A stretch of DNA of 64,000 bases, taken from the IMG/VR virus record IMGVR_UViG_3300027734_003164, positions 152,576-216,575 of that record, one strand, 5' to 3'. The translations under genes were made by a program, and so were the position numbers. Origin of the DNA: a virus. Its lineage: Duplodnaviria > Caudoviricetes. The notes under the pieces are model-generated. The model was given only the letters and a program-made list of their open reading frames with translations. It made no database searches and was not told the origin of the DNA. This document shows, piece by piece, positions 1 to 64,000 of the stretch (position 1 is its first letter; every line of letters starts with the position of its first letter).

Positions 1-345
1 TCCAACATATTTACCTGGTTTAACTTCAGGAGTTCTTACAATTGCTAAAAAAGGTAATGATATATTTTTATCTAAATCTTGAAAATTCCACGTTTGTGTA
101 AATTGCATCCAATTTTGATTGGTTATAATTCTATCAATCAAAGGTACTTTTTTTTCATCAACAACTAATTCCAATTTGTCTTTAACAAAATCTAAAAACC
201 CCCTGTCCAAATCGGCATGTAATACCCCTTTTGGTAAAAACGTTCCATGTCTTGTTATGTCTTCGAGCATTTCTTCTCTTCTTTCCACACCAAACTTTTG
301 TGGAATCAAAGGTAAATGTTTTTTTACTTGTTTTGGAAAAGTCAT
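1..345 (-). CDS. Truncated CDS running off the left edge; probable tail-completion/terminator-type virion protein
   Basis: Not in the ORF track. ATG at 345-343 opens 115 stop-free codons to base 1 (MTFPKQVKKHLPLIPQKFGVERREEMLED...SLPFLAIVRTPEVKPGKYVG). It follows the 353..868 gene on the same strand. Function inferred from context only. Confidence 0.6.
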   Translation of the reverse strand, partial: MTFPKQVKKHLPLIPQKFGVERREEMLEDITRHGTFLPKGVLHADLDRGFLDFVKDKLELVVDEKKVPLIDRIITNQNWMQFTQTWNFQDLDKNISLPFLAIVRTPEVKPGKYVG

Positions 346-352
346 AATTTAA

Positions 353-868
353 TTAAATTCCTTCAAATTCATTATTGGTAACAGGGGTTGCAACAATTGT
401 TCTATAAAATCTTTTATAACCACCATAGGTATGTTTATTGTCAGTAAACACCCTACCATCATTTACCACACTATAATATCTAACTCTACTTTCTGTTTCA
501 TAGTATCCAATATAATCACCATATTCTATATCAATTTCTAAGTCGTCTAAATAATCTTGATAAACACTAACAGTTAAATTACCCGGTTCTAACTGTTCTA
601 ATTTTGTTGAGCCGTAGTCTTGGTTTGCAGGAGCCTCTATTTTAACCAAACCTTTAAATTCTATTGGTGGTAAAAATTGTATCCCACCTTTTAAGGCTTC
701 ACCATACACATCGTCGTTATTTGTTTTTTGCCTATCGACTTTATATAAAACTAAAGTGAAGTTCATATCTCCCTCTAACCATTCTCTTCCCATTTTTATA
801 TCCAAATTAAAGTCTTCTTCTGCAAAAAACTTATTTAATCTTGTTATTGGAACTTTAGGTTGTGTCAT
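353..868 (-). CDS. Probable neck/head-tail connector protein (T4 gp14-like)
   Basis: 171-aa ORF with late motif TATTTATA 3 nt upstream. Weak resemblance to head-closure proteins (LYKVD..DDVYGE..GDYIGYY..RYYSV). Structural context. Confidence 0.45.
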   Translation of the reverse strand: MTQPKVPITRLNKFFAEEDFNLDIKMGREWLEGDMNFTLVLYKVDRQKTNNDDVYGEALKGGIQFLPPIEFKGLVKIEAPANQDYGSTKLEQLEPGNLTVSVYQDYLDDLEIDIEYGDYIGYYETESRVRYYSVVNDGRVFTDNKHTYGGYKRFYRTIVATPVTNNEFEGI

Positions 869-871
869 ACC

Positions 872-879
872 TATAAATA
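872..879 (-). promoter_or_regulatory. Late-gene motif TATTTATA (example of about 17 copies upstream of structural/late genes)
   Basis: Plus-strand TATAAATA at 872-879; on the coding strand TATTTATA-GGT-ATG. Full list in findings. Confidence 0.65.
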
Positions 880-885
880 CTTTGA

Positions 886-915
886 TTGATTTTTTCTTGA
901 ATTTTATTATATTTT
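886..915 (+). promoter_or_regulatory. Bacteroidota-type housekeeping promoter for the helicase gene
   Basis: TTG (886-888) - 19 nt - TATATTTT (908-915), matching -33 TTTG / -7 TAnnTTTG with one mismatch. Confidence 0.45.
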
Positions 916-924
916 ATATATACT

Positions 925-2688
925 ATGGAAGATTTTGTGCCTAAAACACCCGAATCAAAAGCCCTTTTAATATTAGATGATTACGAAGGGTCAAATAACT
1001 ATATCCTTAATTTAAAACACAAAAAAGAGAACAGTAAGTCTTTCGTACCTACAAGACCGCAGTCGGATTATATCAATAATTATAACACAACACAACCAAA
1101 AGTTGCAAAAAAATGGGTCAAACTTGATTCATATTTTGGTAAAAAACTGATGGAAGATAAGATGTATACTAAGGAACCTTCTGAAATATATGTTGAAAAG
1201 TTGTTGGTTGAAAAAGACAAGGCATATCATATTTGGGGTAAAATCTTTTCAGGTGAAACTTTACATGACTTTTGGATGCCAAAATCGGCATTACTAAAAG
1301 ATAATGAAGTTAAAAACATTTCTATTGATTATGGTAAGTACACTCATAGACCTCCTATGGAACATCAAAAAGAAGCAATTGAAAAATTAGTAAGAAATAA
1401 AAAGTTTATTCTGGCCGATGACATGGGTCTTGGTAAAACAACATCAACTATCATTGCTGCGTTAGAAACGGGAGCTAAAAAAGTTTTAATTGTGTGTCCC
1501 GCATCATTAAAAATAAACTGGCAAAGAGAAATTGCAAATTATTCAGATAGGTCTGTTTATATTGCGGAAGGTAAGAAATTTTCAGATGAACATGATTTTG
1601 TTATTGTGAACTACGACATCTTAAAAAATTTCCACGACATTAAAGAAAAGGATAAGTCAGAAATTATGAAAATTAATTTTGATTTAGTAATCATGGATGA
1701 AGCACATATGATTTCTAATCCACAAGCGCAAAGAACAAAAATTGCCAACGACATTGCAAGTAAATCAAATAGAGTTTGGTTATTATCAGGAACACCTATG
1801 ACCTCTAGACCTATGAATTATTATAATTTATTAAACCTTGTTGATAGTCCTGTGGCAATGAATTGGATGGCTTATGCTAAAAGATATTGTAATGGATTTC
1901 AATTTAGTGTTGGAAAAAGAAAAGTGTGGAATGTTACAGGGGCATCTAATCTTGACGAATTAAGAGAAAGAACCTCAACACACATTCTAAGAAGATTAAA
2001 AGAAGAAGTTTTAGATTTACCTGAAAAAATTATTACACCTGTTTATTTAAGGCTAAAATCAAAAGACTACGAAGAATTAATGGGTGAATATTTTGATTGG
2101 TATGACCAAAACCCTGAAGAGTCATCTTCACTTACAATTCAGTTTGGTAAACTAATGAAAGTAAGAAAAGTAATCGCACAAGAAAAAATTAATAACACAA
2201 TAGAGTTAGCGGAAAACATTATAGAACAAGGTAAAAAGGTTATTATATTTACAAATTTTACAGATACATTAAATCAAATCTATAATCACTTTGGTAAATC
2301 TGCGGTTTATTTAGATGGTAGTTGTTCCAAGTTTCACAGACAAAATGCGGTTGATGAGTTTCAAACAAATGATAAAATCAAAGTATTTGTTGGAAACTTG
2401 AAAGCCGCAGGTGTTGGTATTACTTTAACATCTGCCGAAGCCGTTATTATGAATGATTTATCTTTTGTTCCTGCTGAACATTCACAAGCAGAAGATAGGT
2501 CACATAGAATTGGTCAAAAAAATTCAACATCAGTTTATTACCCTCTTTTTGAAAATACAATAGAAGGTGCAATTTACGACATCTTAAATAGAAAAAAGAA
2601 AATTATTTCAACAGTAATGGGTGACGATATGTTTGATGATGCATCCACAATTGAAGAAATGTTAAATTTAATTTCTGGTAATCGATGA
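925..2688 (+). CDS. SNF2-family (SMARCAL1/HARP-like) helicase/translocase
   Basis: Motif I LADDMGLGKT, motif II DEAH, LSGTP, motif VI QAEDRSHRIGQ. Confidence 0.9.
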   Translation: MEDFVPKTPESKALLILDDYEGSNNYILNLKHKKENSKSFVPTRPQSDYINNYNTTQPKVAKKWVKLDSYFGKKLMEDKMYTKEPSEIYVEKLLVEKDKAYHIWGKIFSGETLHDFWMPKSALLKDNEVKNISIDYGKYTHRPPMEHQKEAIEKLVRNKKFILADDMGLGKTTSTIIAALETGAKKVLIVCPASLKINWQREIANYSDRSVYIAEGKKFSDEHDFVIVNYDILKNFHDIKEKDKSEIMKINFDLVIMDEAHMISNPQAQRTKIANDIASKSNRVWLLSGTPMTSRPMNYYNLLNLVDSPVAMNWMAYAKRYCNGFQFSVGKRKVWNVTGASNLDELRERTSTHILRRLKEEVLDLPEKIITPVYLRLKSKDYEELMGEYFDWYDQNPEESSSLTIQFGKLMKVRKVIAQEKINNTIELAENIIEQGKKVIIFTNFTDTLNQIYNHFGKSAVYLDGSCSKFHRQNAVDEFQTNDKIKVFVGNLKAAGVGITLTSAEAVIMNDLSFVPAEHSQAEDRSHRIGQKNSTSVYYPLFENTIEGAIYDILNRKKKIISTVMGDDMFDDASTIEEMLNLISGNR

Positions 2689-2700
2689 TATTTATATATC

Positions 2701-3420
2701 ATGGGGAATAATATTTTTGAAAGTTATCTACAGAAAATTTACAAAATAGAACAGTTGTTAGAAATTGATTCAGCACAAAAAACTAATCTAATTAATGAAA
2801 TAAAAAAAATAAGTATAGATAAACTACCTTACGAATATGATTCTTTAGAAGTTTTTATTGATAGTGAAACAATGAAAACTCACTACAACAAACATTACAA
2901 AGGTTATGTTGATAAATTGAATAAAGAATTAGAAAAAATAAGTGGTAAAGATTTAGACTTAGAACAAATTATATCTGACATTTCAAGTTTTAATACAATA
3001 GTTAGAAATAATGGTGGTGGCGCATTTAATCATGCGTTGTTTTGGAAAATGATGTCGCCTAAAAAACAAAAGTTAGACGACCCCATCAAAAGTAAAATAG
3101 AAAAGACTTTCGGTTCATTTGAAAAATTTAAAACAGAATTTGAAGACGCCGCCAAATCTTGTTTTGGTTCAGGTTGGGTTTGGTTGATTCTTACAGATAA
3201 AAATAGATTGAAAATTGTAACCACCGCAAATCAAGACAATCCCCTAATGGATAATCAAGAAGAAAGAGGTTACCCCTTGTTAGGTCTTGACGTTTGGGAA
3301 CACGCTTATTATTTAAAATACAAAAATCTAAGAGACAAGTACGTATCTAATTTTTGGAAAGTGGTTAATTGGGGATTTGTTAATGATTTGTATTCTACTC
3401 AGTCTAAACTTAACAACTAA
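2701..3420 (+). CDS. sodA: Fe/Mn superoxide dismutase (Mn-type signature) with N-terminal extension
   Basis: KLPY..LE, THYNKH, NNGGGAFNH, FGSGWVWL, ANQDNP, LDVWEHAYY. All four metal ligands present; GGG and NQD indicate Mn or cambialistic type. Confidence 0.95.
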   Translation: MGNNIFESYLQKIYKIEQLLEIDSAQKTNLINEIKKISIDKLPYEYDSLEVFIDSETMKTHYNKHYKGYVDKLNKELEKISGKDLDLEQIISDISSFNTIVRNNGGGAFNHALFWKMMSPKKQKLDDPIKSKIEKTFGSFEKFKTEFEDAAKSCFGSGWVWLILTDKNRLKIVTTANQDNPLMDNQEERGYPLLGLDVWEHAYYLKYKNLRDKYVSNFWKVVNWGFVNDLYSTQSKLNN

Positions 3421-3444
3421 ATTATATTTATATAATAAAAACTT

Positions 3445-4566
3445 ATGGCAACTACTGTAATTATCACCGAACCTGAAAGAAGTAAATTATATAAAAGAAT
3501 AAAAAATCTTTTAGGTGCCCCTATTCGTAGTGTTGAATTAGAAGATGAAATGATGGATTCATTATTAGAATTATCTATTCAGGATTACGCACAACATGTA
3601 AACGATTGGTTGATTGAGGCTCAATGGTCTTCTTTGAATGGTTTGAATTTAGATGAGCAATCACTAACAAGAGCCTTTACTACAAGAAGTATGGATTGGG
3701 AAACACAATATACTTACGCGTATTCAAAAATTGTGGGATTACAAGCTGGTGGTGATTATGTATTGAAAAAAGATTATATCGATTTAGTTTCTAATCAACA
3801 AATATATGAAATACCTGCAGGTCGCGAAGTTAATGAAATATTATGGTTTTCTCGTTCTGAATTAGACGCAGCATATTTTGACCCGTTTATGGGTGGATTT
3901 GGTGGATTTGGCGGTATTGGTTTAGGCGGTGGGGCAGGATTTTCTCAAATGGGGACAACAGGAAATTATTTTATTACACCAGCCTTTGATATTTTACTTA
4001 GAATGGCTGACATTCAAATGAAAAGAAGAATCATAACAGGAGATTTGACTTATAGAATAACAGCACTTCCTGAAGGAAAAAAAGCATTACATTTAATGAA
4101 TGTACCTGGTGGAAAATTTGATTTTGGAAATATTGCTTATCAAAAATACAAAGTATGGTATTGGTATTATGATACTTTTGATAGAGATGATTGTTTAGCG
4201 AAAAATCCTGACGTTGTTAGACTTCCTTCTGACGTTCCAATTGATGAAATGAGATGGGATGAATTAAATTCACCAGCAAAAACTTGGGTTAGAAGATGGT
4301 TTACTGCGTATTGTAAAGAAACTTTGGCAAAAGTAAGAGGTAAGTATAGTGGTAGTTTGAAGACCCCTGATAGTGAATTAACCTTAGAGTGGCAAAGTTT
4401 AAACACTGAAGCTAAAGATGAAAAGACAATGTTGTGGGAAGAATTGAAAGCAAGACTTGAAAGATTAAGACCTGAAAAACAAATGGAGCAAAAAGCCTTA
4501 CAGGCCGAAAACTTGAACAAAGCCTTGAAATTTAGAGCATTTACAAGTCCTTATAATATCATATAA
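3445..4566 (+). CDS. Probable neck protein (T4 gp13-like)
   Basis: N-terminus RIKNLLGAPIRSVELEDEMMD resembles the gp13-family LG.P...VE motif. C-terminal WVRRW..A..KETL.KVRGKY. Late motif upstream. Confidence 0.6.
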   Translation: MATTVIITEPERSKLYKRIKNLLGAPIRSVELEDEMMDSLLELSIQDYAQHVNDWLIEAQWSSLNGLNLDEQSLTRAFTTRSMDWETQYTYAYSKIVGLQAGGDYVLKKDYIDLVSNQQIYEIPAGREVNEILWFSRSELDAAYFDPFMGGFGGFGGIGLGGGAGFSQMGTTGNYFITPAFDILLRMADIQMKRRIITGDLTYRITALPEGKKALHLMNVPGGKFDFGNIAYQKYKVWYWYYDTFDRDDCLAKNPDVVRLPSDVPIDEMRWDELNSPAKTWVRRWFTAYCKETLAKVRGKYSGSLKTPDSELTLEWQSLNTEAKDEKTMLWEELKARLERLRPEKQMEQKALQAENLNKALKFRAFTSPYNII

Positions 4567-4573
4567 TTTTTTT

Positions 4574-4906
4574 ATGTCAGTATTTAAATCTATTCCTTCA
4601 ATTAGAATAATTAATGGTAATAGCGTTGAAACATCAGATTCTGCAATAGTTTCAAACTCTTATTATGAAACCAATGGTGAATACGTCATTATTGTTTCGG
4701 GAGTTGAAAATTGTGAACTTTTGTTAAATTCATCAAATACCGACCACGTTGTTGTAAAATCTATGACGAATGTTTTAGTAAAGGGAGACTCATTAATTGA
4801 TGAGCAATATGAAGAAGTTGAATTAACTAAAGGCTCGTGCGTTGAGTTTAAAAAAGTCGGAAATTACTGGTATATATTATCTTCAGACGGATTAAAAAAC
4901 TCTTAG
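4574..4906 (+). CDS. Small beta-rich hypothetical protein, probably virion-associated
   Basis: 110-aa ORF co-oriented behind the neck gene; ends in a IDE..EVEL..GSCVEF..VGNYWYI pattern like small tail/head appendage domains. Confidence 0.5.
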   Translation: MSVFKSIPSIRIINGNSVETSDSAIVSNSYYETNGEYVIIVSGVENCELLLNSSNTDHVVVKSMTNVLVKGDSLIDEQYEEVELTKGSCVEFKKVGNYWYILSSDGLKNS

Positions 4907-7731
4907 TCGAAACTAAGAGCCATTAAATCCCCATCCACATCAAATTCAAAGTATTCATCAATATCCACCTTTTTTTGTTGTACGACAAACTCTTCCATTA
5001 ACTTTTTGTTGTTTTCAACCCAATCAACATCCACTAAATCAACAGTACCATCTAAATACATATAGTAAGGGTCAATACCTACGTTTTTCCAAAACGTTAA
5101 TTCCATGTCAGATAAAGTTAATACTTCCTCTAATGTATCTTGATGAGCCTCTTTCATTGGGTAACCGCGTACTAATTCAGTTTGAGACTTAGTAAAGATA
5201 GGTCTATCTTTTGGGTCTTCAATTAAAATGTCTTCTCTGATTTCAGGTCTATAAACAACAAGTAATGGTTCGATTCTTTTGTTAAATGCTGCCAAATATC
5301 TTGGAACATTATACTCACCCAATAAATCAGGATTCATTTCAATATCACGTTCATCAATCATATAACAATTCAAAACCAATTCATCTTTTTTCTTTTGAAC
5401 GTCTCCATGTGATTTTTTCTCACCATTATTAACATAGAAGATAGTATCACCAAGACCTGGATTTTTACCTTCTTTAATCAAAAGTTCCATATGCGCCTGA
5501 CGGGACATCATATTTCCTGCCTTTGTAGTTTTAGTAATGTGAACTTTGTAATCGTCTATTGATTGTTTTACCCGAGCTTTGTTTGCAATTTTTGCCAAAG
5601 GGATTTGTCTATTATAAAGTTTGTCCACATATTCATAGTAAAAATCTAAAAACTCACCACCCTTACCGTCTAACAACATTCTAAGCCCCTTATCCAAAAA
5701 TTCAGCAACATATGTTTGAAGTTTTTTAGATTTAATACTATTTCCTGTAAGTTTTACTTTACCCTTATCTGTAAGAAGTGCATAGTTTTTACGAGCCACA
5801 TTAATTGTTGATGGCCAAACACCGTCAATATCCAATCCCATTTCACCTCGTAAAAATAAATCATTGTATTCTGCAACATCCGCTTCTGCTCCAATATATT
5901 CCTTACCTTCTTTAACCAATCCGTTCAACCCCTTTCCAATATACTTATACTCTTCTCTATCTTGTGGTGTTTCGAAGTTTACACCATCCGTATCCATTAC
6001 GAGAGGAACATAACCTCTTTTCATAAAGAACATAATCATTTGACGTAGGTATTGTCTACCTGTACAAGTAATCTGTTCACCCATATCAATATCACCCCAC
6101 GGAAAAACTTGTGGTGCTGATAATGAACCAAAGAATGCGTTGATAAAGATTTTAATTGGTAATTGTTTTCTGTCGTAAGAAATCGCAAGTTTTGGGTCAA
6201 TAGATTTATATTCACTTGATAAGTTCTTGTATTTAATACGAGTATCACGGAAATACTTTAACATACTTTTCATTGCTCCTGTTACGTCACATTTAGGGAA
6301 TACGTCGTGAACCAACTGAATAGATGGGTATAGTGAAGAGTAGTCAAGTTTCAATACGTTTTTAGAGAACCCAACCTGTACTAAACGAGAAAGACCTCCT
6401 GTAAATTTTCTTTTTTCTAATTTTCTTGGTAATGCTAAGTTATGTTTATATGACCATGCTGCCATAATCATTTTCCATAATGTTGCAGTTCCCATAGTTG
6501 AAAGTCTTTCATATGTTGTTGGTACAAGTTTAGACAATAAGAAGTTTGCTTGATTAAACTGTTCATCAACTATCATCGTTTCATAAAGGTCATCGTCCAA
6601 GTAGTCCTCAATAATTTTTGAACCTGTAACTAATTTATAAACATCATCTCTTCTTTTACATATTTCATCTATTTTTGAATCAAATCCAACTTTCTTATAT
6701 GCTCCGTTTTCTTTGTTCATCCAATATTCAAGATTATCAAAATAAATTTTACCAATCTTATCCCCTTCAACATAAACACGATTTGGTTTTTCTGCTTCAA
6801 TAAACTTGGTAATATACTTCAAAGACCAACTTTTAATGTCTGAGTTGATTGCTTGAGCTCTACGAACCGCATGAGCAATATCAACAATATTATATCCCCA
6901 CATTTGAGTTTGAACGTATGGTTCCATTTCGTTCGCCAACTTTAGAATACCATCTTTTTGTTTTAGTGTATAATCAGGATGTAAGGTCTTGCAGATTTTT
7001 TTGATATTAACTTTTAATATTTCAGCTCTTTTTAGAATAAATGGGAAGTCAAAGAATGCTGAGTTGTAACCCCCAATCAAAGATGGTTTTAACTCATCAA
7101 TAGTCTTAAAGAAGTCGACAATCATTTGTCGTTCTTCATCTTCATTTTGTGCAGATAATAATTTTAGAAAACCACGATTGTCTTTCATCCCAATCAAGAA
7201 TATCTTACTTGTTTTAGGGTCAAGACCTGTGGTCTCAATATCGAATACAAACCTGTGGATTTCATCGTATTCGTCAAAACCTTTGAATAGTCTTTTACTT
7301 TTTTGAATTAAGTATTGTTCTACGGGTGATAATATTTGAATTGAATCTGTGTTGTCTCTACCCCATGGGTCTAATCCTCCACCTTTAAAGAAGTTTACAA
7401 GATTGGAGTATGACTTTGTTGTTTTAACCAAATACCTCAATCCGTTCTCTAAACGTTCATCATCGTGAGTATCAAGTTTTTCTATGATAATACCATTTTC
7501 ACTCATCGCACGTTTTTGTGCGTGTTTGTCGTTCTTGTAAAAGTTTTTACCTTTCAAGTCGCCAACCCAAGCAAATGGAATAAATGTGTCGGGGCGTAAT
7601 AATTTACCCTTAACAGGGTCTTGGATTACTTTATAAATTTTAGATGATTTGTAATCGTATTCGAGTGATACGATATATTTTTCGTCGTCTTCGCCTAATA
7701 AAAAGCGTTCAATTTCTTCTTGTGGAACCAT
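4903..7731 (-). CDS. polB: Family B DNA polymerase
   Basis: ExoI FDIET, region II DYSSLYPS, region III KIFINAFFG, region I MDTDG. 942 aa, no intein motifs seen. Confidence 0.95.
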   Translation of the reverse strand: MVPQEEIERFLLGEDDEKYIVSLEYDYKSSKIYKVIQDPVKGKLLRPDTFIPFAWVGDLKGKNFYKNDKHAQKRAMSENGIIIEKLDTHDDERLENGLRYLVKTTKSYSNLVNFFKGGGLDPWGRDNTDSIQILSPVEQYLIQKSKRLFKGFDEYDEIHRFVFDIETTGLDPKTSKIFLIGMKDNRGFLKLLSAQNEDEERQMIVDFFKTIDELKPSLIGGYNSAFFDFPFILKRAEILKVNIKKICKTLHPDYTLKQKDGILKLANEMEPYVQTQMWGYNIVDIAHAVRRAQAINSDIKSWSLKYITKFIEAEKPNRVYVEGDKIGKIYFDNLEYWMNKENGAYKKVGFDSKIDEICKRRDDVYKLVTGSKIIEDYLDDDLYETMIVDEQFNQANFLLSKLVPTTYERLSTMGTATLWKMIMAAWSYKHNLALPRKLEKRKFTGGLSRLVQVGFSKNVLKLDYSSLYPSIQLVHDVFPKCDVTGAMKSMLKYFRDTRIKYKNLSSEYKSIDPKLAISYDRKQLPIKIFINAFFGSLSAPQVFPWGDIDMGEQITCTGRQYLRQMIMFFMKRGYVPLVMDTDGVNFETPQDREEYKYIGKGLNGLVKEGKEYIGAEADVAEYNDLFLRGEMGLDIDGVWPSTINVARKNYALLTDKGKVKLTGNSIKSKKLQTYVAEFLDKGLRMLLDGKGGEFLDFYYEYVDKLYNRQIPLAKIANKARVKQSIDDYKVHITKTTKAGNMMSRQAHMELLIKEGKNPGLGDTIFYVNNGEKKSHGDVQKKKDELVLNCYMIDERDIEMNPDLLGEYNVPRYLAAFNKRIEPLLVVYRPEIREDILIEDPKDRPIFTKSQTELVRGYPMKEAHQDTLEEVLTLSDMELTFWKNVGIDPYYMYLDGTVDLVDVDWVENNKKLMEEFVVQQKKVDIDEYFEFDVDGDLMALSFD

Positions 7732-7794
7732 ATTTTATATTATTAATTTTGGGTTATTATTCTCACAAACTATGTTGTGGTTTCCCTTTTTTAA

Positions 7795-7826
7795 TAAATA
7801 TAAAAATGTCTTGTCTTAATGTCAAA
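7795..7826 (-). promoter_or_regulatory. Housekeeping-sigma promoter for polB
   Basis: Minus strand TTTGACA-N17-TATATTTA, also readable as TTTG-N20-TAnnTTTA. Confidence 0.6.
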
Positions 7827-8175
7827 CGATGTTTATATAAAGATTTTCTCTAATTGGTGAAATCAATTCTCCATTTTGTAAAACTATGGAAAATTCACCT
7901 ATAAACCTACCTTTTATTTTTGTATCATTCGCAGTCCATTTGTAGTATAAATAATATTCAGTTGGACTATCAGGGTTATTTTTTAATTTCTCGACAATAT
8001 AAGCTTGGTTCATAAATATTTTTTGTATTCCATTCTTTTCGTCTTTCATTGAAAAACGAATAATTGCATTATCTAAAATTTCTATAATATTTTTATAAGA
8101 GTCACTTCTACCGTCCACGACTGGTTCCATTTTCAAAATTGGTAATGTAGAGTTTTGATTTATAAAAAATTCCAT
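7822..8175 (-). CDS. Hypothetical virion protein, BppU-N-like
   Basis: 117 aa, FFINQNSTLPILK...YKWTANDT...GRFIGEFSI pattern typical of baseplate/upper-baseplate N-terminal domains. Judged by eye. Confidence 0.45.
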   Translation of the reverse strand: MEFFINQNSTLPILKMEPVVDGRSDSYKNIIEILDNAIIRFSMKDEKNGIQKIFMNQAYIVEKLKNNPDSPTEYYLYYKWTANDTKIKGRFIGEFSIVLQNGELISPIRENLYINIV

Positions 8176-8193
8176 TTTTTCTTCTTATGTGGT

Positions 8194-10890
8194 TTATGAA
8201 CAATTATTTAATACTTGAGTAACAATTCCATTCGAAATACTTATTAATACGTAGTTTGCTCCGTTTTGTGCGATATAAAATCCTGTCATACCATAGTAAT
8301 TACATGTCGTAGGTCCACTATAGAACACCGTACCAACTTGAATTTGTGGAGTATCAATGTGCATAGGATTAATTGCTCCATTGGTGTTACATGTTCCGGC
8401 AGATAAACACAACAACGAACTACAAGCCAACGAATAATTATTTGAAAAATTACCGTATTGATTGGTAGAAAAACTTAAATATGAAGATAAGTACGGGTGT
8501 GTTGTTAAGCAAGGTATTGGTGTCGGAGCAGGAGGACATAACGAGCAATCTGCGTTTTGACCATAAACTTGACCGTTCCATGTCACGGTTTGAGGCCCTG
8601 CAGATGGACCTGTAACAATATAACATTGACCATTTGTTCCACCAACAACATAATAGATGTCAAGATTTTGATATTGTGGAGGTATTGAAATAACTTCCGC
8701 TTCAGATTCACCTAAACACGGTATTGCCACTGCAAGTATATTTGCGGGCGTAGGGGTTGGTGTAGGTGTAGGAGTTGGGGTCGGTGTCGGAGTTGGTGTA
8801 GGTGTAGGAGTTGGAGTCGGTGTCGGTGCAGGCGCCAAACAATTAGGACACCAATAATCAAACAAATTAAATTTATCTTTTAAAATTCTAAAGTTGTGTT
8901 GTACTTGAGGACTTGCAAAAGGTTCAGTATACATTCTAAACTGTGATATACCACCCATAAATGAACCCCCAAAATTTTGTTCAACTAAAATATTTGTCGA
9001 TAAAGAATTTAAAGAAGTTGCTGATAAAATTTCATCTGGAAATAATTCAGGGTCTTGTATGTAAGGACCACTCAAAGGTATATAATCACCAATAAAGGTT
9101 AAAGTACTAGCAGTTGATGCCGATGTAAAGTAAGGTATTGAACCATATTCTACAGTAATTGTATTTGATTGTCCTGTCAAACCTGATAATGTTATTATAC
9201 TCCCGCTACAATTTGTATAAATTAAATTTGTGCCAATATTACCAACAGACCAAGACCATTGTTGACAAGAATCAAATATTAAATTGTCGTGTAATCCTTG
9301 ACTACCTCCACCCCAAGAAATATTAAACGGTACACCGATTTGTTTTTCTTTTTCACAATTTAATTCTCTTGGGATTATTTCTTCAAAGTTTTCAATTATG
9401 GTGAATAAGTAACCGTTAATATATAATTTGAGTCTTCCTAATCTATACCAAGTATCATCAAACCATTTATGGTCAAAAACAATTCTATAAACTTTATTTT
9501 CTTTTGTGTCACCAGAATGTGTTTCAGGTGGCATAATCAAATTATATGCAGTCCCGTTTAAAATAGATTGGTAAGTTACCTCTCTTATATCCCCTAAACC
9601 ACCAAGATTTAATAAATCACACTCTTCCATTGTTGTATATCTTTCAAAAACTGCCGTAACCATTACCCATCTGTCTTCAGTTATTGTACCACAAATGTAA
9701 TCACAAATTTCATAAATTGGGGGAGTACATACTTCTGTAATTGTATATCCTGTTTGAAAAGTAACACCAGTAGTTTCACAAACACCTGTTGTAACACAAT
9801 CTCCTGTAATTTTTATGTATTTTACACATAAACTTGGATTTAAAGGGCAACCACTAAATCTCATTGATAATCCATTTGATAATACATCAAACTTGGGGTC
9901 TAAAGGAGGGTTTGGAATTTGTTCTGTACATCCTCCGCAATTACACCCAATATTATGATACGCTGTAGTTGAACTTGTGGGGTATAATTTTACACAATTT
10001 GCATTTGTGTATCCCGTTTGATAACAAGTACAACTACTTAAACTACCTAAACCTATTGTACTTCTAGTATATCCCGAATCAGATTCAGGACTACCGCTTG
10101 CGTAATGATAAAATTTGTTTTCGGCTCTTGTCCCAAAATAGAAAAAAGTGCCGGAATTACTTGGGTATTTTGTATTTAAGTATTCTTGTGTTAAAGTATT
10201 AATTCCGTATTCTTCTATGTTTCTTGGTTTTATAACCGTCTCCATAGTCCAACCTTTATTTACTCGTTCAGGAAAAACTTCATAGTCATAACCAAAAAGT
10301 TTATAAAATCCTTGATAAAACCCACCATATAGTTCTTGATAATAACCGACCTTTTGGTTAAATTTTGACACAATATTATACATAGATTGCTTAGGTCTTC
10401 CTGAAAAAACCACATTTGGTGGATTAGTATAACCCGTAACCATATGCATCTTCATACGTCTATCATAATAATAGGGATTAAATTTAAAATCGTTTCTAAT
10501 CCCCATGGTGTAGTACAAAGTTTGACCAGTTAAAGATGTAAACAATCCATTATCAGTACCCACTAATCCCACGTCACAAGTTCCTGTAAATGCTGATATA
10601 CAATTTAAATCAACATTATTAGGGTTGTAATAATTTTTACTAACTAATGTGGCGTTGATATAAAAGTTATTAAATAACATAGGTATTTGAGGACAAGTAT
10701 TGGAATTTCCTAAATCAAATAAAATTGGAAGTCTATTTCCGTCATTGTATGCGATGAGTTCGTTAGAGAATACCACTTCTTCATCGTAGTCTTTTTCGTC
10801 TCCGACAAGTGTAAAATCAAAATAGTCCGCAAAATTTAATTTTTGGGAATATTTTGGTGTAAAATATGAATTAATACTTTGACTTGGCAT
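8194..10890 (-). CDS. Large modular virion protein (probable ConA/LamG-like region, Pro-Thr linker, Cys-rich C-terminal modules)
   Basis: 898 aa; RLKLYING and GGISQFRMY..P motifs typical of LamG-like folds; (TP)n linker; late motif 7 nt upstream. Confidence 0.55.
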   Translation of the reverse strand: MPSQSINSYFTPKYSQKLNFADYFDFTLVGDEKDYDEEVVFSNELIAYNDGNRLPILFDLGNSNTCPQIPMLFNNFYINATLVSKNYYNPNNVDLNCISAFTGTCDVGLVGTDNGLFTSLTGQTLYYTMGIRNDFKFNPYYYDRRMKMHMVTGYTNPPNVVFSGRPKQSMYNIVSKFNQKVGYYQELYGGFYQGFYKLFGYDYEVFPERVNKGWTMETVIKPRNIEEYGINTLTQEYLNTKYPSNSGTFFYFGTRAENKFYHYASGSPESDSGYTRSTIGLGSLSSCTCYQTGYTNANCVKLYPTSSTTAYHNIGCNCGGCTEQIPNPPLDPKFDVLSNGLSMRFSGCPLNPSLCVKYIKITGDCVTTGVCETTGVTFQTGYTITEVCTPPIYEICDYICGTITEDRWVMVTAVFERYTTMEECDLLNLGGLGDIREVTYQSILNGTAYNLIMPPETHSGDTKENKVYRIVFDHKWFDDTWYRLGRLKLYINGYLFTIIENFEEIIPRELNCEKEKQIGVPFNISWGGGSQGLHDNLIFDSCQQWSWSVGNIGTNLIYTNCSGSIITLSGLTGQSNTITVEYGSIPYFTSASTASTLTFIGDYIPLSGPYIQDPELFPDEILSATSLNSLSTNILVEQNFGGSFMGGISQFRMYTEPFASPQVQHNFRILKDKFNLFDYWCPNCLAPAPTPTPTPTPTPTPTPTPTPTPTPTPTPANILAVAIPCLGESEAEVISIPPQYQNLDIYYVVGGTNGQCYIVTGPSAGPQTVTWNGQVYGQNADCSLCPPAPTPIPCLTTHPYLSSYLSFSTNQYGNFSNNYSLACSSLLCLSAGTCNTNGAINPMHIDTPQIQVGTVFYSGPTTCNYYGMTGFYIAQNGANYVLISISNGIVTQVLNNCS
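8746..8831 (-). repeat. 6-bp degenerate tandem repeat encoding a (Thr-Pro)n linker
   Basis: PAPTPTPTPTPTPTPTPTPTPTPTPTPTPA in the translation; ggtgtaggtgtaggagttgg-type repeats in the DNA. Confidence 0.9.
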
Positions 10891-10939
10891 TTTTATTAAT
10901 AAATACTTTAACAGAAGATATTTATATAAAAAGTATTAA

Positions 10940-11656
10940 ATGAAAACTTATAAATATTCTACAAAAGAAAGAGCAGAAAGAGTTGCTAAGACTTTAGGAT
11001 GTACAGGTTCACACCAACATACAGAAAAAGGTAAGAAGATTTTTATGCCTTGTAAGAGTCATGAAATTTTCACAAAAAAAACAAAAAACTCAGATGGTGA
11101 GGTTACAGAATTGGTAGATGATGATGGAACTTGGAAATCATCTTCTATACCTATTTTGAATCCTGCAACGACAGGAACAAAAAACAACCCGACAACTACA
11201 GATAAAATTGTTTCTATGAGTAAAAACCCAAGAGACCCACTTTTAAGGGGTTGGTATGGTTATTATGGTGAAGGTCACGTAAAAGAAATTGACATGTCGA
11301 AGGCTTTTGGTTTCGAAGACACAAAATTTATGGATGCAGAAGAAACTGAGAAATTTTTCAAAAAAGAATTAAAGTTAAAACCACAAAACGCAAAAGTAAG
11401 AACATTAGACCAAGGAAAGAAAAAAGGGTTAGATAAAAAAACACCCCCACAAATAAAAAAGAAAAAAGGGTTTATAGATAGAGAAATACTAAAAGAGTTG
11501 GAATTAGATGAGGAAATTTTATTAGACAAATCAAGAAAATCAGACGATGGTGTTATTGGTGATTTAATTAAAAAAAATGTAAGAGCCCTTAAAAAAATGG
11601 CAAATGACAACAACATTTCTCTTCAAGAATTAATTTATATGTTAAAAGATGAATAG
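10940..11656 (+). CDS. Hypothetical late protein with N-terminal Cys/His mini-domain
   Basis: 238-aa ORF, GCTGSHQH...FMPCKSH; late motif 13 nt upstream. Confidence 0.7.
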   Translation: MKTYKYSTKERAERVAKTLGCTGSHQHTEKGKKIFMPCKSHEIFTKKTKNSDGEVTELVDDDGTWKSSSIPILNPATTGTKNNPTTTDKIVSMSKNPRDPLLRGWYGYYGEGHVKEIDMSKAFGFEDTKFMDAEETEKFFKKELKLKPQNAKVRTLDQGKKKGLDKKTPPQIKKKKGFIDREILKELELDEEILLDKSRKSDDGVIGDLIKKNVRALKKMANDNNISLQELIYMLKDE

Positions 11657-12113
11657 TTCATTATACGATAGAAAGGCGGTTGTGCCCGATACATTGTTAA
11701 AACATTTAGAACAATGTTTTAGTTCGACAGATGGTGACGAAGGAACTGAAGGGTATAATAGAAATAAAGAATTGCGTGAAAAAAAAGTTGCAACCTACCA
11801 ACAAATAAAAAGAATAAAAAATTGGTTTGATGGTTACAACGGAAATAAAAAGGACGCTCCTTTTATTTTAAACGGTGGAGACAGAATGAAATCTTGGTGT
11901 GATGAGGTTTTAAAAACTTGGAGAAACAGTGTCGAGGGTGGAAAAAAAGTTAAAAGTGATACGGGAATGCAAAACCAGTTTAACGACACTCATGAAAAAA
12001 ATGGCATTAATTTAATACCAAGTAAAAGACATGAAAAGGGGGGAAATAAATTTGATACGTCAATAAAAGAAGAAGTTAAAAAAATAAACTATTTAATTAA
12101 AAAAATATTGTAA
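11649..12113 (+). CDS. Hypothetical protein
   Basis: 154-aa ORF overlapping its neighbours in an operon. Confidence 0.7.
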   Translation: MNSSLYDRKAVVPDTLLKHLEQCFSSTDGDEGTEGYNRNKELREKKVATYQQIKRIKNWFDGYNGNKKDAPFILNGGDRMKSWCDEVLKTWRNSVEGGKKVKSDTGMQNQFNDTHEKNGINLIPSKRHEKGGNKFDTSIKEEVKKINYLIKKIL

Positions 12114-12406
12114 TGGCAGTTCAATCAGATAAATTAGATTTTTCGCAACCTGACAACACGTTGTCAAAAATTGCCGAAGAACAAAGAAGAAAAATGTTCG
12201 CTCGTAATGATTTCAAGGAAGTTAATCCCTATTCAAGTGTTAATCCCGCAGCATTAGCAGATGGTGATGGTAAAGGTAGAGGTACTGGTGGTGATTTAGA
12301 TATATACAATCAAAATGCAGGAACAGCACTTGATAGATTTGAAAGAAAAGACGATTTGAAAAGTAATAAATTTTCAGAAAAAAATCCTTATTACGTTCCA
12401 CAATGA
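12113..12406 (+). CDS. Hypothetical protein
   Basis: 97-aa ORF coupled by a TAATG overlap upstream and overlapping the downstream start. Confidence 0.7.
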   Translation: MAVQSDKLDFSQPDNTLSKIAEEQRRKMFARNDFKEVNPYSSVNPAALADGDGKGRGTGGDLDIYNQNAGTALDRFERKDDLKSNKFSEKNPYYVPQ

Positions 12407-12792
12407 AATTAGTCAGCAATCTTAGTGAATTGATTACAGAAATTGCCGCAATTTCTGACATGACGGATTCTATTAAAAAAAGAAACGTGGTAACAATTTA
12501 CTATGATGGTAATGATAATGGTGGTAAAGGATATAGAACAATAGAGCCTGTGTGTTTAGGATTTTCAAAAAGAGATAATATGGTTTTAAGAGCGTGGGAA
12601 AGAGAAGGTGCTTCCTACAGTGCACAAAATAAAGGTAATGTTTTACCAGGTTGGAGATTATTTAGAGTAGATAAAATCTTTACATATAAACCCTCCTTTG
12701 ATAAGTTTGATGAAGTTAGACCTAACTATAATCCACAAGGTGATAAATCAATGATTAGAGTTTTACTTAACGCTAAATTTGATAATGAATAA
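12403..12792 (+). CDS. Stand-alone WYL-domain protein
   Basis: IYY..G.RTIEPVCLG...LRAW...GWRLFRVDKI...RPNYNP is the WYL pattern; no HTH domain. Confidence 0.75.
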   Translation: MKLVSNLSELITEIAAISDMTDSIKKRNVVTIYYDGNDNGGKGYRTIEPVCLGFSKRDNMVLRAWEREGASYSAQNKGNVLPGWRLFRVDKIFTYKPSFDKFDEVRPNYNPQGDKSMIRVLLNAKFDNE

Positions 12793-12805
12793 AAAATAAA
12801 AAAAT

Positions 12806-13441
12806 ATGTCATCAGCAGAAGAATTAATGCAAAGATTGGCCGTGTCCAAAAAAATTATGGACAGACAGAGCACAATAAAAAGAGGTGAAATTCCACAAAA
12901 TATTAATGCGGCACCAATGTTAGAGAGTTTTAACACTCCTCAGGCTACGTATAACATACCACAAGAATTTTTATCTGAAACCCCAACACAGAGTCAAAAA
13001 CCAAACTTTGACCCAACAAAACCAATTGAAGAATCAAAAATTTTAAATTCAAAATTACCAGAGGAAATTAAAAAATTAATGATTGAAAAACCAATAATAC
13101 AACCCAATACTATGTCAAGTGCATCAATATCGGATGATATTATTGAAGGGGCACAAAGACTAATGAAAATGGAAAGTAAAAATTTACAACCATCCGATTC
13201 ATTACCAAAATCAAATATCAAAACAACAACTCAAAACGTACAATCACAATTTAATATAAATGAAATGAGAACAATGATTAGAGATGTTGTAAGAGATGTG
13301 GTTAGAGATGTTATTAGAGAAGAATTGCAAGACGCTGGTGTCATCAGCGAATCATCTGAAGATGCCAACGAATCAATCCAATTTAAAGTTGGTAAACACA
13401 TATTTTTAGGTAGAGTTACAAAAATTCAAAAAGTAAAATAA
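12806..13441 (+). CDS. Hypothetical protein
   Basis: 211-aa ORF, last in its operon before a hairpin terminator; contains an RDVV x3 repeat. Confidence 0.7.
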   Translation: MSSAEELMQRLAVSKKIMDRQSTIKRGEIPQNINAAPMLESFNTPQATYNIPQEFLSETPTQSQKPNFDPTKPIEESKILNSKLPEEIKKLMIEKPIIQPNTMSSASISDDIIEGAQRLMKMESKNLQPSDSLPKSNIKTTTQNVQSQFNINEMRTMIRDVVRDVVRDVIREELQDAGVISESSEDANESIQFKVGKHIFLGRVTKIQKVK

Positions 13442-13459
13442 CTTTAAATAAAATTAAAA

Positions 13460-13490
13460 AAAAATCCACCTATTTTAGGTGGATTTTTTT
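13460..13490 (+). terminator. Intrinsic terminator, potentially bidirectional
   Basis: AAAAATCCACCTA-TTT-TAGGTGGATTTTT followed by a T-run. Confidence 0.9.
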
Positions 13491-13509
13491 TTAATGAATA
13501 TTTTGAGGA

Positions 13510-13540
13510 TTGATTTAATTGTAAATTAGTTTTATATTTT
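13510..13540 (+). promoter_or_regulatory. Putative Bacteroidota-type promoter for the glycan operon
   Basis: TTG (13510-13512) - 20 nt - TATATTTT (13533-13540), just after the terminator. Confidence 0.4.
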
Positions 13541-13590
13541 CATTATAGTTGGTTAATACGCCCTCTATATTTAAAAAATCAATTACACAC

Positions 13591-14805
13591 ATGAAAAAAA
13601 TTAAAGTACTTGTTCTAGCTAGTGACCGCACAGGAGTTGGAAAATTTAGGTCTATAGACCCTCACGTAATGTTACAAAATAATCACTCAGATGAATTTCA
13701 CGTAGATATAGATTACGACCCAAAAATTAATGATTATAACTATTGGAAACAATATGACATTGTTCACTTCCATAGGTCAATTGGTCAAGATTTTGACCAA
13801 GCTAATGATTTAATCAAAAGGTTAAACTCTATTGGAGTAATTACAATTATGGATTTAGACGACTATTGGTTGCCGACTAAAGAACACCCAATTCATCAAC
13901 TAATCATACAGAACAAAATAAATGAAAAGATAGTTGCAAATTTAAAAGTAGCAGCACATGTTACAACAACAACTTCTTTATTCGCTTCAGAAATATCTAA
14001 AATTAATAAAAACGTATACGTTCTTCCAAACGCCATTAATCCAAAAGAACCTCAATTTAAATATGAAACAAAACCGTCAGATAAACTTCGTTTTGGATGG
14101 TTGGGCGGTTCTTCTCACTTACATGATTTAAAATTATTAAACGGTGTTACAAATAAATTAAAAGATAGTCATGACAAATTTTCATTGTATCTATGTGGTT
14201 TCGATACAAGAGGAAGTGTTACTGAAATTAATAAAGAAACAGGTGAACAAAAACAAAGACCGATACGACCAGAAGAAACCGTATGGGCACGTTATGAAGA
14301 AATTTTTACTGACAATTATAAGTTAGTTTCTCCCCAACATCTTGAATACCTGAAAAAATTTGAGGATTCTGAATATATTATGGAGTCTGAACCTTTTTAC
14401 AATCGAGTTTGGACAAAACCTGTTACAAGTTACGCTTCAAATTATAGATTATTTGACGTTTCATTAGCTCCGATTGTAAATCATATTTTTAACCGAGTTA
14501 AGTCGCAATTAAAAGTTATTGAAGCTGGTTTTTACAAAAAAGCAATTATTGCTTCAAATGTTGGTCCCTACACTATTGATTTAAAACACGCATTAAAAAA
14601 TGGTCAATTCTCTGACGGAAATGCACTTTTAGTTGATGAAGTAAAAAATCATAGTGATTGGGCTAAAAACATGAAAAAATTAATTGATAATCCTAACTTT
14701 GCTTATGACTTGGGACAACGATTGTATGAAACGGTTAAAGACACATATGATTTGAATGTGGTCACAAAAAATAGAGCGGAACTTTATAAATCTTTAATAA
14801 AATGA
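13591..14805 (+). CDS. Glycosyltransferase, GT-B fold (GT4-like)
   Basis: MDLDDYW, LRFGWLGGSSH, FDVSLAPI...KSQLKVIEAG. Start placed at ATG 13591 (the track uses a TTG at 13549). Confidence 0.8.
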   Translation: MKKIKVLVLASDRTGVGKFRSIDPHVMLQNNHSDEFHVDIDYDPKINDYNYWKQYDIVHFHRSIGQDFDQANDLIKRLNSIGVITIMDLDDYWLPTKEHPIHQLIIQNKINEKIVANLKVAAHVTTTTSLFASEISKINKNVYVLPNAINPKEPQFKYETKPSDKLRFGWLGGSSHLHDLKLLNGVTNKLKDSHDKFSLYLCGFDTRGSVTEINKETGEQKQRPIRPEETVWARYEEIFTDNYKLVSPQHLEYLKKFEDSEYIMESEPFYNRVWTKPVTSYASNYRLFDVSLAPIVNHIFNRVKSQLKVIEAGFYKKAIIASNVGPYTIDLKHALKNGQFSDGNALLVDEVKNHSDWAKNMKKLIDNPNFAYDLGQRLYETVKDTYDLNVVTKNRAELYKSLIK

Positions 14806-15530
14806 TAAACATACCTATTAACAAAATTTTATTTATCGACATTGAAACTGTTGGTATATGTAAGGATTGGCGGACTTGTCAAGAAAATCACCCCAAAATT
14901 GCAGAACAATTTGTTAAATACTTTGATTGGTTTTTAAAACGATTTCCTGAAGATGACGTTGAGACGAATGGTCTTGAAGAAGAACTTCAAAAAATGAATG
15001 ATGTTTATTCTTCAAGAGCGGCACTTGTTCCAGAGTTTGCTAAAATTGTTTGTGTATCAATGGCATTTGTTTTAGAAAACGGTGAAGTAAAAAAACAAAC
15101 TTTTAAAAATGACAGCGAAGAGGATTTATTGTTGGAAGTTAGAAATTTATTAGACCGTTGTCACAAATTAGATTTTTATTTGTGTGGGCATAATTTAAAA
15201 AACTTTGACATACCTATGTTGGCAAAACGTATGATTATTAACAACATTATGCCATCAAAAATACTTCCATCATACGACACTAAACCATGGGAAGTAAAAG
15301 CAATTGACACTAAAGAAATTTGGCAATACGGTTCGTATAGTTCAATTGGTTCTTTAGATTTAATGTGTTCTTGTTTAGATATTCCAACACCAAAAGATGG
15401 TGAAATAAATGGGGGTATGGTTCATCAGGCATATTGGAATCAGAATAGACTTGATGAAATTGCAAAATATTGTGAAAAAGATGTTGATGTTTTGATTGAA
15501 TCAATAAAAAAATTAAAAAGTTTAAAATAA
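14802..15530 (+). CDS. PolB-like 3'-5' exonuclease (DEDD)
   Basis: FIDIETV, HNLKNFDIPML, YCEKDV motifs. Confidence 0.85.
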   Translation: MINIPINKILFIDIETVGICKDWRTCQENHPKIAEQFVKYFDWFLKRFPEDDVETNGLEEELQKMNDVYSSRAALVPEFAKIVCVSMAFVLENGEVKKQTFKNDSEEDLLLEVRNLLDRCHKLDFYLCGHNLKNFDIPMLAKRMIINNIMPSKILPSYDTKPWEVKAIDTKEIWQYGSYSSIGSLDLMCSCLDIPTPKDGEINGGMVHQAYWNQNRLDEIAKYCEKDVDVLIESIKKLKSLK

Positions 15531-16132
15531 TGTTTGAAAATATAAAAGATTTAAAAAATAGCATGAAAGCTTTAAAGGAGCTTCAATCTCAATTTGGTAA
15601 TGTTGACATGACAAATCCTGAAAGTATGTTAAAATCCATGGGACTTAATGTTGATGAAATCAATCAACATTTTGAAGGTCAATTTACATCAGAAGTTAAT
15701 TTAAATTTTGTGAATAGTAGTGACAATCAAAACCCTGAATACGCTTATAAAGGTGATTCGGGGTTTGATTTAAGAGCTTCGGAAGAAAAATGGGTTTTTC
15801 CAAACTCAAGAGTTTTAATACCTACAGGTTTAAAATTTGACATTCCTGATGGTTATGAAATACAAGTAAGGTCTAAAAGTGGTTTAGCATTAAATCAAGG
15901 ATTATTTGTTTTAAATTCACCTGGCACGGTTGATAGTGGATACTTAGGTGAAATACAAGTTATTTTATTTAACACAACAACAGAAAAAGTTAAAATTGAA
16001 AAGGGTCAAAAAATTGCCCAAGCGGTTCTTTGTCCTGTTGTTAATGGCAAATGGGTTAATTTAACACAAATTTCAAATTTAGGTTCAAAAGACCGAAATG
16101 ATAATGGATTTGGTTCAACAGGTTTAGTATGA
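15530..16132 (+). CDS. dut: Trimeric dUTPase with N-terminal extension
   Basis: All five motifs: SGFDL, RSKSGLA, GTVDSGYLGE, KIAQ, RNDNGFGSTG. Confidence 0.92.
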   Translation: MFENIKDLKNSMKALKELQSQFGNVDMTNPESMLKSMGLNVDEINQHFEGQFTSEVNLNFVNSSDNQNPEYAYKGDSGFDLRASEEKWVFPNSRVLIPTGLKFDIPDGYEIQVRSKSGLALNQGLFVLNSPGTVDSGYLGEIQVILFNTTTEKVKIEKGQKIAQAVLCPVVNGKWVNLTQISNLGSKDRNDNGFGSTGLV

Positions 16133-17769
16133 TTACAGTAGGATTTTCAACAAGAAAAATAGATGACAATTTTGTCTCGATGTTAAAAAAAACGTCAGGA
16201 GTAAGTAAATTGGAAATAATACCAATCGAAAACAATGGTGTATTTTCTCTTAGTGAAGCTTATAATAAAATTTTAAACGATTCCACTAATGACATTGTTG
16301 TATTGATGCATGACGACATTTATTTTGATAGCAAGAATTGGGCATCAAAAGTTTTAAATTATTTTAAAAGAAATCCTGACTATGGTATTCTTGGTGTTGC
16401 CGGCTCAACTTCGTTACCTTCTTCTGGTAAATGGTGGGAAGATTTTTCAAAACTTAAAGGAATTGTTAATCATGAACATGAAGGAAAAAAATGGGAGTCA
16501 AAATATTCAACAAGTAAGGGTAATCAGTTAGATGACGTATTGTTGGTAGATGGATTATTTATAGCAATTAATAAAAAAAATATTAAACACAACTTTAACG
16601 AAGAAGTTAAAGGGTTTCACTTTTACGATGTAGATTTTTCTTTTAGAAATTATTTAGAAGATGTTAAAATTGGGGTTATGTATGATGTAAGAGTTACACA
16701 TAAATCAATTGGTATGACTAATGAACAATGGGAAAAAAATAGAGAAGAGTTTGCAGAAAAATTCAAAGATGTTTTACCCGTTAAAATCAAACGAAATCTT
16801 ACAATCGATTCACCTTTAAAAGTTTTATTATCTTGTTTATTTTTTAAATCTTTTACAGGTTCAGAAATGTATGTTTATGAATTAGCAAGAGGATTAAAAA
16901 AATTAAATTGTGACGTTACGGTACTATCAGACATTAATGGACCCTTATCTCAATTAGCAAAACAACAAGGAATCAAAGTCGTTTCATTTCAAGATGCTCC
17001 TGGTTACAAAATGGGAGATGGAAAGTGGGGATTTAACACACCACAAGGGTTTCAACCGACACAACAAAATGTAATGTACAAAATTGGTGATGTTAATTAT
17101 GATATAATTCATACTCAACACACACCCGTTTCAAATCAAATGTGTCAGATGTATCCTAATATTTCAAAAATATCAACAATACATTCTGAAGTCATAGAAT
17201 TAGAAAATCCAATTATTCACAATTCAATTAAAAAATATATTTGCATTCGTCCTGAAATACAAAACCATATTGTTGAAAAATTTAATATTGATAAGGATAA
17301 TACTAAAGTAATTTATAACCCAATCGACACAAAAAGATTCAATTCAAATAACATTAAAGATGATAATTACGTTTTGTTTGTTGGGACAATTGATTATTTA
17401 AGAGAAAATACAATAAGAGATTTAGTTACATACTCCTCTGAAATTAATAAAGAATTATGGTTAGTTGGTGAAAATAAATCAAATTACTTGGATGATTTAT
17501 TAAAAAATCCACACGTAAAACATTTTAACGCAACAAGTAAAGTTGAACAGTATGTTAAAAACTGTTCTGAAACCGCAGGTATTCTTTTGGGAAGAACAAC
17601 TATTGAAGGTTGGATGTGTAATAAACCCGGATGGATTTACAATGTTGAAAGTAGTGGTTATATTTTAGATAAAAAATTACATATGCCGCCGACAGATGTT
17701 AGTAAATTTGATTCTATTGAGGTTGCAAAAAAAATAAAAGAAGAATATATTAAAGTTATAAATCAATGA
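16129..17769 (+). CDS. Two-domain glycosyltransferase (GT-A/GT2-like fused to GT-B/GT4-like)
   Basis: N-part VLMHDDI and FHFYDVD; C-part FTGSEMYVYELA, IYNPID, LGRTTIEG. Confidence 0.8.
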   Translation: MITVGFSTRKIDDNFVSMLKKTSGVSKLEIIPIENNGVFSLSEAYNKILNDSTNDIVVLMHDDIYFDSKNWASKVLNYFKRNPDYGILGVAGSTSLPSSGKWWEDFSKLKGIVNHEHEGKKWESKYSTSKGNQLDDVLLVDGLFIAINKKNIKHNFNEEVKGFHFYDVDFSFRNYLEDVKIGVMYDVRVTHKSIGMTNEQWEKNREEFAEKFKDVLPVKIKRNLTIDSPLKVLLSCLFFKSFTGSEMYVYELARGLKKLNCDVTVLSDINGPLSQLAKQQGIKVVSFQDAPGYKMGDGKWGFNTPQGFQPTQQNVMYKIGDVNYDIIHTQHTPVSNQMCQMYPNISKISTIHSEVIELENPIIHNSIKKYICIRPEIQNHIVEKFNIDKDNTKVIYNPIDTKRFNSNNIKDDNYVLFVGTIDYLRENTIRDLVTYSSEINKELWLVGENKSNYLDDLLKNPHVKHFNATSKVEQYVKNCSETAGILLGRTTIEGWMCNKPGWIYNVESSGYILDKKLHMPPTDVSKFDSIEVAKKIKEEYIKVINQ

Positions 17770-18434
17770 AATTATTAATAAAGTTTCCAACAAGAGGTAG
17801 AGTAGATAAATTTTTTTCAGTATTACAAATTTATCATGATTTATGTTTAGATATTGATAATACTGAATTTCTCATATCCATAGATGAAGATGATAATTCT
17901 ATGAACAACGATGAAGTTATAAATAAAATAAAGAGTTATAAAAATACAACTCTCAAAATTGGTCTTTCTAATTCTAAAATTCATGCCGTCAATAGGGATT
18001 TAAATGAACATAAAAATAAATGGGATATTCTTTTATTGGCCTCTGATGACATGATTCCGCAAATAAAAGGTTATGATAAGATTATAAAAGATAATATGTT
18101 GTTTAATTATCCAGATTTGGATGGTGTATTGTGGTTTAATGACGGTTATCAGGGAAACAAATTAAATACACTATGTATTTTAGGTTATAAATATTATAAA
18201 CGTTTTAATTATATATATCACCCCGATTATAAATCATGCTGGTCAGACAATGAATTTATGCTTGTTGGAAATTTGTTACGTAAACAATCATATATAGACC
18301 AAGTCATCATTAGACATGAACATCCGGACTGGGGGTATGGGAATATAGATTTTGTACATGATAATAATGTAAAAGACTTAAGTCATGACTACAACGTATT
18401 CCAATTAAGAAAATCAATAAATTTTGAAATATGA
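17766..18434 (+). CDS. GT-A fold glycosyltransferase (GT2-like)
   Basis: KFPTRGR, LLLASDDM, WSDNEF, IIRHEH motifs. Confidence 0.7.
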   Translation: MKLLIKFPTRGRVDKFFSVLQIYHDLCLDIDNTEFLISIDEDDNSMNNDEVINKIKSYKNTTLKIGLSNSKIHAVNRDLNEHKNKWDILLLASDDMIPQIKGYDKIIKDNMLFNYPDLDGVLWFNDGYQGNKLNTLCILGYKYYKRFNYIYHPDYKSCWSDNEFMLVGNLLRKQSYIDQVIIRHEHPDWGYGNIDFVHDNNVKDLSHDYNVFQLRKSINFEI

Positions 18435-19261
18435 AAATATCACTAAACACGATGGTAAAAAATGAAGCGGACACACTTCAAAACGTTTTACCGATATGGA
18501 ATAAATACAAGGTTGATTATTTTATTTTTTACAATGACAATTCAACTGACGAAACCGTAGACGTTATATATGATTTACTACCTGAAGAAAAAATTATTAT
18601 ATTAAATCATCACCTTGAATCTTTTAATGAAGGGTACCAAAGACAAACTATGATAGATAAAAGTAGAGAACTGGGAATTGATTATATTATATGTTTAGAT
18701 GCGGATGAACTGTTAAGTAGTAATATTACCAAAGACATAACTACTTTCATGAAAAACTATGAAGAATATGACATGAAATTGTTTTGGTATAATGTTGTGA
18801 ATGATGGACTTATTCTTTATAGAAACGACCCAATGTATTCAAATAATTACAGGACTTTTGTATTACCAGTAAAAAACATAGGAGATTTAAATAAAAATGA
18901 TTGGAAATATCACACACCTAGAACTCCCGAGGTAAATTTACCTAAAAAATTTACAAAAGATTATGGAATTATACATCTTCAAAGCGTAAATAGAAAATAT
19001 TATGCAATGAAACAATTATGGTATAAACATCATGAGTTTAAACATTATAACCACACAGTTGATTTTATTAATGGAAGATATGACTCAGTAGTGAATAATT
19101 TAAATTTTAACCCCCAATTTACACCTAAAGAAATTATAGATGGTATTGACATAGACTTATCGTTTTTTAATCTATTAGAAGTAAAAAAAGGATATTATGA
19201 TTTTATCATAAACAATAAAAACGAAGATTTAATAACATTTGGAAAGGAATATTTTATATGA
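18431..19261 (+). CDS. GT2-like glycosyltransferase
   Basis: MVKNEA, YNDNSTD, CLDADE (DxD) motifs. Confidence 0.8.
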   Translation: MKISLNTMVKNEADTLQNVLPIWNKYKVDYFIFYNDNSTDETVDVIYDLLPEEKIIILNHHLESFNEGYQRQTMIDKSRELGIDYIICLDADELLSSNITKDITTFMKNYEEYDMKLFWYNVVNDGLILYRNDPMYSNNYRTFVLPVKNIGDLNKNDWKYHTPRTPEVNLPKKFTKDYGIIHLQSVNRKYYAMKQLWYKHHEFKHYNHTVDFINGRYDSVVNNLNFNPQFTPKEIIDGIDIDLSFFNLLEVKKGYYDFIINNKNEDLITFGKEYFI

Positions 19262-19995
19262 ATTACACAATAGGAATAACAACATTTTCGGCTAGAATAG
19301 ATTTTTTAATCAAACTTTTAGAACAAATACGTTTTTTTACTGAAGTACCAATTATTGTAGTTATTAATGGTGAAAAGAATGGAAAATTATCTGACGATTA
19401 TTTACTAAAATTATATTCTCTTTTTTCTAGATACAATCAAATATATCCAATATTTTTTCAAGAAATTAGAGGACTATCAAAAATGTGGAATACGGCTATT
19501 ATTCATTCGTCTTCTGATAATATATTATTGTTGAATGATGATATTGAAATTCACAACAATGATATATTCAAAAAAGTAGAGGAGCTTTCAAATAATAATA
19601 GTTTTAACTCAATTTGTAAATTTAATGGGTCTTTTTCACATTTTTTTGTTAAGAAAGAATGTATTGAAAAAATTGGATTTTTTGATGAGAGGTTACTAGG
19701 ATTTGGAGAGGAAGATGGTGATATATCATATAGACTTATAAAGGATAGTATGGAACTCCGCTCATTAGGTGTTTCAGGTTTAATTAATATTGTTTCTGAT
19801 GTAAGGCATTCTGAAATTAAACCGGGTATTGGTAAATACTCTAAATTTAATAGGGATTTTATATATGGTCAAAAATATGTACCAACTAATCAAGGTATTA
19901 AAGGTATGTTTGACACTCCGATGATTGAAAACCTACAAAATGAAAATATTAATCCTTACGAAGTATTTTTTAGAGAGAATAAATCAAAATTATAG
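19258..19995 (+). CDS. GT2-like glycosyltransferase
   Basis: LSKMWN, LLLNDDI, FFDER..GFGEEDGD. Confidence 0.8.
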   Translation: MNYTIGITTFSARIDFLIKLLEQIRFFTEVPIIVVINGEKNGKLSDDYLLKLYSLFSRYNQIYPIFFQEIRGLSKMWNTAIIHSSSDNILLLNDDIEIHNNDIFKKVEELSNNNSFNSICKFNGSFSHFFVKKECIEKIGFFDERLLGFGEEDGDISYRLIKDSMELRSLGVSGLINIVSDVRHSEIKPGIGKYSKFNRDFIYGQKYVPTNQGIKGMFDTPMIENLQNENINPYEVFFRENKSKL

Positions 19996-20004
19996 AATAG
20001 AAAA

Positions 20005-21210
20005 ATGTTAGACTTGAATAATTTAATACCTTTTAAAACACTTTTTGAAAGTGATAATAACGGGAGAGAAATTAATATTTACAAATTACATAATGTGCAA
20101 TTTTATGAAAATAACATTTTTTATCCAAATGTGATATTAAAGTCTGAAAAAAACGACATAAAACCTATTAATGAAACGGTATTATCATTAAAGGAATTGG
20201 ATTTTTCATCACATAATAAATCAATGTTAGAAATAAAAGATAGAGATTCAAAACCTTATTTTTTCTTCATTTATAATACTGATAACTATTATCATTTTGT
20301 GTATGATACACTACCATATTTAATTACGTTTTTTGAACTTAAAAAAGAAATCCCCGATTTACAACTTTTGATGAATTACCCTAATTACCAAAAGTTTGAA
20401 CATTATAAATTTGTTATTGAATTTTTATATATTTTATCAATAAACAAAGATGATATTACAATTGTAAATCCATCTATCGCATATGATAATTTATACGTAT
20501 CTAATTCATACACTCACGATGGTAAATCAAATATTAAACCAAGAAATGAAGTTTACAAGTTTTACAATAATATGGTTAATTTTATAACTAATGATATTAA
20601 AAAAGAAAAATTACCGACAAAAATTTATATTTCCAGAAGAACATGGATTAATAAAGACACGTCAAATATAGGTACAAATTATACAACAAAAAGAAGATTA
20701 TTAAATGAAGATGAGATTGTTGAGTATTTAAAAACTAAAGGTTTTGTTGAAGTTTTTACTGAAAATCTTTCAACACCTGAGAAAATATTATTATTCAATA
20801 ATGCGGAACACATTATAGGGCCGATAGGTGGTGGGTTATGTAATGCACTATTTTCTAACAAAAAAACAAAATTAACAGTTTTAAATTCACCCACTTTTTT
20901 TGACATAAACTATCGGTTTTTATTTTCGTTTGAAAATGTTAATTATGAAATATTAGATATTTCTGAACATACAGAAAAAAGTAAAATAAAAAAATTCATG
21001 AGAGTTAAATTTGATAATAAAGTGGGTGAAGTGGTTGACATAGATGGTGATAATATTACTATTAATTATAGTGATATGGATGTTGCGGGGTGGAATAATC
21101 AAATTGAATTTAAACAAATTATTAAAAATATAATGGAACTAATCCCTTTAGATGACGGACTTAATTCTGAATGGATAATTGACATTAAAAAACTAAAAGA
21201 AATAATATGA
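20005..21210 (+). CDS. GT61-family glycosyltransferase (DUF563-like)
   Basis: NYYHF..D.LP, IYISRR, RRLLNEDE, FNNAEHIIGPIGGGLCN. Confidence 0.8.
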   Translation: MLDLNNLIPFKTLFESDNNGREINIYKLHNVQFYENNIFYPNVILKSEKNDIKPINETVLSLKELDFSSHNKSMLEIKDRDSKPYFFFIYNTDNYYHFVYDTLPYLITFFELKKEIPDLQLLMNYPNYQKFEHYKFVIEFLYILSINKDDITIVNPSIAYDNLYVSNSYTHDGKSNIKPRNEVYKFYNNMVNFITNDIKKEKLPTKIYISRRTWINKDTSNIGTNYTTKRRLLNEDEIVEYLKTKGFVEVFTENLSTPEKILLFNNAEHIIGPIGGGLCNALFSNKKTKLTVLNSPTFFDINYRFLFSFENVNYEILDISEHTEKSKIKKFMRVKFDNKVGEVVDIDGDNITINYSDMDVAGWNNQIEFKQIIKNIMELIPLDDGLNSEWIIDIKKLKEII

Positions 21211-22025
21211 TTAATTATGTAATTTATGGTCATACGGATTATTTAGACGTTTTAAATATCCAAACTGATTACTCACAAAATAAGGGACATTTGACTCTTT
21301 TTATAAATGAAAATAATTTAGAACTAACAGATTTATATGAAAAATATAATGAGGTTATTTTTTATGATGATAAGGGCACTTACGCAACGAGAGTTTTAAG
21401 TTGTTTAGAAAAAATAAAGTATGATTATATTTTATTTTTTCACGATATTGACATTATATTAAAAAGTGATGATAGGACTATTGAAAAATTGTTTGAGTTT
21501 TTAAGAACAAATAATTTTGATAGGGTCGATTTAAAATTTTCAGATAAGATTAACCCATCGACAAAATTAATTAAAATAAATAATTTAGATGATATATCAG
21601 AATGGGAACATATTAATATGAGTGAAATTGAGAAAAAAAATAATATTCCGTATTTAATTGAACAGGACGATGTGACTAATTACATATATAATGTAAACCC
21701 GTCTATATGGAAAAAAGAATCTTTTATTGATTTACTTAGTAATTTTAAACATAAAAATTATCGTACAATAGAAGACATTGATGTCCAAGAGTACTCAAAA
21801 AAATTCAAAATATTTAAAATGTTTTCAAACAAAAAACTAAATTGTGGGTATTTCCAATGCTTAGAAAGTTTTGTATACTTACATATAAGTCATAATGGTA
21901 AACTTTTACCATTAAATATGAATTTTGTTACAGTTTACGGTCAATCTTACCGTGATATAAGTAATGAATATATAAAAATTGTAGAAAAATATAATCTAAT
22001 AAATTCAAATAAATGGTATAAATAA
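21207..22025 (+). CDS. Putative glycosyltransferase-like protein (paralog of 22947..23756)
   Basis: FFHDID DxD-like motif; YNVNPSIWKKE shared with the paralog. Confidence 0.55.
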   Translation: MINYVIYGHTDYLDVLNIQTDYSQNKGHLTLFINENNLELTDLYEKYNEVIFYDDKGTYATRVLSCLEKIKYDYILFFHDIDIILKSDDRTIEKLFEFLRTNNFDRVDLKFSDKINPSTKLIKINNLDDISEWEHINMSEIEKKNNIPYLIEQDDVTNYIYNVNPSIWKKESFIDLLSNFKHKNYRTIEDIDVQEYSKKFKIFKMFSNKKLNCGYFQCLESFVYLHISHNGKLLPLNMNFVTVYGQSYRDISNEYIKIVEKYNLINSNKWYK

Positions 22026-22026
22026 T

Positions 22027-22950
22027 ATGAGCTTAGAACAATTAAAAGAATGTAAATACATTTCTAGTGTTGGAATGTTACTATCATTGGACGATAATAA
22101 CATCATAACCTATCAGAAAGAACCTCACAGAATAACTCATGATTTCGTAAAATTATTAAATGGTAAAGATGGTGATTGCATCTACATTAAATTTGCATTT
22201 TTTACCCAATTTATACATCAAATTTTACCACAATTAAATTATAAATTTATATTAATCACGGGAGACGGAGATGAAACTATGCCTGACGATATGATTAGTC
22301 CTGAAATATTTAATAATATTATTAATGACGCAAGACTAATACATTGGTATTCAGTAAACTGTAATGAACGTTATCATGAAAAATTTTCATTAATACCTAT
22401 TGGTGTAAATTTCCATTCTCTAACATTTGGTGAATTTTGCGGGTGGAGTAGTGGTGCGATGACACCAAAAGAACAAGAAGAAATGTTGGATTCCATAAAG
22501 AAAAAATCTGGAGAATTTTATCAAAGACAACCTAAATGTTACTCTAATTTTCATTTTGTAACATATTCGGAGTTTGGTAATCCGAGACAGGACGCCATTA
22601 ACAAAATACCAAAGGACCTAATTTATTATGAACCTTCATTAGTAGATAGAGAAACAACTTGGACAAAAAACGCAGAGTACGCATTTACCGTATCCCCAAT
22701 GGGACATGGTATGGATTGTCATAGAACATGGGAATCGTTAATGTTAGGTACAATTGTAATTGTAAAAAAATCTCAATTAGATAGTTTATATGAAGGGTTA
22801 CCTGTACTTATCGTGGATGATTGGAGTGAAATTACACAAGATTTATTAGATAAGACAATTGAAGAATTTAAAAATAAAGAATTTAACTATGAAAGAATCA
22901 CCCTAAAATATTGGGTAGATAAAATCCGTAATACCCCATACCAAAAATGA
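22027..22950 (+). CDS. Putative glycosyltransferase (exostosin/GT47-like C-terminus)
   Basis: FTVSPMGHGMDCHRTWESLMLGTIVIV...GLPVLIVDDW. Confidence 0.6.
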   Translation: MSLEQLKECKYISSVGMLLSLDDNNIITYQKEPHRITHDFVKLLNGKDGDCIYIKFAFFTQFIHQILPQLNYKFILITGDGDETMPDDMISPEIFNNIINDARLIHWYSVNCNERYHEKFSLIPIGVNFHSLTFGEFCGWSSGAMTPKEQEEMLDSIKKKSGEFYQRQPKCYSNFHFVTYSEFGNPRQDAINKIPKDLIYYEPSLVDRETTWTKNAEYAFTVSPMGHGMDCHRTWESLMLGTIVIVKKSQLDSLYEGLPVLIVDDWSEITQDLLDKTIEEFKNKEFNYERITLKYWVDKIRNTPYQK

Positions 22951-23756
22951 TATTTTTTGATGTAAAAAAATTTGAATTATCAGACAACACTCATATTGAT
23001 AAATTGAAATTTGTCGTTTATAGTCATTCTTCTTTCTTAGAGGTTTTAAAGATACAAATTGATTATTTAACCAATATTGGGGATATGATTTTAATCATAA
23101 ATAAAAATGATGAAGACCTTAATGAAATCTATAATAGTTTTGAAAAAGTTATTTTTTATGATGATTCACAACCATATGGTTACCGTTTATTAAGTACTAT
23201 TGAAGAAGTTCCCTATGATTATTTTATTTTCATACACGATAATGATATTGTATTTCATATTGATGTAGAAAAAGTAAAAAGTATGTTTACCTTTTTGCGT
23301 AAAAATAACTATGATAGAGTAGATTTTCAATTAGCATATGATTTTGATACTCTAAAAGGTCACGAAATAATGGATGACGAGTTATATTATATTAAATCGT
23401 CAAATACTGATACAGCAAATAAAGGTTATCCATATAATGTAAATCCATCAATATGGAAAAAAGAAACATTACTTGACATAATGAATAAATTTGGATTTAG
23501 GGATTATAGAACAATTGAACACCCTGAAACTCAAAACTACGCAGTTAATTTTAACATCTTTAAACTTTTTTCAAAAAACAAATATCAATGCGGATATTTT
23601 ATTTGTATGGAGCCGTTTAGATATATTCACATAACACATAGTCAGAAATATTTAAATATAAACTCATTACCTATTGGCTCTTGTGAAGACATTAAAGATG
23701 AATACGAAAAAATAGTAAATAAATATAATTTAAAAAATTCAAGTAAATGGATGTAA
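22947..23756 (+). CDS. Putative glycosyltransferase-like protein (paralog of 21207..22025)
   Basis: FIHDND, NYDRVD, YNVNPSIWKKE, YRTIE motifs. Confidence 0.55.
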   Translation: MIFFDVKKFELSDNTHIDKLKFVVYSHSSFLEVLKIQIDYLTNIGDMILIINKNDEDLNEIYNSFEKVIFYDDSQPYGYRLLSTIEEVPYDYFIFIHDNDIVFHIDVEKVKSMFTFLRKNNYDRVDFQLAYDFDTLKGHEIMDDELYYIKSSNTDTANKGYPYNVNPSIWKKETLLDIMNKFGFRDYRTIEHPETQNYAVNFNIFKLFSKNKYQCGYFICMEPFRYIHITHSQKYLNINSLPIGSCEDIKDEYEKIVNKYNLKNSSKWM

Positions 23757-24538
23757 TTAAAAATTTAAATAAACCAATTTTTATCATTGCTCATAAATAT
23801 TTTAGAGGTTATGAGTCATATAGTGAATATTATGTACAAACCATACAAAAATTTTATGAAGACTCTCTTATAATTTTTGTCGATAATAACTCAAACCACA
23901 AAGAAGACATTTTTGTAAATTTAAGAAAATATAAAAATGTGATATTATTAGATAATAATATAGAGTGTAAATTTGAAATTGGCGCATATCAAGTTGGTTT
24001 AAAATACCTTCTGGATAATTCATTAATTAATGATTATTCATACATTGTTTTAACACAAGACACGTTCATATTGAAAAATAAATTAGATTTCAAGGAACTC
24101 CATAATGAAAACGTTAAGGCCTGTACTATAAATTCATACTTCCAAGATGGTATGTTACAAGGTATATCAAATGAGGTACTATCAAAATTAGGATTACTAG
24201 ATAATTTAGACAAATGTACTTTTTGTTGGTGTTGTAGTTTTATTATATCATCCTCAAAAACTGAACAGTTATATGATTATTTTAAACAAATAGTAATAAC
24301 AAATAGAACTGAAAGTTGTGCTGCGGAAAGATATTTGGCTAGAATTTTATGGGAATTAAATGACCATAAAAATTATGATATTGATGGCGATATACGGCAC
24401 TTAGGGGACGTGTGGAATAATATACCGAATCCAAACCCTAAATATGATTGTCACTCAGTTAATCCTTTTGATGAAAATATAAAAACTTTTTTTGTTAAAA
24501 GAGCCCAACAAAAAACGGAACAAACAGTAGATAGATGA
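23747..24538 (+). CDS. Putative glycan-biosynthesis protein (GT-A-like)
   Basis: IIFVDNNS, FEIGAY, VLTQDTF, AAERY; position in the GT operon. Confidence 0.45.
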   Translation: MDVIKNLNKPIFIIAHKYFRGYESYSEYYVQTIQKFYEDSLIIFVDNNSNHKEDIFVNLRKYKNVILLDNNIECKFEIGAYQVGLKYLLDNSLINDYSYIVLTQDTFILKNKLDFKELHNENVKACTINSYFQDGMLQGISNEVLSKLGLLDNLDKCTFCWCCSFIISSSKTEQLYDYFKQIVITNRTESCAAERYLARILWELNDHKNYDIDGDIRHLGDVWNNIPNPNPKYDCHSVNPFDENIKTFFVKRAQQKTEQTVDR

Positions 24539-25422
24539 TTATTGAAAAAATTAATAACAGTTTTTTATATTACACAGATACTCAGGTTATACATACTAGA
24601 GAGTATTATAACTACATAGTTGGTTTGTTAAAAAATTGGTTAAATAGTAGTACTGAGGACATAAACATTATCTTTGGTGATTATTATTTTGACTTTAAAA
24701 ATAATAATAAAACAATAAAGATTGACATACAATGTGAACATACCTTAGTAAAAGAAGGGGGTAGGTCTGTTAATGATATAATATATGGTAATGTAAAAAA
24801 TTCAGATGGGGTTTATTTAGTACGTATTGATAAATTTAACTATCTTAATTCATTAGACTATATTATTGAGTATAGTTTGCCTAATGTTGAGAACATTAGG
24901 TCTTGCGGTAAATTCCAAAACTTTTTATCAAAAGTAATTTACGTACCTCCTATTTTATACCAACTCAATTTTAGTGGTGATAAAACTAAAGTAATTACAT
25001 TATTTGATTCAAAATCTAACTTTAGGAGAATAAGCACTTTAACACAAATGAGTAAGTTAGGTATTGATAATACCACGGTAGGTGACTGTTTTTCAAATGA
25101 ATGTTTATTAGACTTATATAATAAAACAAAAATAATGGTAAACGTACATCAGACAGACCACCATCATACTTTTGAAGAATTACGTGTTTTACCAGCATTA
25201 CTTAATGGTGTTATCATTGTTAGTGAAGATGTTCCATTAAAAGAAAAAATACCATACAATCAATATATCATTTGGGCCAATTACGACGATATACCAAGTA
25301 AAACTAAAGAAGTAATTGATAACTATGATTTTTATTATGATAAAATATTCAATGACCCAAAACTTTTAGATATATTAAATGATATGAAATATAAAAATAA
25401 AAATTTGTTTAAATCACTTTAA
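24535..25422 (+). CDS. Putative GT-B glycosyltransferase
   Basis: KIMVNVH...FEELRVLPALLNGVIIVSE, typical of Glyco_trans_1_2-like C-termini. Confidence 0.6.
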   Translation: MIIEKINNSFLYYTDTQVIHTREYYNYIVGLLKNWLNSSTEDINIIFGDYYFDFKNNNKTIKIDIQCEHTLVKEGGRSVNDIIYGNVKNSDGVYLVRIDKFNYLNSLDYIIEYSLPNVENIRSCGKFQNFLSKVIYVPPILYQLNFSGDKTKVITLFDSKSNFRRISTLTQMSKLGIDNTTVGDCFSNECLLDLYNKTKIMVNVHQTDHHHTFEELRVLPALLNGVIIVSEDVPLKEKIPYNQYIIWANYDDIPSKTKEVIDNYDFYYDKIFNDPKLLDILNDMKYKNKNLFKSL

Positions 25423-25425
25423 CAT

Positions 25426-26880
25426 ATGAAAGTTGCACTATTAATTGCCGGTTATATAAGAAATTATGAAACAAGTATTGAGTTTATACAGAATGAGATA
25501 ATTAAAAAATTTGACAATGTTGATGTATATTTACACATTACAAAAAGTGAAAATATTGAGGATAAATACCTAAATCAAATAGAGGATTCGGATATTCAAA
25601 AAATAGTGGAAGGGCTCAACCCAATAACCACTATTGTTGAAAATAACCAATTATATGTTGATGACAATAGAATTAATAATGTAATAAATCTTTGGGCTAA
25701 GTTGTATAAACTAAATGAAATAAAATCTATCCGAGAATCGGAATCAACCGATTATGATTTAGTAATACGTTACCGATTAGATTTAAACATTCTAACTAAG
25801 AATCTATTTGGCATCTTAATTGAGGATGATATTGTATATCTACCTTTAGATGCTAAAATGGATAAAACCAGACTTACTAATTCTGACGATGGATACCTTT
25901 GTGATGCTCTCGCATTTGGTAGGTCAAAAATAATGAATAAATATTTTGATATTTATGAATTTTATGGTAATAAATTTTTACCTGTATCTGAAACATCGTT
26001 ATTTGAATATTTAACAAATAATAATATTTGTTTCAAACAAATAGACATTAAATATAACTTCTTATTGTCTAAGTGTAATATTTTTGCAATTTGCGGCGAT
26101 TCAGGCTCAGGAAAATCTACATTAAGCACACTATTAAAAAATTGTTATAATAATTCTTTCACTTTAGAATGTGATAGGTATCATAAATGGGAGCGTCATA
26201 ATAAAAATTGGGAGCAAACAACTCATTTAAACCCAAAAGCAAATTACATCACCAAAATGGAAGAAGATATTTTTAATTTAAAATTAGGTAATGAAATTTA
26301 TCAAGTAGATTACGACCATCACAGTGGAAAGTTTACTGAAAAGCAATTAATTAACCCATCGGATAATCTCATAGTTTGTGGATTACATAGTTTGTATGGG
26401 GATAATAATCTTTATGATTTAAAAATTTTCATGGACACTGATAATGAGTTGAAAAAAAAATGGAAAGTTAAACGTGACGTATTAGAAAGAGGATATAGTA
26501 TCGATAAAGTATTGGAAAGTATCGAAAAAAGACAGAAAGACTTCAATATGTTTATAAAACCTCAAAGAGAAAATGCCGACCTTGTAGTACGTTTTTTTAG
26601 TAAAGATGAAATAGATTACACTAATTTAAATAATAAAGAATCCTTAAGTTTAGAAATTTCAATAGGAGAAAACTGTAAAAACCTAAAAACCGTTTTAAAA
26701 GACCTTGAAGATTTAAATATTGAGTATAGATTTAAAAAAAATAATAATTTTATAAGTATAATTTTTGACGAGTACACGGAACTAAACGTTAAAGACGGAG
26801 GTTTTTTAACTAATAACAAAACAAATAGTTTTTACGACATAATACTATATCTTATTTTTCATCTCAACTTTACTGTTTAA
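25426..26880 (+). CDS. Fusion: N-terminal glycan-associated domain plus phosphoribulokinase-like kinase
   Basis: P-loop GDSGSGKST, DRYH, LNPKAN, YDH.SG, GLH, WK.KRD..ERG, DF..FI.PQ, which parallel plant/cyanobacterial PRK motifs. N-terminus ALLIAGYIRNY...VIRYRLD...DALAFG. Confidence 0.75.
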   Translation: MKVALLIAGYIRNYETSIEFIQNEIIKKFDNVDVYLHITKSENIEDKYLNQIEDSDIQKIVEGLNPITTIVENNQLYVDDNRINNVINLWAKLYKLNEIKSIRESESTDYDLVIRYRLDLNILTKNLFGILIEDDIVYLPLDAKMDKTRLTNSDDGYLCDALAFGRSKIMNKYFDIYEFYGNKFLPVSETSLFEYLTNNNICFKQIDIKYNFLLSKCNIFAICGDSGSGKSTLSTLLKNCYNNSFTLECDRYHKWERHNKNWEQTTHLNPKANYITKMEEDIFNLKLGNEIYQVDYDHHSGKFTEKQLINPSDNLIVCGLHSLYGDNNLYDLKIFMDTDNELKKKWKVKRDVLERGYSIDKVLESIEKRQKDFNMFIKPQRENADLVVRFFSKDEIDYTNLNNKESLSLEISIGENCKNLKTVLKDLEDLNIEYRFKKNNNFISIIFDEYTELNVKDGGFLTNNKTNSFYDIILYLIFHLNFTV

Positions 26881-26904
26881 TTTTTTTATCTTATTTTTCT
26901 TAAA

Positions 26905-27576
26905 ATGAAGTTATTCAAAAATAATACTATTAAAAAACTTATCAACTTATCTAATCAAATAAGTAAGTATTGTGTTGGTATGGAGGGTAATGTGTCAGGA
27001 AAAGATGGTGATTTTTTCTACATAAAGGCAAGCGGTAGCCATCTTTATGAGTTAGGTTTAAATGATTTAGTAAAATATGACTTTAATGGTAATCAGTTAA
27101 ATAATTTTAAAAAAAAAGGTAGTATGGAGTTAGGATTTCATACCTTTTTACTTACTTATGAAAATATAAATTTTATTTCCCATACACACCCCAGTAAGAC
27201 AGTTTCAATACTATCAAGTGATAAAATTTTAGAATTTGCCAATGAACGCATATTTCCTGACCAAGTTATTTTTAATGGGGAAAAATCATGTATAGTTCCT
27301 TATGCAAAACCAGGGGATGAACTAACGAAATTTATTAAAAAATATGTCACAGAATTTATTAATGAAAATAATACATTTCCTAAATTAATTTTACTTCAAA
27401 ATCACGGCATTATCGCATGTGGTTCTACAATTGAAGAGTGTACGATAATTTCAGACATTTGTGAAAAGTCTGCAGAAATTTTTCTAAGTTCACCTAAAAT
27501 AAATTTTCTTAGAAAACAAGACATAAATAGTTTGTTAGATGACGAAAAAGAAAAATATAGAAAATCATTATTATGA
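26905..27576 (+). CDS. Class II aldolase/epimerase family protein (AraD/FucA/MtnB-like)
   Basis: EGNVS, KASG, SMELGFH, HTHP, LQNHG metal ligands. Confidence 0.88.
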   Translation: MKLFKNNTIKKLINLSNQISKYCVGMEGNVSGKDGDFFYIKASGSHLYELGLNDLVKYDFNGNQLNNFKKKGSMELGFHTFLLTYENINFISHTHPSKTVSILSSDKILEFANERIFPDQVIFNGEKSCIVPYAKPGDELTKFIKKYVTEFINENNTFPKLILLQNHGIIACGSTIEECTIISDICEKSAEIFLSSPKINFLRKQDINSLLDDEKEKYRKSLL

Positions 27577-28292
27577 ATAGAGAAGGAATAAGTTTAGGTT
27601 GGAATTGCTCCGCAGCCCAAGAAGCGTTGTCAATTGGATTACGAAAAAATAAATCTGATGGATATAACACTTGTCCATTTGATATGATGATATCAAATTA
27701 TGTAGGTCTTTGTGAATGTATTAAGGACGACTTTAAACATTTTTGTGACCCCAAATATATAGAACTACGTCCGGCGCCTAAAATGAACAAACATATACCA
27801 AATCAAAAAGATGATGAATTATGGGTTTATAATACATATTATAATTTTGTATTTAATCACGAATCTCCATATCATGGCAATCTTTATTTAAATGAAACTT
27901 GGTCTAGTCCTTATCATTTTGTTGAAAATGATTTTAAAAATTTTATAGAAAGATATAGTAAAAGAATAGAAAGTTTTAGAAACTATTTAAATGGTAATAA
28001 TTTTATTGATTTTGTTTTAGTTCGTTATAATTCAGTACCTTATGAATTAGAAAATATTATAAAAGAAAAATACCCAAACTTAAAATTTAAGATACATACA
28101 ATATCAAGATTTACAAATAATAATATTGGACATTTATATAATTGTACAATTGATGGAGGCGTTAGTTATGAAATGGATTATTTGGAATATATGGGCATAA
28201 ATCAAAATAATAACCCAATGGAAATAAAAAGATACCTTTCTGATTTTAATAATTTAATCGGAGATATAAATGAAAATATAACAATAATATGA
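27573..28292 (+). CDS. Hypothetical protein, DUF1796-like (putative papain-like fold)
   Basis: ISLGWNC...CPFD...FNHE...RY.KRIE.F pattern. Confidence 0.5.
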   Translation: MNREGISLGWNCSAAQEALSIGLRKNKSDGYNTCPFDMMISNYVGLCECIKDDFKHFCDPKYIELRPAPKMNKHIPNQKDDELWVYNTYYNFVFNHESPYHGNLYLNETWSSPYHFVENDFKNFIERYSKRIESFRNYLNGNNFIDFVLVRYNSVPYELENIIKEKYPNLKFKIHTISRFTNNNIGHLYNCTIDGGVSYEMDYLEYMGINQNNNPMEIKRYLSDFNNLIGDINENITII

Positions 28293-28588
28293 ATTTAAAA
28301 GTAATATATGTTGACATAGATGAGACTATTTGTAAAACGTCTGAGGATAGGAAGTATGAAAACTCAACTCCAATCTATGAAAATATTGAAAAAATAAATA
28401 ATCTATACGAACAGGGACATACTATAGTTTACTGGACCGCTAGAGGTAGTAGAAAACAATTAAACTGGTATGATTTAACATATAATCAATTAAATATGTG
28501 GGGTGCCAAGTTTCATGAATTAAGGGTCGATAAACCATATTATGATGTCTTTGTAGATGATAAAACACTAAGAATTGAAGAAATATGA
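28289..28588 (+). CDS. Small HAD-superfamily phosphatase (capsule-biosynthesis type)
   Basis: Motif I VDIDETI, II WTARG, III/IV KPYYDVFVDDK. Confidence 0.85.
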   Translation: MNLKVIYVDIDETICKTSEDRKYENSTPIYENIEKINNLYEQGHTIVYWTARGSRKQLNWYDLTYNQLNMWGAKFHELRVDKPYYDVFVDDKTLRIEEI

Positions 28589-29040
28589 AAATTATATCTC
28601 ACAGAGGAAACATAAACGGACCTATACCAAAAAAAGAAAATAGACCATCGTATATTGATTCGGCAATACAACTCGGATATGAGGTTGAAATTGACTTAAG
28701 GGTTATTAATAATGAGTTTTGGTTAGGTCATGACGAACCTCAATATAAAATTGAATTGTTATGGATGCGTTTAAGAAAAGAAAAATTATGGTTTCATTGT
28801 AAAGATATGGAATCCGCACTTATGTTAGCTTCATTAGATGATGATTTTAAATATTTTTGCCATTCATCTGAACCTTACGTTTGTACAAGTCATAAATATC
28901 TATGGATTCATGATTTAACATCAGGAATAAATGATAAATGCATAATTCCTCTTTTATCTAAAGATGATATTATGAACTATAAAAACAATAAACCTTACGC
29001 GATATGTACCGATTTTGTTAACACTATAACTTTAAAATGA
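28585..29040 (+). CDS. GDPD/PI-PLC-like phosphodiesterase-fold protein
   Basis: ISHRGN...EN...GYEVEID...LGHD...ICTDF. Confidence 0.7.
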   Translation: MKIISHRGNINGPIPKKENRPSYIDSAIQLGYEVEIDLRVINNEFWLGHDEPQYKIELLWMRLRKEKLWFHCKDMESALMLASLDDDFKYFCHSSEPYVCTSHKYLWIHDLTSGINDKCIIPLLSKDDIMNYKNNKPYAICTDFVNTITLK

Positions 29041-29242
29041 AAAAAATTTTAATAGTAGTTAGTGGTGAATGTTTTAAAAGTGGTGGTAGTAACAATAGAA
29101 ACAGGGGAGATAATGAGTTTTCAAATGAACAACAAAAAATAGCAATAGAATCACATATATAGTAGAAAATTGTAACTATTATGACGATTTAAGACTTAAT
29201 GAGTTTTTAGAAAATCCAGATTTATATAAATTTTACACATGA
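29037..29242 (+). pseudogene. Internally deleted or frameshifted gene remnant
   Basis: ATG 29037 (ATGA overlap with the upstream stop) gives MKKILIVVSGECFKSGG...AIESHI then TAG TAG. A different frame gives ENCNYYDDLRLNEFLENPDLYKFYT ending at TGA 29242, which overlaps the next ATG. Total 206 nt, not a multiple of 3. Confidence 0.65.
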
Positions 29243-30135
29243 GAAATAATGTTATTTTAATTCCCCCAAACCACGCTTTTGGTGATGTTTTGTCTGCAAT
29301 TAGTATGGTTTATTATCTATTATCGTATTATAAAAAAGTTTACTTTTACATTAAAGTTGAAAGAGAAAATTATGCGGTTCCTAACTACTATAATCATTAT
29401 TTTAGGTTTGACCCTTTGTTTAATCATAGAATTTTTATTACAGTTAATGCTGATGAATTAATAAATAATTCACAATATGGAGAATACGATATTATTAATA
29501 TGTCAACAGGAGATTGGCAATCAGCAAAAACTGATTTTTATAAAGAAACAAAAATAGATAAAAGTTTTTATTTTAATGATTTAAATCCGTTATATAACTC
29601 TTTAAATATTCCAGTTGAGCATCAAACAAACCCCAATACTCATTTACCAAATCAAAATGTTGAAGTAAATCATTTATTTTATTATAAATTAATTGGATTA
29701 AACAATAATGTAAGGATGAATTATTTTAATTATTATAGAAACATAGAACATGAAATGCAATTTTCTAAAATTGTATTGGAGAGACATGGTTTACAATTAG
29801 GGGATAAATATAATATTGTAAATAATCCAGTAGGGGGAGCACAGGTAGTTCAAAATAGAATTAATAACAATTACCCAATCATAAATATTAGTCACGCATC
29901 TCCTTGTATAGGTTATCTTATGTCATTAGTTGAAAACGCAGAAAGTATTCATTTTATAGAAGGTAATAATGTAAATTTTTTCTATCATTCACAATATAAA
30001 GGTATTTTTAAATACAATAAAATAATAAATTTTTATGTTTATCTTAGAAACAGAAATTGGGAAGGGTTTAATTTAGATTATGCATGGAAAATGATGGATG
30101 AACCGAGACTACAGAATTGGAACTTTTTATTTTAA
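29239..30135 (+). CDS. Hypothetical glycan-biosynthesis protein (putative glycosyltransferase)
   Basis: HAFGDVL N-terminal motif, LVENAESIHFIE C-terminal motif; operon context. Confidence 0.5.
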   Translation: MRNNVILIPPNHAFGDVLSAISMVYYLLSYYKKVYFYIKVERENYAVPNYYNHYFRFDPLFNHRIFITVNADELINNSQYGEYDIINMSTGDWQSAKTDFYKETKIDKSFYFNDLNPLYNSLNIPVEHQTNPNTHLPNQNVEVNHLFYYKLIGLNNNVRMNYFNYYRNIEHEMQFSKIVLERHGLQLGDKYNIVNNPVGGAQVVQNRINNNYPIINISHASPCIGYLMSLVENAESIHFIEGNNVNFFYHSQYKGIFKYNKIINFYVYLRNRNWEGFNLDYAWKMMDEPRLQNWNFLF

Positions 30136-30152
30136 AAAACAAAATTAAAAAA

Positions 30153-31703
30153 ATGAAAAATAATATACACCTAATTATCCCCATGTCGGGGATAGGAAAA
30201 AGATTTATCGATTATGGATATGACACACCCAAACCACTTATTGAAGTAGACGGTAAACCAATTATTGAACACGTAGTAGGATTATTTCCAGGTATTGAAA
30301 AACTTTCTTTTATATGCAATCAAACACATTTAAGGGACACAAATATGAGGAAAATTTTAAATAAAATAGCCCCTAATTCAAATATTATTGAAGTTCCTGA
30401 TAATATGAAAAAGGGACCAGTCTATGCAGTTTCAAAAGTATTTGACCATATTGATGATAATGAAGAAGTAATTTTTAGTTATTGTGACTATAGTAGTGTT
30501 TGGGATTTTAAAAAATTTTTAAAAGAAAAAGATAATTATGATGGGTTAATACCCTCATACATTGGATTTCATCCTCATATGTTAGGTTCAGATAATTACG
30601 CATTTTCAAAAATGGATGGTGACTACGTAAAAGAAATACGAGAAAAACGACCATTCACCGATAATAAAATGAATGAGTATGCATCAAATGGCACGTATTA
30701 TTTTAAATCAGGCTCAATGGTTAAAAAATACTTCAAAGATTTAATTGATTTAGATATAAATGTTAATGGTGAGTATTATATAAGTTTAGTATATAATTTA
30801 TTAATACAGGATGGTTTAAAAGTTGGTGTTTTTGAAATAGATAAAATGCTGCAGTGGGGAACTCCTTATGATTTAGAGGTTTATAAAAAATGGTCTAATT
30901 TTTTTAAAAAACCAAAAATGAAAACAGTTAACACCCCAAAAGACACAACACTGGTATTACCAATGGCCGGAGACGGTAGTAGATTCAAAGAAGAAAAATA
31001 CACATTACCAAAACCATTATTAGATGTTAATGGAGTTCCTATGGTGATTAATGCCGTCAACGATTTACCATTATGTAATGATAAAATCTTCATAGTAAAA
31101 AATGAACACATTAATGAATATGGTATAGATGAGGTTATAAAAAAACATTTTGACTCAAAAATTATTCGGATAGATACATTAACTGAAGGTCAAGCATGTA
31201 CCTGTGAAATAGGTCTAAAAGATTTTGATGAAAACAAACCGATACTCATTTCCGCATGTGATAATGGAATATACTACGACACCAAAATGTGTCAAGAATT
31301 ATTGATGGATGAATCAATAGATGTTTTAGTATGGTCATTTAGGAATAACCAAACAAGTAAGGTGAACCCTAATGCCTATGCGTGGTTAAAGGTTAATTCC
31401 GATAATAATATAGAACACGTATCTTGTAAAAAATTTATTTATGATGACCCACTAAAAACTCATGCGATAATAGGAACTATGTTTTTTAGAAAGGCGAAGT
31501 ATTTTTTAGAAGGATTACAAAAAAATATTAAAGAAAATATACGTACAAATAATGAGTTCTATGTTGATGACGTATTAAATCAAAACATTAAAGATGGTCT
31601 TACTGTTAAAGTTTTTGAAGTTGAGGATTATATATGTTGGGGAACACCTAACGACTATAAAACTTATAATTACTGGAAAGAGTATTTTGATAGGAGTAAA
31701 TAA
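30153..31703 (+). CDS. Tandem (two-domain) sugar-phosphate nucleotidyltransferase
   Basis: Two copies of the signature: PMSGIGKRF..TPKPL..WGTP and PMAGDGSRF..LPKPL..WGTP. Start placed at ATG 30153 (the track starts at 30117). Confidence 0.85.
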   Translation: MKNNIHLIIPMSGIGKRFIDYGYDTPKPLIEVDGKPIIEHVVGLFPGIEKLSFICNQTHLRDTNMRKILNKIAPNSNIIEVPDNMKKGPVYAVSKVFDHIDDNEEVIFSYCDYSSVWDFKKFLKEKDNYDGLIPSYIGFHPHMLGSDNYAFSKMDGDYVKEIREKRPFTDNKMNEYASNGTYYFKSGSMVKKYFKDLIDLDINVNGEYYISLVYNLLIQDGLKVGVFEIDKMLQWGTPYDLEVYKKWSNFFKKPKMKTVNTPKDTTLVLPMAGDGSRFKEEKYTLPKPLLDVNGVPMVINAVNDLPLCNDKIFIVKNEHINEYGIDEVIKKHFDSKIIRIDTLTEGQACTCEIGLKDFDENKPILISACDNGIYYDTKMCQELLMDESIDVLVWSFRNNQTSKVNPNAYAWLKVNSDNNIEHVSCKKFIYDDPLKTHAIIGTMFFRKAKYFLEGLQKNIKENIRTNNEFYVDDVLNQNIKDGLTVKVFEVEDYICWGTPNDYKTYNYWKEYFDRSK

Positions 31704-31709
31704 AATTAT

Positions 31710-32687
31710 ATGAAAAAAGCACTAATAACTGGCATAAATGGTCAGGACGGCTCTTACTTAGCCGAATTATTAATAAGTAAAAACTATGAGGTTTGGGGTA
31801 CAGTTAAACGTAACTCGGTTTCTGAAACACAATCCAGTAGAATTGAGCACTTACGGGAAAATAATTTAGTAAATTTAGAATATGCCGATTTAAGTGATAT
31901 GGCATCTTTAGTAAGAGTCATATCTAAAGTACAACCTGATGAGGTATATAATTTGGCAGCACAATCACACGTTAGAATAAGTTTTGACCAACCATTATAT
32001 ACTGCAAATGTGACAGGTATTGGTACTTTAAACTTATTGGAAGCGGTTAGATTAGTTTCCCCACATTCTAAAATATACCAAGCGTCCTCTTCGGAGATGT
32101 TTGGTAATACCATTGATGATGACGGGTTTCAAAGAGAGACGACCCCAATGAATCCAGTTTCACCATATGGTTGTGCTAAAGTTTTTTCATATAACATATG
32201 CAGAAATTATAGAAACTCATATGGTATGAAAATATGGAACGGAATTTTATTTAATCATGAATCACCTAGACGAGGGACCAATTTTGTTACTAATAAAGTC
32301 GTTAAAGCTGCTGTTAGAATAAGTCTTGGGTTGCAAGACAAATTGGAAATAGGTAATTTAGATGCGACTAGAGATTGGGGACATGCAAAAGATTACGTTT
32401 ACGCAATGTGGTTAATGTTGCAATCTGAAAAGCCAGATGATTATGTTTGCTCAACAGGTATTTCACATTCTGTTAGAGATTTATGTGGTTATGTTTTTAA
32501 TTCGCTTGGGTTAAATTTTTTAGACTATGTTTTAGTTGACGAAAAACATTTTAGACCTGAAGAGTTAGAAAACTTAAAAGGCGATTCTTCAAAACTTAGG
32601 TCGGAGTTATTTTGGGAACCAAAATACACGTTTGAGTCAATGTTAGATGAAATGATTAAATATTGGTTAGACTATTATGGAAAATAA
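31710..32687 (+). CDS. gmd: GDP-mannose 4,6-dehydratase
   Basis: ITGINGQDGSYLAE, NLAAQSHV, QASSSEMFG, SPYGCAK, FNHESPRRG, RDWGHAKDYV. Confidence 0.97.
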   Translation: MKKALITGINGQDGSYLAELLISKNYEVWGTVKRNSVSETQSSRIEHLRENNLVNLEYADLSDMASLVRVISKVQPDEVYNLAAQSHVRISFDQPLYTANVTGIGTLNLLEAVRLVSPHSKIYQASSSEMFGNTIDDDGFQRETTPMNPVSPYGCAKVFSYNICRNYRNSYGMKIWNGILFNHESPRRGTNFVTNKVVKAAVRISLGLQDKLEIGNLDATRDWGHAKDYVYAMWLMLQSEKPDDYVCSTGISHSVRDLCGYVFNSLGLNFLDYVLVDEKHFRPEELENLKGDSSKLRSELFWEPKYTFESMLDEMIKYWLDYYGK

Positions 32688-33588
32688 AATTTTAGTAACA
32701 GGAGGGAATGGTTTAGTTGGTCGGGAATTTGTGGGAGAACAATATTACAAACCAACATCAAAAGAATATAATCTAAAAAATACAGATGACGTAAATCGTT
32801 TAATGTTAAAAAGATTTGACAGTGTAATTCACACTGCAGGTAAAGTTGGTGGGTTAGGAGGGAATATGAATCACAAGGGAGATTTTTTTTATGATAATAT
32901 TATGATAAATACAAATGTGATTGAATCCTCTAGAATCTCCGGAGTAAAAAATTTAGTAGCCTTTTTATCTACATGTGTGTTTCCCGATAATTTAGATTAC
33001 CCATTAACTGAAAAAAAAATACACATGGGACCTCCTCATTTTTCAAATGATGCTTACGCATACGCAAAACGTATGGTTGATGTTCAAATACGGGCATATA
33101 AAGAACAATACGGTTTAAATTATAAATCAGTCATACCTACTAATATTTATGGTCCAAACGATAATTATGACATTAAAAATGGTCACGTAATTCCTTCACT
33201 AATACATAAATGTTATTTAGCGAGAGAACATAAAACACCACTAACTATTTGGGGTAGTGGGAATCCGCTAAGAGAGTTTATTTTTAGTAGAGATGTTGCT
33301 AAATTAACCGAGTGGGTTCTTTTTAACTATGACGAAAATGAACCAATAATACTTTCTACCTCGGAGGAGATTTCAATAAAAGAAGTTGTGGGTATAATAG
33401 TCGAAATTATGAATTTTAAAGGTGAAGTTAAGTTTGATACAACAAAACCTGACGGACAATATAGAAAACCTTCAGACAACTCCAAAATTAAAAGTTATTT
33501 ACCTGACTTTAATTTTACAAACCTTTTTGATGGATTAAAAGAAACTATTGAATATTTTGAAAAATACTATAATGTTGTAAGAAAATAA
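32677..33588 (+). CDS. fcl: GDP-L-fucose synthase
   Basis: TGGNGLVG, AGKVGG, LSTCVFP, YAYAKR, PTNIYGP, HVIPSL, WGSG..REF. Confidence 0.93.
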   Translation: MENKILVTGGNGLVGREFVGEQYYKPTSKEYNLKNTDDVNRLMLKRFDSVIHTAGKVGGLGGNMNHKGDFFYDNIMINTNVIESSRISGVKNLVAFLSTCVFPDNLDYPLTEKKIHMGPPHFSNDAYAYAKRMVDVQIRAYKEQYGLNYKSVIPTNIYGPNDNYDIKNGHVIPSLIHKCYLAREHKTPLTIWGSGNPLREFIFSRDVAKLTEWVLFNYDENEPIILSTSEEISIKEVVGIIVEIMNFKGEVKFDTTKPDGQYRKPSDNSKIKSYLPDFNFTNLFDGLKETIEYFEKYYNVVRK

Positions 33589-33592
33589 CCAA

Positions 33593-34327
33593 ATGACAAG
33601 AAAAAAAATAACAACAGAAGAACCTGTAATTCCACAAACATTTTCAAAAAAAGATTTCATAAATGCAACAATCAAAAGAAAACAAAAAAGTAAATTTTTA
33701 TCTGACAACCAAAAAGACTACTACGATATTTTATTAAGTAATCAAATTACAATCTGTTCAGGACCTGCGGGTGTTGGTAAAAGTTACATTTCTATGAAAG
33801 CGGCTGTCGATTTATTAATTGACCCATCGAACTCATATGAAAAAATAATTATTGTAAGACCTGCGGTTGAGGCTGAAGAAAAATTGGGTTCCTTACCGGG
33901 TAATTTAGAAGAGAAATTAGACCCTTATATTTTTCCATCTTATTATTTATTAAACAAAATTATTGGTAAGGATGTCAGAGAAAAACTAAAAGAGGCTGAA
34001 ATAATTGAAGTTTTTGCTTTAGCTTATATGAGGGGTATGAATATTGATAATTCTATTTTAATATTTGAGGAAGCTCAAAACGCAACACCAAATCAAATTA
34101 AATTACTATTGACAAGAATCGGTTTTAATAGTAAATTTTTCATATCTGGCGATTTGGAACAAACTGATAGATATAAAGATAAAAAACAATCAGGACTATA
34201 CGACGCCCTTCAAAGATTTCAAAATGTAAACGATATTGGAATTTATGATTTTAGAAATGCAAAAAACGTAAGAAACCCATTAATTGGTAAAATTTTAGAA
34301 AGATACGATGAAGAAAATAGGAATTGA
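33593..34327 (+). CDS. phoH: PhoH-family protein
   Basis: GPAGVGKS, RPAVE, LGSLPG, YMRG, EEAQN, GDLEQTD. Confidence 0.93.
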   Translation: MTRKKITTEEPVIPQTFSKKDFINATIKRKQKSKFLSDNQKDYYDILLSNQITICSGPAGVGKSYISMKAAVDLLIDPSNSYEKIIIVRPAVEAEEKLGSLPGNLEEKLDPYIFPSYYLLNKIIGKDVREKLKEAEIIEVFALAYMRGMNIDNSILIFEEAQNATPNQIKLLLTRIGFNSKFFISGDLEQTDRYKDKKQSGLYDALQRFQNVNDIGIYDFRNAKNVRNPLIGKILERYDEENRN

Positions 34328-34955
34328 GGTTAATGGTGTATTAAGAAATACCTTGGGTAAAATTCAACAAACTTATGAAAAGTTTTTGATTGAAAACAAC
34401 TCAACAGAAAAAACTTATGTTTTGGACGAATCAGGTAATACTGAATCAATTATACAGAAAGAAGAGTTTGAATACGAGGTGTTAGGTAATATTGACAGCC
34501 TTAATTTATTAAACCATTTTAAGTTTAAGTCTGACGATGAACTTTATGAGTTTTTATATCAAGAATTTTCGATGCAAATATTTGGTCATGCCGAATCTTC
34601 AGAGATGCACACATTTTATACCTTAAATGACATTTATTTAAAATATCGAAGTACAAATGATATTGTAATTGTCTCTGATGAAATTGGTAAATCTAAACCG
34701 GCCACATTATTTTTTTTATCAAAGTTTGGTTGTCAAATTGAAAAAATTAAATTTTATTCAGACACCACTAAAAACTCAATTTGGGATGAGGTTGATGTTT
34801 TAGTTAGTTCAAATCCAAGTTTAATTGAAGACCATCCAGAAAACAAAGTTGTTATAAAGTTCAATACTCAATACAACAAAACAAATAAATCTGAACACGA
34901 AATCAGTTCACTTAAAGAATTAGATGAATGTTTACAAAAATTAGGAATATGTTAG
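34308..34955 (+). CDS. HAD-like (5'-nucleotidase-like) protein with degenerate motif I
   Basis: KKIGIEVNGVLRN in place of IGIDxDGVL; C-terminal VIKFNTQYN. Confidence 0.5.
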   Translation: MKKIGIEVNGVLRNTLGKIQQTYEKFLIENNSTEKTYVLDESGNTESIIQKEEFEYEVLGNIDSLNLLNHFKFKSDDELYEFLYQEFSMQIFGHAESSEMHTFYTLNDIYLKYRSTNDIVIVSDEIGKSKPATLFFLSKFGCQIEKIKFYSDTTKNSIWDEVDVLVSSNPSLIEDHPENKVVIKFNTQYNKTNKSEHEISSLKELDECLQKLGIC

Positions 34956-35233
34956 AATTTTTAGGTGAGAGATATTATATCGACGTACAGGAAATAGAAA
35001 ATAAAATTGCAATGTCTGTCCCCACTTTGGAATCAACTGAAGTTGAGGGTCAAAACGAACCACATATAAGTGTTTCAAAATGGGAAGTATATAAAAATTT
35101 AGTAGATGTTATATTATCCGAAAGAGAAGAACTTGATGAAAATTTAGGTATACATAGTGCCAAAAATTTATCAATCCCTTTTAAATTCGCATTCAATACT
35201 TTACTAATAAACAACATAATAAAAAAGTTATAA
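34949..35233 (+). CDS. Hypothetical protein
   Basis: ORF; ATG 34949 preferred over the track start at 34928. Confidence 0.65.
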   Translation: MLEFLGERYYIDVQEIENKIAMSVPTLESTEVEGQNEPHISVSKWEVYKNLVDVILSEREELDENLGIHSAKNLSIPFKFAFNTLLINNIIKKL

Positions 35234-35237
35234 TAAA

Positions 35238-36302
35238 ATGGAATTAGACAAAATTAAAAAAATTGAAACTTCAGTTGAAAAACTTGGAAATAAAACCGCA
35301 AGAATTTATTTTTTAGTTCAAGACACAAAAGGAAACCCGAAGGCGGGTGTTTCTTACATTTATCAAATGGCTATGTCATTGTTAAAGAAAGGATTTAACG
35401 TGAAAATGATTCACGAAACAAAAGATTACCAAGGTGTTGGTGATTGGTTAGGAAAAGAATACATGGAAATGGAGCATATCGCAATTGAGGGTCAGAATCT
35501 TCCTATTTCACCTGAAGATTTTGTTGTTATTCCTGAATTGTACGCGCACGTTATGGAGCAACTTAAAAATTATCCATGTGGTAAATTGGTGTTGTGTCAA
35601 GCATATGATTACATGTTAGAAACTTTACCTCCAGGTATTTCATGGGCCAATTATGGGTTTTTAAAAAGTATTAGTACTTCTGAATTTCAAAAAGAATATA
35701 TCAAATCAGTTTTTAAAAATGTAAGTGTTGACGTTGTTGAACCTCTTATTTCTGAAGTATTCAGTAAAAAAGACAAACCATCAAAACCAATTGTTTCTAT
35801 TCACTGTAGAGAACCAAGAGACACTGCTAAAATTATCAAAAGTTTTTATTTAAAATATCCTCAGTATCGTTGGTTTACTTTTAGAGACATGAAAAACATT
35901 AGTCAAACAGACTTTTCAAAGTTTTTAAAAGAATCTTTTGTTTCGGTTTGGGTCGATAGAGAGTCAGGGTTTGGTACATTCCCAATCGAAAGCATGATTT
36001 CAAATACACCAGTAATTGGTGTGGTTCCTAATTTGAAACCTGATTGGATGAATGAAAATAACGGTATTTGGACATATTCTTTTAACGAAATTATCGACGT
36101 TTTAGCAAATTTTGCACAAAATTGGTTAGAAGACAACATCAACGAAGAGTTGTATACTAAAATGTCCGAAACTGGTGAAAAATATCAAAATAAAGAATCA
36201 TTTGAAAATAAAATTGAATCTTTGTTTACTGGATATTTTAACGTAAGAAAAGAAATGTTTAGTCAACAATTAGAAAAATTAAAAATAACTGAAGAAAAAT
36301 AA
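35238..36302 (+). CDS. GT-B glycosyltransferase-like protein
   Basis: DFVVIPE, ESGFGTFPIESM..TPVIG (ExFGxxxxE motif). Confidence 0.75.
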   Translation: MELDKIKKIETSVEKLGNKTARIYFLVQDTKGNPKAGVSYIYQMAMSLLKKGFNVKMIHETKDYQGVGDWLGKEYMEMEHIAIEGQNLPISPEDFVVIPELYAHVMEQLKNYPCGKLVLCQAYDYMLETLPPGISWANYGFLKSISTSEFQKEYIKSVFKNVSVDVVEPLISEVFSKKDKPSKPIVSIHCREPRDTAKIIKSFYLKYPQYRWFTFRDMKNISQTDFSKFLKESFVSVWVDRESGFGTFPIESMISNTPVIGVVPNLKPDWMNENNGIWTYSFNEIIDVLANFAQNWLEDNINEELYTKMSETGEKYQNKESFENKIESLFTGYFNVRKEMFSQQLEKLKITEEK

Positions 36303-36306
36303 TATT

Positions 36307-37119
36307 ATGGAAAACTTAGAAAAATTAGATGTATCGGTAATTCTACCAATTGATTCGGCAAATAATATCATGTTTGAAGATTTATTCAACAGAGCCATTA
36401 CATCCATTCAAACACAAACAAAACCTATTAATGAATTAGTAATTGTTCATTCGGGTGAAGAGTTATTAAAAAATAAATTAGATAATTACAACTTTAGTGG
36501 TCTAACAGTTACTATGGTAGAAAATCAAAATGAATTTGATTTTTGTTCTCAAGTAAATATTGGTGTAAAACACGCTAAAAGTACTTGGATTTCTATTTTA
36601 GAATTTGATGATGAATATTCTACAATTTGGTTTAAAAATTTCGATAGATATAGTAAATCATATTCTGAAGTTGATGCATTTTTACCTATTGTTGTTGATA
36701 CTGACGAAAAAGGAGTTTTTGTTGGGTTTACTAATGAAGCCACATTTGCAGTTAGTATGAACTCAGAAATTGGTTACTTAAATAATGATACACTTTTGAA
36801 TTATCAAAACTTTCAATCAAGTGGAATTGTTATTAAAAAGTCAGTTTATGAAGAAAACGGCGGGTTTAAATCAAGTATGAAATTAACTTTTGTGTATGAG
36901 TTCTTATTAAGATTAACTTATAATTCTGTTAAAATTATGACAATTCCAAGAATTGGTTACAAACACATGAATTTAAGACCAGGTTCTATATTTTGGAATT
37001 ATAAAAATGGGGAAAGTAAAATTACAGATGATGAGGTTTCGTTTTGGATTGAGTCGGCAAAAAAAGAACATTTTTTCACAACCGATAGGAACATAAAATA
37101 CGAACCACAAAATGTATAA
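36307..37119 (+). CDS. GT2-like glycosyltransferase
   Basis: VSVILPI, SQVNIGV, ILEFDDEY, VYEFLLR. Confidence 0.75.
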   Translation: MENLEKLDVSVILPIDSANNIMFEDLFNRAITSIQTQTKPINELVIVHSGEELLKNKLDNYNFSGLTVTMVENQNEFDFCSQVNIGVKHAKSTWISILEFDDEYSTIWFKNFDRYSKSYSEVDAFLPIVVDTDEKGVFVGFTNEATFAVSMNSEIGYLNNDTLLNYQNFQSSGIVIKKSVYEENGGFKSSMKLTFVYEFLLRLTYNSVKIMTIPRIGYKHMNLRPGSIFWNYKNGESKITDDEVSFWIESAKKEHFFTTDRNIKYEPQNV

Positions 37120-37862
37120 TGTTTTTAGAGGAGTCAAACCCTGAACATTTAGACGAAAAGAAAAAGACAGAAAAAAAAAGTAAAAATTATTTTGATGTGA
37201 GAGAGGAAGAGGCGGTGAAAGATTATATCACCGCCGAAACTCAAATAGAAAAAGAAGAGATTTATAATAAATTTCTTAAAGAACCGTTAGATAAGATGAT
37301 TGAATCAATCATAAGACGCTACAAACTTTATAGAAAAGATATGGAGTATCGAGATTTACATACTGATACACATTCTTTTTTAATGACAAAAGTTGATAAA
37401 TTTAAACCAGCTAAAAACAAAAAAGCGTATTCTTACTTTGGTACTATTTGTAAGAACTATTTAATGGGTCAAATACAAAAAGACCAAAAAGAAACAAATA
37501 GAAAAGTGTCTTATGAAGATATTTCACAAGCATTGGAGAACAGACCTGACATGGTTTATTATTTAGAGTTTGAAAAAATTGATGCTGAAAAAATAATAGA
37601 TATATTTTTAAAAGACTTAAAAGACCACGTTAAAAATACATCAATGGCAGATGGAGAATTTAAACTTGGAAACGCCTTGATTGAATTATTTGAAAATTAT
37701 GGTAATATTTTTATTGGAAATGACAACAATAAGTTTAATAAAAATATAGTTTTACTTTCGCTTCGAGAAATGACAAATTTATCAACAAAAGAAATAAGAA
37801 CATATCTAAAAAAATATAAAATTCTTTATTTGAATACTATTAGAAGAATAAATAATAATTAA
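37119..37862 (+). CDS. Phage sigma factor, T4 gp55-like (late transcription)
   Basis: NYF N-terminus; DKFKP...KAYSYFGTICKNYL resembles the gp55 region-2 motif (F.P....NPFAYFTQI..NAF). Confidence 0.7.
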   Translation: MFLEESNPEHLDEKKKTEKKSKNYFDVREEEAVKDYITAETQIEKEEIYNKFLKEPLDKMIESIIRRYKLYRKDMEYRDLHTDTHSFLMTKVDKFKPAKNKKAYSYFGTICKNYLMGQIQKDQKETNRKVSYEDISQALENRPDMVYYLEFEKIDAEKIIDIFLKDLKDHVKNTSMADGEFKLGNALIELFENYGNIFIGNDNNKFNKNIVLLSLREMTNLSTKEIRTYLKKYKILYLNTIRRINNN

Positions 37863-37882
37863 AATTTATCTATTTATTGAGT

Positions 37883-38257
37883 ATGGATAGAAAGAGAAAA
37901 AAAGAAATCGCATTAAACAAAGATTCAGTATTAGGTTTAATGCAAGAGATATACAACGAATTAGTTGAACAAAGGTCAACAGCCATTAGGATTCAAAATA
38001 AAATGTTAGGACTTCTTAAAGATGCTGAAGATATGACTGTTATTGGTCCCGTTATAAAAGAACAACAAAAAATTATCAACGACACAATTGAAAAGAAGTT
38101 AAGTCTTTCCAAACTTCAATCTACAATTTGGGAAAAATCTAACAGTTCTAAAGAAGAAAATTTTTCATTGTCTGATATGGATGAAACTGTCCTTCAAAGT
38201 TTAATTCAAAAAGACATTAGTCAAAATAATGATAATAATTTTACACTTGAAAAATAA
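37883..38257 (+). CDS. Hypothetical coiled-coil late protein
   Basis: ATG 37883 lies 4 nt after TATTTATT (the track uses a TTG at 37877). Confidence 0.65.
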   Translation: MDRKRKKEIALNKDSVLGLMQEIYNELVEQRSTAIRIQNKMLGLLKDAEDMTVIGPVIKEQQKIINDTIEKKLSLSKLQSTIWEKSNSSKEENFSLSDMDETVLQSLIQKDISQNNDNNFTLEK

Positions 38258-40245
38258 TGGCAAATCTAGACATCAATCAAGGTTATTCACAAGCTAAAAG
38301 TAAAATTAGTGCTTACCAAACTGTAAAACAAAGTAAGGAAGACGACAAAAAACAACAAAAAGAAAAAACAAGGGCTAGTACTGATAAGAAAAAAAGCGAA
38401 GTTCAAAAATCAATCAATGATTTAAAAAAAGGTGGTCAAGACAAAAAAAATCAAATAAAAAATGAAATAAAAAGTCAGTTAGAACAACTTTTAGAGTTAT
38501 TCAAATCAACTTTACCAAGTGGTGGTGGGTCATCTTTAAAACTTTTAACTAACGTTTTTTTACAAGCGGCAACAAATACAAAATCAAAAATACAAGAAAC
38601 GTTAGTAAGTGAAATAGTTTCAACTATTGGGTGTTCTGAAGAACAATCATATGGTAGTGTTGCTAACCAACCAATTTATATAAAAGTTAATCAAGTGGAT
38701 TTATTTAAAATATTAAAAAATTCACCTGATGACGAAAATTTCAAATATCAATACGAAAAAAATACTACAAATAATGGTTCGTTTCCATATGCAATGAATC
38801 AACAACTTTATAAAAGATTACAAAACCCATCACAATCCTTTTCACAAGATAATACGGGAGGTAATGGTCAAACATATCAAGGAGCATCACAATCACAAAT
38901 TTTTGATATACAATACGTACAAAATTATTTAGGTCCAAACAACTTACAAGTTACTGGTGATTTTTTCAAAGTAACCTTAAATAATCAAGCCAATAATAGA
39001 ACGTCAGTTACTGATTTTTTACAAGATTATTATAGTAGTATAGACATTATGCCTTTTGATAATTTATCAGTAAACTTAAAAAATTTACTTACAGGTTCTT
39101 TTGATTTTTCTGCTGGTTTAAGTAGTGATGAATTAAAAGAGCAGAGCAAATTCATGACCGTTTTAAAAAGAATAATGGGGATTTGTGAAGACCCAAACAA
39201 AAAAATTGATGTTGCAGGAACATCAAAACTTAGTGACATAGATGAAATTGACGATTCTTTTTTTGATGTTACAAATCAAGAATTAATGGTTATTGAGCAA
39301 GAAATTAATAATACCATTGATGGGGTTGTTGAATTTGAAGGTTGTGAAGGAATTAAATTACCAATAGATGTTTTAGCTGATAGGAAATCTCAAGATGAAA
39401 TTATTAATGAAAACTCAAATAATTCTAAAATAGAAAAATTTGAAAAGTCATTAGATGACATTGCAAATGACCCAAAATGGAAATCTTTAGTTCCCGGTCT
39501 TGGTTTAGATTTAAACTTATTGGCATCACTTCAAAGTAATATCATTTTAGGTCTTCCAAGAATGATTTTAAAAACAATATTATCACCTAAAGTCATGTTA
39601 GGTTTTTTAATAATGGTTAAAGGAATAAAAAATGAAATATCAGAAAAATTAGACGACTTATTTGATGATTTAACAAACTTCATGAAAACATTCAAAAAGT
39701 TTATTTTAAATTTTATGAAAAAAATTACAGCAATTTTTGTTGAAGAATTATTTAAAATTCTAAAAAAACAAATTAAAACGCTGGTCGAAACAATTTTATT
39801 GGAGGTTGTTAAGGAAGCAAAAAATAAACAAATTAGTATGTATGCATCAATAGTATACATTTTATTAGTCGTTGGTCAGGCCGTTGTGGATTTTAGAAAT
39901 TGTAAAAGTGTTATAGACGAAATATTGAAACTTTTAAATTTAGGTCTTTCACAATTAAGTTTAGGACTACCTCAGTTTATATTGGCGGGGTCATCACTAC
40001 TAGGTGGGGTTTCTGATACTAGGGCTTTTTCTAATGTAATTGAGAACCTACAAAAACAAGGTCTACCCACAGGTGGTGCTCCTGATGGCGGACCTAACTT
40101 TATGAATATGTCCATGATGTCTATGGTCAAGGGTATGAATCAAGAACAAGCGGAAAATGGTAAAACGGAAATTTTTATTCCGCCATTGACTATGACACCG
40201 GCAGGTATTACATTACCATCAAAAGGAGTTGGAAAATCATATTAA
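38257..40245 (+). CDS. Hypothetical virion (tail/baseplate-region) protein
   Basis: 662 aa, directly upstream of the gp5-like gene; hydrophobic C-terminal segments. Confidence 0.55.
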   Translation: MANLDINQGYSQAKSKISAYQTVKQSKEDDKKQQKEKTRASTDKKKSEVQKSINDLKKGGQDKKNQIKNEIKSQLEQLLELFKSTLPSGGGSSLKLLTNVFLQAATNTKSKIQETLVSEIVSTIGCSEEQSYGSVANQPIYIKVNQVDLFKILKNSPDDENFKYQYEKNTTNNGSFPYAMNQQLYKRLQNPSQSFSQDNTGGNGQTYQGASQSQIFDIQYVQNYLGPNNLQVTGDFFKVTLNNQANNRTSVTDFLQDYYSSIDIMPFDNLSVNLKNLLTGSFDFSAGLSSDELKEQSKFMTVLKRIMGICEDPNKKIDVAGTSKLSDIDEIDDSFFDVTNQELMVIEQEINNTIDGVVEFEGCEGIKLPIDVLADRKSQDEIINENSNNSKIEKFEKSLDDIANDPKWKSLVPGLGLDLNLLASLQSNIILGLPRMILKTILSPKVMLGFLIMVKGIKNEISEKLDDLFDDLTNFMKTFKKFILNFMKKITAIFVEELFKILKKQIKTLVETILLEVVKEAKNKQISMYASIVYILLVVGQAVVDFRNCKSVIDEILKLLNLGLSQLSLGLPQFILAGSSLLGGVSDTRAFSNVIENLQKQGLPTGGAPDGGPNFMNMSMMSMVKGMNQEQAENGKTEIFIPPLTMTPAGITLPSKGVGKSY

Positions 40246-40450
40246 AATATCATCCGAAAAAGTTTTGGAAGTTTTATCTGAGTATAAAAAAAGACCCAAT
40301 AAAGAACTAATTGAGGTATTAGGATTTTTATATCAAGATTTTGAAAAAACAAAGGATTTAATACTCAAATTAACTCACCATTTGGACACCACTGAAGATA
40401 GTTATAACAAAATTTTAGAAGAAATAAATAAGAGAACAAATAATATATAA
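40229..40450 (+). CDS. Small hypothetical protein (start uncertain)
   Basis: 73-aa ORF with TTG start filling the gap; its stop overlaps the next ATG. Confidence 0.55.
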   Translation: MENHIKISSEKVLEVLSEYKKRPNKELIEVLGFLYQDFEKTKDLILKLTHHLDTTEDSYNKILEEINKRTNNI

Positions 40451-42039
40451 TGCCTGAAAACGACCCTCTACAGGATAGTCAGATAATATTTTTTGGTGTC
40501 TGTGTTGACAATCAAGACCCATTAATGCTTGGAAGAATACGATGTAAACCTATACAAGAAAATATTCAAGCAATGGAAGGGACAAAGCAAGGGTTTGACG
40601 AAAACAGTAAAAATACGTTGAACGGTCCTTGGGGTGAAAAAGACCCTTTTATATTTTTACCTTTTTTACCTTATTTTGTTAATCAAGTTCCAAAAGTAGA
40701 TGAGACAGTTATGATTATTTATTTTAATAATAAATTAACTAAAGGTAGAAATAGATTTTATTTAGTCGGGCCATACTCATCACCAACCACAATTTTTAAA
40801 GAAGACTATAGGTCCTCAAGAACCCATACTGATATGGGTAATTCTAACTCAAGGGCGAGTTTACCAAATATCAAAGACCCATACTCTAAAAATTATCCGA
40901 ATAATAATAATGTAGGTGTGTTTCCTGAACCTGAAGATATATCAATTAGAGGTAGAGGAACTTCTGATATGATAATAAAAAATAACGATTTATTATTAAG
41001 AGCAGGAAAACATAAACCATTTAAAACGGGTGAAATACCTGATTATGATGATAATAGAGCGTTTGTTCAATTATCAAAATTTACAAATAAATTAAAATAT
41101 GGTACACCTAAGTCTTATATTAGATTACAAAGAAATGAACAACAAATAAAATATCTTTTAGAGTATGATGTTTATAACCCTGAAAGTGCACCACAAGTTT
41201 TTCAAGGAGATGTAACAATTTATCAACTACCTGATAAAGAATCTAAAGCAACAAAAACAAACCAATTTGAGTGGGACACTGAAATAACAGGAACAACTTT
41301 ATCTAAAGTAAGAATTATAAAAATTGATTCACCATTAGGTATTGATGATTTTGCAAAGTTTATTTCAGACCAAGTTGTTGCACTAAAAGATAATCCAAGT
41401 ATTTTAATATCAAATATACCAACTAATGCCAATGTAGGTTCAAATAATAATTCAAGTAACGAACTACAATTTCCTTTTTATTATAGACCCTCAAAAAGAA
41501 TTAGAAATATTATAAAATCACTACCCGACCAAAATAACATAACCGATTTTACAAATATGAATCAGTTATTATCAAAAGTATTAATAACTACAACAGATAT
41601 TAGTCCTGGATATGGGTTGGTATTAGATAGAAAGGTTAGTCCTGAATTACCATTTTTGCCATCAAGAGAAGTTTTCACACCAATCGATACTGAAGAAATA
41701 GATAATACTGTGGGGTTGATTGGCGCATCTCAGTTATATTTACTTTCACATGATTCAGAAAATTCACAGGGTAAAATTACTTTATCAGGTTCTGTTGGAG
41801 GAATAAGTCCTGAACAAGTTTTTGATGAAATAGAACCTAAAACCTCATCGATGGTTAGAGGAGAAGAATTGTTAGAACTTTTAGAATCAATTGTTGGATT
41901 TTTAGTTAGTCACGTACACCCGTACCCGTTATTACCCCCATCAGGAGTTTCGTATGATGGCACAAGTATAGATGAATTGACCAAAAAAATGTTAGAAGCA
42001 TATCAAAAAGTTTTAAACAGTAATATTCGGATTAACTAA
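40450..42039 (+). CDS. Baseplate hub/spike protein, gp5/VgrG-like OB-fold
   Basis: FFGVCVDNQDPLMLGRIRC matches the gp5 N-terminal motif; VPKVDETVMI; C-terminal HVHP. Confidence 0.7.
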   Translation: MPENDPLQDSQIIFFGVCVDNQDPLMLGRIRCKPIQENIQAMEGTKQGFDENSKNTLNGPWGEKDPFIFLPFLPYFVNQVPKVDETVMIIYFNNKLTKGRNRFYLVGPYSSPTTIFKEDYRSSRTHTDMGNSNSRASLPNIKDPYSKNYPNNNNVGVFPEPEDISIRGRGTSDMIIKNNDLLLRAGKHKPFKTGEIPDYDDNRAFVQLSKFTNKLKYGTPKSYIRLQRNEQQIKYLLEYDVYNPESAPQVFQGDVTIYQLPDKESKATKTNQFEWDTEITGTTLSKVRIIKIDSPLGIDDFAKFISDQVVALKDNPSILISNIPTNANVGSNNNSSNELQFPFYYRPSKRIRNIIKSLPDQNNITDFTNMNQLLSKVLITTTDISPGYGLVLDRKVSPELPFLPSREVFTPIDTEEIDNTVGLIGASQLYLLSHDSENSQGKITLSGSVGGISPEQVFDEIEPKTSSMVRGEELLELLESIVGFLVSHVHPYPLLPPSGVSYDGTSIDELTKKMLEAYQKVLNSNIRIN

Positions 42040-42062
42040 CTATTTATATATAAAATAGTTTA

Positions 42063-43544
42063 ATGTCAATTTACAGGTCATATTTCGATAAAAGTAATAC
42101 TCTAATACAAAATAGTTACACCAACACAGGTAGAAACCCTATTGTTGAGTTGTTCTACGGTCGTGTTGATAATTTGAATGCCCCAACAGGATTTAGTAGA
42201 TATATTTTTGATTTAGATTTTACAGATTTACAGTCAAGAATTTCAGATAAAATTATCACTTCAGGATGTGGAACAAACTTTACCCACACTTTAAGAATGA
42301 CAAATACGTCATATTTTGATGAAAATCTTTTAAATTCAACTACATCACAAGGAAGAAGAAGAGCAACATCTTTTGACTTAGTTCTATTTAGAATACCAAA
42401 AACTTTAGGAAACTCAGGTGTTCCTCAAAATTGGGACAGCGGTGTTGGATATGATTACTACGATTATCAAGTAACAAACTTAAATGATAGGTCATATTCA
42501 CAAAGACCTTCCAATTGGTTTGAAACAACAACGATAAGTGGTTGGAGTGTTAGTGGTATATATGATAATACCAACTCAAAAACTGGTTCATTATCGGGAT
42601 TAAATTATTCGGCATTAACAATCGTAGCAACACAACATTTTGAATTTGGTAATGAAGATATTGAATTTAACATGACAAATGAAATAAATAACATTTTAAA
42701 TGGTACATTAACTGGTGTCACAGGATGGGGAATCGCATTCTATCCTGATGTTGAAAATATTAATGGATTGACTGAAAATTATTCAGTAGGGTTTTTCTCC
42801 CCTCACACTCAAACTTTTTATGAACCATTTTTAGAAACTAATTATAACGATTTAATTATTGATGATAGAAACAAATTTTATTCAGGTAATAATAATGAAT
42901 TGTATTTGTATGTGTATGAAAATGGAAATGCTGTTAATTTAGATAATTTACCAACGGTTGATATATTTGACTTGAATGGTGTTGCAGTACCAGGGTTTAC
43001 GGGATTATCCACTTGCCAAGTAACTAAAGGAGTTTACAAGTGTTCGGTAAACAATCTAACAGCATCGACAATACCTTGTTTATATTATGATGTTTGGAAG
43101 GGGTTGTCAGTAAGTTCTACGTCAATTTCTAACGTGACTTTAGAATTTGCATTATTAGCTAAAAATGGAAACTTCCAAATAGGTTCTGTTACTCAACAAC
43201 CAAAAATTTATGGTTTCGAATTTAATGGGATTAGACAAAACGAAAAAGTATTAAATACTGATATAAGAAAAGTCAACGTAATTATAAAACAAGCATATTC
43301 AACAAACACACCACTAACAACAGTAGAGGCATATTATAGAATTTATGTAAGGGAAGGCGCAAGTACTGAAGTTCAAGTACAAGATTGGACAAGAGTTAAT
43401 GAAGTTCCTGATGGATTTTATTTTATTTTTGACACTACAGACAAAATACCAAATGAATATTTTGTTGATATTAAAGTTGTAAGTGATAGGAATGTAGAAA
43501 CTTATAAAAGAGAATTACAGTTTCAAATTGTAAATAAAAAATAA
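42063..43544 (+). CDS. Hypothetical virion structural protein
   Basis: 493 aa; late motif 14 nt upstream; YFDKSNTL...WDSGVG...YEPFLETNYND pattern. Confidence 0.6.
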   Translation: MSIYRSYFDKSNTLIQNSYTNTGRNPIVELFYGRVDNLNAPTGFSRYIFDLDFTDLQSRISDKIITSGCGTNFTHTLRMTNTSYFDENLLNSTTSQGRRRATSFDLVLFRIPKTLGNSGVPQNWDSGVGYDYYDYQVTNLNDRSYSQRPSNWFETTTISGWSVSGIYDNTNSKTGSLSGLNYSALTIVATQHFEFGNEDIEFNMTNEINNILNGTLTGVTGWGIAFYPDVENINGLTENYSVGFFSPHTQTFYEPFLETNYNDLIIDDRNKFYSGNNNELYLYVYENGNAVNLDNLPTVDIFDLNGVAVPGFTGLSTCQVTKGVYKCSVNNLTASTIPCLYYDVWKGLSVSSTSISNVTLEFALLAKNGNFQIGSVTQQPKIYGFEFNGIRQNEKVLNTDIRKVNVIIKQAYSTNTPLTTVEAYYRIYVREGASTEVQVQDWTRVNEVPDGFYFIFDTTDKIPNEYFVDIKVVSDRNVETYKRELQFQIVNKK

Positions 43545-43569
43545 ACGTATATTTATAAAATAAAATATT

Positions 43570-43761
43570 ATGCCAACAACAGCTTGTACTTCATATTATA
43601 ACACTGTACTAATAGGTTACGTACCTGGTTCAGGTAATACCGTGGGAAACGTAGTTACGTTTAATACACCTAAACCTGATTACGGCACCGTAACTAATGA
43701 CAGTACTAATTTACAATGTAATGCCGTCACATTGGGTGGATTTAATGGTCTAAATAACTAG
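43570..43761 (+). CDS. Small hypothetical late protein
   Basis: 63 aa; late motif 12 nt upstream. Confidence 0.55.
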   Translation: MPTTACTSYYNTVLIGYVPGSGNTVGNVVTFNTPKPDYGTVTNDSTNLQCNAVTLGGFNGLNN

Positions 43762-43763
43762 AT

Positions 43764-44231
43764 ATGAAAAATTTAAACTATATAATAAAAAAAGTAATAA
43801 GAGAGACTCAAGAAGAAAAATCTTCAAGATATATGTTTTTTTCTAATTTACAACAAATGAGAAGACAATGTGATATGTTATTAGAGATGGACCATTCTAT
43901 GATAGAAAACATTTTAGAAAATGGTCACGATTGGGCTCAAGACCATATTGCTGAAGCAAAAAATAACATGGACCAAGTATTTGACTTTTTAATGAATGAA
44001 ACTAAAAAAGATAATATGAACATGTCTATGAATTTTGACGACGAAGATATTATGATGTCGGAAGGTAGAAAAAAAACAGGAACTAAATTATGTGCCCGTG
44101 GTAAGGCATCTGCAAAGGCGAAGTATGACGTGTACCCAAGTGCTTACGCAAATGGCCACGCAATACAAGTATGTAAAGGTAAAGTAAAAGGATTAGACGG
44201 CAAAAAAAGGTGTTCACCACCTTATTGTTAA
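43764..44231 (+). CDS. Hypothetical probable internal head protein
   Basis: N-terminal IIKKVIRE; C-terminal CARGK...YPSAYANG..C motif. Confidence 0.6.
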   Translation: MKNLNYIIKKVIRETQEEKSSRYMFFSNLQQMRRQCDMLLEMDHSMIENILENGHDWAQDHIAEAKNNMDQVFDFLMNETKKDNMNMSMNFDDEDIMMSEGRKKTGTKLCARGKASAKAKYDVYPSAYANGHAIQVCKGKVKGLDGKKRCSPPYC

Positions 44232-45181
44232 ATACTATTTAAAATACGATTAATAATAATATCTAAGGACTCATTTTGGGTCCTTTTCTTTTTTGGTTTG
44301 TATGAAGTCATAATAGGTTTTTGGCCTTTACCTGTTTGTGTGTCTTTGGACTCCGCCTTTCTTTTTTGTTGACAAGCCGCTTTTTTTTCTGAATCAGTCA
44401 TTTTACCCGCAACTCCCGCCGCCCTACATTTTGGGTATGCCCCTTTATTTGTATCGGGTCTACCACAAGGGGGGTGTTTACCGTCGACTTTTCTACAAAT
44501 ATTTACCCATGGACCTTTTGGATGGGATGAACCTTTTGGTTTTTTCTTTTTACCAAACCATACGGCCAAATCTTCATTAATTGCGTGGGCATCATGGATG
44601 TCCAAATCATAAGAACCATCTTTATTTTTTTCCCAATGACCAATATATGATTTAATGTTATTCTTTAGTGTTTTTTGTTTTTTTTGGTGGTTAAATTCAG
44701 TATCCGCAAATTCATAAAAGGGTCCTAATTCGGATTTTTTCCATTTTTTTAAACCTATACCTATTGGACCATTGTATCCACCAGCGCTTACAGCGGTAGA
44801 AATTTCATTTAAATTAAGATTATCTAAATCAACCCATTCTTTAATTGGTACAATCGTTTTATTTTTACCCGGATATTGATTAATTATATTACCGTCTTCA
44901 TCACTAAATGTTGCGTTAGGATGATTTTTAATATAATTATATATTTTATTCGCGATTTTTTCTTCTTTATCTATTTGTTTTTTAGTCCTTTCCATTTTAC
45001 CATCATATGAATCATAAGATAAATCAGGACTTTTGTATTTTGAGTCAGCAACCGTAAATGGGGCTAATACATTTTTTTTAAAGTATCTTTCACCAGGTAT
45101 TAAAGGTGTAATATAACTACCTCTAGAACCACCGGAGGATGTTGCTTCATTTAAAATCTTTTTAATTATATAATCAATCAT
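44228..45181 (-). CDS. Hypothetical probable internal head protein
   Basis: IIKKILNE N-terminus, further LNE and INE sites, Cys/Lys-rich WF..WVNIC..CGR..YPKC domain. Confidence 0.6.
   Translation of the reverse strand: MIDYIIKKILNEATSSGGSRGSYITPLIPGERYFKKNVLAPFTVADSKYKSPDLSYDSYDGKMERTKKQIDKEEKIANKIYNYIKNHPNATFSDEDGNIINQYPGKNKTIVPIKEWVDLDNLNLNEISTAVSAGGYNGPIGIGLKKWKKSELGPFYEFADTEFNHQKKQKTLKNNIKSYIGHWEKNKDGSYDLDIHDAHAINEDLAVWFGKKKKPKGSSHPKGPWVNICRKVDGKHPPCGRPDTNKGAYPKCRAAGVAGKMTDSEKKAACQQKRKAESKDTQTGKGQKPIMTSYKPKKKRTQNESLDIIINRILNSI
44265..44294 (+). terminator. Possible intrinsic terminator for the 42063-44231 unit
   Basis: AAGGACTC-ATTTT-GGGTCCTT followed by a T-rich run; lies inside the opposite-strand CDS. 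Confidence 0.4.
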
Positions 45182-45203
45182 ACTAATAAATATTTGTTTA
45201 ATA

Positions 45204-45232
45204 AAAAAAGGTCAGAATAATCTGACCTTTTT
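45204..45232 (-). terminator. Intrinsic terminator after the major capsid gene
   Basis: AAAAAGGTCAGA-TTAT-TCTGACCTTTTT followed by further Ts on the minus strand. Confidence 0.88.
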
Positions 45233-45254
45233 CTTATATTAACCTTTAAATTGA

Positions 45255-47072
45255 TTATCTCAATTCTCTCAAGTCAAATGTTCTAACTCCATCAACTGTG
45301 ATACGTCCGTAGAAACGGTTATTAACCATTTTCTTAGCGTAACGTGTCATAATACCTTTAATAGGTGTAAAGTTGAATGGGTTGTACATTGTAGGAGTTA
45401 ATTGTAGAGGTACATATGGTGCGTAAACGTACCCTGTATCAAGAAGTGATGTTCCTTTGTGTCCAATTAACACTTGGTTAGCTGGGAAGTAAGGGTCACG
45501 ATATACTTGGTAACGTCCTGCCAATGTTCCAACTCTTTCAATACCCATGTTGTATTGGTCTTGGTCAGGAGATGCGTTAGATACGTGGAAGTATTCTAAG
45601 TCATCAAAGATTGCAGAAACCTCAGAAGATACAACAATCCAGTTTGCCCCACCTCTTAAAGTAGATTTGTGGATTTGTGCTGACAATTGATTAATCGCTG
45701 TAACCAATGTTTGGTTCCAATCTTTTTGTGTGTATTGAGTTAATGGGTTTGCAGTTGTTCCTCGTTTCCATCCATTATAATCCCAACGTAATTGCCAAGC
45801 CGCACCTTTTCTCAAGTCACGTAAAATTTCACGGTCGATTTCTGCCGCTACTTGCTCAGATAATAAAGCCGTTAATTCGGCCTCAGCGTCGATATTGTGG
45901 AATGCAGAAACGTCTTGTGCCAATTCTGGAGACCATTGTGCTCTTAGTTTTCTTTCTGTAACAGATACAGTAACTGACTCAAGGTCAAAAGAAACTTCAC
46001 CAATTTTGTCTTCAAATTCCAATTCTTCATATACTCTAAAAGTACTTGTAAATTGTGAACCTGCAGTTGCTAAACCTGCAATAGTCGTAGTAAATCCTGT
46101 ATAACCATCTAACGAATCTGCAGTGATTGAAGCTGGTGTCGAAATATCAATTTCTAAATAGATAGTTCCTGTTACATCACAAATATTATCGTAGTAACCG
46201 TTATTACCACCGTAAGAACCTGCAGAACCAGGGAATGATGATTGTGTAGAAGAACCGTAAGCAACAATACCTTTTCCATATTTTTGAGTTACAACTCTGA
46301 AAAGTAGGTCAGAAGAACCTAAACCTGAGAATGCTCCACCTGCTGTAGTAACAGCGTTTACTGATAAATCCGCCAAGAATGATTCATTATCCATGATTTG
46401 ACCATCAGGTCCAATAAGTTTTCCAGCACCAGCACTAGTAAATCCTGTAACAGCCAACAATACTTTTCTGTATGTACCTGCAGTGTATCCTGAATTTACT
46501 AAAGAACCACTTGACCATACCACAGTAGTAGGGTTAACAGTAACCGCACTAAATCTACCTTTAGAATAGTCAAATAACCCTGGAGGGTCTAGTGTTGGTT
46601 CATTACCTTCGTAGAATCTATCGTAAAGGTTTTTATCATTTGTTGAGTATCCAACTTGTGGGTTTGCAGGACCGTTAGGTGCCCCAAAAGGTGCATAGTG
46701 AGTACCACCTGCAGTTGGGTCTTGACCTTGGTCATAAGCTTGGATTTTAGGGATAAAGTAGAACAATTTACCGATAGGTAAGTTCATTGCTTGTACCGAT
46801 ACTAAATCATTAGCCAATAATTTAGAGAATACACGTCTAACGATAGGGAAAACTACAGTTTCGAAAGAACCTGAACTATCTGAAGACGCTGCTTCGTTAA
46901 TTAGGTGAGACGCTTGGTTTTCATATAACTGTGCCATGTTCTCTTTGACGTGTCCTTTAAGACCGTCTAGGAATCCTAATCTATCCCATTTGTTAATTGT
47001 ATCTTCTTTGATAACTTTAAGGTGTTTTAACCCGATGTTACCAACAAGACCTGATTCTAATAATGCTCCCAT
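45255..47072 (-). CDS. Major capsid protein (T4 gp23-like)
   Basis: LVSVQAMNLPIG, RKLRAQWSPELAQD, EIDREI, GYVYAPYVPL, GIMTRY; predicted maturation site LINE60. Confidence 0.95.
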   Translation of the reverse strand: MGALLESGLVGNIGLKHLKVIKEDTINKWDRLGFLDGLKGHVKENMAQLYENQASHLINEAASSDSSGSFETVVFPIVRRVFSKLLANDLVSVQAMNLPIGKLFYFIPKIQAYDQGQDPTAGGTHYAPFGAPNGPANPQVGYSTNDKNLYDRFYEGNEPTLDPPGLFDYSKGRFSAVTVNPTTVVWSSGSLVNSGYTAGTYRKVLLAVTGFTSAGAGKLIGPDGQIMDNESFLADLSVNAVTTAGGAFSGLGSSDLLFRVVTQKYGKGIVAYGSSTQSSFPGSAGSYGGNNGYYDNICDVTGTIYLEIDISTPASITADSLDGYTGFTTTIAGLATAGSQFTSTFRVYEELEFEDKIGEVSFDLESVTVSVTERKLRAQWSPELAQDVSAFHNIDAEAELTALLSEQVAAEIDREILRDLRKGAAWQLRWDYNGWKRGTTANPLTQYTQKDWNQTLVTAINQLSAQIHKSTLRGGANWIVVSSEVSAIFDDLEYFHVSNASPDQDQYNMGIERVGTLAGRYQVYRDPYFPANQVLIGHKGTSLLDTGYVYAPYVPLQLTPTMYNPFNFTPIKGIMTRYAKKMVNNRFYGRITVDGVRTFDLRELR

Positions 47073-47098
47073 TTTTTAATTTTTTTTAGAGTTTATTT

Positions 47099-48463
47099 TT
47101 ATTTTATTTTGTTCATTAAATCCTTCATTCTCATAAATTGAGGATTTTCGTAAGCTTTAGATTCAATCAAGTTTGATGATGAACCATTACTTGGAGTTTT
47201 AACAACTTTTTGTGCAATAGATTCGTTCATCATAGAGTTTGGTGATTCACCAATTTCTTCTTTGATTGTTCTGTAAAGTGATTTTGATTCTTTCAAAGAT
47301 TCAACAGTGTCAAATCTTCTTAAGATGTTGATTTTTTCTTGTTTTGTTGTTGAGTGTTCTGTAAACAATCTAGTAGCGTAAGCCAAATTAGAATTGAAAA
47401 TTGCAACTTCATTTAATTTATTTCTAAAAAAGTCTAATGCTTTTCTATACTCTTCATTTTTTTCTTTTAAAGTTTCCAATTCACGAGATTCAAACGTTAA
47501 ATTTCTGTTTGGAGTGATTGCTTGTCTTAAACCTCTACCTTTTTTAGAACCATTTCCATAAGTTCTAGAAGCTTCAGTTGCTTCAACTTCATCATCTTCC
47601 TCTTCGTCCATCCATCCGTCTGAAATTTCATCTTCGTCTGTTTCAGTAACACCGTGTTTTAATTTTGAAGGATAAATTTTGGTTTTAAGTTTTCCAATTT
47701 TACCTTTCGCTTTAAACGCCTCAACAACATTTTCAAGTGATTCTTGGTCGATTTCATAAACTTCTTCATCCATGCCCATTTCTTCGTTATAGTCCATTTC
47801 ATCCATATACATTTCATTCATGCCCATATCTTCGTTATAGTCCATTTCATCCATATACATTTCATCCATGTTCATGTCTTCGTTATAGTCCATTTCATTC
47901 GCCATCGAATCGTCTTCAAAAACCAACTCATATGTTGTATTTTCAGCCATGTTTTCGACAGGTTGTTCTGCAGGCATTTCAGGTTCGTCAACTTCCATAC
48001 TGATTAGATATTCGGTATTTGCTTTACCGTCTTTCAAGTGAACATAATTACCATCTTTTTGAATGATAAAACCATCTTCATCTCCCATCGCTTTGAAAAC
48101 TTTCATAACGTCGGACATTGGTGATTTTGTCATATCAAGTGGAGGTAGTTCTTCAGTTGGGCCTTCAGGAGCTCCTTCCATACCATTATCAGTACTTGGT
48201 GCCGGTAGTGCTTCCACTTCCTCTTCACCCGATACTTCTACTTCTTCTCCTTCTTCTTCTGAACCTTGTGGTTGTTCACCACCTTGTGCCTGTTCTTTTA
48301 AGGATTTTTTAGAACCCATTATAGATTCTCTTACTAATTCGCCGATTTCTTGTTTCATGGTTGAAGCAAGTATTCCTTTTGCATTTTCACTAATCGCCTC
48401 TTCGATGGTCTTCATTTGTAATAAAGCCTCCTCTACTAACGATTCTGATTTTCTGTTACTCAT
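47099..48463 (-). CDS. Prohead scaffolding/core protein (gp22-like)
   Basis: Very acidic, many xxE cleavage-type sites, coiled-coil C-terminus, directly upstream of the MCP. Confidence 0.75.
   Translation of the reverse strand: MSNRKSESLVEEALLQMKTIEEAISENAKGILASTMKQEIGELVRESIMGSKKSLKEQAQGGEQPQGSEEEGEEVEVSGEEEVEALPAPSTDNGMEGAPEGPTEELPPLDMTKSPMSDVMKVFKAMGDEDGFIIQKDGNYVHLKDGKANTEYLISMEVDEPEMPAEQPVENMAENTTYELVFEDDSMANEMDYNEDMNMDEMYMDEMDYNEDMGMNEMYMDEMDYNEEMGMDEEVYEIDQESLENVVEAFKAKGKIGKLKTKIYPSKLKHGVTETDEDEISDGWMDEEEDDEVEATEASRTYGNGSKKGRGLRQAITPNRNLTFESRELETLKEKNEEYRKALDFFRNKLNEVAIFNSNLAYATRLFTEHSTTKQEKINILRRFDTVESLKESKSLYRTIKEEIGESPNSMMNESIAQKVVKTPSNGSSSNLIESKAYENPQFMRMKDLMNKIK
47766..47897 (-). 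repeat. 48-bp tandem repeat (about 2.7 copies) encoding a Met/acidic 16-mer
   Basis: EMDYNEDMNMDEMYMD / EMDYNEDMGMNEMYMD / EMDYNEEMGMDE. Confidence 0.85.
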
Positions 48464-48558
48464 TTAAAAAAGCATATAATTTTGCGTTTATTTTTATAAT
48501 AAATATATCTATATTCCAAAAAGTTTGTTTTTTATATGAAAAACCGTTAAAAAATAAA

Positions 48559-48581
48559 AAAGGTCCCTTTTGGGGACCTTT
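48559..48581 (-). terminator. Intrinsic terminator
   Basis: AAAGGTCCC stem with short loop, followed by TTTTTATTTTT on the minus strand. Confidence 0.85.
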
Positions 48582-48602
48582 ATAAAAATGTTAAGAATTT
48601 TC

Positions 48603-48812
48603 TTATTCAATAACCTCGTCAATTTTACTTTCAACGATTGCAGTGATTCTCCAATCCATTGAGTAACTTTCATAAGCTTTAGTTACTTTAGCTTCAACGT
48701 CTGTTGGTGAAAAACCTTTAACCAATTTTTCTTCTCTAATTTTTTTGATTTTACCTGTGTTATCATCAACCATATCAGTTGTGATTTTTGCTACAAAATA
48801 CTTTTCGTCCAT
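48603..48812 (-). CDS. DUF4494-like small protein
   Basis: YFVAKI...GKIKKIREEKLVKGFSPTDVEAKV resembles the Bacteroidota DUF4494 pattern (WFECK...KKV.E.YLV.A.SFTEAE). Confidence 0.6.
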   Translation of the reverse strand: MDEKYFVAKITTDMVDDNTGKIKKIREEKLVKGFSPTDVEAKVTKAYESYSMDWRITAIVESKIDEVIE

Positions 48813-48824
48813 AATTTAATTTTT

Positions 48825-49535
48825 TTACTTTCCTAAATAATCGGACAATCTTTTCATTAAGTCAACAGATTTTTCTAATCCACTATCACTAACTGAAGCA
48901 TTATCATGTTCCGCCAATTTTTCTTCATATCTTGGTCTATCTTCAGCATTCAAATAAAGATAAGCTCCTGGTGTAGATGGTGACGATACAAGGTCAAAAC
49001 AAATTAATTCAAAATCCTCCTGTACCTCATTTTGGTCTCCTTTTTTTACTAAAGACCCGACCCCACGAGAAGATACTCCCATAGTGACTCCTTGTCTCAT
49101 AAGATTCGCAGCAACATCACCCTTAGATGTTACAATTCCTCTTTCGTGAAAACCGGGACTTGTTAATAATTTAATTTTCCCCATCAATATATTTCCTTCC
49201 CACCATGTTTCAGTTATAATATGAGAAACCCTATCTAAATCTACTAAAGAAGATTCAGGGTGGTTTAATTCAGAAATTGACATTCCTTTTTTAATAACAT
49301 CTTGATATTTTTCAGCTTCTCTTTTTAATATTTTTTCAGGATATACTCTACCGTTTCTATTTGGAACTCCCCATTTTTGAAGTGTTGCGTAAAAAACAAA
49401 CGGTTTAGAATGGTCTAACTGACCATAAGATTCTCTAATCAAATTTTGGTTTCTTGGTTCATTTGGATTTATAATACCAGCATCCCATTCAACTAGAATC
49501 CCTTTACCCGTGTCTTTTGGTCCTAAAATTTTCAT
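48825..49535 (-). CDS. Prohead core protease (T4 gp21-like)
   Basis: NRNGRVYP, ELNHP, LDRVSH, GVSSRGVGS (catalytic Ser), DLVSSPSTPGA. Confidence 0.93.
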   Translation of the reverse strand: MKILGPKDTGKGILVEWDAGIINPNEPRNQNLIRESYGQLDHSKPFVFYATLQKWGVPNRNGRVYPEKILKREAEKYQDVIKKGMSISELNHPESSLVDLDRVSHIITETWWEGNILMGKIKLLTSPGFHERGIVTSKGDVAANLMRQGVTMGVSSRGVGSLVKKGDQNEVQEDFELICFDLVSSPSTPGAYLYLNAEDRPRYEEKLAEHDNASVSDSGLEKSVDLMKRLSDYLGK

Positions 49536-49555
49536 AATATTTTTATTAATAAATA

Positions 49556-50005
49556 TTATATTTCTTCTATTTGTTCTGATTTAGTTTTACTTAATGTGAA
49601 ATAAAGTGAATTTTTTAAATCATCCACATATATTGATTGAAAAATATTTTTTATTTTTGACCTTAAAAGAATTGATTTAAAATCATATGATTGGTTGTGA
49701 ATGAACAATGTAATTTCTAAATTCAAAAAACTTTTTTTATTTTTTTGTAACCCACTTGTTCTTAAATCTAAGTCAACTATACACTTTTTTTCAAAAATTT
49801 TGTGGTCAACAACTTCTAATAGTGTGTGTAGAATTTGTCTTTTTATGCTACCTGTAATTGATGTCCAATTACTGTAATCATCTTTTGGTTCGACCCATGT
49901 TTGTAAAATTAAATAAATTGATTTGAAATTTTTGGAATCGACTGTTCCGTACTGACATTTTGCATCATCAAAAATGTTTAATTTTGATGTTTTTCCTTTC
50001 TTCAT
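49556..50005 (-). CDS. Hypothetical protein
   Basis: 149-aa ORF with its own consensus sigma70 promoter. Confidence 0.7.
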   Translation of the reverse strand: MKKGKTSKLNIFDDAKCQYGTVDSKNFKSIYLILQTWVEPKDDYSNWTSITGSIKRQILHTLLEVVDHKIFEKKCIVDLDLRTSGLQKNKKSFLNLEITLFIHNQSYDFKSILLRSKIKNIFQSIYVDDLKNSLYFTLSKTKSEQIEEI

Positions 50006-50035
50006 TTTTTATATGTAAGAGGTTTATTTTTTTTA

Positions 50036-50064
50036 ATTATAACAATTATAAAAGAATTTGTCAA
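50036..50064 (-). promoter_or_regulatory. Perfect TTGACA-N17-TATAAT promoter
   Basis: Plus-strand TGTCAA 50059-50064 and ATTATA 50036-50041, 17-nt spacer. Confidence 0.7.
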
Positions 50065-50109
50065 AACATAAAAAAATTATTATATTTATATTAAAAAAAG
50101 GAAAAAAAT

Positions 50110-50301
50110 ATGATTATTATCGAAGTTAAAAAAAATAATATTGAGCAAGCATTAAAACAATACAAACTCAAGGTATACAAAACAAAACAACTTGAACATT
50201 TAAGAGACAGACAAGAATTTGAGAAAAAGTCCGTTAAGTCGAGAAAGAAAAAAATAAAGGCGGTTTATATACAAAAAATTAAAAATCAACTTTCTTCTTG
50301 A
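50110..50301 (+). CDS. rpsU: Phage-encoded ribosomal protein bS21
   Basis: MIIIEVK.NNIEQALKQYK.K...LR.RQEFEKKSV..R...KAVYIQ aligns by eye with Flavobacterium-type bS21. Confidence 0.9.
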   Translation: MIIIEVKKNNIEQALKQYKLKVYKTKQLEHLRDRQEFEKKSVKSRKKKIKAVYIQKIKNQLSS

Positions 50302-50534
50302 TTTTTATTATCCTTTTTTTTGTTGGTAAAAAAATCTACGGATGTCAATCCTAAAGTCCCAAACGCTAATAATCCAATTGTTTCTATTAAAATTTCAGGA
50401 GCCTCATATCTTCCACAACTAAATAAAGAAACAAATAAAGATATTATTAAAGAAAAAGTACATAATAGACCAATAAATCTTTTAGAGGATATGCCGCCGT
50501 TTGCCCCCTCCATCATGTTTTTAAAAAATTTCAT
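50286..50534 (-). CDS. Small two-TM membrane protein (holin-like?)
   Basis: Two hydrophobic segments (FIGLLCTFSLIISLFVSLF; IETIGLLAFGTLGL) and a basic C-terminus. Confidence 0.55.
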   Translation of the reverse strand: MKFFKNMMEGANGGISSKRFIGLLCTFSLIISLFVSLFSCGRYEAPEILIETIGLLAFGTLGLTSVDFFTNKKKDNKNQEES

Positions 50535-51271
50535 TATAAACCTTCTTGGAGTTGTCTTAACTTATAGTAATTGTAAAAATCAACAGGTGAGTTTTGTATT
50601 TTGGTTACAGTTTTTTCAATTGTATTTTTTAAATCACTTTCAGTAGACTCGTTTATTTTTACTTTTAAGTTTTCAATAATACATTCCTTTAAATTTTCCA
50701 TTCTATTTTCTAACTCAGTTTTAGATAAAGAAACTATTTCTTTAATATCATTTTTTTCACTTTCTGACAAATTAGTAATTTCATCATTAAGTTTTGAGTT
50801 TGCAACTTTCAACATAGTCTCTAAAGGTAAGTTGATAGATTCTTTGATGGTTACTTCTTTTTTAGATGTAGATAAAGTTTTAGATATTTGTTTTTTTGAT
50901 TCTAAAATATTTTCAAGATTTTTAATAGAATTGTTATAAATCACACTATCAATTGTTTCGTAAATATTTTTTACATCCCCATGTAAATCGATACTATTAA
51001 TCCATGAATTAATTCTACTTAATTCTTTATTATTATTTTCAACTAAAATTTGTGAGTATTCTACAGACTCATTAATATAGTCATTAACTAAGTCTACAGG
51101 TATACCTTTATTTTCTGTCAAATCATTATAGATATAATAAAGCTCCGCAATGTCTTTATTTTCCAAAACAATCTTTTTGAATTGATTGCTGAAAAATTTA
51201 AACTCATCCTTACCATATAAGTTAATGAAAGTTTCGTCTATTTTAGTTTTTATTTCACCAAAAGTTGCCAT
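50534..51271 (-). CDS. Hypothetical head-module protein (possible prohead core)
   Basis: 245-aa helical ORF between portal and protease; late motif 13 nt upstream. Confidence 0.6.
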   Translation of the reverse strand: MATFGEIKTKIDETFINLYGKDEFKFFSNQFKKIVLENKDIAELYYIYNDLTENKGIPVDLVNDYINESVEYSQILVENNNKELSRINSWINSIDLHGDVKNIYETIDSVIYNNSIKNLENILESKKQISKTLSTSKKEVTIKESINLPLETMLKVANSKLNDEITNLSESEKNDIKEIVSLSKTELENRMENLKECIIENLKVKINESTESDLKNTIEKTVTKIQNSPVDFYNYYKLRQLQEGL

Positions 51272-51293
51272 ATCTATTTTTTTAGATAAATAC

Positions 51294-53120
51294 TTACTTG
51301 TTTAATAATTTATTTATTTTGTCATCAATTTCATTGATAGATAATCTACCTTTTGATAAATCTAATGTATTATCTCTATCAAAAAGCGTGTTTTCCAAAA
51401 TTAAATTTAAATCATTTCTATTAAAATTTTCAGGAGTTACTCCCCCACCTTCTGCGGGTGGTGGTGGCGGTGGTGTCCCACCTCCATCTTCAGGAGGCAT
51501 TCCTCCTTCTTCAGGTGATGCTCCACCTTCAGGTGCCGCTCCTCCTTCAGCAGGCGCTCCACCTGCGGCGGCGTCTTTTTTACCATAAAGTGAATCAAGA
51601 GTATCAAATAATCCCGTTTTAGTAATAACTTCTGCCGTTTTACCAAGTTCTGCAGATACTGCTCTTTCAATTCTTTGTTGTTGTAAATCAAGTCTAATTT
51701 CATCATCAGAAAATCCAAGAATATGTTTTTTGGCCCATGATGCCGATACAGGGGCAACACTATCTTGAATTGGTGCAACCGCATCTTTAAATAATGTTAT
51801 TTTTTCTTTCCATAATTCTATACCTAATAAATCAGATTGTTTTGATGGGTTGGTTAATCCAAGTGTGAAATTGGTTAATTCATCTTCGAACCCTAAAAGA
51901 AACAAATGAATGATTGCAATTTTATTTAGTTCTGCAATCATAGATTTTTGAATCCTATTAATTGTTCTAGCAAATCTAATATCTAATAGTGATAAATTTT
52001 TACCATCACCGACTGCCTCTTCAAATCCTAAATACGCTTTAGGGATTCTTAATGCTGTAACAAGTTTCTTTTGGATATATTCAATATCCGCGATTTCTGC
52101 TAAGTTTTTAGCCCCATCTAATGTTTCAATAGGATTAGTTGCTGCTGGGTCTCTAACAGGGATAAAATAATCTTGGTCTACTGCCATTTGATTAAATCTC
52201 ATGTCAACATTTCCTGTTTTTTGGTCTACAATTTGGTCTCTTTTGAATTTATTAGCAACTCTTTGTACGTAAGCATCCACATCTTTGTCATCCATATTAC
52301 CCACAAATACTTTAAACACCCGTCTTTCAGGTGCTCTTGATACGCGGTAAATTAACATCGCATCTTCAGATAAAAGTAATTGTTTCCAAATACGACGAGC
52401 CTTTTCTAACATTGATGTTCCATATGGTAATTTTCTATCATCTCCTAATATTCTAAAGTGACCTATCTCCCATGTGTTAAATTCCATGTTTTTTTCTTTC
52501 CATGTGAATTTAAGAGCGTCATTTTCAATTTCTGATGAATATTTTTCAGGTTGGAATTTCATTCCTTTTTCTAATCTTTCTATTTGGATATTAGGTAATT
52601 GTTGACAACCTACAACTCCTCTTTCAGGGTCTAATTTTAAATAAACAAAATTATCACCAAACTTACAAGTGTTTCTAATCCACATTGGTAAGTTTGTATT
52701 AATATCCAATTTGTTATTAAATAAATCGGTCAAAACTGATTTAATTCTTTTTGATTCAGAATAAATTTGTAAAATGTGCCCGTCTTTATCAGGTGTTGTC
52801 GACTCTTCAGCATAAATGTCTAATGCTGCTGAAATTTCGGGAGTATATTCCATGGATTCATAATCATAATATGATGCCATTCTTGTTGGTTCATAATAAA
52901 CCGCCTGTTGATAAAGATTACTTTCTACTTTTTGCCATTGCTGACCAATATACATGGTCTGCTGAGCTTGAAGTTTTTCTTTTTCAAATTCTTGTTTGTT
53001 TGGTGTTTTTAATAATTCTTTTTTATCGAATTTAAAAACCGGTGATTGTTGGTCAATTGTTGAATTAGGTCCAAAAACTCTACCTAATCTTTGCCAAACT
53101 GTATATTTTTCTTCTGCCAT
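51294..53120 (-). CDS. Portal protein (T4 gp20-like)
   Basis: YESMEYTPEISAALDIYAEE, YRVSRAPERRVF, QDYFIPVR, IETLDGAKNL, ALRIPKAYL. Confidence 0.93.
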   Translation of the reverse strand: MAEEKYTVWQRLGRVFGPNSTIDQQSPVFKFDKKELLKTPNKQEFEKEKLQAQQTMYIGQQWQKVESNLYQQAVYYEPTRMASYYDYESMEYTPEISAALDIYAEESTTPDKDGHILQIYSESKRIKSVLTDLFNNKLDINTNLPMWIRNTCKFGDNFVYLKLDPERGVVGCQQLPNIQIERLEKGMKFQPEKYSSEIENDALKFTWKEKNMEFNTWEIGHFRILGDDRKLPYGTSMLEKARRIWKQLLLSEDAMLIYRVSRAPERRVFKVFVGNMDDKDVDAYVQRVANKFKRDQIVDQKTGNVDMRFNQMAVDQDYFIPVRDPAATNPIETLDGAKNLAEIADIEYIQKKLVTALRIPKAYLGFEEAVGDGKNLSLLDIRFARTINRIQKSMIAELNKIAIIHLFLLGFEDELTNFTLGLTNPSKQSDLLGIELWKEKITLFKDAVAPIQDSVAPVSASWAKKHILGFSDDEIRLDLQQQRIERAVSAELGKTAEVITKTGLFDTLDSLYGKKDAAAGGAPAEGGAAPEGGASPEEGGMPPEDGGGTPPPPPPAEGGGVTPENFNRNDLNLILENTLFDRDNTLDLSKGRLSINEIDDKINKLLNK

Positions 53121-53153
53121 TTTATTTTTTAAAATAGTTCATTTTATAATATT

Positions 53154-54929
53154 CTAAACTCTTCTTCCTCCAAATAACCAAGAATAATTTTCATAGTCAC
53201 TTTTAGTTGGTCCAGTATATGGTCTATTATTATACATATCATTTTGAACCGGAATTGAAGGATTAAAATTTTGTGACGAATCTTTGAACATAGTTTTGTC
53301 TGTTGTCCAAGATTCTATCATTGCTTTTGCTTGTTCTGTCGCTTTTTCCAATTTAGAAAAAGATGACTCCCCTACATAAATCGCCATAGCCATTGCCATA
53401 ATTAAATCGTCGTGTTGGCCTTTTTGGTGGTCAGGTCTTCCGTTCACATAAACAAAAGTATTTAATTCGTTAAAAAGTCTTTGGGACTTAACTGCGAACC
53501 CAAACCTTAAAGCTTCTTCAAACGCTTGGACAATTAAAACTCGTTTTGAGTTAAAATTTATTCCTGGTATTTTATCTTCTTGTTTTGGGTCCCATTTCCA
53601 TTTGTCCGCGGGATTTACACCATCAACATACAAATTTTTATATCCAAGTTCTTGAAGTTTTCTGGAAGTTGCAACACCCATACCACCTGTAATATCGGTT
53701 ACAATAAATGCGTTATACATTATTGCCCACTTATATGCTATTTCCGCTACAATATCAGGTGGAACTTTTGCAATATATTCTAAGACTTGTTCTCTTTCAT
53801 CAAAATCAATTATAATAAAAGTTGTAAAATCTTCACTGTCCCCTCTCGAAACGTCCATTCCCATAATATATCTGTGACCAACAATCGGTTCTTTCCATTG
53901 CCAAAGAACACCACCCATAAATTTGTTTTCAGGTTCTCTAATATGGTTTTCTTTTATTTTTTTCATAGTTTCAGGAGGAATAACATTATCCCCTGACCCT
54001 AAAAAGTTACATTCTAACTCTTGTGATATTTTACGTTTATCAAATTTCAATTTTTTTGACATCGATTCAAACCACGACGAGTATGGTTTGTAACCGTTTT
54101 CAATTTTTTGTTTAATATCCTCAAAATCTCTGTCTGATACTTTTATATTTGAATAATCGATAGTTATTTCATCATCCTTATAGTCAGTTCTATTTAACAT
54201 GTAATGTATTATATCATCAACCTTTATTAGTTTTAAGTCTTTGGAATATCTAGGGTCTCTAAACCAAAACATCTCAGTAATTTTGAAGTCATTCATTCCT
54301 TTTATCGCCTGAGCATAAATTGAGTAGTAAATTGGGTCAAATCCGTTGGGTGTTGAAATAACAATTACTTTACCCCCTGTTGAAAGGGATGCCATACACG
54401 CTGACCAAAAATCTTCATCAGCATCAATGTATGCCGCCTCATCAAAAATAAGAATAGTTGGTGTATACCCACGAAGAGCATCTTTTGAAGTTGCAACCGC
54501 CTTAACTTCACAACCGTTTGTTAATTTAAAATGTCTTGCTGCATTTTTTTCAGAAGAAAATCCAACACCCAACCAGTTAGGCCATTGCTCAACAAATGAA
54601 CGAACTTTGTTTGCCATTTCAACGGCAGTATCAAGTTTGTTTGCAATAATTAGAATTTTTTCAGGTTTTGATTTTTTTGCAAAAACTAATCTTTTTGATG
54701 CCCATGCAGATGTTACTGTTGATACACCAGCTTGTCGATATTTGAGTGCTATATTTTCTTCAGCAGTATCGTAGTCTTTTACCAAAGTGACTTGGTCATT
54801 AAATAGTTCTAGCGGTACGTATTTTGATTGTGTGTTGTCGTAAGTTTGCAAATATGTTTTTAGAGCGTATGGTGTATCATTTACACATTTAGCATATTCT
54901 AATAATATTTGTTCTTTTGAAAGTGACAT
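53154..54929 (-). CDS. terL: Terminase large subunit (T4 gp17-like)
   Basis: KYRQAGVST, Walker B IFDEAAY, ISTPNG, nuclease GMDVSRG and HDDLIMA. Confidence 0.95.
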   Translation of the reverse strand: MSLSKEQILLEYAKCVNDTPYALKTYLQTYDNTQSKYVPLELFNDQVTLVKDYDTAEENIALKYRQAGVSTVTSAWASKRLVFAKKSKPEKILIIANKLDTAVEMANKVRSFVEQWPNWLGVGFSSEKNAARHFKLTNGCEVKAVATSKDALRGYTPTILIFDEAAYIDADEDFWSACMASLSTGGKVIVISTPNGFDPIYYSIYAQAIKGMNDFKITEMFWFRDPRYSKDLKLIKVDDIIHYMLNRTDYKDDEITIDYSNIKVSDRDFEDIKQKIENGYKPYSSWFESMSKKLKFDKRKISQELECNFLGSGDNVIPPETMKKIKENHIREPENKFMGGVLWQWKEPIVGHRYIMGMDVSRGDSEDFTTFIIIDFDEREQVLEYIAKVPPDIVAEIAYKWAIMYNAFIVTDITGGMGVATSRKLQELGYKNLYVDGVNPADKWKWDPKQEDKIPGINFNSKRVLIVQAFEEALRFGFAVKSQRLFNELNTFVYVNGRPDHQKGQHDDLIMAMAMAIYVGESSFSKLEKATEQAKAMIESWTTDKTMFKDSSQNFNPSIPVQNDMYNNRPYTGPTKSDYENYSWLFGGRRV

Positions 54930-54935
54930 TCATTT

Positions 54936-55571
54936 TTAAATTCTACTTCTAAAATTTCTTAAAAGTTCTCCTTTTGTAAAGTGAGTTGGTATATGTTTTT
55001 GTACTATTGATAAAATACTTTCTTCTAAGTTTTTTACCTCATCATCTTCTTCAACTCTTTTTGGTAAACCTTTGTGTTTTGTGGATGCAAAATCTTCTAA
55101 ATCTTTTTTAGACATTTCTTTTGCCATGTTTTGAACTTTTTTAGAAACTTTGGATTTTGGAGTATCTCCTTTTTTAACAGAAAGAGCCAATCCCATAATT
55201 TTTTGTTGTTGTCTAGAAACCGATTTTTCTTCAAGTTCTCCTTCGTTCGACATTCCGTCATATTCATCACCAAATCCATCATCTGAGCCAGGACCAGAAT
55301 AATTATCACCTGTTTCATATGGGTCGTTTCCTGCCATTCTATTTAATGCGAAGTCATCTTCTTCAAGTTCTTCTTCATAAGTAACAAATGATTTACCGGT
55401 AGATTTAGCTTTAGCTTCTTCAGGGGAACCTTTTTTAACATTAAGTGTCCCTTCTTGCTCTATAATTCTACGGTATAAAGAAGATAGTTGTTTTTCTGAA
55501 AGATTTTCTAATGTTTTAATAGAAAACCCTTCATGAAGTAATTTTTGAAGTTTATAATTCATGTGTTTCAT
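54936..55571 (-). CDS. Probable head protein containing a DUF3008-like domain
   Basis: KSVSRQQQKIMGLAL..KKG...MSKKDLEDFASTKHKGLP matches the DUF3008 pattern; xxE sites present. Confidence 0.65.
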   Translation of the reverse strand: MKHMNYKLQKLLHEGFSIKTLENLSEKQLSSLYRRIIEQEGTLNVKKGSPEEAKAKSTGKSFVTYEEELEEDDFALNRMAGNDPYETGDNYSGPGSDDGFGDEYDGMSNEGELEEKSVSRQQQKIMGLALSVKKGDTPKSKVSKKVQNMAKEMSKKDLEDFASTKHKGLPKRVEEDDEVKNLEESILSIVQKHIPTHFTKGELLRNFRSRI

Positions 55572-55971
55572 TTAGCATCAAATTTTTTTCCCAATTTAAT
55601 ACGACATCTCTTTCGTATAATTTACTTTCAACATTTTCAATACTTTCTCCGTATTGAAAAACTAATCGTTTCTTTTTATATACAATTATTTCATCCGAAT
55701 CCGACTTTTCCCATCCTAATGAAATAACACCATCAACGGCATCATAAACACAAAAAAAGTCTGAATTTTGAACTAATTCTAATTCTATATCTGAGTTTTT
55801 TAAAATACCAACTTTTTTAATAAATTCAATTTTTGGTGGTTGTGGTCGTCCAGATGCTGGCTCAATATCCCAATCTTCACCATATGCGTCATCAATATCT
55901 GAAAAAATAAATTCATAGATATTGTCTCCTCTAAAGTTTGGACCTAACTCATTTATATAAATCAAATTCAT
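55552..55971 (-). CDS. Hypothetical protein
   Basis: 139-aa ORF in the late operon. Confidence 0.7.
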   Translation of the reverse strand: MNLIYINELGPNFRGDNIYEFIFSDIDDAYGEDWDIEPASGRPQPPKIEFIKKVGILKNSDIELELVQNSDFFCVYDAVDGVISLGWEKSDSDEIIVYKKKRLVFQYGESIENVESKLYERDVVLNWEKNLMLNETHEL

Positions 55972-57311
55972 ATAATGTTTCCTCTTGTGTCTATTTTAAT
56001 TTGTTTACCTTTTTTATTAAAAATTAAATTATCTAAATTTGTTTTACCTACAAATTGTGCTCCTTCAGATAAAAGTCTATTTGCTCTTTCCAACTGACGA
56101 CTAGTTTCTGATAAATTTTGTAACTCTTGTTTTACTTTTATCTGTGTTAATTTGTTTTTAATATAATCTTTTTGTTTTTTTTCTTCTAAAATTGGAGCTT
56201 CTTCTTTTGTTACTACAAAATATTTTTTCAAAACATTTTCAACTCTTGATTCTCCAAAAACATTTTCTGTTGGTTCTTGTGGTGTTGGTTCTTCACCACC
56301 CATAGGTGCTCCTCCCATTGGTTCTGCTCCAAATTCCTCACCTCCAAACTCATCACCACCAAAATTGACATCTTCTTCACCACTAAAATCTAAACTTTCA
56401 GGACCTTCATCACCGTACATATCAATTTCTTCAAATTTAGATAAAATGTCTTCTTTATCATCCTCGTCCAACTTTTCTAAATCTAAAGCCGATAAAACCA
56501 TGTTTATAACATATTTAATATCCTGTGAATCCAATCCGTCTTCATCTTGATTGTTATATGCTCTTAATTTTTGTGATAATTTACCTGTAAGTCTTTGGAT
56601 AGTTTTGAAACCACCGCCTTCTTCAGACTCTCCTCCCATTGGTTCTCCGCCCATTGGTTCTCCTCCCATTGGTTCTCCACCCATAGGCTCACCACCCATT
56701 GGTTCACCTCCCATTGGTTCTCCACCCATCATTTCACCTCCCATTGGTTCTCCACCCATCATTTCATCACCCATAGGCTCACCACCCATTGGTTCTCCAC
56801 CCATCATTTCTCCACCTTCTTCAGGTGCTGGTGGTGCAGGAGTTTCTTCAGGAGCAGGTGATGCTTCAGGTGCGGGTGCAGGAGCGGGTGCCGCGTCAGG
56901 TGTTGGTTCCGTTGCGGGTTTAGGCGTTTTTAAAACGAATTTTTTTTTTGAAGCGGTTTGCTCGCCAATTAAAGGAATCTCCTCGTCATTCTCATGAATG
57001 CGATTTAATTCTTTAGCGTGAAGATTCAACTTTTTCATCGCCTGAGAATACGAATCAAAATATTTTCTTTGTCTAATTGGGTCTGAATAATCTAAAACAG
57101 ATTCATTAATCCCTTTTTTAATTATATAACCTAACTTTTCTTTAACAATACCGTAAGTGTAACCATCAGCTAATTGAATGGTATAGTTCAAAGTTTCGTT
57201 TTCGTTAAGTTGTGATTTTGGTTTTTCATTATAATGCGCAATTTCTAAGATACGTCTAATTTTGTCCATACCTTCTAATTTTTCACTTCCAAGTGGTTTC
57301 AAATCTGCCAT
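55968..57311 (-). CDS. Acidic Pro/Gly/Met-rich probable head/core protein
   Basis: 447 aa, GGEPM repeats, several xxE sites, late motif upstream. Confidence 0.65.
   Translation of the reverse strand: MADLKPLGSEKLEGMDKIRRILEIAHYNEKPKSQLNENETLNYTIQLADGYTYGIVKEKLGYIIKKGINESVLDYSDPIRQRKYFDSYSQAMKKLNLHAKELNRIHENDEEIPLIGEQTASKKKFVLKTPKPATEPTPDAAPAPAPAPEASPAPEETPAPPAPEEGGEMMGGEPMGGEPMGDEMMGGEPMGGEMMGGEPMGGEPMGGEPMGGEPMGGEPMGGEPMGGESEEGGGFKTIQRLTGKLSQKLRAYNNQDEDGLDSQDIKYVINMVLSALDLEKLDEDDKEDILSKFEEIDMYGDEGPESLDFSGEEDVNFGGDEFGGEEFGAEPMGGAPMGGEEPTPQEPTENVFGESRVENVLKKYFVVTKEEAPILEEKKQKDYIKNKLTQIKVKQELQNLSETSRQLERANRLLSEGAQFVGKTNLDNLIFNKKGKQIKIDTRGNII
56628..56816 (-). repeat. 15-bp tandem repeat encoding GGEPM/GGEMM (about 12 copies)
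   Basis: ccacccattggttct-type units in the DNA; GGEPM runs in the translation. Confidence 0.9.
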
Positions 57312-57404
57312 TTTGTTTTTTCTTTATATGTTATTTTAGTATAAATATCCAAAAAGATAGTTTAACTCAATAATAAATATATTGTTAATAGATAAATTGA
57401 CTAA

Positions 57405-58178
57405 TTATTCAATATTTAAGTTTTCTAATGATAATTTTTTATCAGTAATCTTGTTTTTGAAGTCTTCAAGTTTTTTTATATATCCCGTTCTTCTTAAAAA
57501 CTTAAACACCAAATTTTCATATGAATACTCACCTTCTTTTGTTAATCCACAAGTTCTGTATTTTCTTAACTTTTCTTTGTATTTCTTAACAAGGTCAATG
57601 GCGTCTTTTAAATCTTCATCTTCTGCGTTTTCCAAAACACCATCTATTATATCCATCCATTGTTGGGCTTTTTCTTTAATTTTTTTCTCATCAACTTCAA
57701 AATTTTCTTTTTCTGGTTTTCTAATCCATGTATCAGAAACCAAAGAATAAGACCCCATACTTTTCTCTTTTTCGTTTGAGTCTTGAATAAAAACCTCAAC
57801 TTCATAACCTTTAATTCTAATGTCATGAGATGCGTTAAACAATGTTTTTTTTAGGTGAAAAAGTTCTTCATATAATTCTTTATTTTCACCAGCCTCATTA
57901 AAATCATATAATAAATGAACGTCAAAGTCAGAAAACTCAGACCAATTATAACCAGTTAAAGAACCAATTAGTATAATGTCTTGAATAAAAATGTCTTGGT
58001 CGATTGTTTTTAAAAAAACGTCAGCAACTTGTAAAAGTTTTTTTCTAATTTCAGGTTTTAATTTATAGAATTGGGCGTCTTTGTCACCCATATATTTTTC
58101 ATTGGGTAATTCCCAAACTTCGGGATTAAGTTTGTCTTGTAAATAAAAGCTATTTATAACTTTTTTAAATTCCTTCAT
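57405..58178 (-). CDS. Pol-beta superfamily nucleotidyltransferase
   Basis: IILIGSLTGYNWSEFSDFDVH (GS..DxD) and a third acidic residue in YEVEVF. Start placed at ATG 58178, 3 nt after TATTTATT, which avoids overlap with KTSC. Confidence 0.8.
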   Translation of the reverse strand: MKEFKKVINSFYLQDKLNPEVWELPNEKYMGDKDAQFYKLKPEIRKKLLQVADVFLKTIDQDIFIQDIILIGSLTGYNWSEFSDFDVHLLYDFNEAGENKELYEELFHLKKTLFNASHDIRIKGYEVEVFIQDSNEKEKSMGSYSLVSDTWIRKPEKENFEVDEKKIKEKAQQWMDIIDGVLENAEDEDLKDAIDLVKKYKEKLRKYRTCGLTKEGEYSYENLVFKFLRRTGYIKKLEDFKNKITDKKLSLENLNIE

Positions 58179-58206
58179 ATTAATAAATACATTATCAATA
58201 TGATTT

Positions 58207-58449
58207 TCAAAGTTTTTTGTATTTGAATTTTTTTGATATGTTTTGATTGAAATATTTTCCTTGAGAATCTGATAATCTAAATTGAGAATATATTGAATGG
58301 GGGACTTCTTCATATTCATATAACATTTCATTGTTGAAAGTTATTTTTAATGTTTTATTTTCAATATCATACTCACTTCTTTTTAAATTAGAAGATGTTA
58401 TTTCACAAATAATTTTGTTTCCTTCTATGTCTGTTCTAGTTATTGCCAT
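58207..58449 (-). CDS. KTSC-domain protein
   Basis: SSNL...YD...L.ITF....YEY..VP...Y..F..S.S.GKYFNQNI. Confidence 0.9.
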   Translation of the reverse strand: MAITRTDIEGNKIICEITSSNLKRSEYDIENKTLKITFNNEMLYEYEEVPHSIYSQFRLSDSQGKYFNQNISKKFKYKKL

Positions 58450-58744
58450 TTGGTTTTCTTAATGGGGTTATGTCATCTATATGACGAAGTTTATCCATAA
58501 TATAATAACCAACTTCGTCTCCGTCAACATCAAAACCATAATCTCTAATTGTTTGGTCTATTTCTCGAATCAATGGTTGCATACTTCTGTGTAAAAACAT
58601 TAATTCTTCATGATAATATGGTGGTTTTTCAATGTCTTTTTGTGTCCACCCTTCTTTTTGAAAAAATCTTCTAATATTATAATAAATTTCTTCTAACTCT
58701 TTTGTTAGTTCCAAAGACTCAGCAAATTTTATCCATCCTTCCAT
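58436..58744 (-). CDS. Hypothetical late protein
   Basis: ATG 58744 (MEGWIKFAE) lies 3 nt after TATTTATA; the track start is 58774. Confidence 0.65.
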   Translation of the reverse strand: MEGWIKFAESLELTKELEEIYYNIRRFFQKEGWTQKDIEKPPYYHEELMFLHRSMQPLIREIDQTIRDYGFDVDGDEVGYYIMDKLRHIDDITPLRKPNGNN

Positions 58745-58764
58745 AACTATAAATATACGAAACA

Positions 58765-58788
58765 AAAAATCCACCCGAAGGTGGATTT
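58765..58788 (-). terminator. Intrinsic terminator after the UVR gene
   Basis: AAATCCACC-TTCG-GGTGGATTT followed by Ts on the minus strand (cUUCGg tetraloop). Confidence 0.9.
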
Positions 58789-58790
58789 AA

Positions 58791-59153
58791 TTATTTGAGA
58801 GAATTAATCTTATCACGATATTGTATCGCCCTTTCAAAGTCTTGGTTTCGAATACATTCGCCCAACTTAAACTTTAACTTTGATAGCTCTTCTTTGTTCT
58901 TTTCTAACTTTTTAATTTCATCTCTTAAATTTACTGCTTCTTCAAAATTTTCTTCTTTAATTGCCAAGCTTAATTTTTCTTTCAATACATATAATTCATC
59001 TGACGGACTTGTATTGTTAAAATTTCTTGTCATATAAGACATAGAATACAAACCATCTGGCGAACTATAAGTATTTTTAGTCCAGTTTTTATCATCAAAT
59101 GATGAAGAAAAAAATTCATTAAATAATTTATCAAATTCGTTCCAATTAAACAT
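58791..59153 (-). CDS. Double UVR (UvrB/C coiled-coil) motif protein
   Basis: LKEKLSLAIKEENFEEAVNLRDEI and LKFKLGECIRNQDFERAIQYRDKI. Confidence 0.85.
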   Translation of the reverse strand: MFNWNEFDKLFNEFFSSSFDDKNWTKNTYSSPDGLYSMSYMTRNFNNTSPSDELYVLKEKLSLAIKEENFEEAVNLRDEIKKLEKNKEELSKLKFKLGECIRNQDFERAIQYRDKINSLK

Positions 59154-59219
59154 TTTTTATTATTTTATAGGTTTATTTTGGTTTTTCTTATATGAAAAAT
59201 TATACCAATTAATATTATA

Positions 59220-59274
59220 TGACAAAATGTCAGTATAATCAAAATATTTAATAAATCAAACTGACAATATGACA
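59220..59274. promoter_or_regulatory. Pair of putative operator/UAS sites
   Basis: Palindrome TGACA-AAA-TGTCA (59220-59232) and near-copy TGACA-ATA-TGACA (59262-59274), 42 bp apart. Confidence 0.55.
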
Positions 59275-59322
59275 ATTATGGACTTTTTAAAATAAAGTTA
59301 TTATTATTAAGAAAAAAACAAT

Positions 59323-61359
59323 ATGATTGAATCAGCAGACAACAACGAAAAAGACAAAGGAAAAAAAACTGAAACCGCGGGTAAAACACCCGTGTTGGAT
59401 AATTTTTCAAGAGACTTAATAAAAGCCGCGGAAGAGGGTAAGTTGGACCCTATTATTGGAAGAGAACAAGAAATTAATAGGATTGCACAAATTCTATCAA
59501 GAAGGAAAAAAAATAACCCAATTATTATTGGTGAACCAGGTTGTGGAAAAACTGCAATTGTAGAAGGATTGGCCAAAAAAATATTTGAGGGTGATTGTCC
59601 TCAGAATTTAGTTAGTAAAAGAATAGTTTCTTTAGATTTAAATTCTGTGGTTGCAGGAACAAAGTATAGAGGTCAGTTTGAAGAAAGAATGAAAGTTATA
59701 ATTGAAGAATTATATGCAAATCCTGACATAATTATTTTTATAGATGAAATCCATACTATGATTGGTGCTGGAAACGCATCGGGTTCCATGGATGCGTCAA
59801 ATATATTTAAACCCGCATTGTCAAGAGGAGAAATTCAATGTATTGGGGCAACAACATTAGAAGAATATAGAAAAAATATTGAAAAAGATGGGGCACTTGA
59901 AAGAAGGTTTCAAAAAATTGTTGTAGACCCATCAACTAAAGAAGAAACTTTAGAAATACTAAAACAATCCAAAGACCGTTACGAAAAACACCATAAAGTT
60001 AGATATAGTGAAGATATTTTAAAACTATGTGTTGAATTGGCCGATAGATATATTACCGACAGAGAATTTCCCGACAAGGCGTTTGATATACTTGATGAGG
60101 TTGGGGCAAGAAGTCAGGTGGAAATCAAATTACCTGAATCTATTGAAAAATTAAAAAAAGAAGCTCAAGAAATAAAAGAACAAAAAATAGAAGTTATTAA
60201 TAAACAAAAGTATGAAGAGGCTGCAAATTTAAGAGATAGAGAAAGAAAAGTTTTATCAGAACTTCAAAAAGAAAAGGAAGATTTTGAAAAAAACAGAGAC
60301 CTTTACCGAAAAGAAGTTACAGAAGAAATTGTTTATGATGTTACTTCTTTGATGACAAAAATTCCTATTAATAAAATTACCACCGATGAATCAATTCAAT
60401 TAGCATCATTAAATGAAGTATTAAATACAAGAGTAATTGGTCAAAATGAAGCGGTTTCCAAAATTGCAAGAGCAATACAAAGAAATAAAGTTGGTTTAAA
60501 TGACCCAAAAAAACCAATATTTAGTGGATTATTAATTGGTAATTCAGGTGTTGGTAAAACTGAATTGGCAAAACAGTTGGCAAAACATATGTTTAATAGT
60601 GAAGACGCACTTATTAGATTGGATATGAGTGAATTTTCAGATAAAATAGCAACATCAAAATTAACAGGGACATCACCAGGATATGTTGGGTATGAAGACG
60701 GTTCACCATTTTTGAACAAAATTAAAAACAAACCTTATTCTGTTATTTTATTGGATGAAATAGAAAAGGCTCACCCAGAAATTTTTAATGTATTTTTACA
60801 AATGTTAGATGAAGGGTTTTTAACAGATGGTCACGGTAGAAAAATTAACTTTAAAAATTGTATTATTCTTATGACATCAAATGTTGGAACAAGAGTGGTT
60901 CAACAATTTGGTACAGGTGTTGGGTTCTCAACATCACATAAAGAAGAAACAAAAGATGAAGAAATAAAATCTTTATTGGAAAAAGAACTTTTCAAAAAGT
61001 TTGCACCTGAGTTTATCAACAGATTTGATGATATTGTATACTTTAAAGACTTGAATGACAATGATTTGATGAAAATTTTGAATTTAGAACTTGAAAAATT
61101 ATATACAAGAGTTTCTAACCTTGAATTTAATGTTGAAGTTGATGAATCACTAAAAAATCACTTAATTAAAGTGGGTACTGATACTAGATTTGGAGCTCGT
61201 ATTTTGAAAAGAACGGTTCAAAAGTGGGTAGATGATGCAATTACGGAAAAAATACTTTCAGACAAACCAGAAAAAAACTCCACATTCTTACTGTCGTATG
61301 ATGAAAAAAATAATAAAACAGAAGTTAAAATAAAAAAACCAACAAAACGAAAGAAATAA
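59323..61359 (+). CDS. clpC: ClpC-type AAA+ unfoldase lacking the N-terminal domain
   Basis: Walker A GEPGCGKT and GNSGVGKT, Walker B FIDEIH and LLDEIEK, pore loops KYRG and GYVG, UVR middle domain, ClpP-docking VGF loop. Confidence 0.92.
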   Translation: MIESADNNEKDKGKKTETAGKTPVLDNFSRDLIKAAEEGKLDPIIGREQEINRIAQILSRRKKNNPIIIGEPGCGKTAIVEGLAKKIFEGDCPQNLVSKRIVSLDLNSVVAGTKYRGQFEERMKVIIEELYANPDIIIFIDEIHTMIGAGNASGSMDASNIFKPALSRGEIQCIGATTLEEYRKNIEKDGALERRFQKIVVDPSTKEETLEILKQSKDRYEKHHKVRYSEDILKLCVELADRYITDREFPDKAFDILDEVGARSQVEIKLPESIEKLKKEAQEIKEQKIEVINKQKYEEAANLRDRERKVLSELQKEKEDFEKNRDLYRKEVTEEIVYDVTSLMTKIPINKITTDESIQLASLNEVLNTRVIGQNEAVSKIARAIQRNKVGLNDPKKPIFSGLLIGNSGVGKTELAKQLAKHMFNSEDALIRLDMSEFSDKIATSKLTGTSPGYVGYEDGSPFLNKIKNKPYSVILLDEIEKAHPEIFNVFLQMLDEGFLTDGHGRKINFKNCIILMTSNVGTRVVQQFGTGVGFSTSHKEETKDEEIKSLLEKELFKKFAPEFINRFDDIVYFKDLNDNDLMKILNLELEKLYTRVSNLEFNVEVDESLKNHLIKVGTDTRFGARILKRTVQKWVDDAITEKILSDKPEKNSTFLLSYDEKNNKTEVKIKKPTKRKK

Positions 61360-61360
61360 T

Positions 61361-61391
61361 TTTGCAAATGTTGAAAACTTTTGTACATTTG
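61361..61391 (+). promoter_or_regulatory. Canonical Bacteroidota sigma70 promoter for the peptidase
   Basis: TTTG (61361-61364) - 19 nt - TACATTTG (61384-61391). Confidence 0.8.
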
Positions 61392-61405
61392 TAAAAAACA
61401 AAATA

Positions 61406-62467
61406 ATGAACCTACAAAAATTCAAAGAACTCCTTTCAGTACCATCGAAAACATATCAAGAAGAAGATATGGTAGAACATATTTGTGATGAGTTGGAAAA
61501 AATTCATGGAGTTACGTTTTATCGTGACAATATGATGAACATATATGCAACAAAGGGGATATTAGAAGAAGGTGAATTTTATCCCATGTTTATTGCTCAC
61601 ACTGATACGGTTCACAACAAAATAGATAAGATTATTGTTAAAGAAGAAAAATTAAAACGACCACACACTTTTGGTAAAAATTTTGACGATACTCTTGTTG
61701 ACGTATTAAAAGCATACGACGTTAATAATTTACCAACAGGTATTGGGGGTGATGACAAATGTGGCATTTTTATTTGTTTAGAATTACTTAAACAATTAGA
61801 CAAAGTAAAAATTGGTTTATTTGTGAGTGAAGAAACAGGTTGTCACGGTTCATCAAAATGTGATGAAACTTTTTTGCAAGATGTAGGTTATATCACACAA
61901 TACGATGCTCCTGGCAACCATTTAATTACCGAGATTTGCTCAGGTGTTCGTTTATTTGAACGGGATAGTGAATTTTTTACAAAAACATCAAAAGTTATTA
62001 CCGAATCTTTTGGAAATGAAATGTTAGTTCAATCACACCCTTATACTGATATTTCACAGTTAAAGAAAAAAATTGATGTATCTTGCATCAACATGTCTTG
62101 TGGTTATTACAATATGCATTCACCACAAGAGTTCATTTCGATTGAAGATGTGAAATGTGCAATTGAAGCAGGAAAAAATATGGTTAAAGAGTTGGGTCAT
62201 AAAAAATATGAATATCAATATAAACCAATAGTTTATACACCAACAACAATCATGAACTCATTTGCGGAAGGGTTTGATGATGATTTAGATTTTTTTGAAG
62301 TACAAGAAATAGAAAGTCATCATCGTTTACAAACTATTGACGTATATGAGGAAAAAGACGGAATCACACTAACCGATGTTTATGATGATGGGTTTATGTT
62401 TATCCCTGATGAGGATTTAGAAAATTTGTATGAAATTATTAAAGAAAGATTAATTAAAAAATATTAA
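61406..62467 (+). CDS. Zn-dependent peptidase, M20/M28/M42 clan
   Basis: AHTDTV, GGDDKCG, SEETG, QYDAP, GYYNMHS ligand set. Confidence 0.85.
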   Translation: MNLQKFKELLSVPSKTYQEEDMVEHICDELEKIHGVTFYRDNMMNIYATKGILEEGEFYPMFIAHTDTVHNKIDKIIVKEEKLKRPHTFGKNFDDTLVDVLKAYDVNNLPTGIGGDDKCGIFICLELLKQLDKVKIGLFVSEETGCHGSSKCDETFLQDVGYITQYDAPGNHLITEICSGVRLFERDSEFFTKTSKVITESFGNEMLVQSHPYTDISQLKKKIDVSCINMSCGYYNMHSPQEFISIEDVKCAIEAGKNMVKELGHKKYEYQYKPIVYTPTTIMNSFAEGFDDDLDFFEVQEIESHHRLQTIDVYEEKDGITLTDVYDDGFMFIPDEDLENLYEIIKERLIKKY

Positions 62468-63609
62468 TCAACATAAGGTATTAAAGGTTCGGTATTCAAC
62501 ATATTTAAAATATATTTTAATGGTGCCGAACCTTTTTTGAGTGGATTCCACGAACTTCTTTTACGTATACCATAATTAACCATCAAACTATCTTTATCGA
62601 CATTTAATATTCTAATTTCATAGTCTCCTGGTATTTGTTTAAATGTGTTAAATCCAATTTTATCATTTATAATATTAATTATTTGAAAGTATTTTTTCGT
62701 TTTTTCTTTTCCACCTTCTTCAATCATATTTTCCAATTCTTCTTCTAATCCTTCCAAAACTCTTACACTTCTTTTATTAAATTCGTTATAAAAAACATCA
62801 GCATCCCAAGCCTCATATTGAATTTCATAATATTCAGGAACGTGTGTTCTAACTTCTTTTTCTATCGCCTTAAATAATATATCCATCAAGCAATCGTCAG
62901 GTGTTCCATATCTTACAAATAACATAATTGCATCCCCCCAATTTAAAAAATACTTCCAATAACAATTACTTGATTGGTTTTCGATTCCAACAACAGATAA
63001 ACAATTACAATATATATCATCAATATATTTAGGTACTGCTGCATCTGTTGCCATTTCACTTGCGTATGCATACGCCTCAATTAAATCATCTTTTGTTCTA
63101 TTACTTACAGATTCAATAAAGTCTAATATCTTTTCTGACTCTTTACCTTGTTTCCATTTGATTTGGTCATTAACCACTTCAAATTCTTTTAATAAGTTTG
63201 GTTGATATATTTTTAATATGTTATATAAAACTTTTAATGATTCACCCTTCAAATTTTCTAACACATATCCTTCGTCCCAATCTTCACTAGCTCTATCCCA
63301 ATAATCCCATTCCCATGAACCTCTACGCATAGAATCTAAGTATCCTGCTTCATACCAACCGTCACTACCTTCATCACCATAAGTTTCTTTGAAAAAAAAT
63401 CTTAAATAGTCTTCTAATCCTTCATGGAAAGTAAAAGTTATACCATCATAACTTACTTCATAAAAGTCTGAATAATCTTCACCATCACATTCATCAAAAT
63501 CAGTATAATAAGGGTCAATCTTTTTTTTGTTAATAGCAAGAATTTTTTGATAGTCAGTTAATTCAACATCATCTTCCTCTTCTTCAAAAATTTTTGAAAA
63601 TTTATTCAT
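62464..63609 (-). CDS. Acidic hypothetical late protein
   Basis: 381-aa ORF; late motif 5 nt upstream; N-terminal KIFE followed by an acidic run. Confidence 0.7.
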   Translation of the reverse strand: MNKFSKIFEEEEDDVELTDYQKILAINKKKIDPYYTDFDECDGEDYSDFYEVSYDGITFTFHEGLEDYLRFFFKETYGDEGSDGWYEAGYLDSMRRGSWEWDYWDRASEDWDEGYVLENLKGESLKVLYNILKIYQPNLLKEFEVVNDQIKWKQGKESEKILDFIESVSNRTKDDLIEAYAYASEMATDAAVPKYIDDIYCNCLSVVGIENQSSNCYWKYFLNWGDAIMLFVRYGTPDDCLMDILFKAIEKEVRTHVPEYYEIQYEAWDADVFYNEFNKRSVRVLEGLEEELENMIEEGGKEKTKKYFQIINIINDKIGFNTFKQIPGDYEIRILNVDKDSLMVNYGIRKRSSWNPLKKGSAPLKYILNMLNTEPLIPYVD

Positions 63610-63624
63610 ATATTTATAAATATA

Positions 63625-63655
63625 TTGTGAAGTACAAATATTTGTATTATATTTG
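63625..63655 (+). promoter_or_regulatory. Bacteroidota sigma70 promoter for tmRNA
   Basis: TTG (63625-63627) - 20 nt - TATATTTG (63648-63655). Confidence 0.75.
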
Positions 63656-63661
63656 TTTTAT

Positions 63662-63673
63662 AGTTCTTTGAAA
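63662..63673 (+). promoter_or_regulatory. boxA antitermination element
   Basis: AGTTCTTTGAAA directly downstream of the promoter and upstream of the tmRNA, matching the rRNA-operon boxA of many bacteria. Confidence 0.65.
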
Positions 63674-63692
63674 ATAGTCATTTAAGATATAT

Positions 63693-64000
63693 GGGCCTAT
63701 ATTGGAATTGACGGGCGTTGGTTGAATAAAAGAAGCATGTCGGGACTGAATTAATCTCGTTAAAAACTGATTCAAAAAACAACTGGCAATGTGCTAAACA
63801 ACCTTGAGACTTTGGGACTTATCTCAACTCAAGAAGTTACTGTAGCTTAATTAAGATACGGAAACGGGGGGTCGGCAGACATATAACCTAGCAACAGAAG
63901 TCGTAGTTGTGGTGGATTACTATTGAACCCTAAATCGAATGGTAACCATTGGTTGTTGATTTACGATGGTGAAGAACAAATCAACTATTTTGGAATATTA
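63693..64000 (+). ncRNA. ssrA: tmRNA (3' end beyond the window)
   Basis: 5' GGGCCTA..TTGGAATTGACGGG; conserved GCATGTCGGG; pseudoknot PK1 (CGGGA/TCTCG, TGAATTA/TGATTCA); resume context ACAACT-GGC; tag ORF 63785-63850. Confidence 0.92.

Follow-up and report, generated by a model that had tools for sequence, protein, structure and literature searches.

A lineage of very abundant freshwater phages, with genomes of roughly 280-290 kb, carries a ClpC-type unfoldase that begins directly at its first AAA+ module. In the window, by which we mean the whole 64,000-nucleotide stretch of viral DNA analysed here, the gene lies at 59323-61359 on the plus strand and encodes a double AAA+ protein of 678 residues without the N-terminal Clp_N domain, as judged by its open reading frame, Pfam matches, alignment to PDB chains and dN/dS. 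Read from its sequence, the core of the motor is complete: both ATPase modules, the pore loops, a UVR-type middle domain and the VGF loop are present. We propose, at about even confidence, that this is a working phage unfoldase which is free of adaptors, docks onto the ClpP of the host and has kept a middle-domain brake.

ClpC is a class I Hsp100 with a short middle domain that works with ClpP as a protease under the control of adaptors. In bacteria, it is held off by its N-domain together with its middle domain, and because its release is lethal, ClpC is an antibiotic target. The Clp_N domain binds MecA, the phospho-arginine made by McsB, and cyclic peptides, and it stabilises the resting state of ClpC.

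A ClpC core without Clp_N

The clpC start codon is the first one past an in-frame stop, and 21 residues precede the TPVLDNFSRDL stretch. Pfam places AAA at residues 67-197, AAA_lid_9 at 205-305, AAA_2 at 397-571 and ClpB_D2-small at 577-654, and finds no Clp_N in the 678 residues. When PDB chains are searched with phmmer, residues 11-668 align with residues 149-805 of Staphylococcus aureus ClpC (E = 1e-196) and likewise with residues 151-797 of Bacillus subtilis ClpC, in both cases without large gaps. The alignment is colinear over 658 residues (PDB 6em8/6em9 and 3j3s), and identity to the staphylococcal protein is about 46% (tblastn). The phage protein is thus ClpC minus about 148 N-terminal residues. 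It shares with these two cellular proteins the two AAA+ modules, a UVR-type middle domain with an aromatic contact residue, and the ClpP-docking loop, while their residues 1 to about 148, which form Clp_N, are missing. The 21-residue tail (59323-59385, plus strand) is rich in Lys, starts with MIES(A/F)D, which is conserved in the translations of relatives, and is by alignment the counterpart of the linker between the N-domain and NBD1 in cellular ClpC.

The motifs of the core are kept in the ClpC alignment. The NBD1 Walker A motif, GEPGCGKT (residues 70-77; 59530-59553), has Cys74 in place of the usual Val of S. aureus and B. subtilis ClpC and is accompanied by IDEIH; the NBD2 Walker A motif, GNSGVGKT (residues 406-413; 60538-60561), is accompanied by LDEIEKAH. 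The pore loops YRGQFEER and GYVGY and a GAR motif are likewise conserved. The UVR-type motif of the short middle domain spans residues 278-310 (60154-60252) and is recognised by PF02151, by PDB alignment and by invariant columns. Its PF02151 score of 19.3 bits is slightly below the 21.5-bit cut-off, but a 99%-identical clpC allele scores 22 bits, and in the PDB search the region aligns without gaps with the ClpC middle domain. Within it, Tyr297 (60211-60213) occupies the position of S. aureus F436, and Arg304 that of R443. The VGF tripeptide of the ClpP-docking loop (residues 533-535; 60919-60927) corresponds in the PDB search to AGF in S. aureus ClpC; Gly534 is invariant in the ClpC alignment, and the loop is conserved across the phage lineage. 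These matches bear out a sequence-only reading of this DNA, which had described a ClpC that starts at the first AAA+ domain and retains both the UVR middle domain and the VGF loop.

Of the features that mark ClpC, the protein therefore has the two AAA+ modules, a middle domain made of one short coiled coil of the UVR type inserted in NBD1, and the [LIVA]GF tripeptide in NBD2, but not Clp_N. Other members of the family fit less well. ClpB has a long two-wing middle domain and no ClpP loop; the phage protein reaches 747 bits with the NCBIfam ClpB model, below its 1232-bit cut-off, its alignment with ClpB breaks into two stretches around the middle domain, and it has the VGF loop. ClpL, a stand-alone disaggregase of Gram-positive bacteria, resembles the phage protein in lacking Clp_N. 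However, it has a short N-domain of its own and no ClpP-docking loop, whereas the phage protein carries VGF and matches ClpC best, the ClpL-type chain 6lsy scoring far below. ClpE has a zinc-finger domain at its N-terminus, and the 21 residues before NBD1 hold no Cys or His pattern. The mycobacterial ClpC2 is the opposite half, a protein consisting of the N-domain only, and it shows that the N-domain and the motor of ClpC can be separate genes (PMC10030653). Neither the window nor five related viral records contain such an N-domain-only gene.

The N-domain is not hidden elsewhere in the DNA searched. A profile built from the N-domains of 69 cellular ClpC proteins, with which held-out cellular ClpCs score 70-112 bits, found none in the six frames of the 64-kb window (best E = 0.24, 6.7 bits). 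The Pfam Clp_N model found nothing in the five related viral records, which include two rated 99% and 96% complete by CheckV (genomes of 282-292 kb). Directly upstream, the neighbouring gene (58791-59153) lies on the opposite strand across a gap of 169 bp, which leaves no room for a frameshifted N-domain. The earlier statement that no Clp_N remnant lies upstream thus holds. The N-less form, at 678-682 residues, is shared by the best 120 protein clusters, and by more beyond these, and it is present on 417 IMG/VR contigs. Against relatives, the dN/dS of clpC is 0.04-0.18, and the gene is under strong purifying selection. A truncated or frameshifted copy of a full-length clpC, through assembly error or as a pseudogene, is of negligible probability: no supporting point was found, and it is ruled out by the recurrence of the same form in clusters and in hundreds of independent contigs from many studies, with a dN/dS far below 1 and a divergent gene upstream.

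Distribution among phages and cells

The best phage family for this protein is PHROG 4871, an 'ATP-dependent protease' of cultured phages (E = 3.5e-222). The match begins at position 158 of the 764 positions of the profile; the family model has an N-terminal part that the phage ClpC is without. When 24 kb of the window were compared with GenBank phages by megablast, no match was obtained. Moraphages are large phages of freshwater Bacteroidota with genomes of 200-307 kb; their core genes include a Clp ATPase and a putative peptidase, and DnaK (in some), DnaJ and Hsp20 have been reported in them (PMC12619734). As far as such described features go, the lineage studied here may be of this kind: its relatives have genomes of 282-292 kb and come from lake metagenomes, clpC and the peptidase gene are conserved, and some members have DnaK. 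In relatives, a split intein is inserted in clpC exactly at the Walker A/P-loop GEPGCGKT of NBD1.

The nearest cellular matches are Bacteroidota ClpC proteins, for example one encoded beside gyrA (P0146) and those of Flavobacterium, Pedobacter and Aquirufa loci. They have the same core (51-55% identity) but carry the N-domain: in each of the 78 complete cellular genes, NBD1 is preceded by 155-290 residues, Clp_N included, compared with 21 in the phage protein. Among the matches listed from 198 Bacteroidota genomes, the frames are 837-923 residues long, bar one that is cut by a contig end. That frame, of 700 residues (G047), was considered as a cellular N-less ClpC and rejected, as it runs off the end of a 2730-nt contig. 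N-less ClpC is therefore not a common form in cellular Bacteroidota, none having appeared in this sample. Cells can lose the N-domain too, as a ClpC without it is encoded in one cellular mcsA-mcsB-clpC operon.

Among phages, N-less ClpC turns up in several lineages, and some of these have their own ClpP, a pattern that the sequence-only reading missed. Three phage genomes of 484-642 kb encode it, LR756502 and LR745206 (about 640 kb) and LR756508 (484 kb), with proteins of 707, 701 and 657 residues, respectively. Like ClpC of the lineage studied here, these start just before NBD1 and retain both the GF loop and the motif of the middle domain; none of the three genomes has a Clp_N anywhere. They differ in having the usual Val in Walker A instead of Cys. 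They also differ in that all three genomes encode ClpP, in contrast to relatives of the present lineage, which argues that N-less ClpC is used with ClpP. N-less ClpC is also encoded on three phage-like contigs (P0240, P0249 and P0181), and on P0249 a ClpP gene lies two genes, about 550 nt, upstream of it. Further representatives (P0270, P0251 and P0291) are on contigs too short to separate phage from cell.

The N-domain may have been lost independently in this lineage and in the 640-kb phages, as the tree suggests. In this maximum-likelihood tree, ClpC of the 640-kb phages is nested within Bacteroidota ClpC, and the present lineage forms a long branch outside. An AU test does not reject a single clade of this lineage and the two 640-kb phages (p = 0.36). 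Several giant phages have lost the N-domain of ClpC and seem to run the motor free of host control. No described N-less phage ClpC was found in literature searches, which does not prove that there is none.

Genes and regulatory DNA around clpC

The divergent gene upstream of clpC (58791-59153, minus strand) encodes a 120-residue protein with two UVR motifs (PF02151, E = 2.8e-18, in two stretches). Its family comprises about 25 clusters, all within this phage lineage. In related loci with a readable upstream slot, the double-UVR gene is directly upstream of clpC in 42 of 73, and a full DnaK takes this place in 11 related loci. About 40% of related loci, that of the 99%-complete genome among them, are without the double-UVR gene, whose product therefore cannot be an obligate partner of ClpC; the gene is variable cargo. 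Relatives of the protein have been named McsA by JGI, an identity that we reject. McsA has N-terminal CxxC zinc fingers and one UVR motif and is encoded with mcsB; the phage protein has only one Cys, mcsB is not among the neighbouring genes, and the NCBIfam McsA model matches the UVR part only, at 44 bits against a cut-off of 210 bits. An AF2 model of the double-UVR protein (pLDDT 70) has no fold match in the PDB at E <= 0.001; weak rows at E = 0.4-1.5, which include the ClpC middle-domain chains 9goq_g and 9qcl_B, were not used as evidence. A complex prediction of residues 200-350 of ClpC with the double-UVR protein scored 0.16 (mark 0.32), which speaks neither for nor against binding.

The divergent promoter region contains a palindrome, TGACA-AAA-TGTCA (59220-59232), and a degenerate second copy at 59262-59274. 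The palindrome is conserved across loci, whether the UVR protein or DnaK is encoded upstream of clpC. An exact copy of the 13-nt sequence occurs once in the window, and a search with the 17-nt conserved core, allowing up to three mismatches, gives no second site. A scan for sigma-70-type promoters found 30, no better than the 31.9 expected in shuffles. A bidirectional terminator-like hairpin lies just past the double-UVR gene (58767-58788).

Downstream, 46 nt from clpC and on the same strand, is a gene for a metallopeptidase of the M42/M20 kind with 353 residues (61406-62467; weak Pfam matches to M42 and M20, and phrog_4191 peptidase at E = 1e-35). No terminator-like site was found between the two genes. 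The peptidase gene adjoins clpC in nearly all related loci, and the linkage is kept even where cargo has been inserted between them. A tmRNA gene (63693-64000, plus strand; Rfam RF00023, E = 1.3e-10) starts 2.3 kb downstream of clpC. ARAGORN reports no tmRNA in the window because the 3' end of the gene is cut by the window end; in three relatives (L002, L008 and L077) it reports the complete gene at the corresponding position. Contigs from RNA libraries (Logan) touch clpC, the UVR gene and the peptidase gene; DNA carry-over is possible, and such contigs give no strand, ends or expression level, and the parts they do not cover carry no meaning.

Mode of action of the phage ClpC

An engineered S. 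aureus ClpC offers a guide to what the architecture may do. S. aureus deltaN-ClpC assembles into hexamers that bind ClpP, as the wild type does not (Jenne et al. 2025, PMC12583610). It pairs head-to-head through the middle domains and is proteolytically silent; an additional F436 mutation lets it degrade GFP-SsrA to the level of the MecA-activated wild type and makes it the most toxic variant (PMC12583610). The phage protein has the same architecture, a short linker tail before NBD1 and an intact middle domain. The laboratory truncation differs from it in that the phage ClpC is a natural, selected viral form, with 46% identity, and the behaviour of S. aureus deltaN-ClpC may not carry over to phage or Bacteroidota ClpC.

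By analogy, the phage ClpC could not be held in a helical resting state, nor could adaptors directed to the N-domain or phospho-arginine marks steer it. It would form planar hexamers that dock unaided onto ClpP, here that of the host, and its pore would choose substrates that have unstructured tails or tags resembling ssrA. The sole remaining brake would probably be the head-to-head pairing of the middle domains, which is likely to persist because the middle domain and Tyr297 are kept. More speculatively, this brake may be a target of the double-UVR protein or, in other strains, of DnaK, and proteins tagged by the phage tmRNA may be preferred substrates. The earlier description of the protein as deregulated therefore stands in one respect, given that loss of the N-domain alone yields ClpP-binding hexamers in S. 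aureus (PMC12583610), and falls short in another, the middle-domain brake with Tyr297 probably being in place.

No ClpP was found in the five related records, including the two near-complete ones, the window itself being the only part of its own genome covered. From this absence and the retained VGF tripeptide we infer use of host ClpP, which makes the earlier idea that host ClpP is hijacked a reasonable one.

The alternative that survives best, though we regard it as rather unlikely, is a chaperone that works without a peptidase in the manner of ClpL, remodelling or rescuing proteins of the phage or its host while a very large virion is being assembled, alongside the other chaperones of the lineage. 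It would agree with the lack of ClpP in near-complete relatives and with the full DnaK that lies directly upstream of clpC in some loci. In similar freshwater phages, DnaJ, DnaK and Hsp20 occur and a Clp ATPase is among the core genes (PMC12619734). The ring dimers of deltaN-ClpC also resemble those of ClpL, whose rings pair via middle domains using an aromatic residue homologous to F436 (PMC12583610). However, the VGF loop with its invariant Gly534 is conserved across the lineage, and ClpP is encoded by other phages that have N-less ClpC, on P0249 two genes ahead of it. The stand-alone members ClpB and ClpL are without this docking loop, which counts against such a chaperone.

It is very unlikely that ClpC feeds the metallopeptidase encoded next to it instead of ClpP. 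The close linkage on one strand without an intervening terminator-like site would suit a phage-private pair, as would the place of both genes in the moraphage core list (PMC12619734). Yet the VGF loop is a ClpP-specific docking element, and in a 640-kb phage the N-less ClpC gene is followed by glycosyltransferase-like genes in place of this peptidase. To our knowledge, no AAA+ partner of the M42/M20 peptidase clan has been described.

Slighter still is the chance that the protein is a poison subunit, which would join the ClpC rings of the host or cap its ClpP and so block or misdirect host ClpCP. The ClpP loop is retained, and phages do interfere with host ClpCP: SPO1 Gp53 modulates ClpCP of B. 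subtilis in the manner of an adaptor (PMC6873191). Gp53 is a precedent for phage rewiring of ClpC-dependent proteolysis; it acts on host ClpC, whereas the present phage brings its own motor. An identity of just 51-55% to Bacteroidota ClpC speaks against mixing, and the suggestion of mixed hexamers with host ClpC made in the earlier reading found no support. All ATPase motifs are under strong purifying selection, and a mere blocker would not need them.

A broader proposal can also be framed, which we consider improbable as a whole. Shedding of the N-domain would be a general rule for phage ClpC, reached more than once, by which the motor escapes both its resting state and the adaptors of the host. 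The lineage studied here would have a private circuit: the phage tmRNA would add a phage-specific tag, N-less ClpC would recognise this tag with its pore and pass the protein on to host ClpP, and the double-UVR protein as a middle-domain mimic, or DnaK elsewhere, would release the brake.

Large phages have apparently built a 'deltaN' ClpC repeatedly, a truncation whose effect was shown by laboratory work in 2025. For annotation this is a warning, since the label 'ClpC' on a viral contig conceals a distinct architecture. The locus, with its swappable double-UVR or DnaK gene, linked peptidase, tmRNA and, in relatives, a split intein at the P-loop, is a compact setting in which to study how phages control the proteolysis of their hosts. 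A natural, abundant and selected N-less ClpC offers a route to understanding how a virus uses an unfoldase beyond the steering of host adaptors, and it lets one ask whether host ClpP is commandeered and what replaces the N-domain in the choice of substrates.

The N-less protein and the search for its N-domain

The window is phage DNA with a G+C content of 23-35%, encoding a major head protein, portal, large terminase, DNA polymerase and helicase. Its nearest record, an IMG/VR fragment of 53 kb, has a 99%-identical copy of the gene discussed here. The clpC ORF (59323-61359, + strand) encodes 678 residues, in which Pfam detects AAA, AAA_lid_9, AAA_2 and ClpB_D2-small domains, and no Clp_N. In phmmer searches of the PDB, residues 11-668 are colinear with residues 149-805 of Staphylococcus aureus ClpC (E 1e-196), and likewise with 151-797 of Bacillus subtilis ClpC. 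Since the alignments begin there, the protein corresponds to ClpC minus its first ~148 residues; only a 21-residue Lys-rich tail, the counterpart of the linker between the N-domain and NBD1, precedes NBD1.

The remainder of the molecule is well preserved. Walker A and B motifs are intact in both rings, and the YRGQFEER and GYVGY pore loops and the GAR sensor are kept. The sequence-only reading held that the UVR middle domain and VGF loop are retained, and both are found, at residues 278-310 and 533-535 (the ClpP-docking tripeptide), respectively. The middle domain is of the short ClpC type; PF02151 (UVR) scores 19.3 bits against it, slightly under the cut-off, and 22 bits in the 99% identical allele. 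Tyr297 and Arg304 are the positional counterparts of S. aureus F436 and R443.

The N-domain is not encoded elsewhere in the window or in the related records searched. The gene upstream of clpC is divergent, across a gap of 169 bp. A profile built from 69 cellular ClpC N-domains, which gives held-out cellular proteins 70-112 bits, finds no match when all six reading frames of the window are searched (6.7 bits at best). Five related viral records, among them two of 99% and 96% completeness by CheckV (292 and 281 kb), give no Pfam Clp_N match either. The absence of the domain, and of any remnant upstream, is thereby confirmed.

Nor is the N-less form ordinary for cellular ClpC. Among representatives that differ by more than 50%, the nearest carry Clp_N and measure 825-870 aa; the closest, P0146, adjoins gyrA, a cellular context. 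The best contig matches, taking one genome per species, are from Bacteroidota (51-55% identity), and at least 155 residues precede the TPVLD motif in all 78 complete ORFs among them. An orthologue is present in 198 of 201 Bacteroidota genomes sampled. The possibility that Bacteroidota ClpCs are equally N-less fails, as 149 of the 150 Bacteroidota matches listed have frames of 837-923 aa, and the lone 700-aa frame runs off the end of its 2730-nt contig. One cellular exception lies outside Bacteroidota: a 676-aa N-less ClpC (P0200; L090, 5474-9031; NCBI MAG GCA_024402405.1), directly after mcsA and mcsB in an mcsA-mcsB-clpC operon. This is odd, because the ClpC N-domain reads the phospho-arginine marks made by McsB.

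Conservation and distribution among phages

The N-less clpC gene is real and, judging by its conservation, functional. The best 120 protein clusters are all 678-682 aa long at 85-100% identity, none with Clp_N, and dN/dS against relatives is 0.04-0.18. Related stretches number 417 in IMG/VR, and the stretch is found in lake and freshwater metagenomes from 17 studies.

N-less ClpCs are also encoded by three complete huge phage genomes, LR756502 (642 kb; 707 aa), LR745206 (635 kb; 701 aa) and LR756508 (484 kb; 657 aa), with Clp_N nowhere in these genomes. They have three, two and one ClpP matches, respectively: two strong copies in each of the first two (the third match in LR756502 is partial) and one weaker copy in LR756508. 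Thirteen of the 150 nearest representatives are N-less. Four of these have informative contexts, three phage-like (P0240, P0249 and P0181) and one cellular (P0200); in P0249, ClpP lies two genes (~550 nt) upstream. The N-less form seems to be the usual one in large phages. The PHROG family of phage Clp ATPases, phrog_4871, is a 764-position profile that the window protein matches from position 158 onward; the known phage family model therefore has an N-terminal part that this protein lacks.

In the maximum-likelihood tree, the copies from the 640-kb phages branch from inside Bacteroidota ClpC (support values 97 and 99), LR756508 pairs with P0240 away from them, and the window's lineage forms a separate long branch outside Bacteroidota ClpC. 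Repeated loss of the N-domain among phages is suggested but not proven, because an AU test does not reject the window's lineage and the 640-kb phages as one clade (p 0.36).

In some relatives, clpC is split within the NBD1 Walker A motif by an apparent naturally split intein (L066, 6001-6294 and 6324-8543, same in L068 and L070; L071, L073 and L079, 6001-8496; L065 and L069, 4094-4315 and 6001-7812). Piece 1 ends in GEPG followed by ~24 residues, beginning CVLGDTWIE, and a stop; piece 2 begins with ~135 residues ending in VVSHN, then continues with CGKT and the remaining ClpC. L065 and L069 (a 96%-complete genome) have the two halves ~1.7 kb apart. The uninterrupted window allele retains Cys74 (GEPGCGKT), the +1 residue of the intein site. 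Some matches in other lineages (P0151, P0203, P0188 and P0217) also begin at residue 74-77.

The clpC neighbourhood

The conserved core comprises p447, p308, a KTSC protein, clpC, an M42/M20-like peptidase, p381 and then the tmRNA gene. The 447-aa p447 (55968-57311, - strand), conserved in every relative on the upstream side of the clpC block, has a long GGEPM/GGEMM repeat run, acidic tracts and no family match. The 308-aa p308 (57405-58331, - strand; phrog_36119, unknown function) has a nucleotidyltransferase-like GS...DxD motif and overlaps the 80-aa KTSC-domain protein (58207-58449, - strand); both are kept beside clpC. The peptidase gene lies 46 nt 3' of clpC, no terminator-like site was found between them, and their linkage is kept throughout the lineage. 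In relatives, ARAGORN gives a provisional reading of the tmRNA tag as only ATE(E/Q)VTVA (L002, 8859-9244; L008, 10314-10718).

Immediately upstream of clpC, a slot whose content is readable in 73 related loci is transcribed divergently from a shared intergenic region of ~170-180 bp. In 42 of these loci, it holds a double-UVR protein of 118-166 aa (120 aa in the window; 58791-59153, - strand) and in 11 a full DnaK (616-618 aa); the remainder, one of them in a 99%-complete genome, have neither. No locus has both genes, an exclusivity that is no clean statistic among loci so akin. Both states accompany 99%-identical clpC (the window versus L002-L004). The complete phage DnaK (HSP70, 866 bits) is found in L002 (2468-4324, - strand), L003 (3965-5821, - strand) and nine further loci, and a tRNA-Gly(UCC) gene lies within the slot in L008 and L077 (3777-3862).

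The divergent promoter region carries a palindrome, TGACA-AAA-TGTCA (59220-59232), occurring once exactly in the window, and a degenerate second copy (59262-59274). It is kept in loci with the double-UVR gene or DnaK and absent at an empty slot (L014), and it is operator-like.

The double-UVR family (~25 clusters) is confined to the window's phage lineage. Its motifs resemble that of the ClpC middle domain, as would any UVR motif, and a complex prediction gave no verdict. It is not McsA, having no zinc fingers and scoring 44 bits against a 210-bit cut-off. Two metatranscriptomic libraries contain low-depth contigs on clpC, the double-UVR gene and the peptidase gene, with tmRNA deeper than all three, DNA carry-over being possible throughout.

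Both flanks of clpC are hot spots of variable cargo (L017, L023-L027, L033-L037, L042, L044, L047-L050, L054-L057, L061-L076). Members of a single protein family, 97-540 aa long, turn up 76 times, in many cases paired with a small opposite-strand gene; the 540-aa representative of the family has no Pfam match. Other cargo includes DUF2927, CAP-domain and rhomboid-like genes.

A probable mode of action

In its general features, the window's lineage fits the published description of moraphages, 200-307 kb phages of Bacteroidota, most of them from freshwater, and it may belong with them. Their core of 26 orthologous groups includes a Clp ATPase, mentioned only in a table, and a putative peptidase; DnaK is present in eight genomes (2025; PMC12619734). 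No description of an N-less phage ClpC was found in the literature searched. Phages do target ClpCP, as a report on SPO1 Gp53 shows (PMC6873191).

The N-domain of S. aureus ClpC serves as the anchor of its helical resting state (Jenne et al. 2025, PMC12583610). Unlike the wild type, deltaN-ClpC forms planar hexamers that bind ClpP; these pair head-to-head through their middle domains into rods with ClpP that are proteolytically silent. The deltaN-ClpC-F436A variant matches MecA-activated wild type in degrading GFP-SsrA and is the most toxic variant, and it is the pore, not the N-domain, that reads the ssrA tag (PMC12583610).

The phage protein has exactly the architecture of deltaN-ClpC, with the aromatic contact residue kept. 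Because of this likeness, it would be an adaptor-independent, ClpP-competent motor, with the middle domain as the sole brake left, and its substrates may be picked by tails or tags. Of the earlier proposal of a "deregulated or differently regulated" unfoldase, the kept aromatic residue favours the second half over simple deregulation. ClpP was not found in near-complete relatives of this phage, with a positive Bacteroidota control, so the peptidase partner would have to be host ClpP. Hijacking of host ClpP is thus plausible, given the VGF tripeptide, while the mixed hexamers with host ClpC also proposed are unsupported. The laboratory truncation characterised recently has a natural counterpart in the N-less phage ClpC.

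What the first reader, a model, noticed from the sequence alone, without database searches (positions are those of the whole stretch)
63785..63850. tmRNA encodes a long, non-canonical tag (A)GNVLNNLETLGLISTQEVTVA
Seen: 21 codons from the resume codon GGC to TAA, ending ...EVTVA. Established: typical tags are about 10 aa and end in (Y)ALAA/LAA, the ClpX degron; Bacteroidota tags are of the GENNYALAA type. Inference: the extra amphipathic segment (VLNNLETLGLI) and changed terminus could redirect tagged proteins to another protease such as the neighbouring ClpC, or rescue ribosomes while sparing products from host ClpXP.
Basis: partly seen in the sequence, partly recalled or inferred. Interest (0 to 1): 0.75.

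Follow-up and report, generated by a model that had tools for sequence, protein, structure and literature searches.

The report
Jumbo-phage tmRNA with long private tag
A freshwater giant phage carries its own ribosome-rescue RNA (tmRNA) whose 21-codon tag is twice as long as, and ends differently from, the tags of its likely Bacteroidota hosts, and the tag is conserved as a peptide in well over 100 related phage contigs, so it probably marks proteins for a phage-specific fate that has not yet been tested.

Summary
Window 63693-64000 is the first 308 nt of a one-piece tmRNA (Rfam RF00023, E 7.7e-11), cut by the window end. A copy identical at 307 of 308 positions (L002) is full length and scores 75.7 bits against a cut-off of 47. 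It has a G3:U70 pair, discriminator A and an encoded CCA. The covariance model puts its resume codon on GGC 63785 and its stop on TAA 63848-63850.

The 21-codon frame is open in every related IMG/VR phage contig in which it could be read (107 and 120 in two scans). It evolves like a coding sequence, and no other frame gives a canonical tag.

Tags read from 79 sampled Bacteroidota tmRNAs are 8-10 residues, with one probable 15-residue over-call, and all end in A[LM]AA. Neither refutation criterion is met.

The neighbouring ClpC is real. It lacks the N-domain, keeps a VGF ClpP-docking loop and is syntenic with the tmRNA throughout the clade. Four of five near-complete genomes lack clpP and smpB.

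The idea that the tag is read by this ClpC, or that it spares products from host ClpXP, remains untested inference. The "amphipathic" description is not supported.

Phage tmRNAs and long alternative tags are known, so this is a new variant of a known kind. First readers of this scan noted similar tags in at least 12 other genomes.

The parts
63648..63655 (+). TATATTTG, a Bacteroidota-type -7 promoter box (TAnnTTTG) 38 nt upstream of the mature tmRNA 5' end
   Evidence: A TAnnTTTG motif lies within 70 nt upstream of the tmRNA in 77 of 86 distinct upstream regions of relatives, against about 0.07 expected per 70 nt. The promoter consensus itself is established knowledge and was not tested here.
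63693..64000 (+). tmRNA (ssrA), first 308 nt of about 388; the last ~80 nt (3' strand of helix 2, T-arm, acceptor 3' strand, CCA) lie beyond the window end
   Evidence: RF00023 at E 7.7e-11, truncated at the 3' end. It matches the full-length L002 copy at 307/308 positions. Among 24 diverse relatives, 23 of 51 consensus pairs keep pairing through changes on both sides.
63693..63699 (+). 5' strand of the acceptor stem (GGGCCTA); G3 forms the G3:U70 alanine identity pair with the 3' strand seen in L002
   Evidence: Pairs are GC, GC, GU, CG, CG, TA, AT in L002/L005/L007 and GC, GC, GU, TA, CG, CG, GC in L003/L006/L008/L009. G3:U is kept and pairs 4, 6 and 7 show compensatory changes. Discriminator A and CCA are encoded.
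63785..63787 (+). resume codon GGC (Gly)
   Evidence: It aligns with the model's resume codon. Peptide conservation starts exactly here, while the three upstream triplets vary freely. The context ...aacaact|GGC AAT resembles Bacteroidota tmRNAs (...aacaact|GGC GAG...aaat|GGC AAT).
63785..63847 (+). tag reading frame, 21 codons: GNVLNNLETLGLISTQEVTVA (22 residues are added once the Ala carried by the tmRNA is counted)
   Evidence: the length never varies, and the family pattern is G[ND][VL]L[NSDEA][KN][ML][ES][TVA][LIV]G[LF][LIV][RSA][GTE][SQE][EQD]V[TSA]V[AS].
63848..63850 (+). stop codon TAA in the loop of helix 5
   Evidence: It aligns with the model's UAA. Relatives use TAA, TAG or TGA at this place.
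63836..63865 (+). helix 5: GTTACTGTA (codons 18-20) pairs with TACGGAAAC
   Evidence: RNAalifold pairs at columns 147-154/169-176. Val-18 GTT goes with a downstream AAC and GTA with TAC, a compensatory change that keeps both the helix and the Val.
59323..61359 (+). phage ClpC-type double AAA+ unfoldase, 678 aa, without the N-terminal domain
   Evidence: Pfam AAA, AAA_lid_9, AAA_2 and ClpB_D2-small. E 1e-196 to S. aureus ClpC, aligned to its residues 149-805. Both Walker A and B motifs, KYRG and GYVG pore loops, and VGF at residue 533 are present. It lies upstream of the tmRNA in 83 of 125 loci, at identities down to 40%.
61406..62467 (+). M20/M42-clan metallopeptidase-like protein, 353 aa
   Evidence: Pfam Peptidase_M42 at 23.7 bits and M20 at 23.5 bits, both borderline. 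PHROG 4191 'peptidase' at E 1e-35. Syntenic in 101 loci.
62464..63609 (-). orf381, a conserved protein of unknown function that lies directly and divergently next to the tmRNA
   Evidence: No Pfam, PHROG or NCBIfam hit. Syntenic in 60 loci. The model is confident (pLDDT 89.7), but no fold match stands out.
58791..59153 (-). 120-aa protein with two UVR motifs
   Evidence: Pfam UVR at E 2.8e-18, two stretches. A weak, sub-threshold match to the C-terminal part of McsA. Syntenic in 26 loci.

Best explanation
This is a working one-piece tmRNA gene of a ~275-305 kb freshwater jumbo phage that most likely infects Bacteroidota (Chitinophagales/Saprospirales type). What the sequences show: it has the alanine identity pair and an encoded CCA; it has a host-type promoter box; its helices co-vary; and its mRNA-like part encodes a 21-codon tag kept as a peptide across a large phage clade and unlike the 8-10-residue ...A[LM]AA tags of sampled Bacteroidota. 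What is inferred: host AlaRS charges it. It works with host SmpB and EF-Tu, since most related genomes lack smpB. It enters ribosomes stalled during infection, for example on mRNAs cut during host shut-off. It then adds Ala plus the 21 residues to the nascent chains. Selection acts on the whole peptide, so the tag is probably read by a specific partner and works as a phage-specific degradation or recognition signal. The favoured reader, with only modest odds, is the syntenic N-domain-less phage ClpC. Its VGF loop would let it dock on ClpP, which would be host ClpP in most clade members. The adjacent M20/M42-like peptidase would then trim the products to amino acids.
For: Identity as a tmRNA: 72-118 bits in full-length relatives; G3:U70, CCA, compensatory acceptor pairs; 23 of 51 pairs with double changes. 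Frame and peptide selection. Difference from the host type: tags read from 79 Bacteroidota tmRNAs, all ending A[LM]AA; the tag-end 18-mer occurs in no tmRNA among GTDB species representatives. Bacteroidota link: the nearest cellular ClpC homologues, 50-59% identical, are Chitinophagales, Saprospirales and Bacteroidales; TAnnTTTG box in 77 of 86 upstream regions; resume context. Dependence on the host: (clpP and smpB in only 1 of 5 near-complete genomes, while all 5 have the tmRNA). ClpC. Consistent with expression: contigs from four freshwater metatranscriptome studies lie only inside the tmRNA (11696-12074 of L002), at depths up to about 46-74.
Against: No result here shows that the tag binds anything or causes degradation. 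Synteny within one phage clade may simply reflect shared descent. The 635-642 kb phages with a 55%-identical ClpC have no tmRNA above threshold, so a phage ClpC does not need a tmRNA. The last four tag codons also form helix 5, so part of the conservation at the C-terminus is an RNA constraint. The host is inferred, not shown. The RNA evidence comes from assembled contigs of relatives, which cannot exclude DNA carry-over and cannot show RNA ends.
Confidence: 0.55

Rival explanations
1. The tag is a degron for a host protease other than the ClpX/LAA route (Lon, FtsH, host ClpC or a PDZ tail-specific protease), and the phage ClpC next door is unrelated to it. This would parallel Mycoplasma, where a long ssrA tag switched specificity to Lon.
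For: The tag is long and rich in Leu, Val, Ile and Met, with a non-LAA end. Four of five near-complete genomes have no clpP of their own. Phage ClpC occurs without a tmRNA in other huge phages. The Mycoplasma precedent is Gur and Sauer 2008, known to me and cited in PMC8403727; the paper itself is not held.
Against: The tag shows no sequence likeness to Mycoplasma tags. The ClpC-peptidase-tmRNA order is kept even where ClpC has diverged to 40% identity. Nothing here tests any protease.
Confidence: 0.25
2. The tag is not a degradation signal. The phage tmRNA mainly frees ribosomes, and the peptide has another role (for example sorting, sequestering or marking truncated chains), or it lets rescued products escape host ClpXP.
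For: The C-terminus departs from the LAA-type end that E. coli ClpX reads (established knowledge; the tag sequence is). Ribosome rescue alone would benefit a phage that destroys host mRNA.
Against: Escape alone would not demand a fixed 21-residue sequence, yet length and sequence are conserved in every contig read, with position 2 the most constrained codon position. No other role has any direct support.
Confidence: 0.12
3. The RNA acts as a decoy that ties up host SmpB or competes with host tmRNA, and the tag frame is irrelevant. Hudson et al. discussed this for the TLD-only ssrA of mycobacteriophage DS6A.
For: Most clade genomes lack smpB, so the phage RNA must compete for host SmpB. The DS6A precedent is in PMC4131195.
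Against: The full mRNA-like domain, resume context, stop-in-helix-5 layout and coding-type substitution pattern are all kept. A decoy would not need an open, length-invariant frame.
Confidence: 0.04
4. The frame is wrong or the gene is a decayed remnant, and the true tag is a short or canonical one in another frame.
For: ARAGORN does not call it. A GCA codon one base downstream opens a 3-codon frame (AMC).
Against: The covariance model fixes both the resume and stop positions on the 21-codon frame. Conservation begins at GGC. The shifted frames show 19% and 3% synonymous differences against 42%. No frame ends in [ALMVFI]AA in 24 diverse members.
Confidence: 0.02

Closest known systems
Bacterial tmRNA (ssrA, Rfam RF00023) of Bacteroidota
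   Same: One-piece architecture. tRNA-like domain with G3:U70 and CCA. Gly (GGC) resume codon in a similar context, with a tag that begins GN or GE. Stop codon in the loop of helix 5.
   Different: The tag is 21 codons rather than 8-10 and ends [EQD]V[TSA]V[AS] rather than A[LM]AA. The gene sits in a phage genome. Overall sequence similarity to the sampled bacterial tmRNAs is too weak to name a donor.
Known phage tmRNAs: Bxz1-type mycobacteriophages, Bacillus phage G, Melnitz-type marine myophages, huge phages of Al-Shayeb et al.
   Same: A phage-borne ssrA, mostly in large phages (PMC4131195, PMC7162821, PMC9004378). Phage G's reported tag AKLNITNNELQVA is also non-canonical and ends in -VA (PMC12484599).
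   Different: This clade has its own strictly conserved 21-codon tag and a conserved ClpC-peptidase-tmRNA gene order. Those surveys used ARAGORN, which misses it. I found no description of this tag in the searchable literature.
Mycoplasma/Mesoplasma long ssrA tags read by Lon (Gur and Sauer 2008)
   Same: A tag of more than 20 residues with a non-LAA end. It shows that tag and protease specificity can switch together.
   Different: There is no sequence similarity. The switch there is in a cell that lost ClpXP, whereas here a phage tag sits beside a host tag of the canonical type. Recognition by Lon is not tested here. The paper is not held, so this comparison rests on my own knowledge and on its citation in PMC8403727.
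ClpC-ClpP protease of Firmicutes and Actinobacteria, with MecA/McsB adaptors
   Same: The neighbour gene is a close ClpC homologue with both ATPase rings, pore loops, the M-domain region and a VGF ClpP loop. A small UVR-motif protein nearby weakly resembles the C-terminus of McsA.
   Different: It lacks the N-terminal domain that binds MecA and phospho-arginine substrates. No mecA or mcsB was seen. ClpP is missing from most clade genomes.

Membership tests
tmRNA (RF00023) | Covariance-model score at or above the gathering score (47 bits) | tested here: met
   The window fragment scores 31.2 bits because it is cut at the 3' end. The copy identical at 307/308 positions (L002) scores 75.7 bits over model positions 1-374. 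Relatives score 72-118 bits.
tmRNA (RF00023) | tRNA-like domain: the 5' and 3' ends pair in an acceptor stem with G3:U70, discriminator A, CCA, and a T-arm | tested here: met
   Shown in 7 full-length relatives, with compensatory changes, and in 24 relatives. The window holds only the 5' strand. In the window's subtype the T-loop is an unusual 8-nt AGUCGGAG; other subtypes have GTTCGA.
tmRNA (RF00023) | mRNA-like domain: an open frame after pseudoknot 1, with the stop in the loop of helix 5 | tested here: met
   alignment; coding signature, helix 5 covariation.
tmRNA (RF00023) | Pseudoknots PK1-PK4 | tested here: inconclusive
   Stems consistent with PK1 and PK4 co-vary. The PK2-PK3 region aligns to the model with low posterior probability and comes in alternative cassettes among relatives. 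The tools used do not model pseudoknots.
tmRNA (RF00023) | Works with SmpB in trans-translation | not testable with these tools
   smpB is present in 1 of 5 near-complete clade genomes and absent from the window. Use of host SmpB is inferred.
ClpX-type ssrA degron | C-terminal ...(A/L/M/V)AA-COOH | tested here: not met
   The tag ends VTVA. The family range is [EQD]V[TSA]V[AS]. No alternative frame gives such an end.
Mycoplasma-type Lon-directed long tag | Sequence relationship to Mycoplasma tags, and recognition by Lon | not testable with these tools
   Only the length (over 20 residues) is shared. No Mycoplasma tag sequence was available from a tool for comparison, and the primary paper is not held.
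ClpC (Hsp100/Clp class I unfoldase) | Two AAA+ rings with Walker A and B motifs and pore loops, a short M-domain, and a ClpP-docking (I/L/V)G(F/L) loop | tested here: met
   (GEPGCGKT and GNSGVGKT, KYRG, GYVG, VGF at 533).
ClpC (Hsp100/Clp class I unfoldase) | N-terminal Clp_N repeat domain (adaptor and phospho-arginine binding) | tested here: not met
   The protein starts at the position that aligns with ClpC residue ~149. Clp_N is not among the 25 Pfam families displayed out of 38 hits.

The most novel reading that the evidence does not exclude
The clade runs a private quality-control branch. Its tmRNA writes an orthogonal degron that host ClpXP ignores and that the N-domain-less phage ClpC reads directly. 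That ClpC docks on host ClpP, and the adjacent peptidase finishes the job. Chains stalled on host mRNAs cut during take-over would thus be turned into amino acids under phage control, giving a natural orthogonal tag/unfoldase pair.
Probability: 0.25. Interest if true: 0.8.

Novelty: new variant of a known kind. Interest (0 to 1): 0.55.

Why it matters
Phage-borne tmRNAs are usually listed as translation helpers, and their tags are rarely examined. In this case a whole clade of abundant freshwater jumbo phages keeps a tag that differs in length and in its end from the canonical tags of its likely host phylum, and selection acts on the peptide itself. That makes a concrete question testable: does a phage redirect the fate of rescued nascent chains, and through which protease? 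If the syntenic ClpC reads the tag, the pair would be a natural orthogonal degron/unfoldase system, comparable in use to the Mesoplasma Lon/ssrA pair. There is also a practical point. ARAGORN, used by Al-Shayeb et al. and by the Buchholz et al. phage-database survey (and, to my knowledge, by annotation pipelines such as Pharokka), misses this family completely, so such counts of phage tmRNAs are probably too low.

Tried and rejected
- ARAGORN on the window, on 8 relatives and at lowered thresholds gave no tmRNA, or only spurious 'permuted' calls. This is a tool limitation, not evidence against the gene.
- The window's own assembly is not held. The nearest record, G001, ends before the window does.
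- blastn of the fragment against GenBank phages gave no match.
- The genome-contig scan for the tag-end 18-mer gave four hits. All are chance matches in coding or intergenic DNA with no tmRNA.
- blastn of the phage tmRNA against 74 Bacteroidota tmRNAs gave similarity too weak to name a donor lineage.
- A helical amphipathicity test of the tag was not significant.
- A search for window ORFs that end in V[TSA]V[AS] found none.
- No clpP or smpB homologue was found in the 64-kb window. The rest of the genome could not be searched.
- orf381 gave no family hit and no atlas lead. Its model is confident, but Foldseek against PDB and AFDB clusters found nothing at E <= 0.001, and the best VIA-align score of Z 5.7 is to generic helical bundles, within the tool's stated noise range.
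- The Buchholz et al. supplementary tables list phages with tmRNAs but no tag peptides.
- Gur and Sauer 2008 is not held in the library.
- Complex prediction was not used, because the tag (21-22 residues) is below the 30-residue minimum for a chain. No binding test was therefore made.
- In the read-laying, the flanks of the tmRNA had no RNA-contig cover. For contigs of diverged relatives this absence carries no weight by itself.

Full report
**What is at the coordinates.** The stretch 63785-63850 reads GGC AAT GTG ... GTA GCT TAA, which is 21 sense codons and a stop. ARAGORN and Rfam at gathering level report nothing in the window. A permissive Rfam scan of the last 600 bases gives RF00023 (tmRNA) at 63693-64000, 31.2 bits, E 7.7e-11, matching model positions 1-264 of 374 and cut at the 3' end by the window. 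The window's own assembly is not held, and the nearest record ends even earlier.

An exact 22-mer from the 5' part found eight IMG/VR contigs. Seven of them carry a full-length tmRNA at 72-100 bits, against a gathering score of 47. L002:11697-12084 matches the window's 308 nt at 307 positions and supplies the missing 80 nt.

**Is it a real tmRNA?** In the full-length relatives the 5' and 3' ends pair in a 7-bp acceptor stem. G1-C and G2-C are kept, the G3:U70 wobble is kept in all of them, and pairs 4, 6 and 7 show compensatory changes. A discriminator A and an encoded CCA follow. On 24 diverse family members (pairwise identity down to 53%), RNAalifold finds 51 consensus pairs. In 23 of these, at least one sequence keeps the pair through changes on both sides. 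These pairs include the acceptor stem, the long helix 2, a PK1 stem, helix 5 and the T-arm. The RNA is therefore under structural selection. All five near-complete (93-100%) genomes of 274-304 kb carry exactly one copy, at 103-118 bits.

**Is the frame right?** The covariance model aligns its resume codon to GGC 63785 and its stop, in the loop of helix 5, to TAA 63848. A 31-nt insertion and a 1-nt deletion lie between them, a net gain of ten codons. I ran three further scans of viral contigs.
- The 18-mer that encodes EVTVA-stop gave 110 contigs.
- The 18-mer around the resume codon gave 87.

In every case where the frame could be read, the tag is exactly 21 codons. Conservation begins at the Gly codon, while the three triplets before it vary freely (KTT, FTD, FIY, VAN and others). 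Mean entropy by codon position is 0.58, 0.21 and 0.64. Of the differing codons, 42% are synonymous in this frame, against 19% and 3% in the shifted frames. The alternative GCA frame gives only AMC or AIC. No frame in 24 diverse members ends in [ALMVFI]AA.

The family pattern is G[ND][VL]L[NSDEA][KN][ML][ES][TVA][LIV]G[LF][LIV][RSA][GTE][SQE][EQD]V[TSA]V[AS]. There is one caveat. Codons 18-20 also form the 5' strand of helix 5, so the end of the tag is constrained at the RNA level too. The GTT/AAC to GTA/TAC double change keeps both the helix and the Val.

**Host and host tags.** The nearest cellular homologues of the neighbouring ClpC (50-59% identity) are Chitinophagales, Saprospirales and Bacteroidales. 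A TAnnTTTG box, the known Bacteroidota -7 promoter element, lies upstream of the tmRNA in 77 of 86 distinct upstream regions, against 0.07 expected per 70 nt. The resume context resembles that of Bacteroidota tmRNAs, which also resume on GGC.

The tmRNAs of five Chitinophagales/Saprospiraceae-type genomes encode GNTQFAMAA (twice), GNTQLAMAA, GNYDYALAA and GESNYAMAA. A phylum-wide sample found a tmRNA in 144 of 151 genomes. I read the tags of 69 of these. All are 8-10 residues except one 15-residue ARAGORN call, which is probably over-extended, and all end in A[LM]AA. The tag-end 18-mer occurs in no tmRNA among the GTDB species representatives; its four hits are chance matches. The host itself remains an inference.

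**Neighbours.** The 678-aa ORF at 59323-61359 is a true ClpC homologue (E 1e-196 to S. aureus ClpC). It aligns to ClpC residues 149-805, so the N-terminal adaptor-binding domain is missing. Both Walker A/B pairs, the KYRG and GYVG pore loops and a VGF tripeptide at the ClpP-docking loop are intact. A weak M20/M42-type peptidase follows, then the unknown orf381, then the tmRNA. A 120-aa protein with two UVR motifs lies before ClpC.

The ClpC-peptidase-orf381-tmRNA order holds in essentially all loci with enough flank. ClpC is found in 83 loci, always 3.1-5.7 kb upstream, at identities down to 40%. Only one of five near-complete genomes (G005) encodes ClpP and SmpB. The rest must use host SmpB, and host ClpP if Clp is involved at all. 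Two 635-642 kb phages with a 55%-identical ClpC have no tmRNA above threshold, so ClpC and the tmRNA are not obligatorily coupled.

**Expression.** The stretch occurs in freshwater metagenomes of many studies. Contigs from four metatranscriptome runs of four studies align only within 11696-12074 of L002, where the tmRNA is 11697-12084. Depths reach about 46-74, and the contigs are 90-99% identical to L002, so they come from relatives. This fits an abundant stable RNA, but it is weak evidence. Contigs cannot show RNA ends or exclude DNA.

**Mechanism.** What the evidence shows is an alanine-type tRNA-like domain, a complete mRNA-like domain, a host-type promoter box, selection on the peptide, and a tag unlike the host type. 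The rest is inferred: charging by host AlaRS, delivery with host SmpB, and tagging of chains stalled during infection. A fixed 21-residue sequence argues for a specific reader, and argues against mere escape from proteolysis.

The syntenic N-domain-less ClpC with a ClpP loop is the obvious candidate, and the adjacent peptidase fits an amino-acid recycling role of the kind Buchholz et al. proposed for a marine phage tmRNA (PMC9004378). Nothing here tests binding, however, and a host protease such as Lon is a serious rival, as in Mycoplasma. The tag's supposed amphipathic helix is not supported.

**Comparison with what is known.** Phage tmRNAs are known. Examples are Bxz1-type mycobacteriophages and phage G (PMC4131195), huge phages (PMC7162821), and 402 of 18,146 phage genomes in an ARAGORN-based survey (PMC9004378). 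Phage G's tag AKLNITNNELQVA is also non-canonical and ends in -VA (PMC12484599). Long tags read by another protease are known from Mycoplasma (Gur and Sauer 2008, cited in PMC8403727; not held).

Three things are new here. The tag is clade-specific and strictly conserved at 21 codons. It sits beside a canonical host-type tag. It keeps a conserved gene order with an N-domain-less ClpC. ARAGORN fails on the whole family, and ARAGORN was the tool used in those surveys. My literature searches found no description of this tag, although the library is limited to open-access papers. First readers of this scan noted the same kind of tmRNA in at least 12 other genomes.

**Verdict.** This is a new variant of a known kind and of moderate interest. 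Its value lies in a clear, testable hypothesis of a phage-private degron.

Noticed in passing
L003:3562-3968, L005:5232-5634, L006:5285-5654, L008:1399-1810, L009:11113-11519: A GOLLD RNA (RF02032, 264-321 bits) lies within about 0.3-1 kb of the tmRNA in five related contigs. It is not seen in the 2.1 kb that follow the tmRNA in L002, the window's closest relative.
   Followed up: no
window 63693-64000 and all related loci: ARAGORN does not detect this tmRNA family at default or relaxed thresholds, although Rfam's model scores it at 72-118 bits. ARAGORN-based counts of phage tmRNAs therefore miss it.
   Followed up: partly
window 62464-63609 (-): orf381 lies directly beside the tmRNA and is syntenic in about 60 loci. 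It gives a confident model (pLDDT 89.7, pTM 0.79) with invariant Cys, His, Trp and Tyr positions. It has no family hit and no convincing fold match.
   Followed up: yes
G005:C1:68265-68786 (L130) and G005:C1:138238-138636 (L131): One of five near-complete clade genomes encodes its own ClpP (159.9 bits) and SmpB (143.4 bits). The SmpB gene is about 7 kb from the tmRNA. The other four genomes lack both.
   Followed up: partly
alignment A4, columns about 215-340 (tmRNA PK2-PK3 region): The middle of the tmRNA comes in several unrelated-looking cassettes among relatives, including 27-40-nt insertions, while both ends and the tag are conserved. This looks like modular exchange within the RNA.
   Followed up: no
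L002:12050-12084 (the window's subtype, beyond the window end): The T-loop of this subtype is an 8-nt AGUCGGAG rather than the canonical GTTCGA-type 7-nt loop seen in other subtypes. Both subtypes keep G3:U70.
   Followed up: no
window 63661-63671 and the same place in most relatives: A second conserved motif, TAGTTCTTTGA, lies about 20-30 nt upstream of the mature tmRNA 5' end, downstream of the TAnnTTTG box. It could be a second promoter element or a processing signal.
   Followed up: no
window 58791-59153 (-): A small protein with two UVR motifs shows a weak, sub-threshold match to the C-terminal part of the ClpC-system regulator McsA (44 bits against a cut-off of 210).
   Followed up: partly
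L009:895-1010: This Rfam tRNA match (45.6 bits) spans 116 nt, which is longer than a normal tRNA, and ARAGORN did not call it. It may be an interrupted or intron-bearing tRNA.
   Followed up: no
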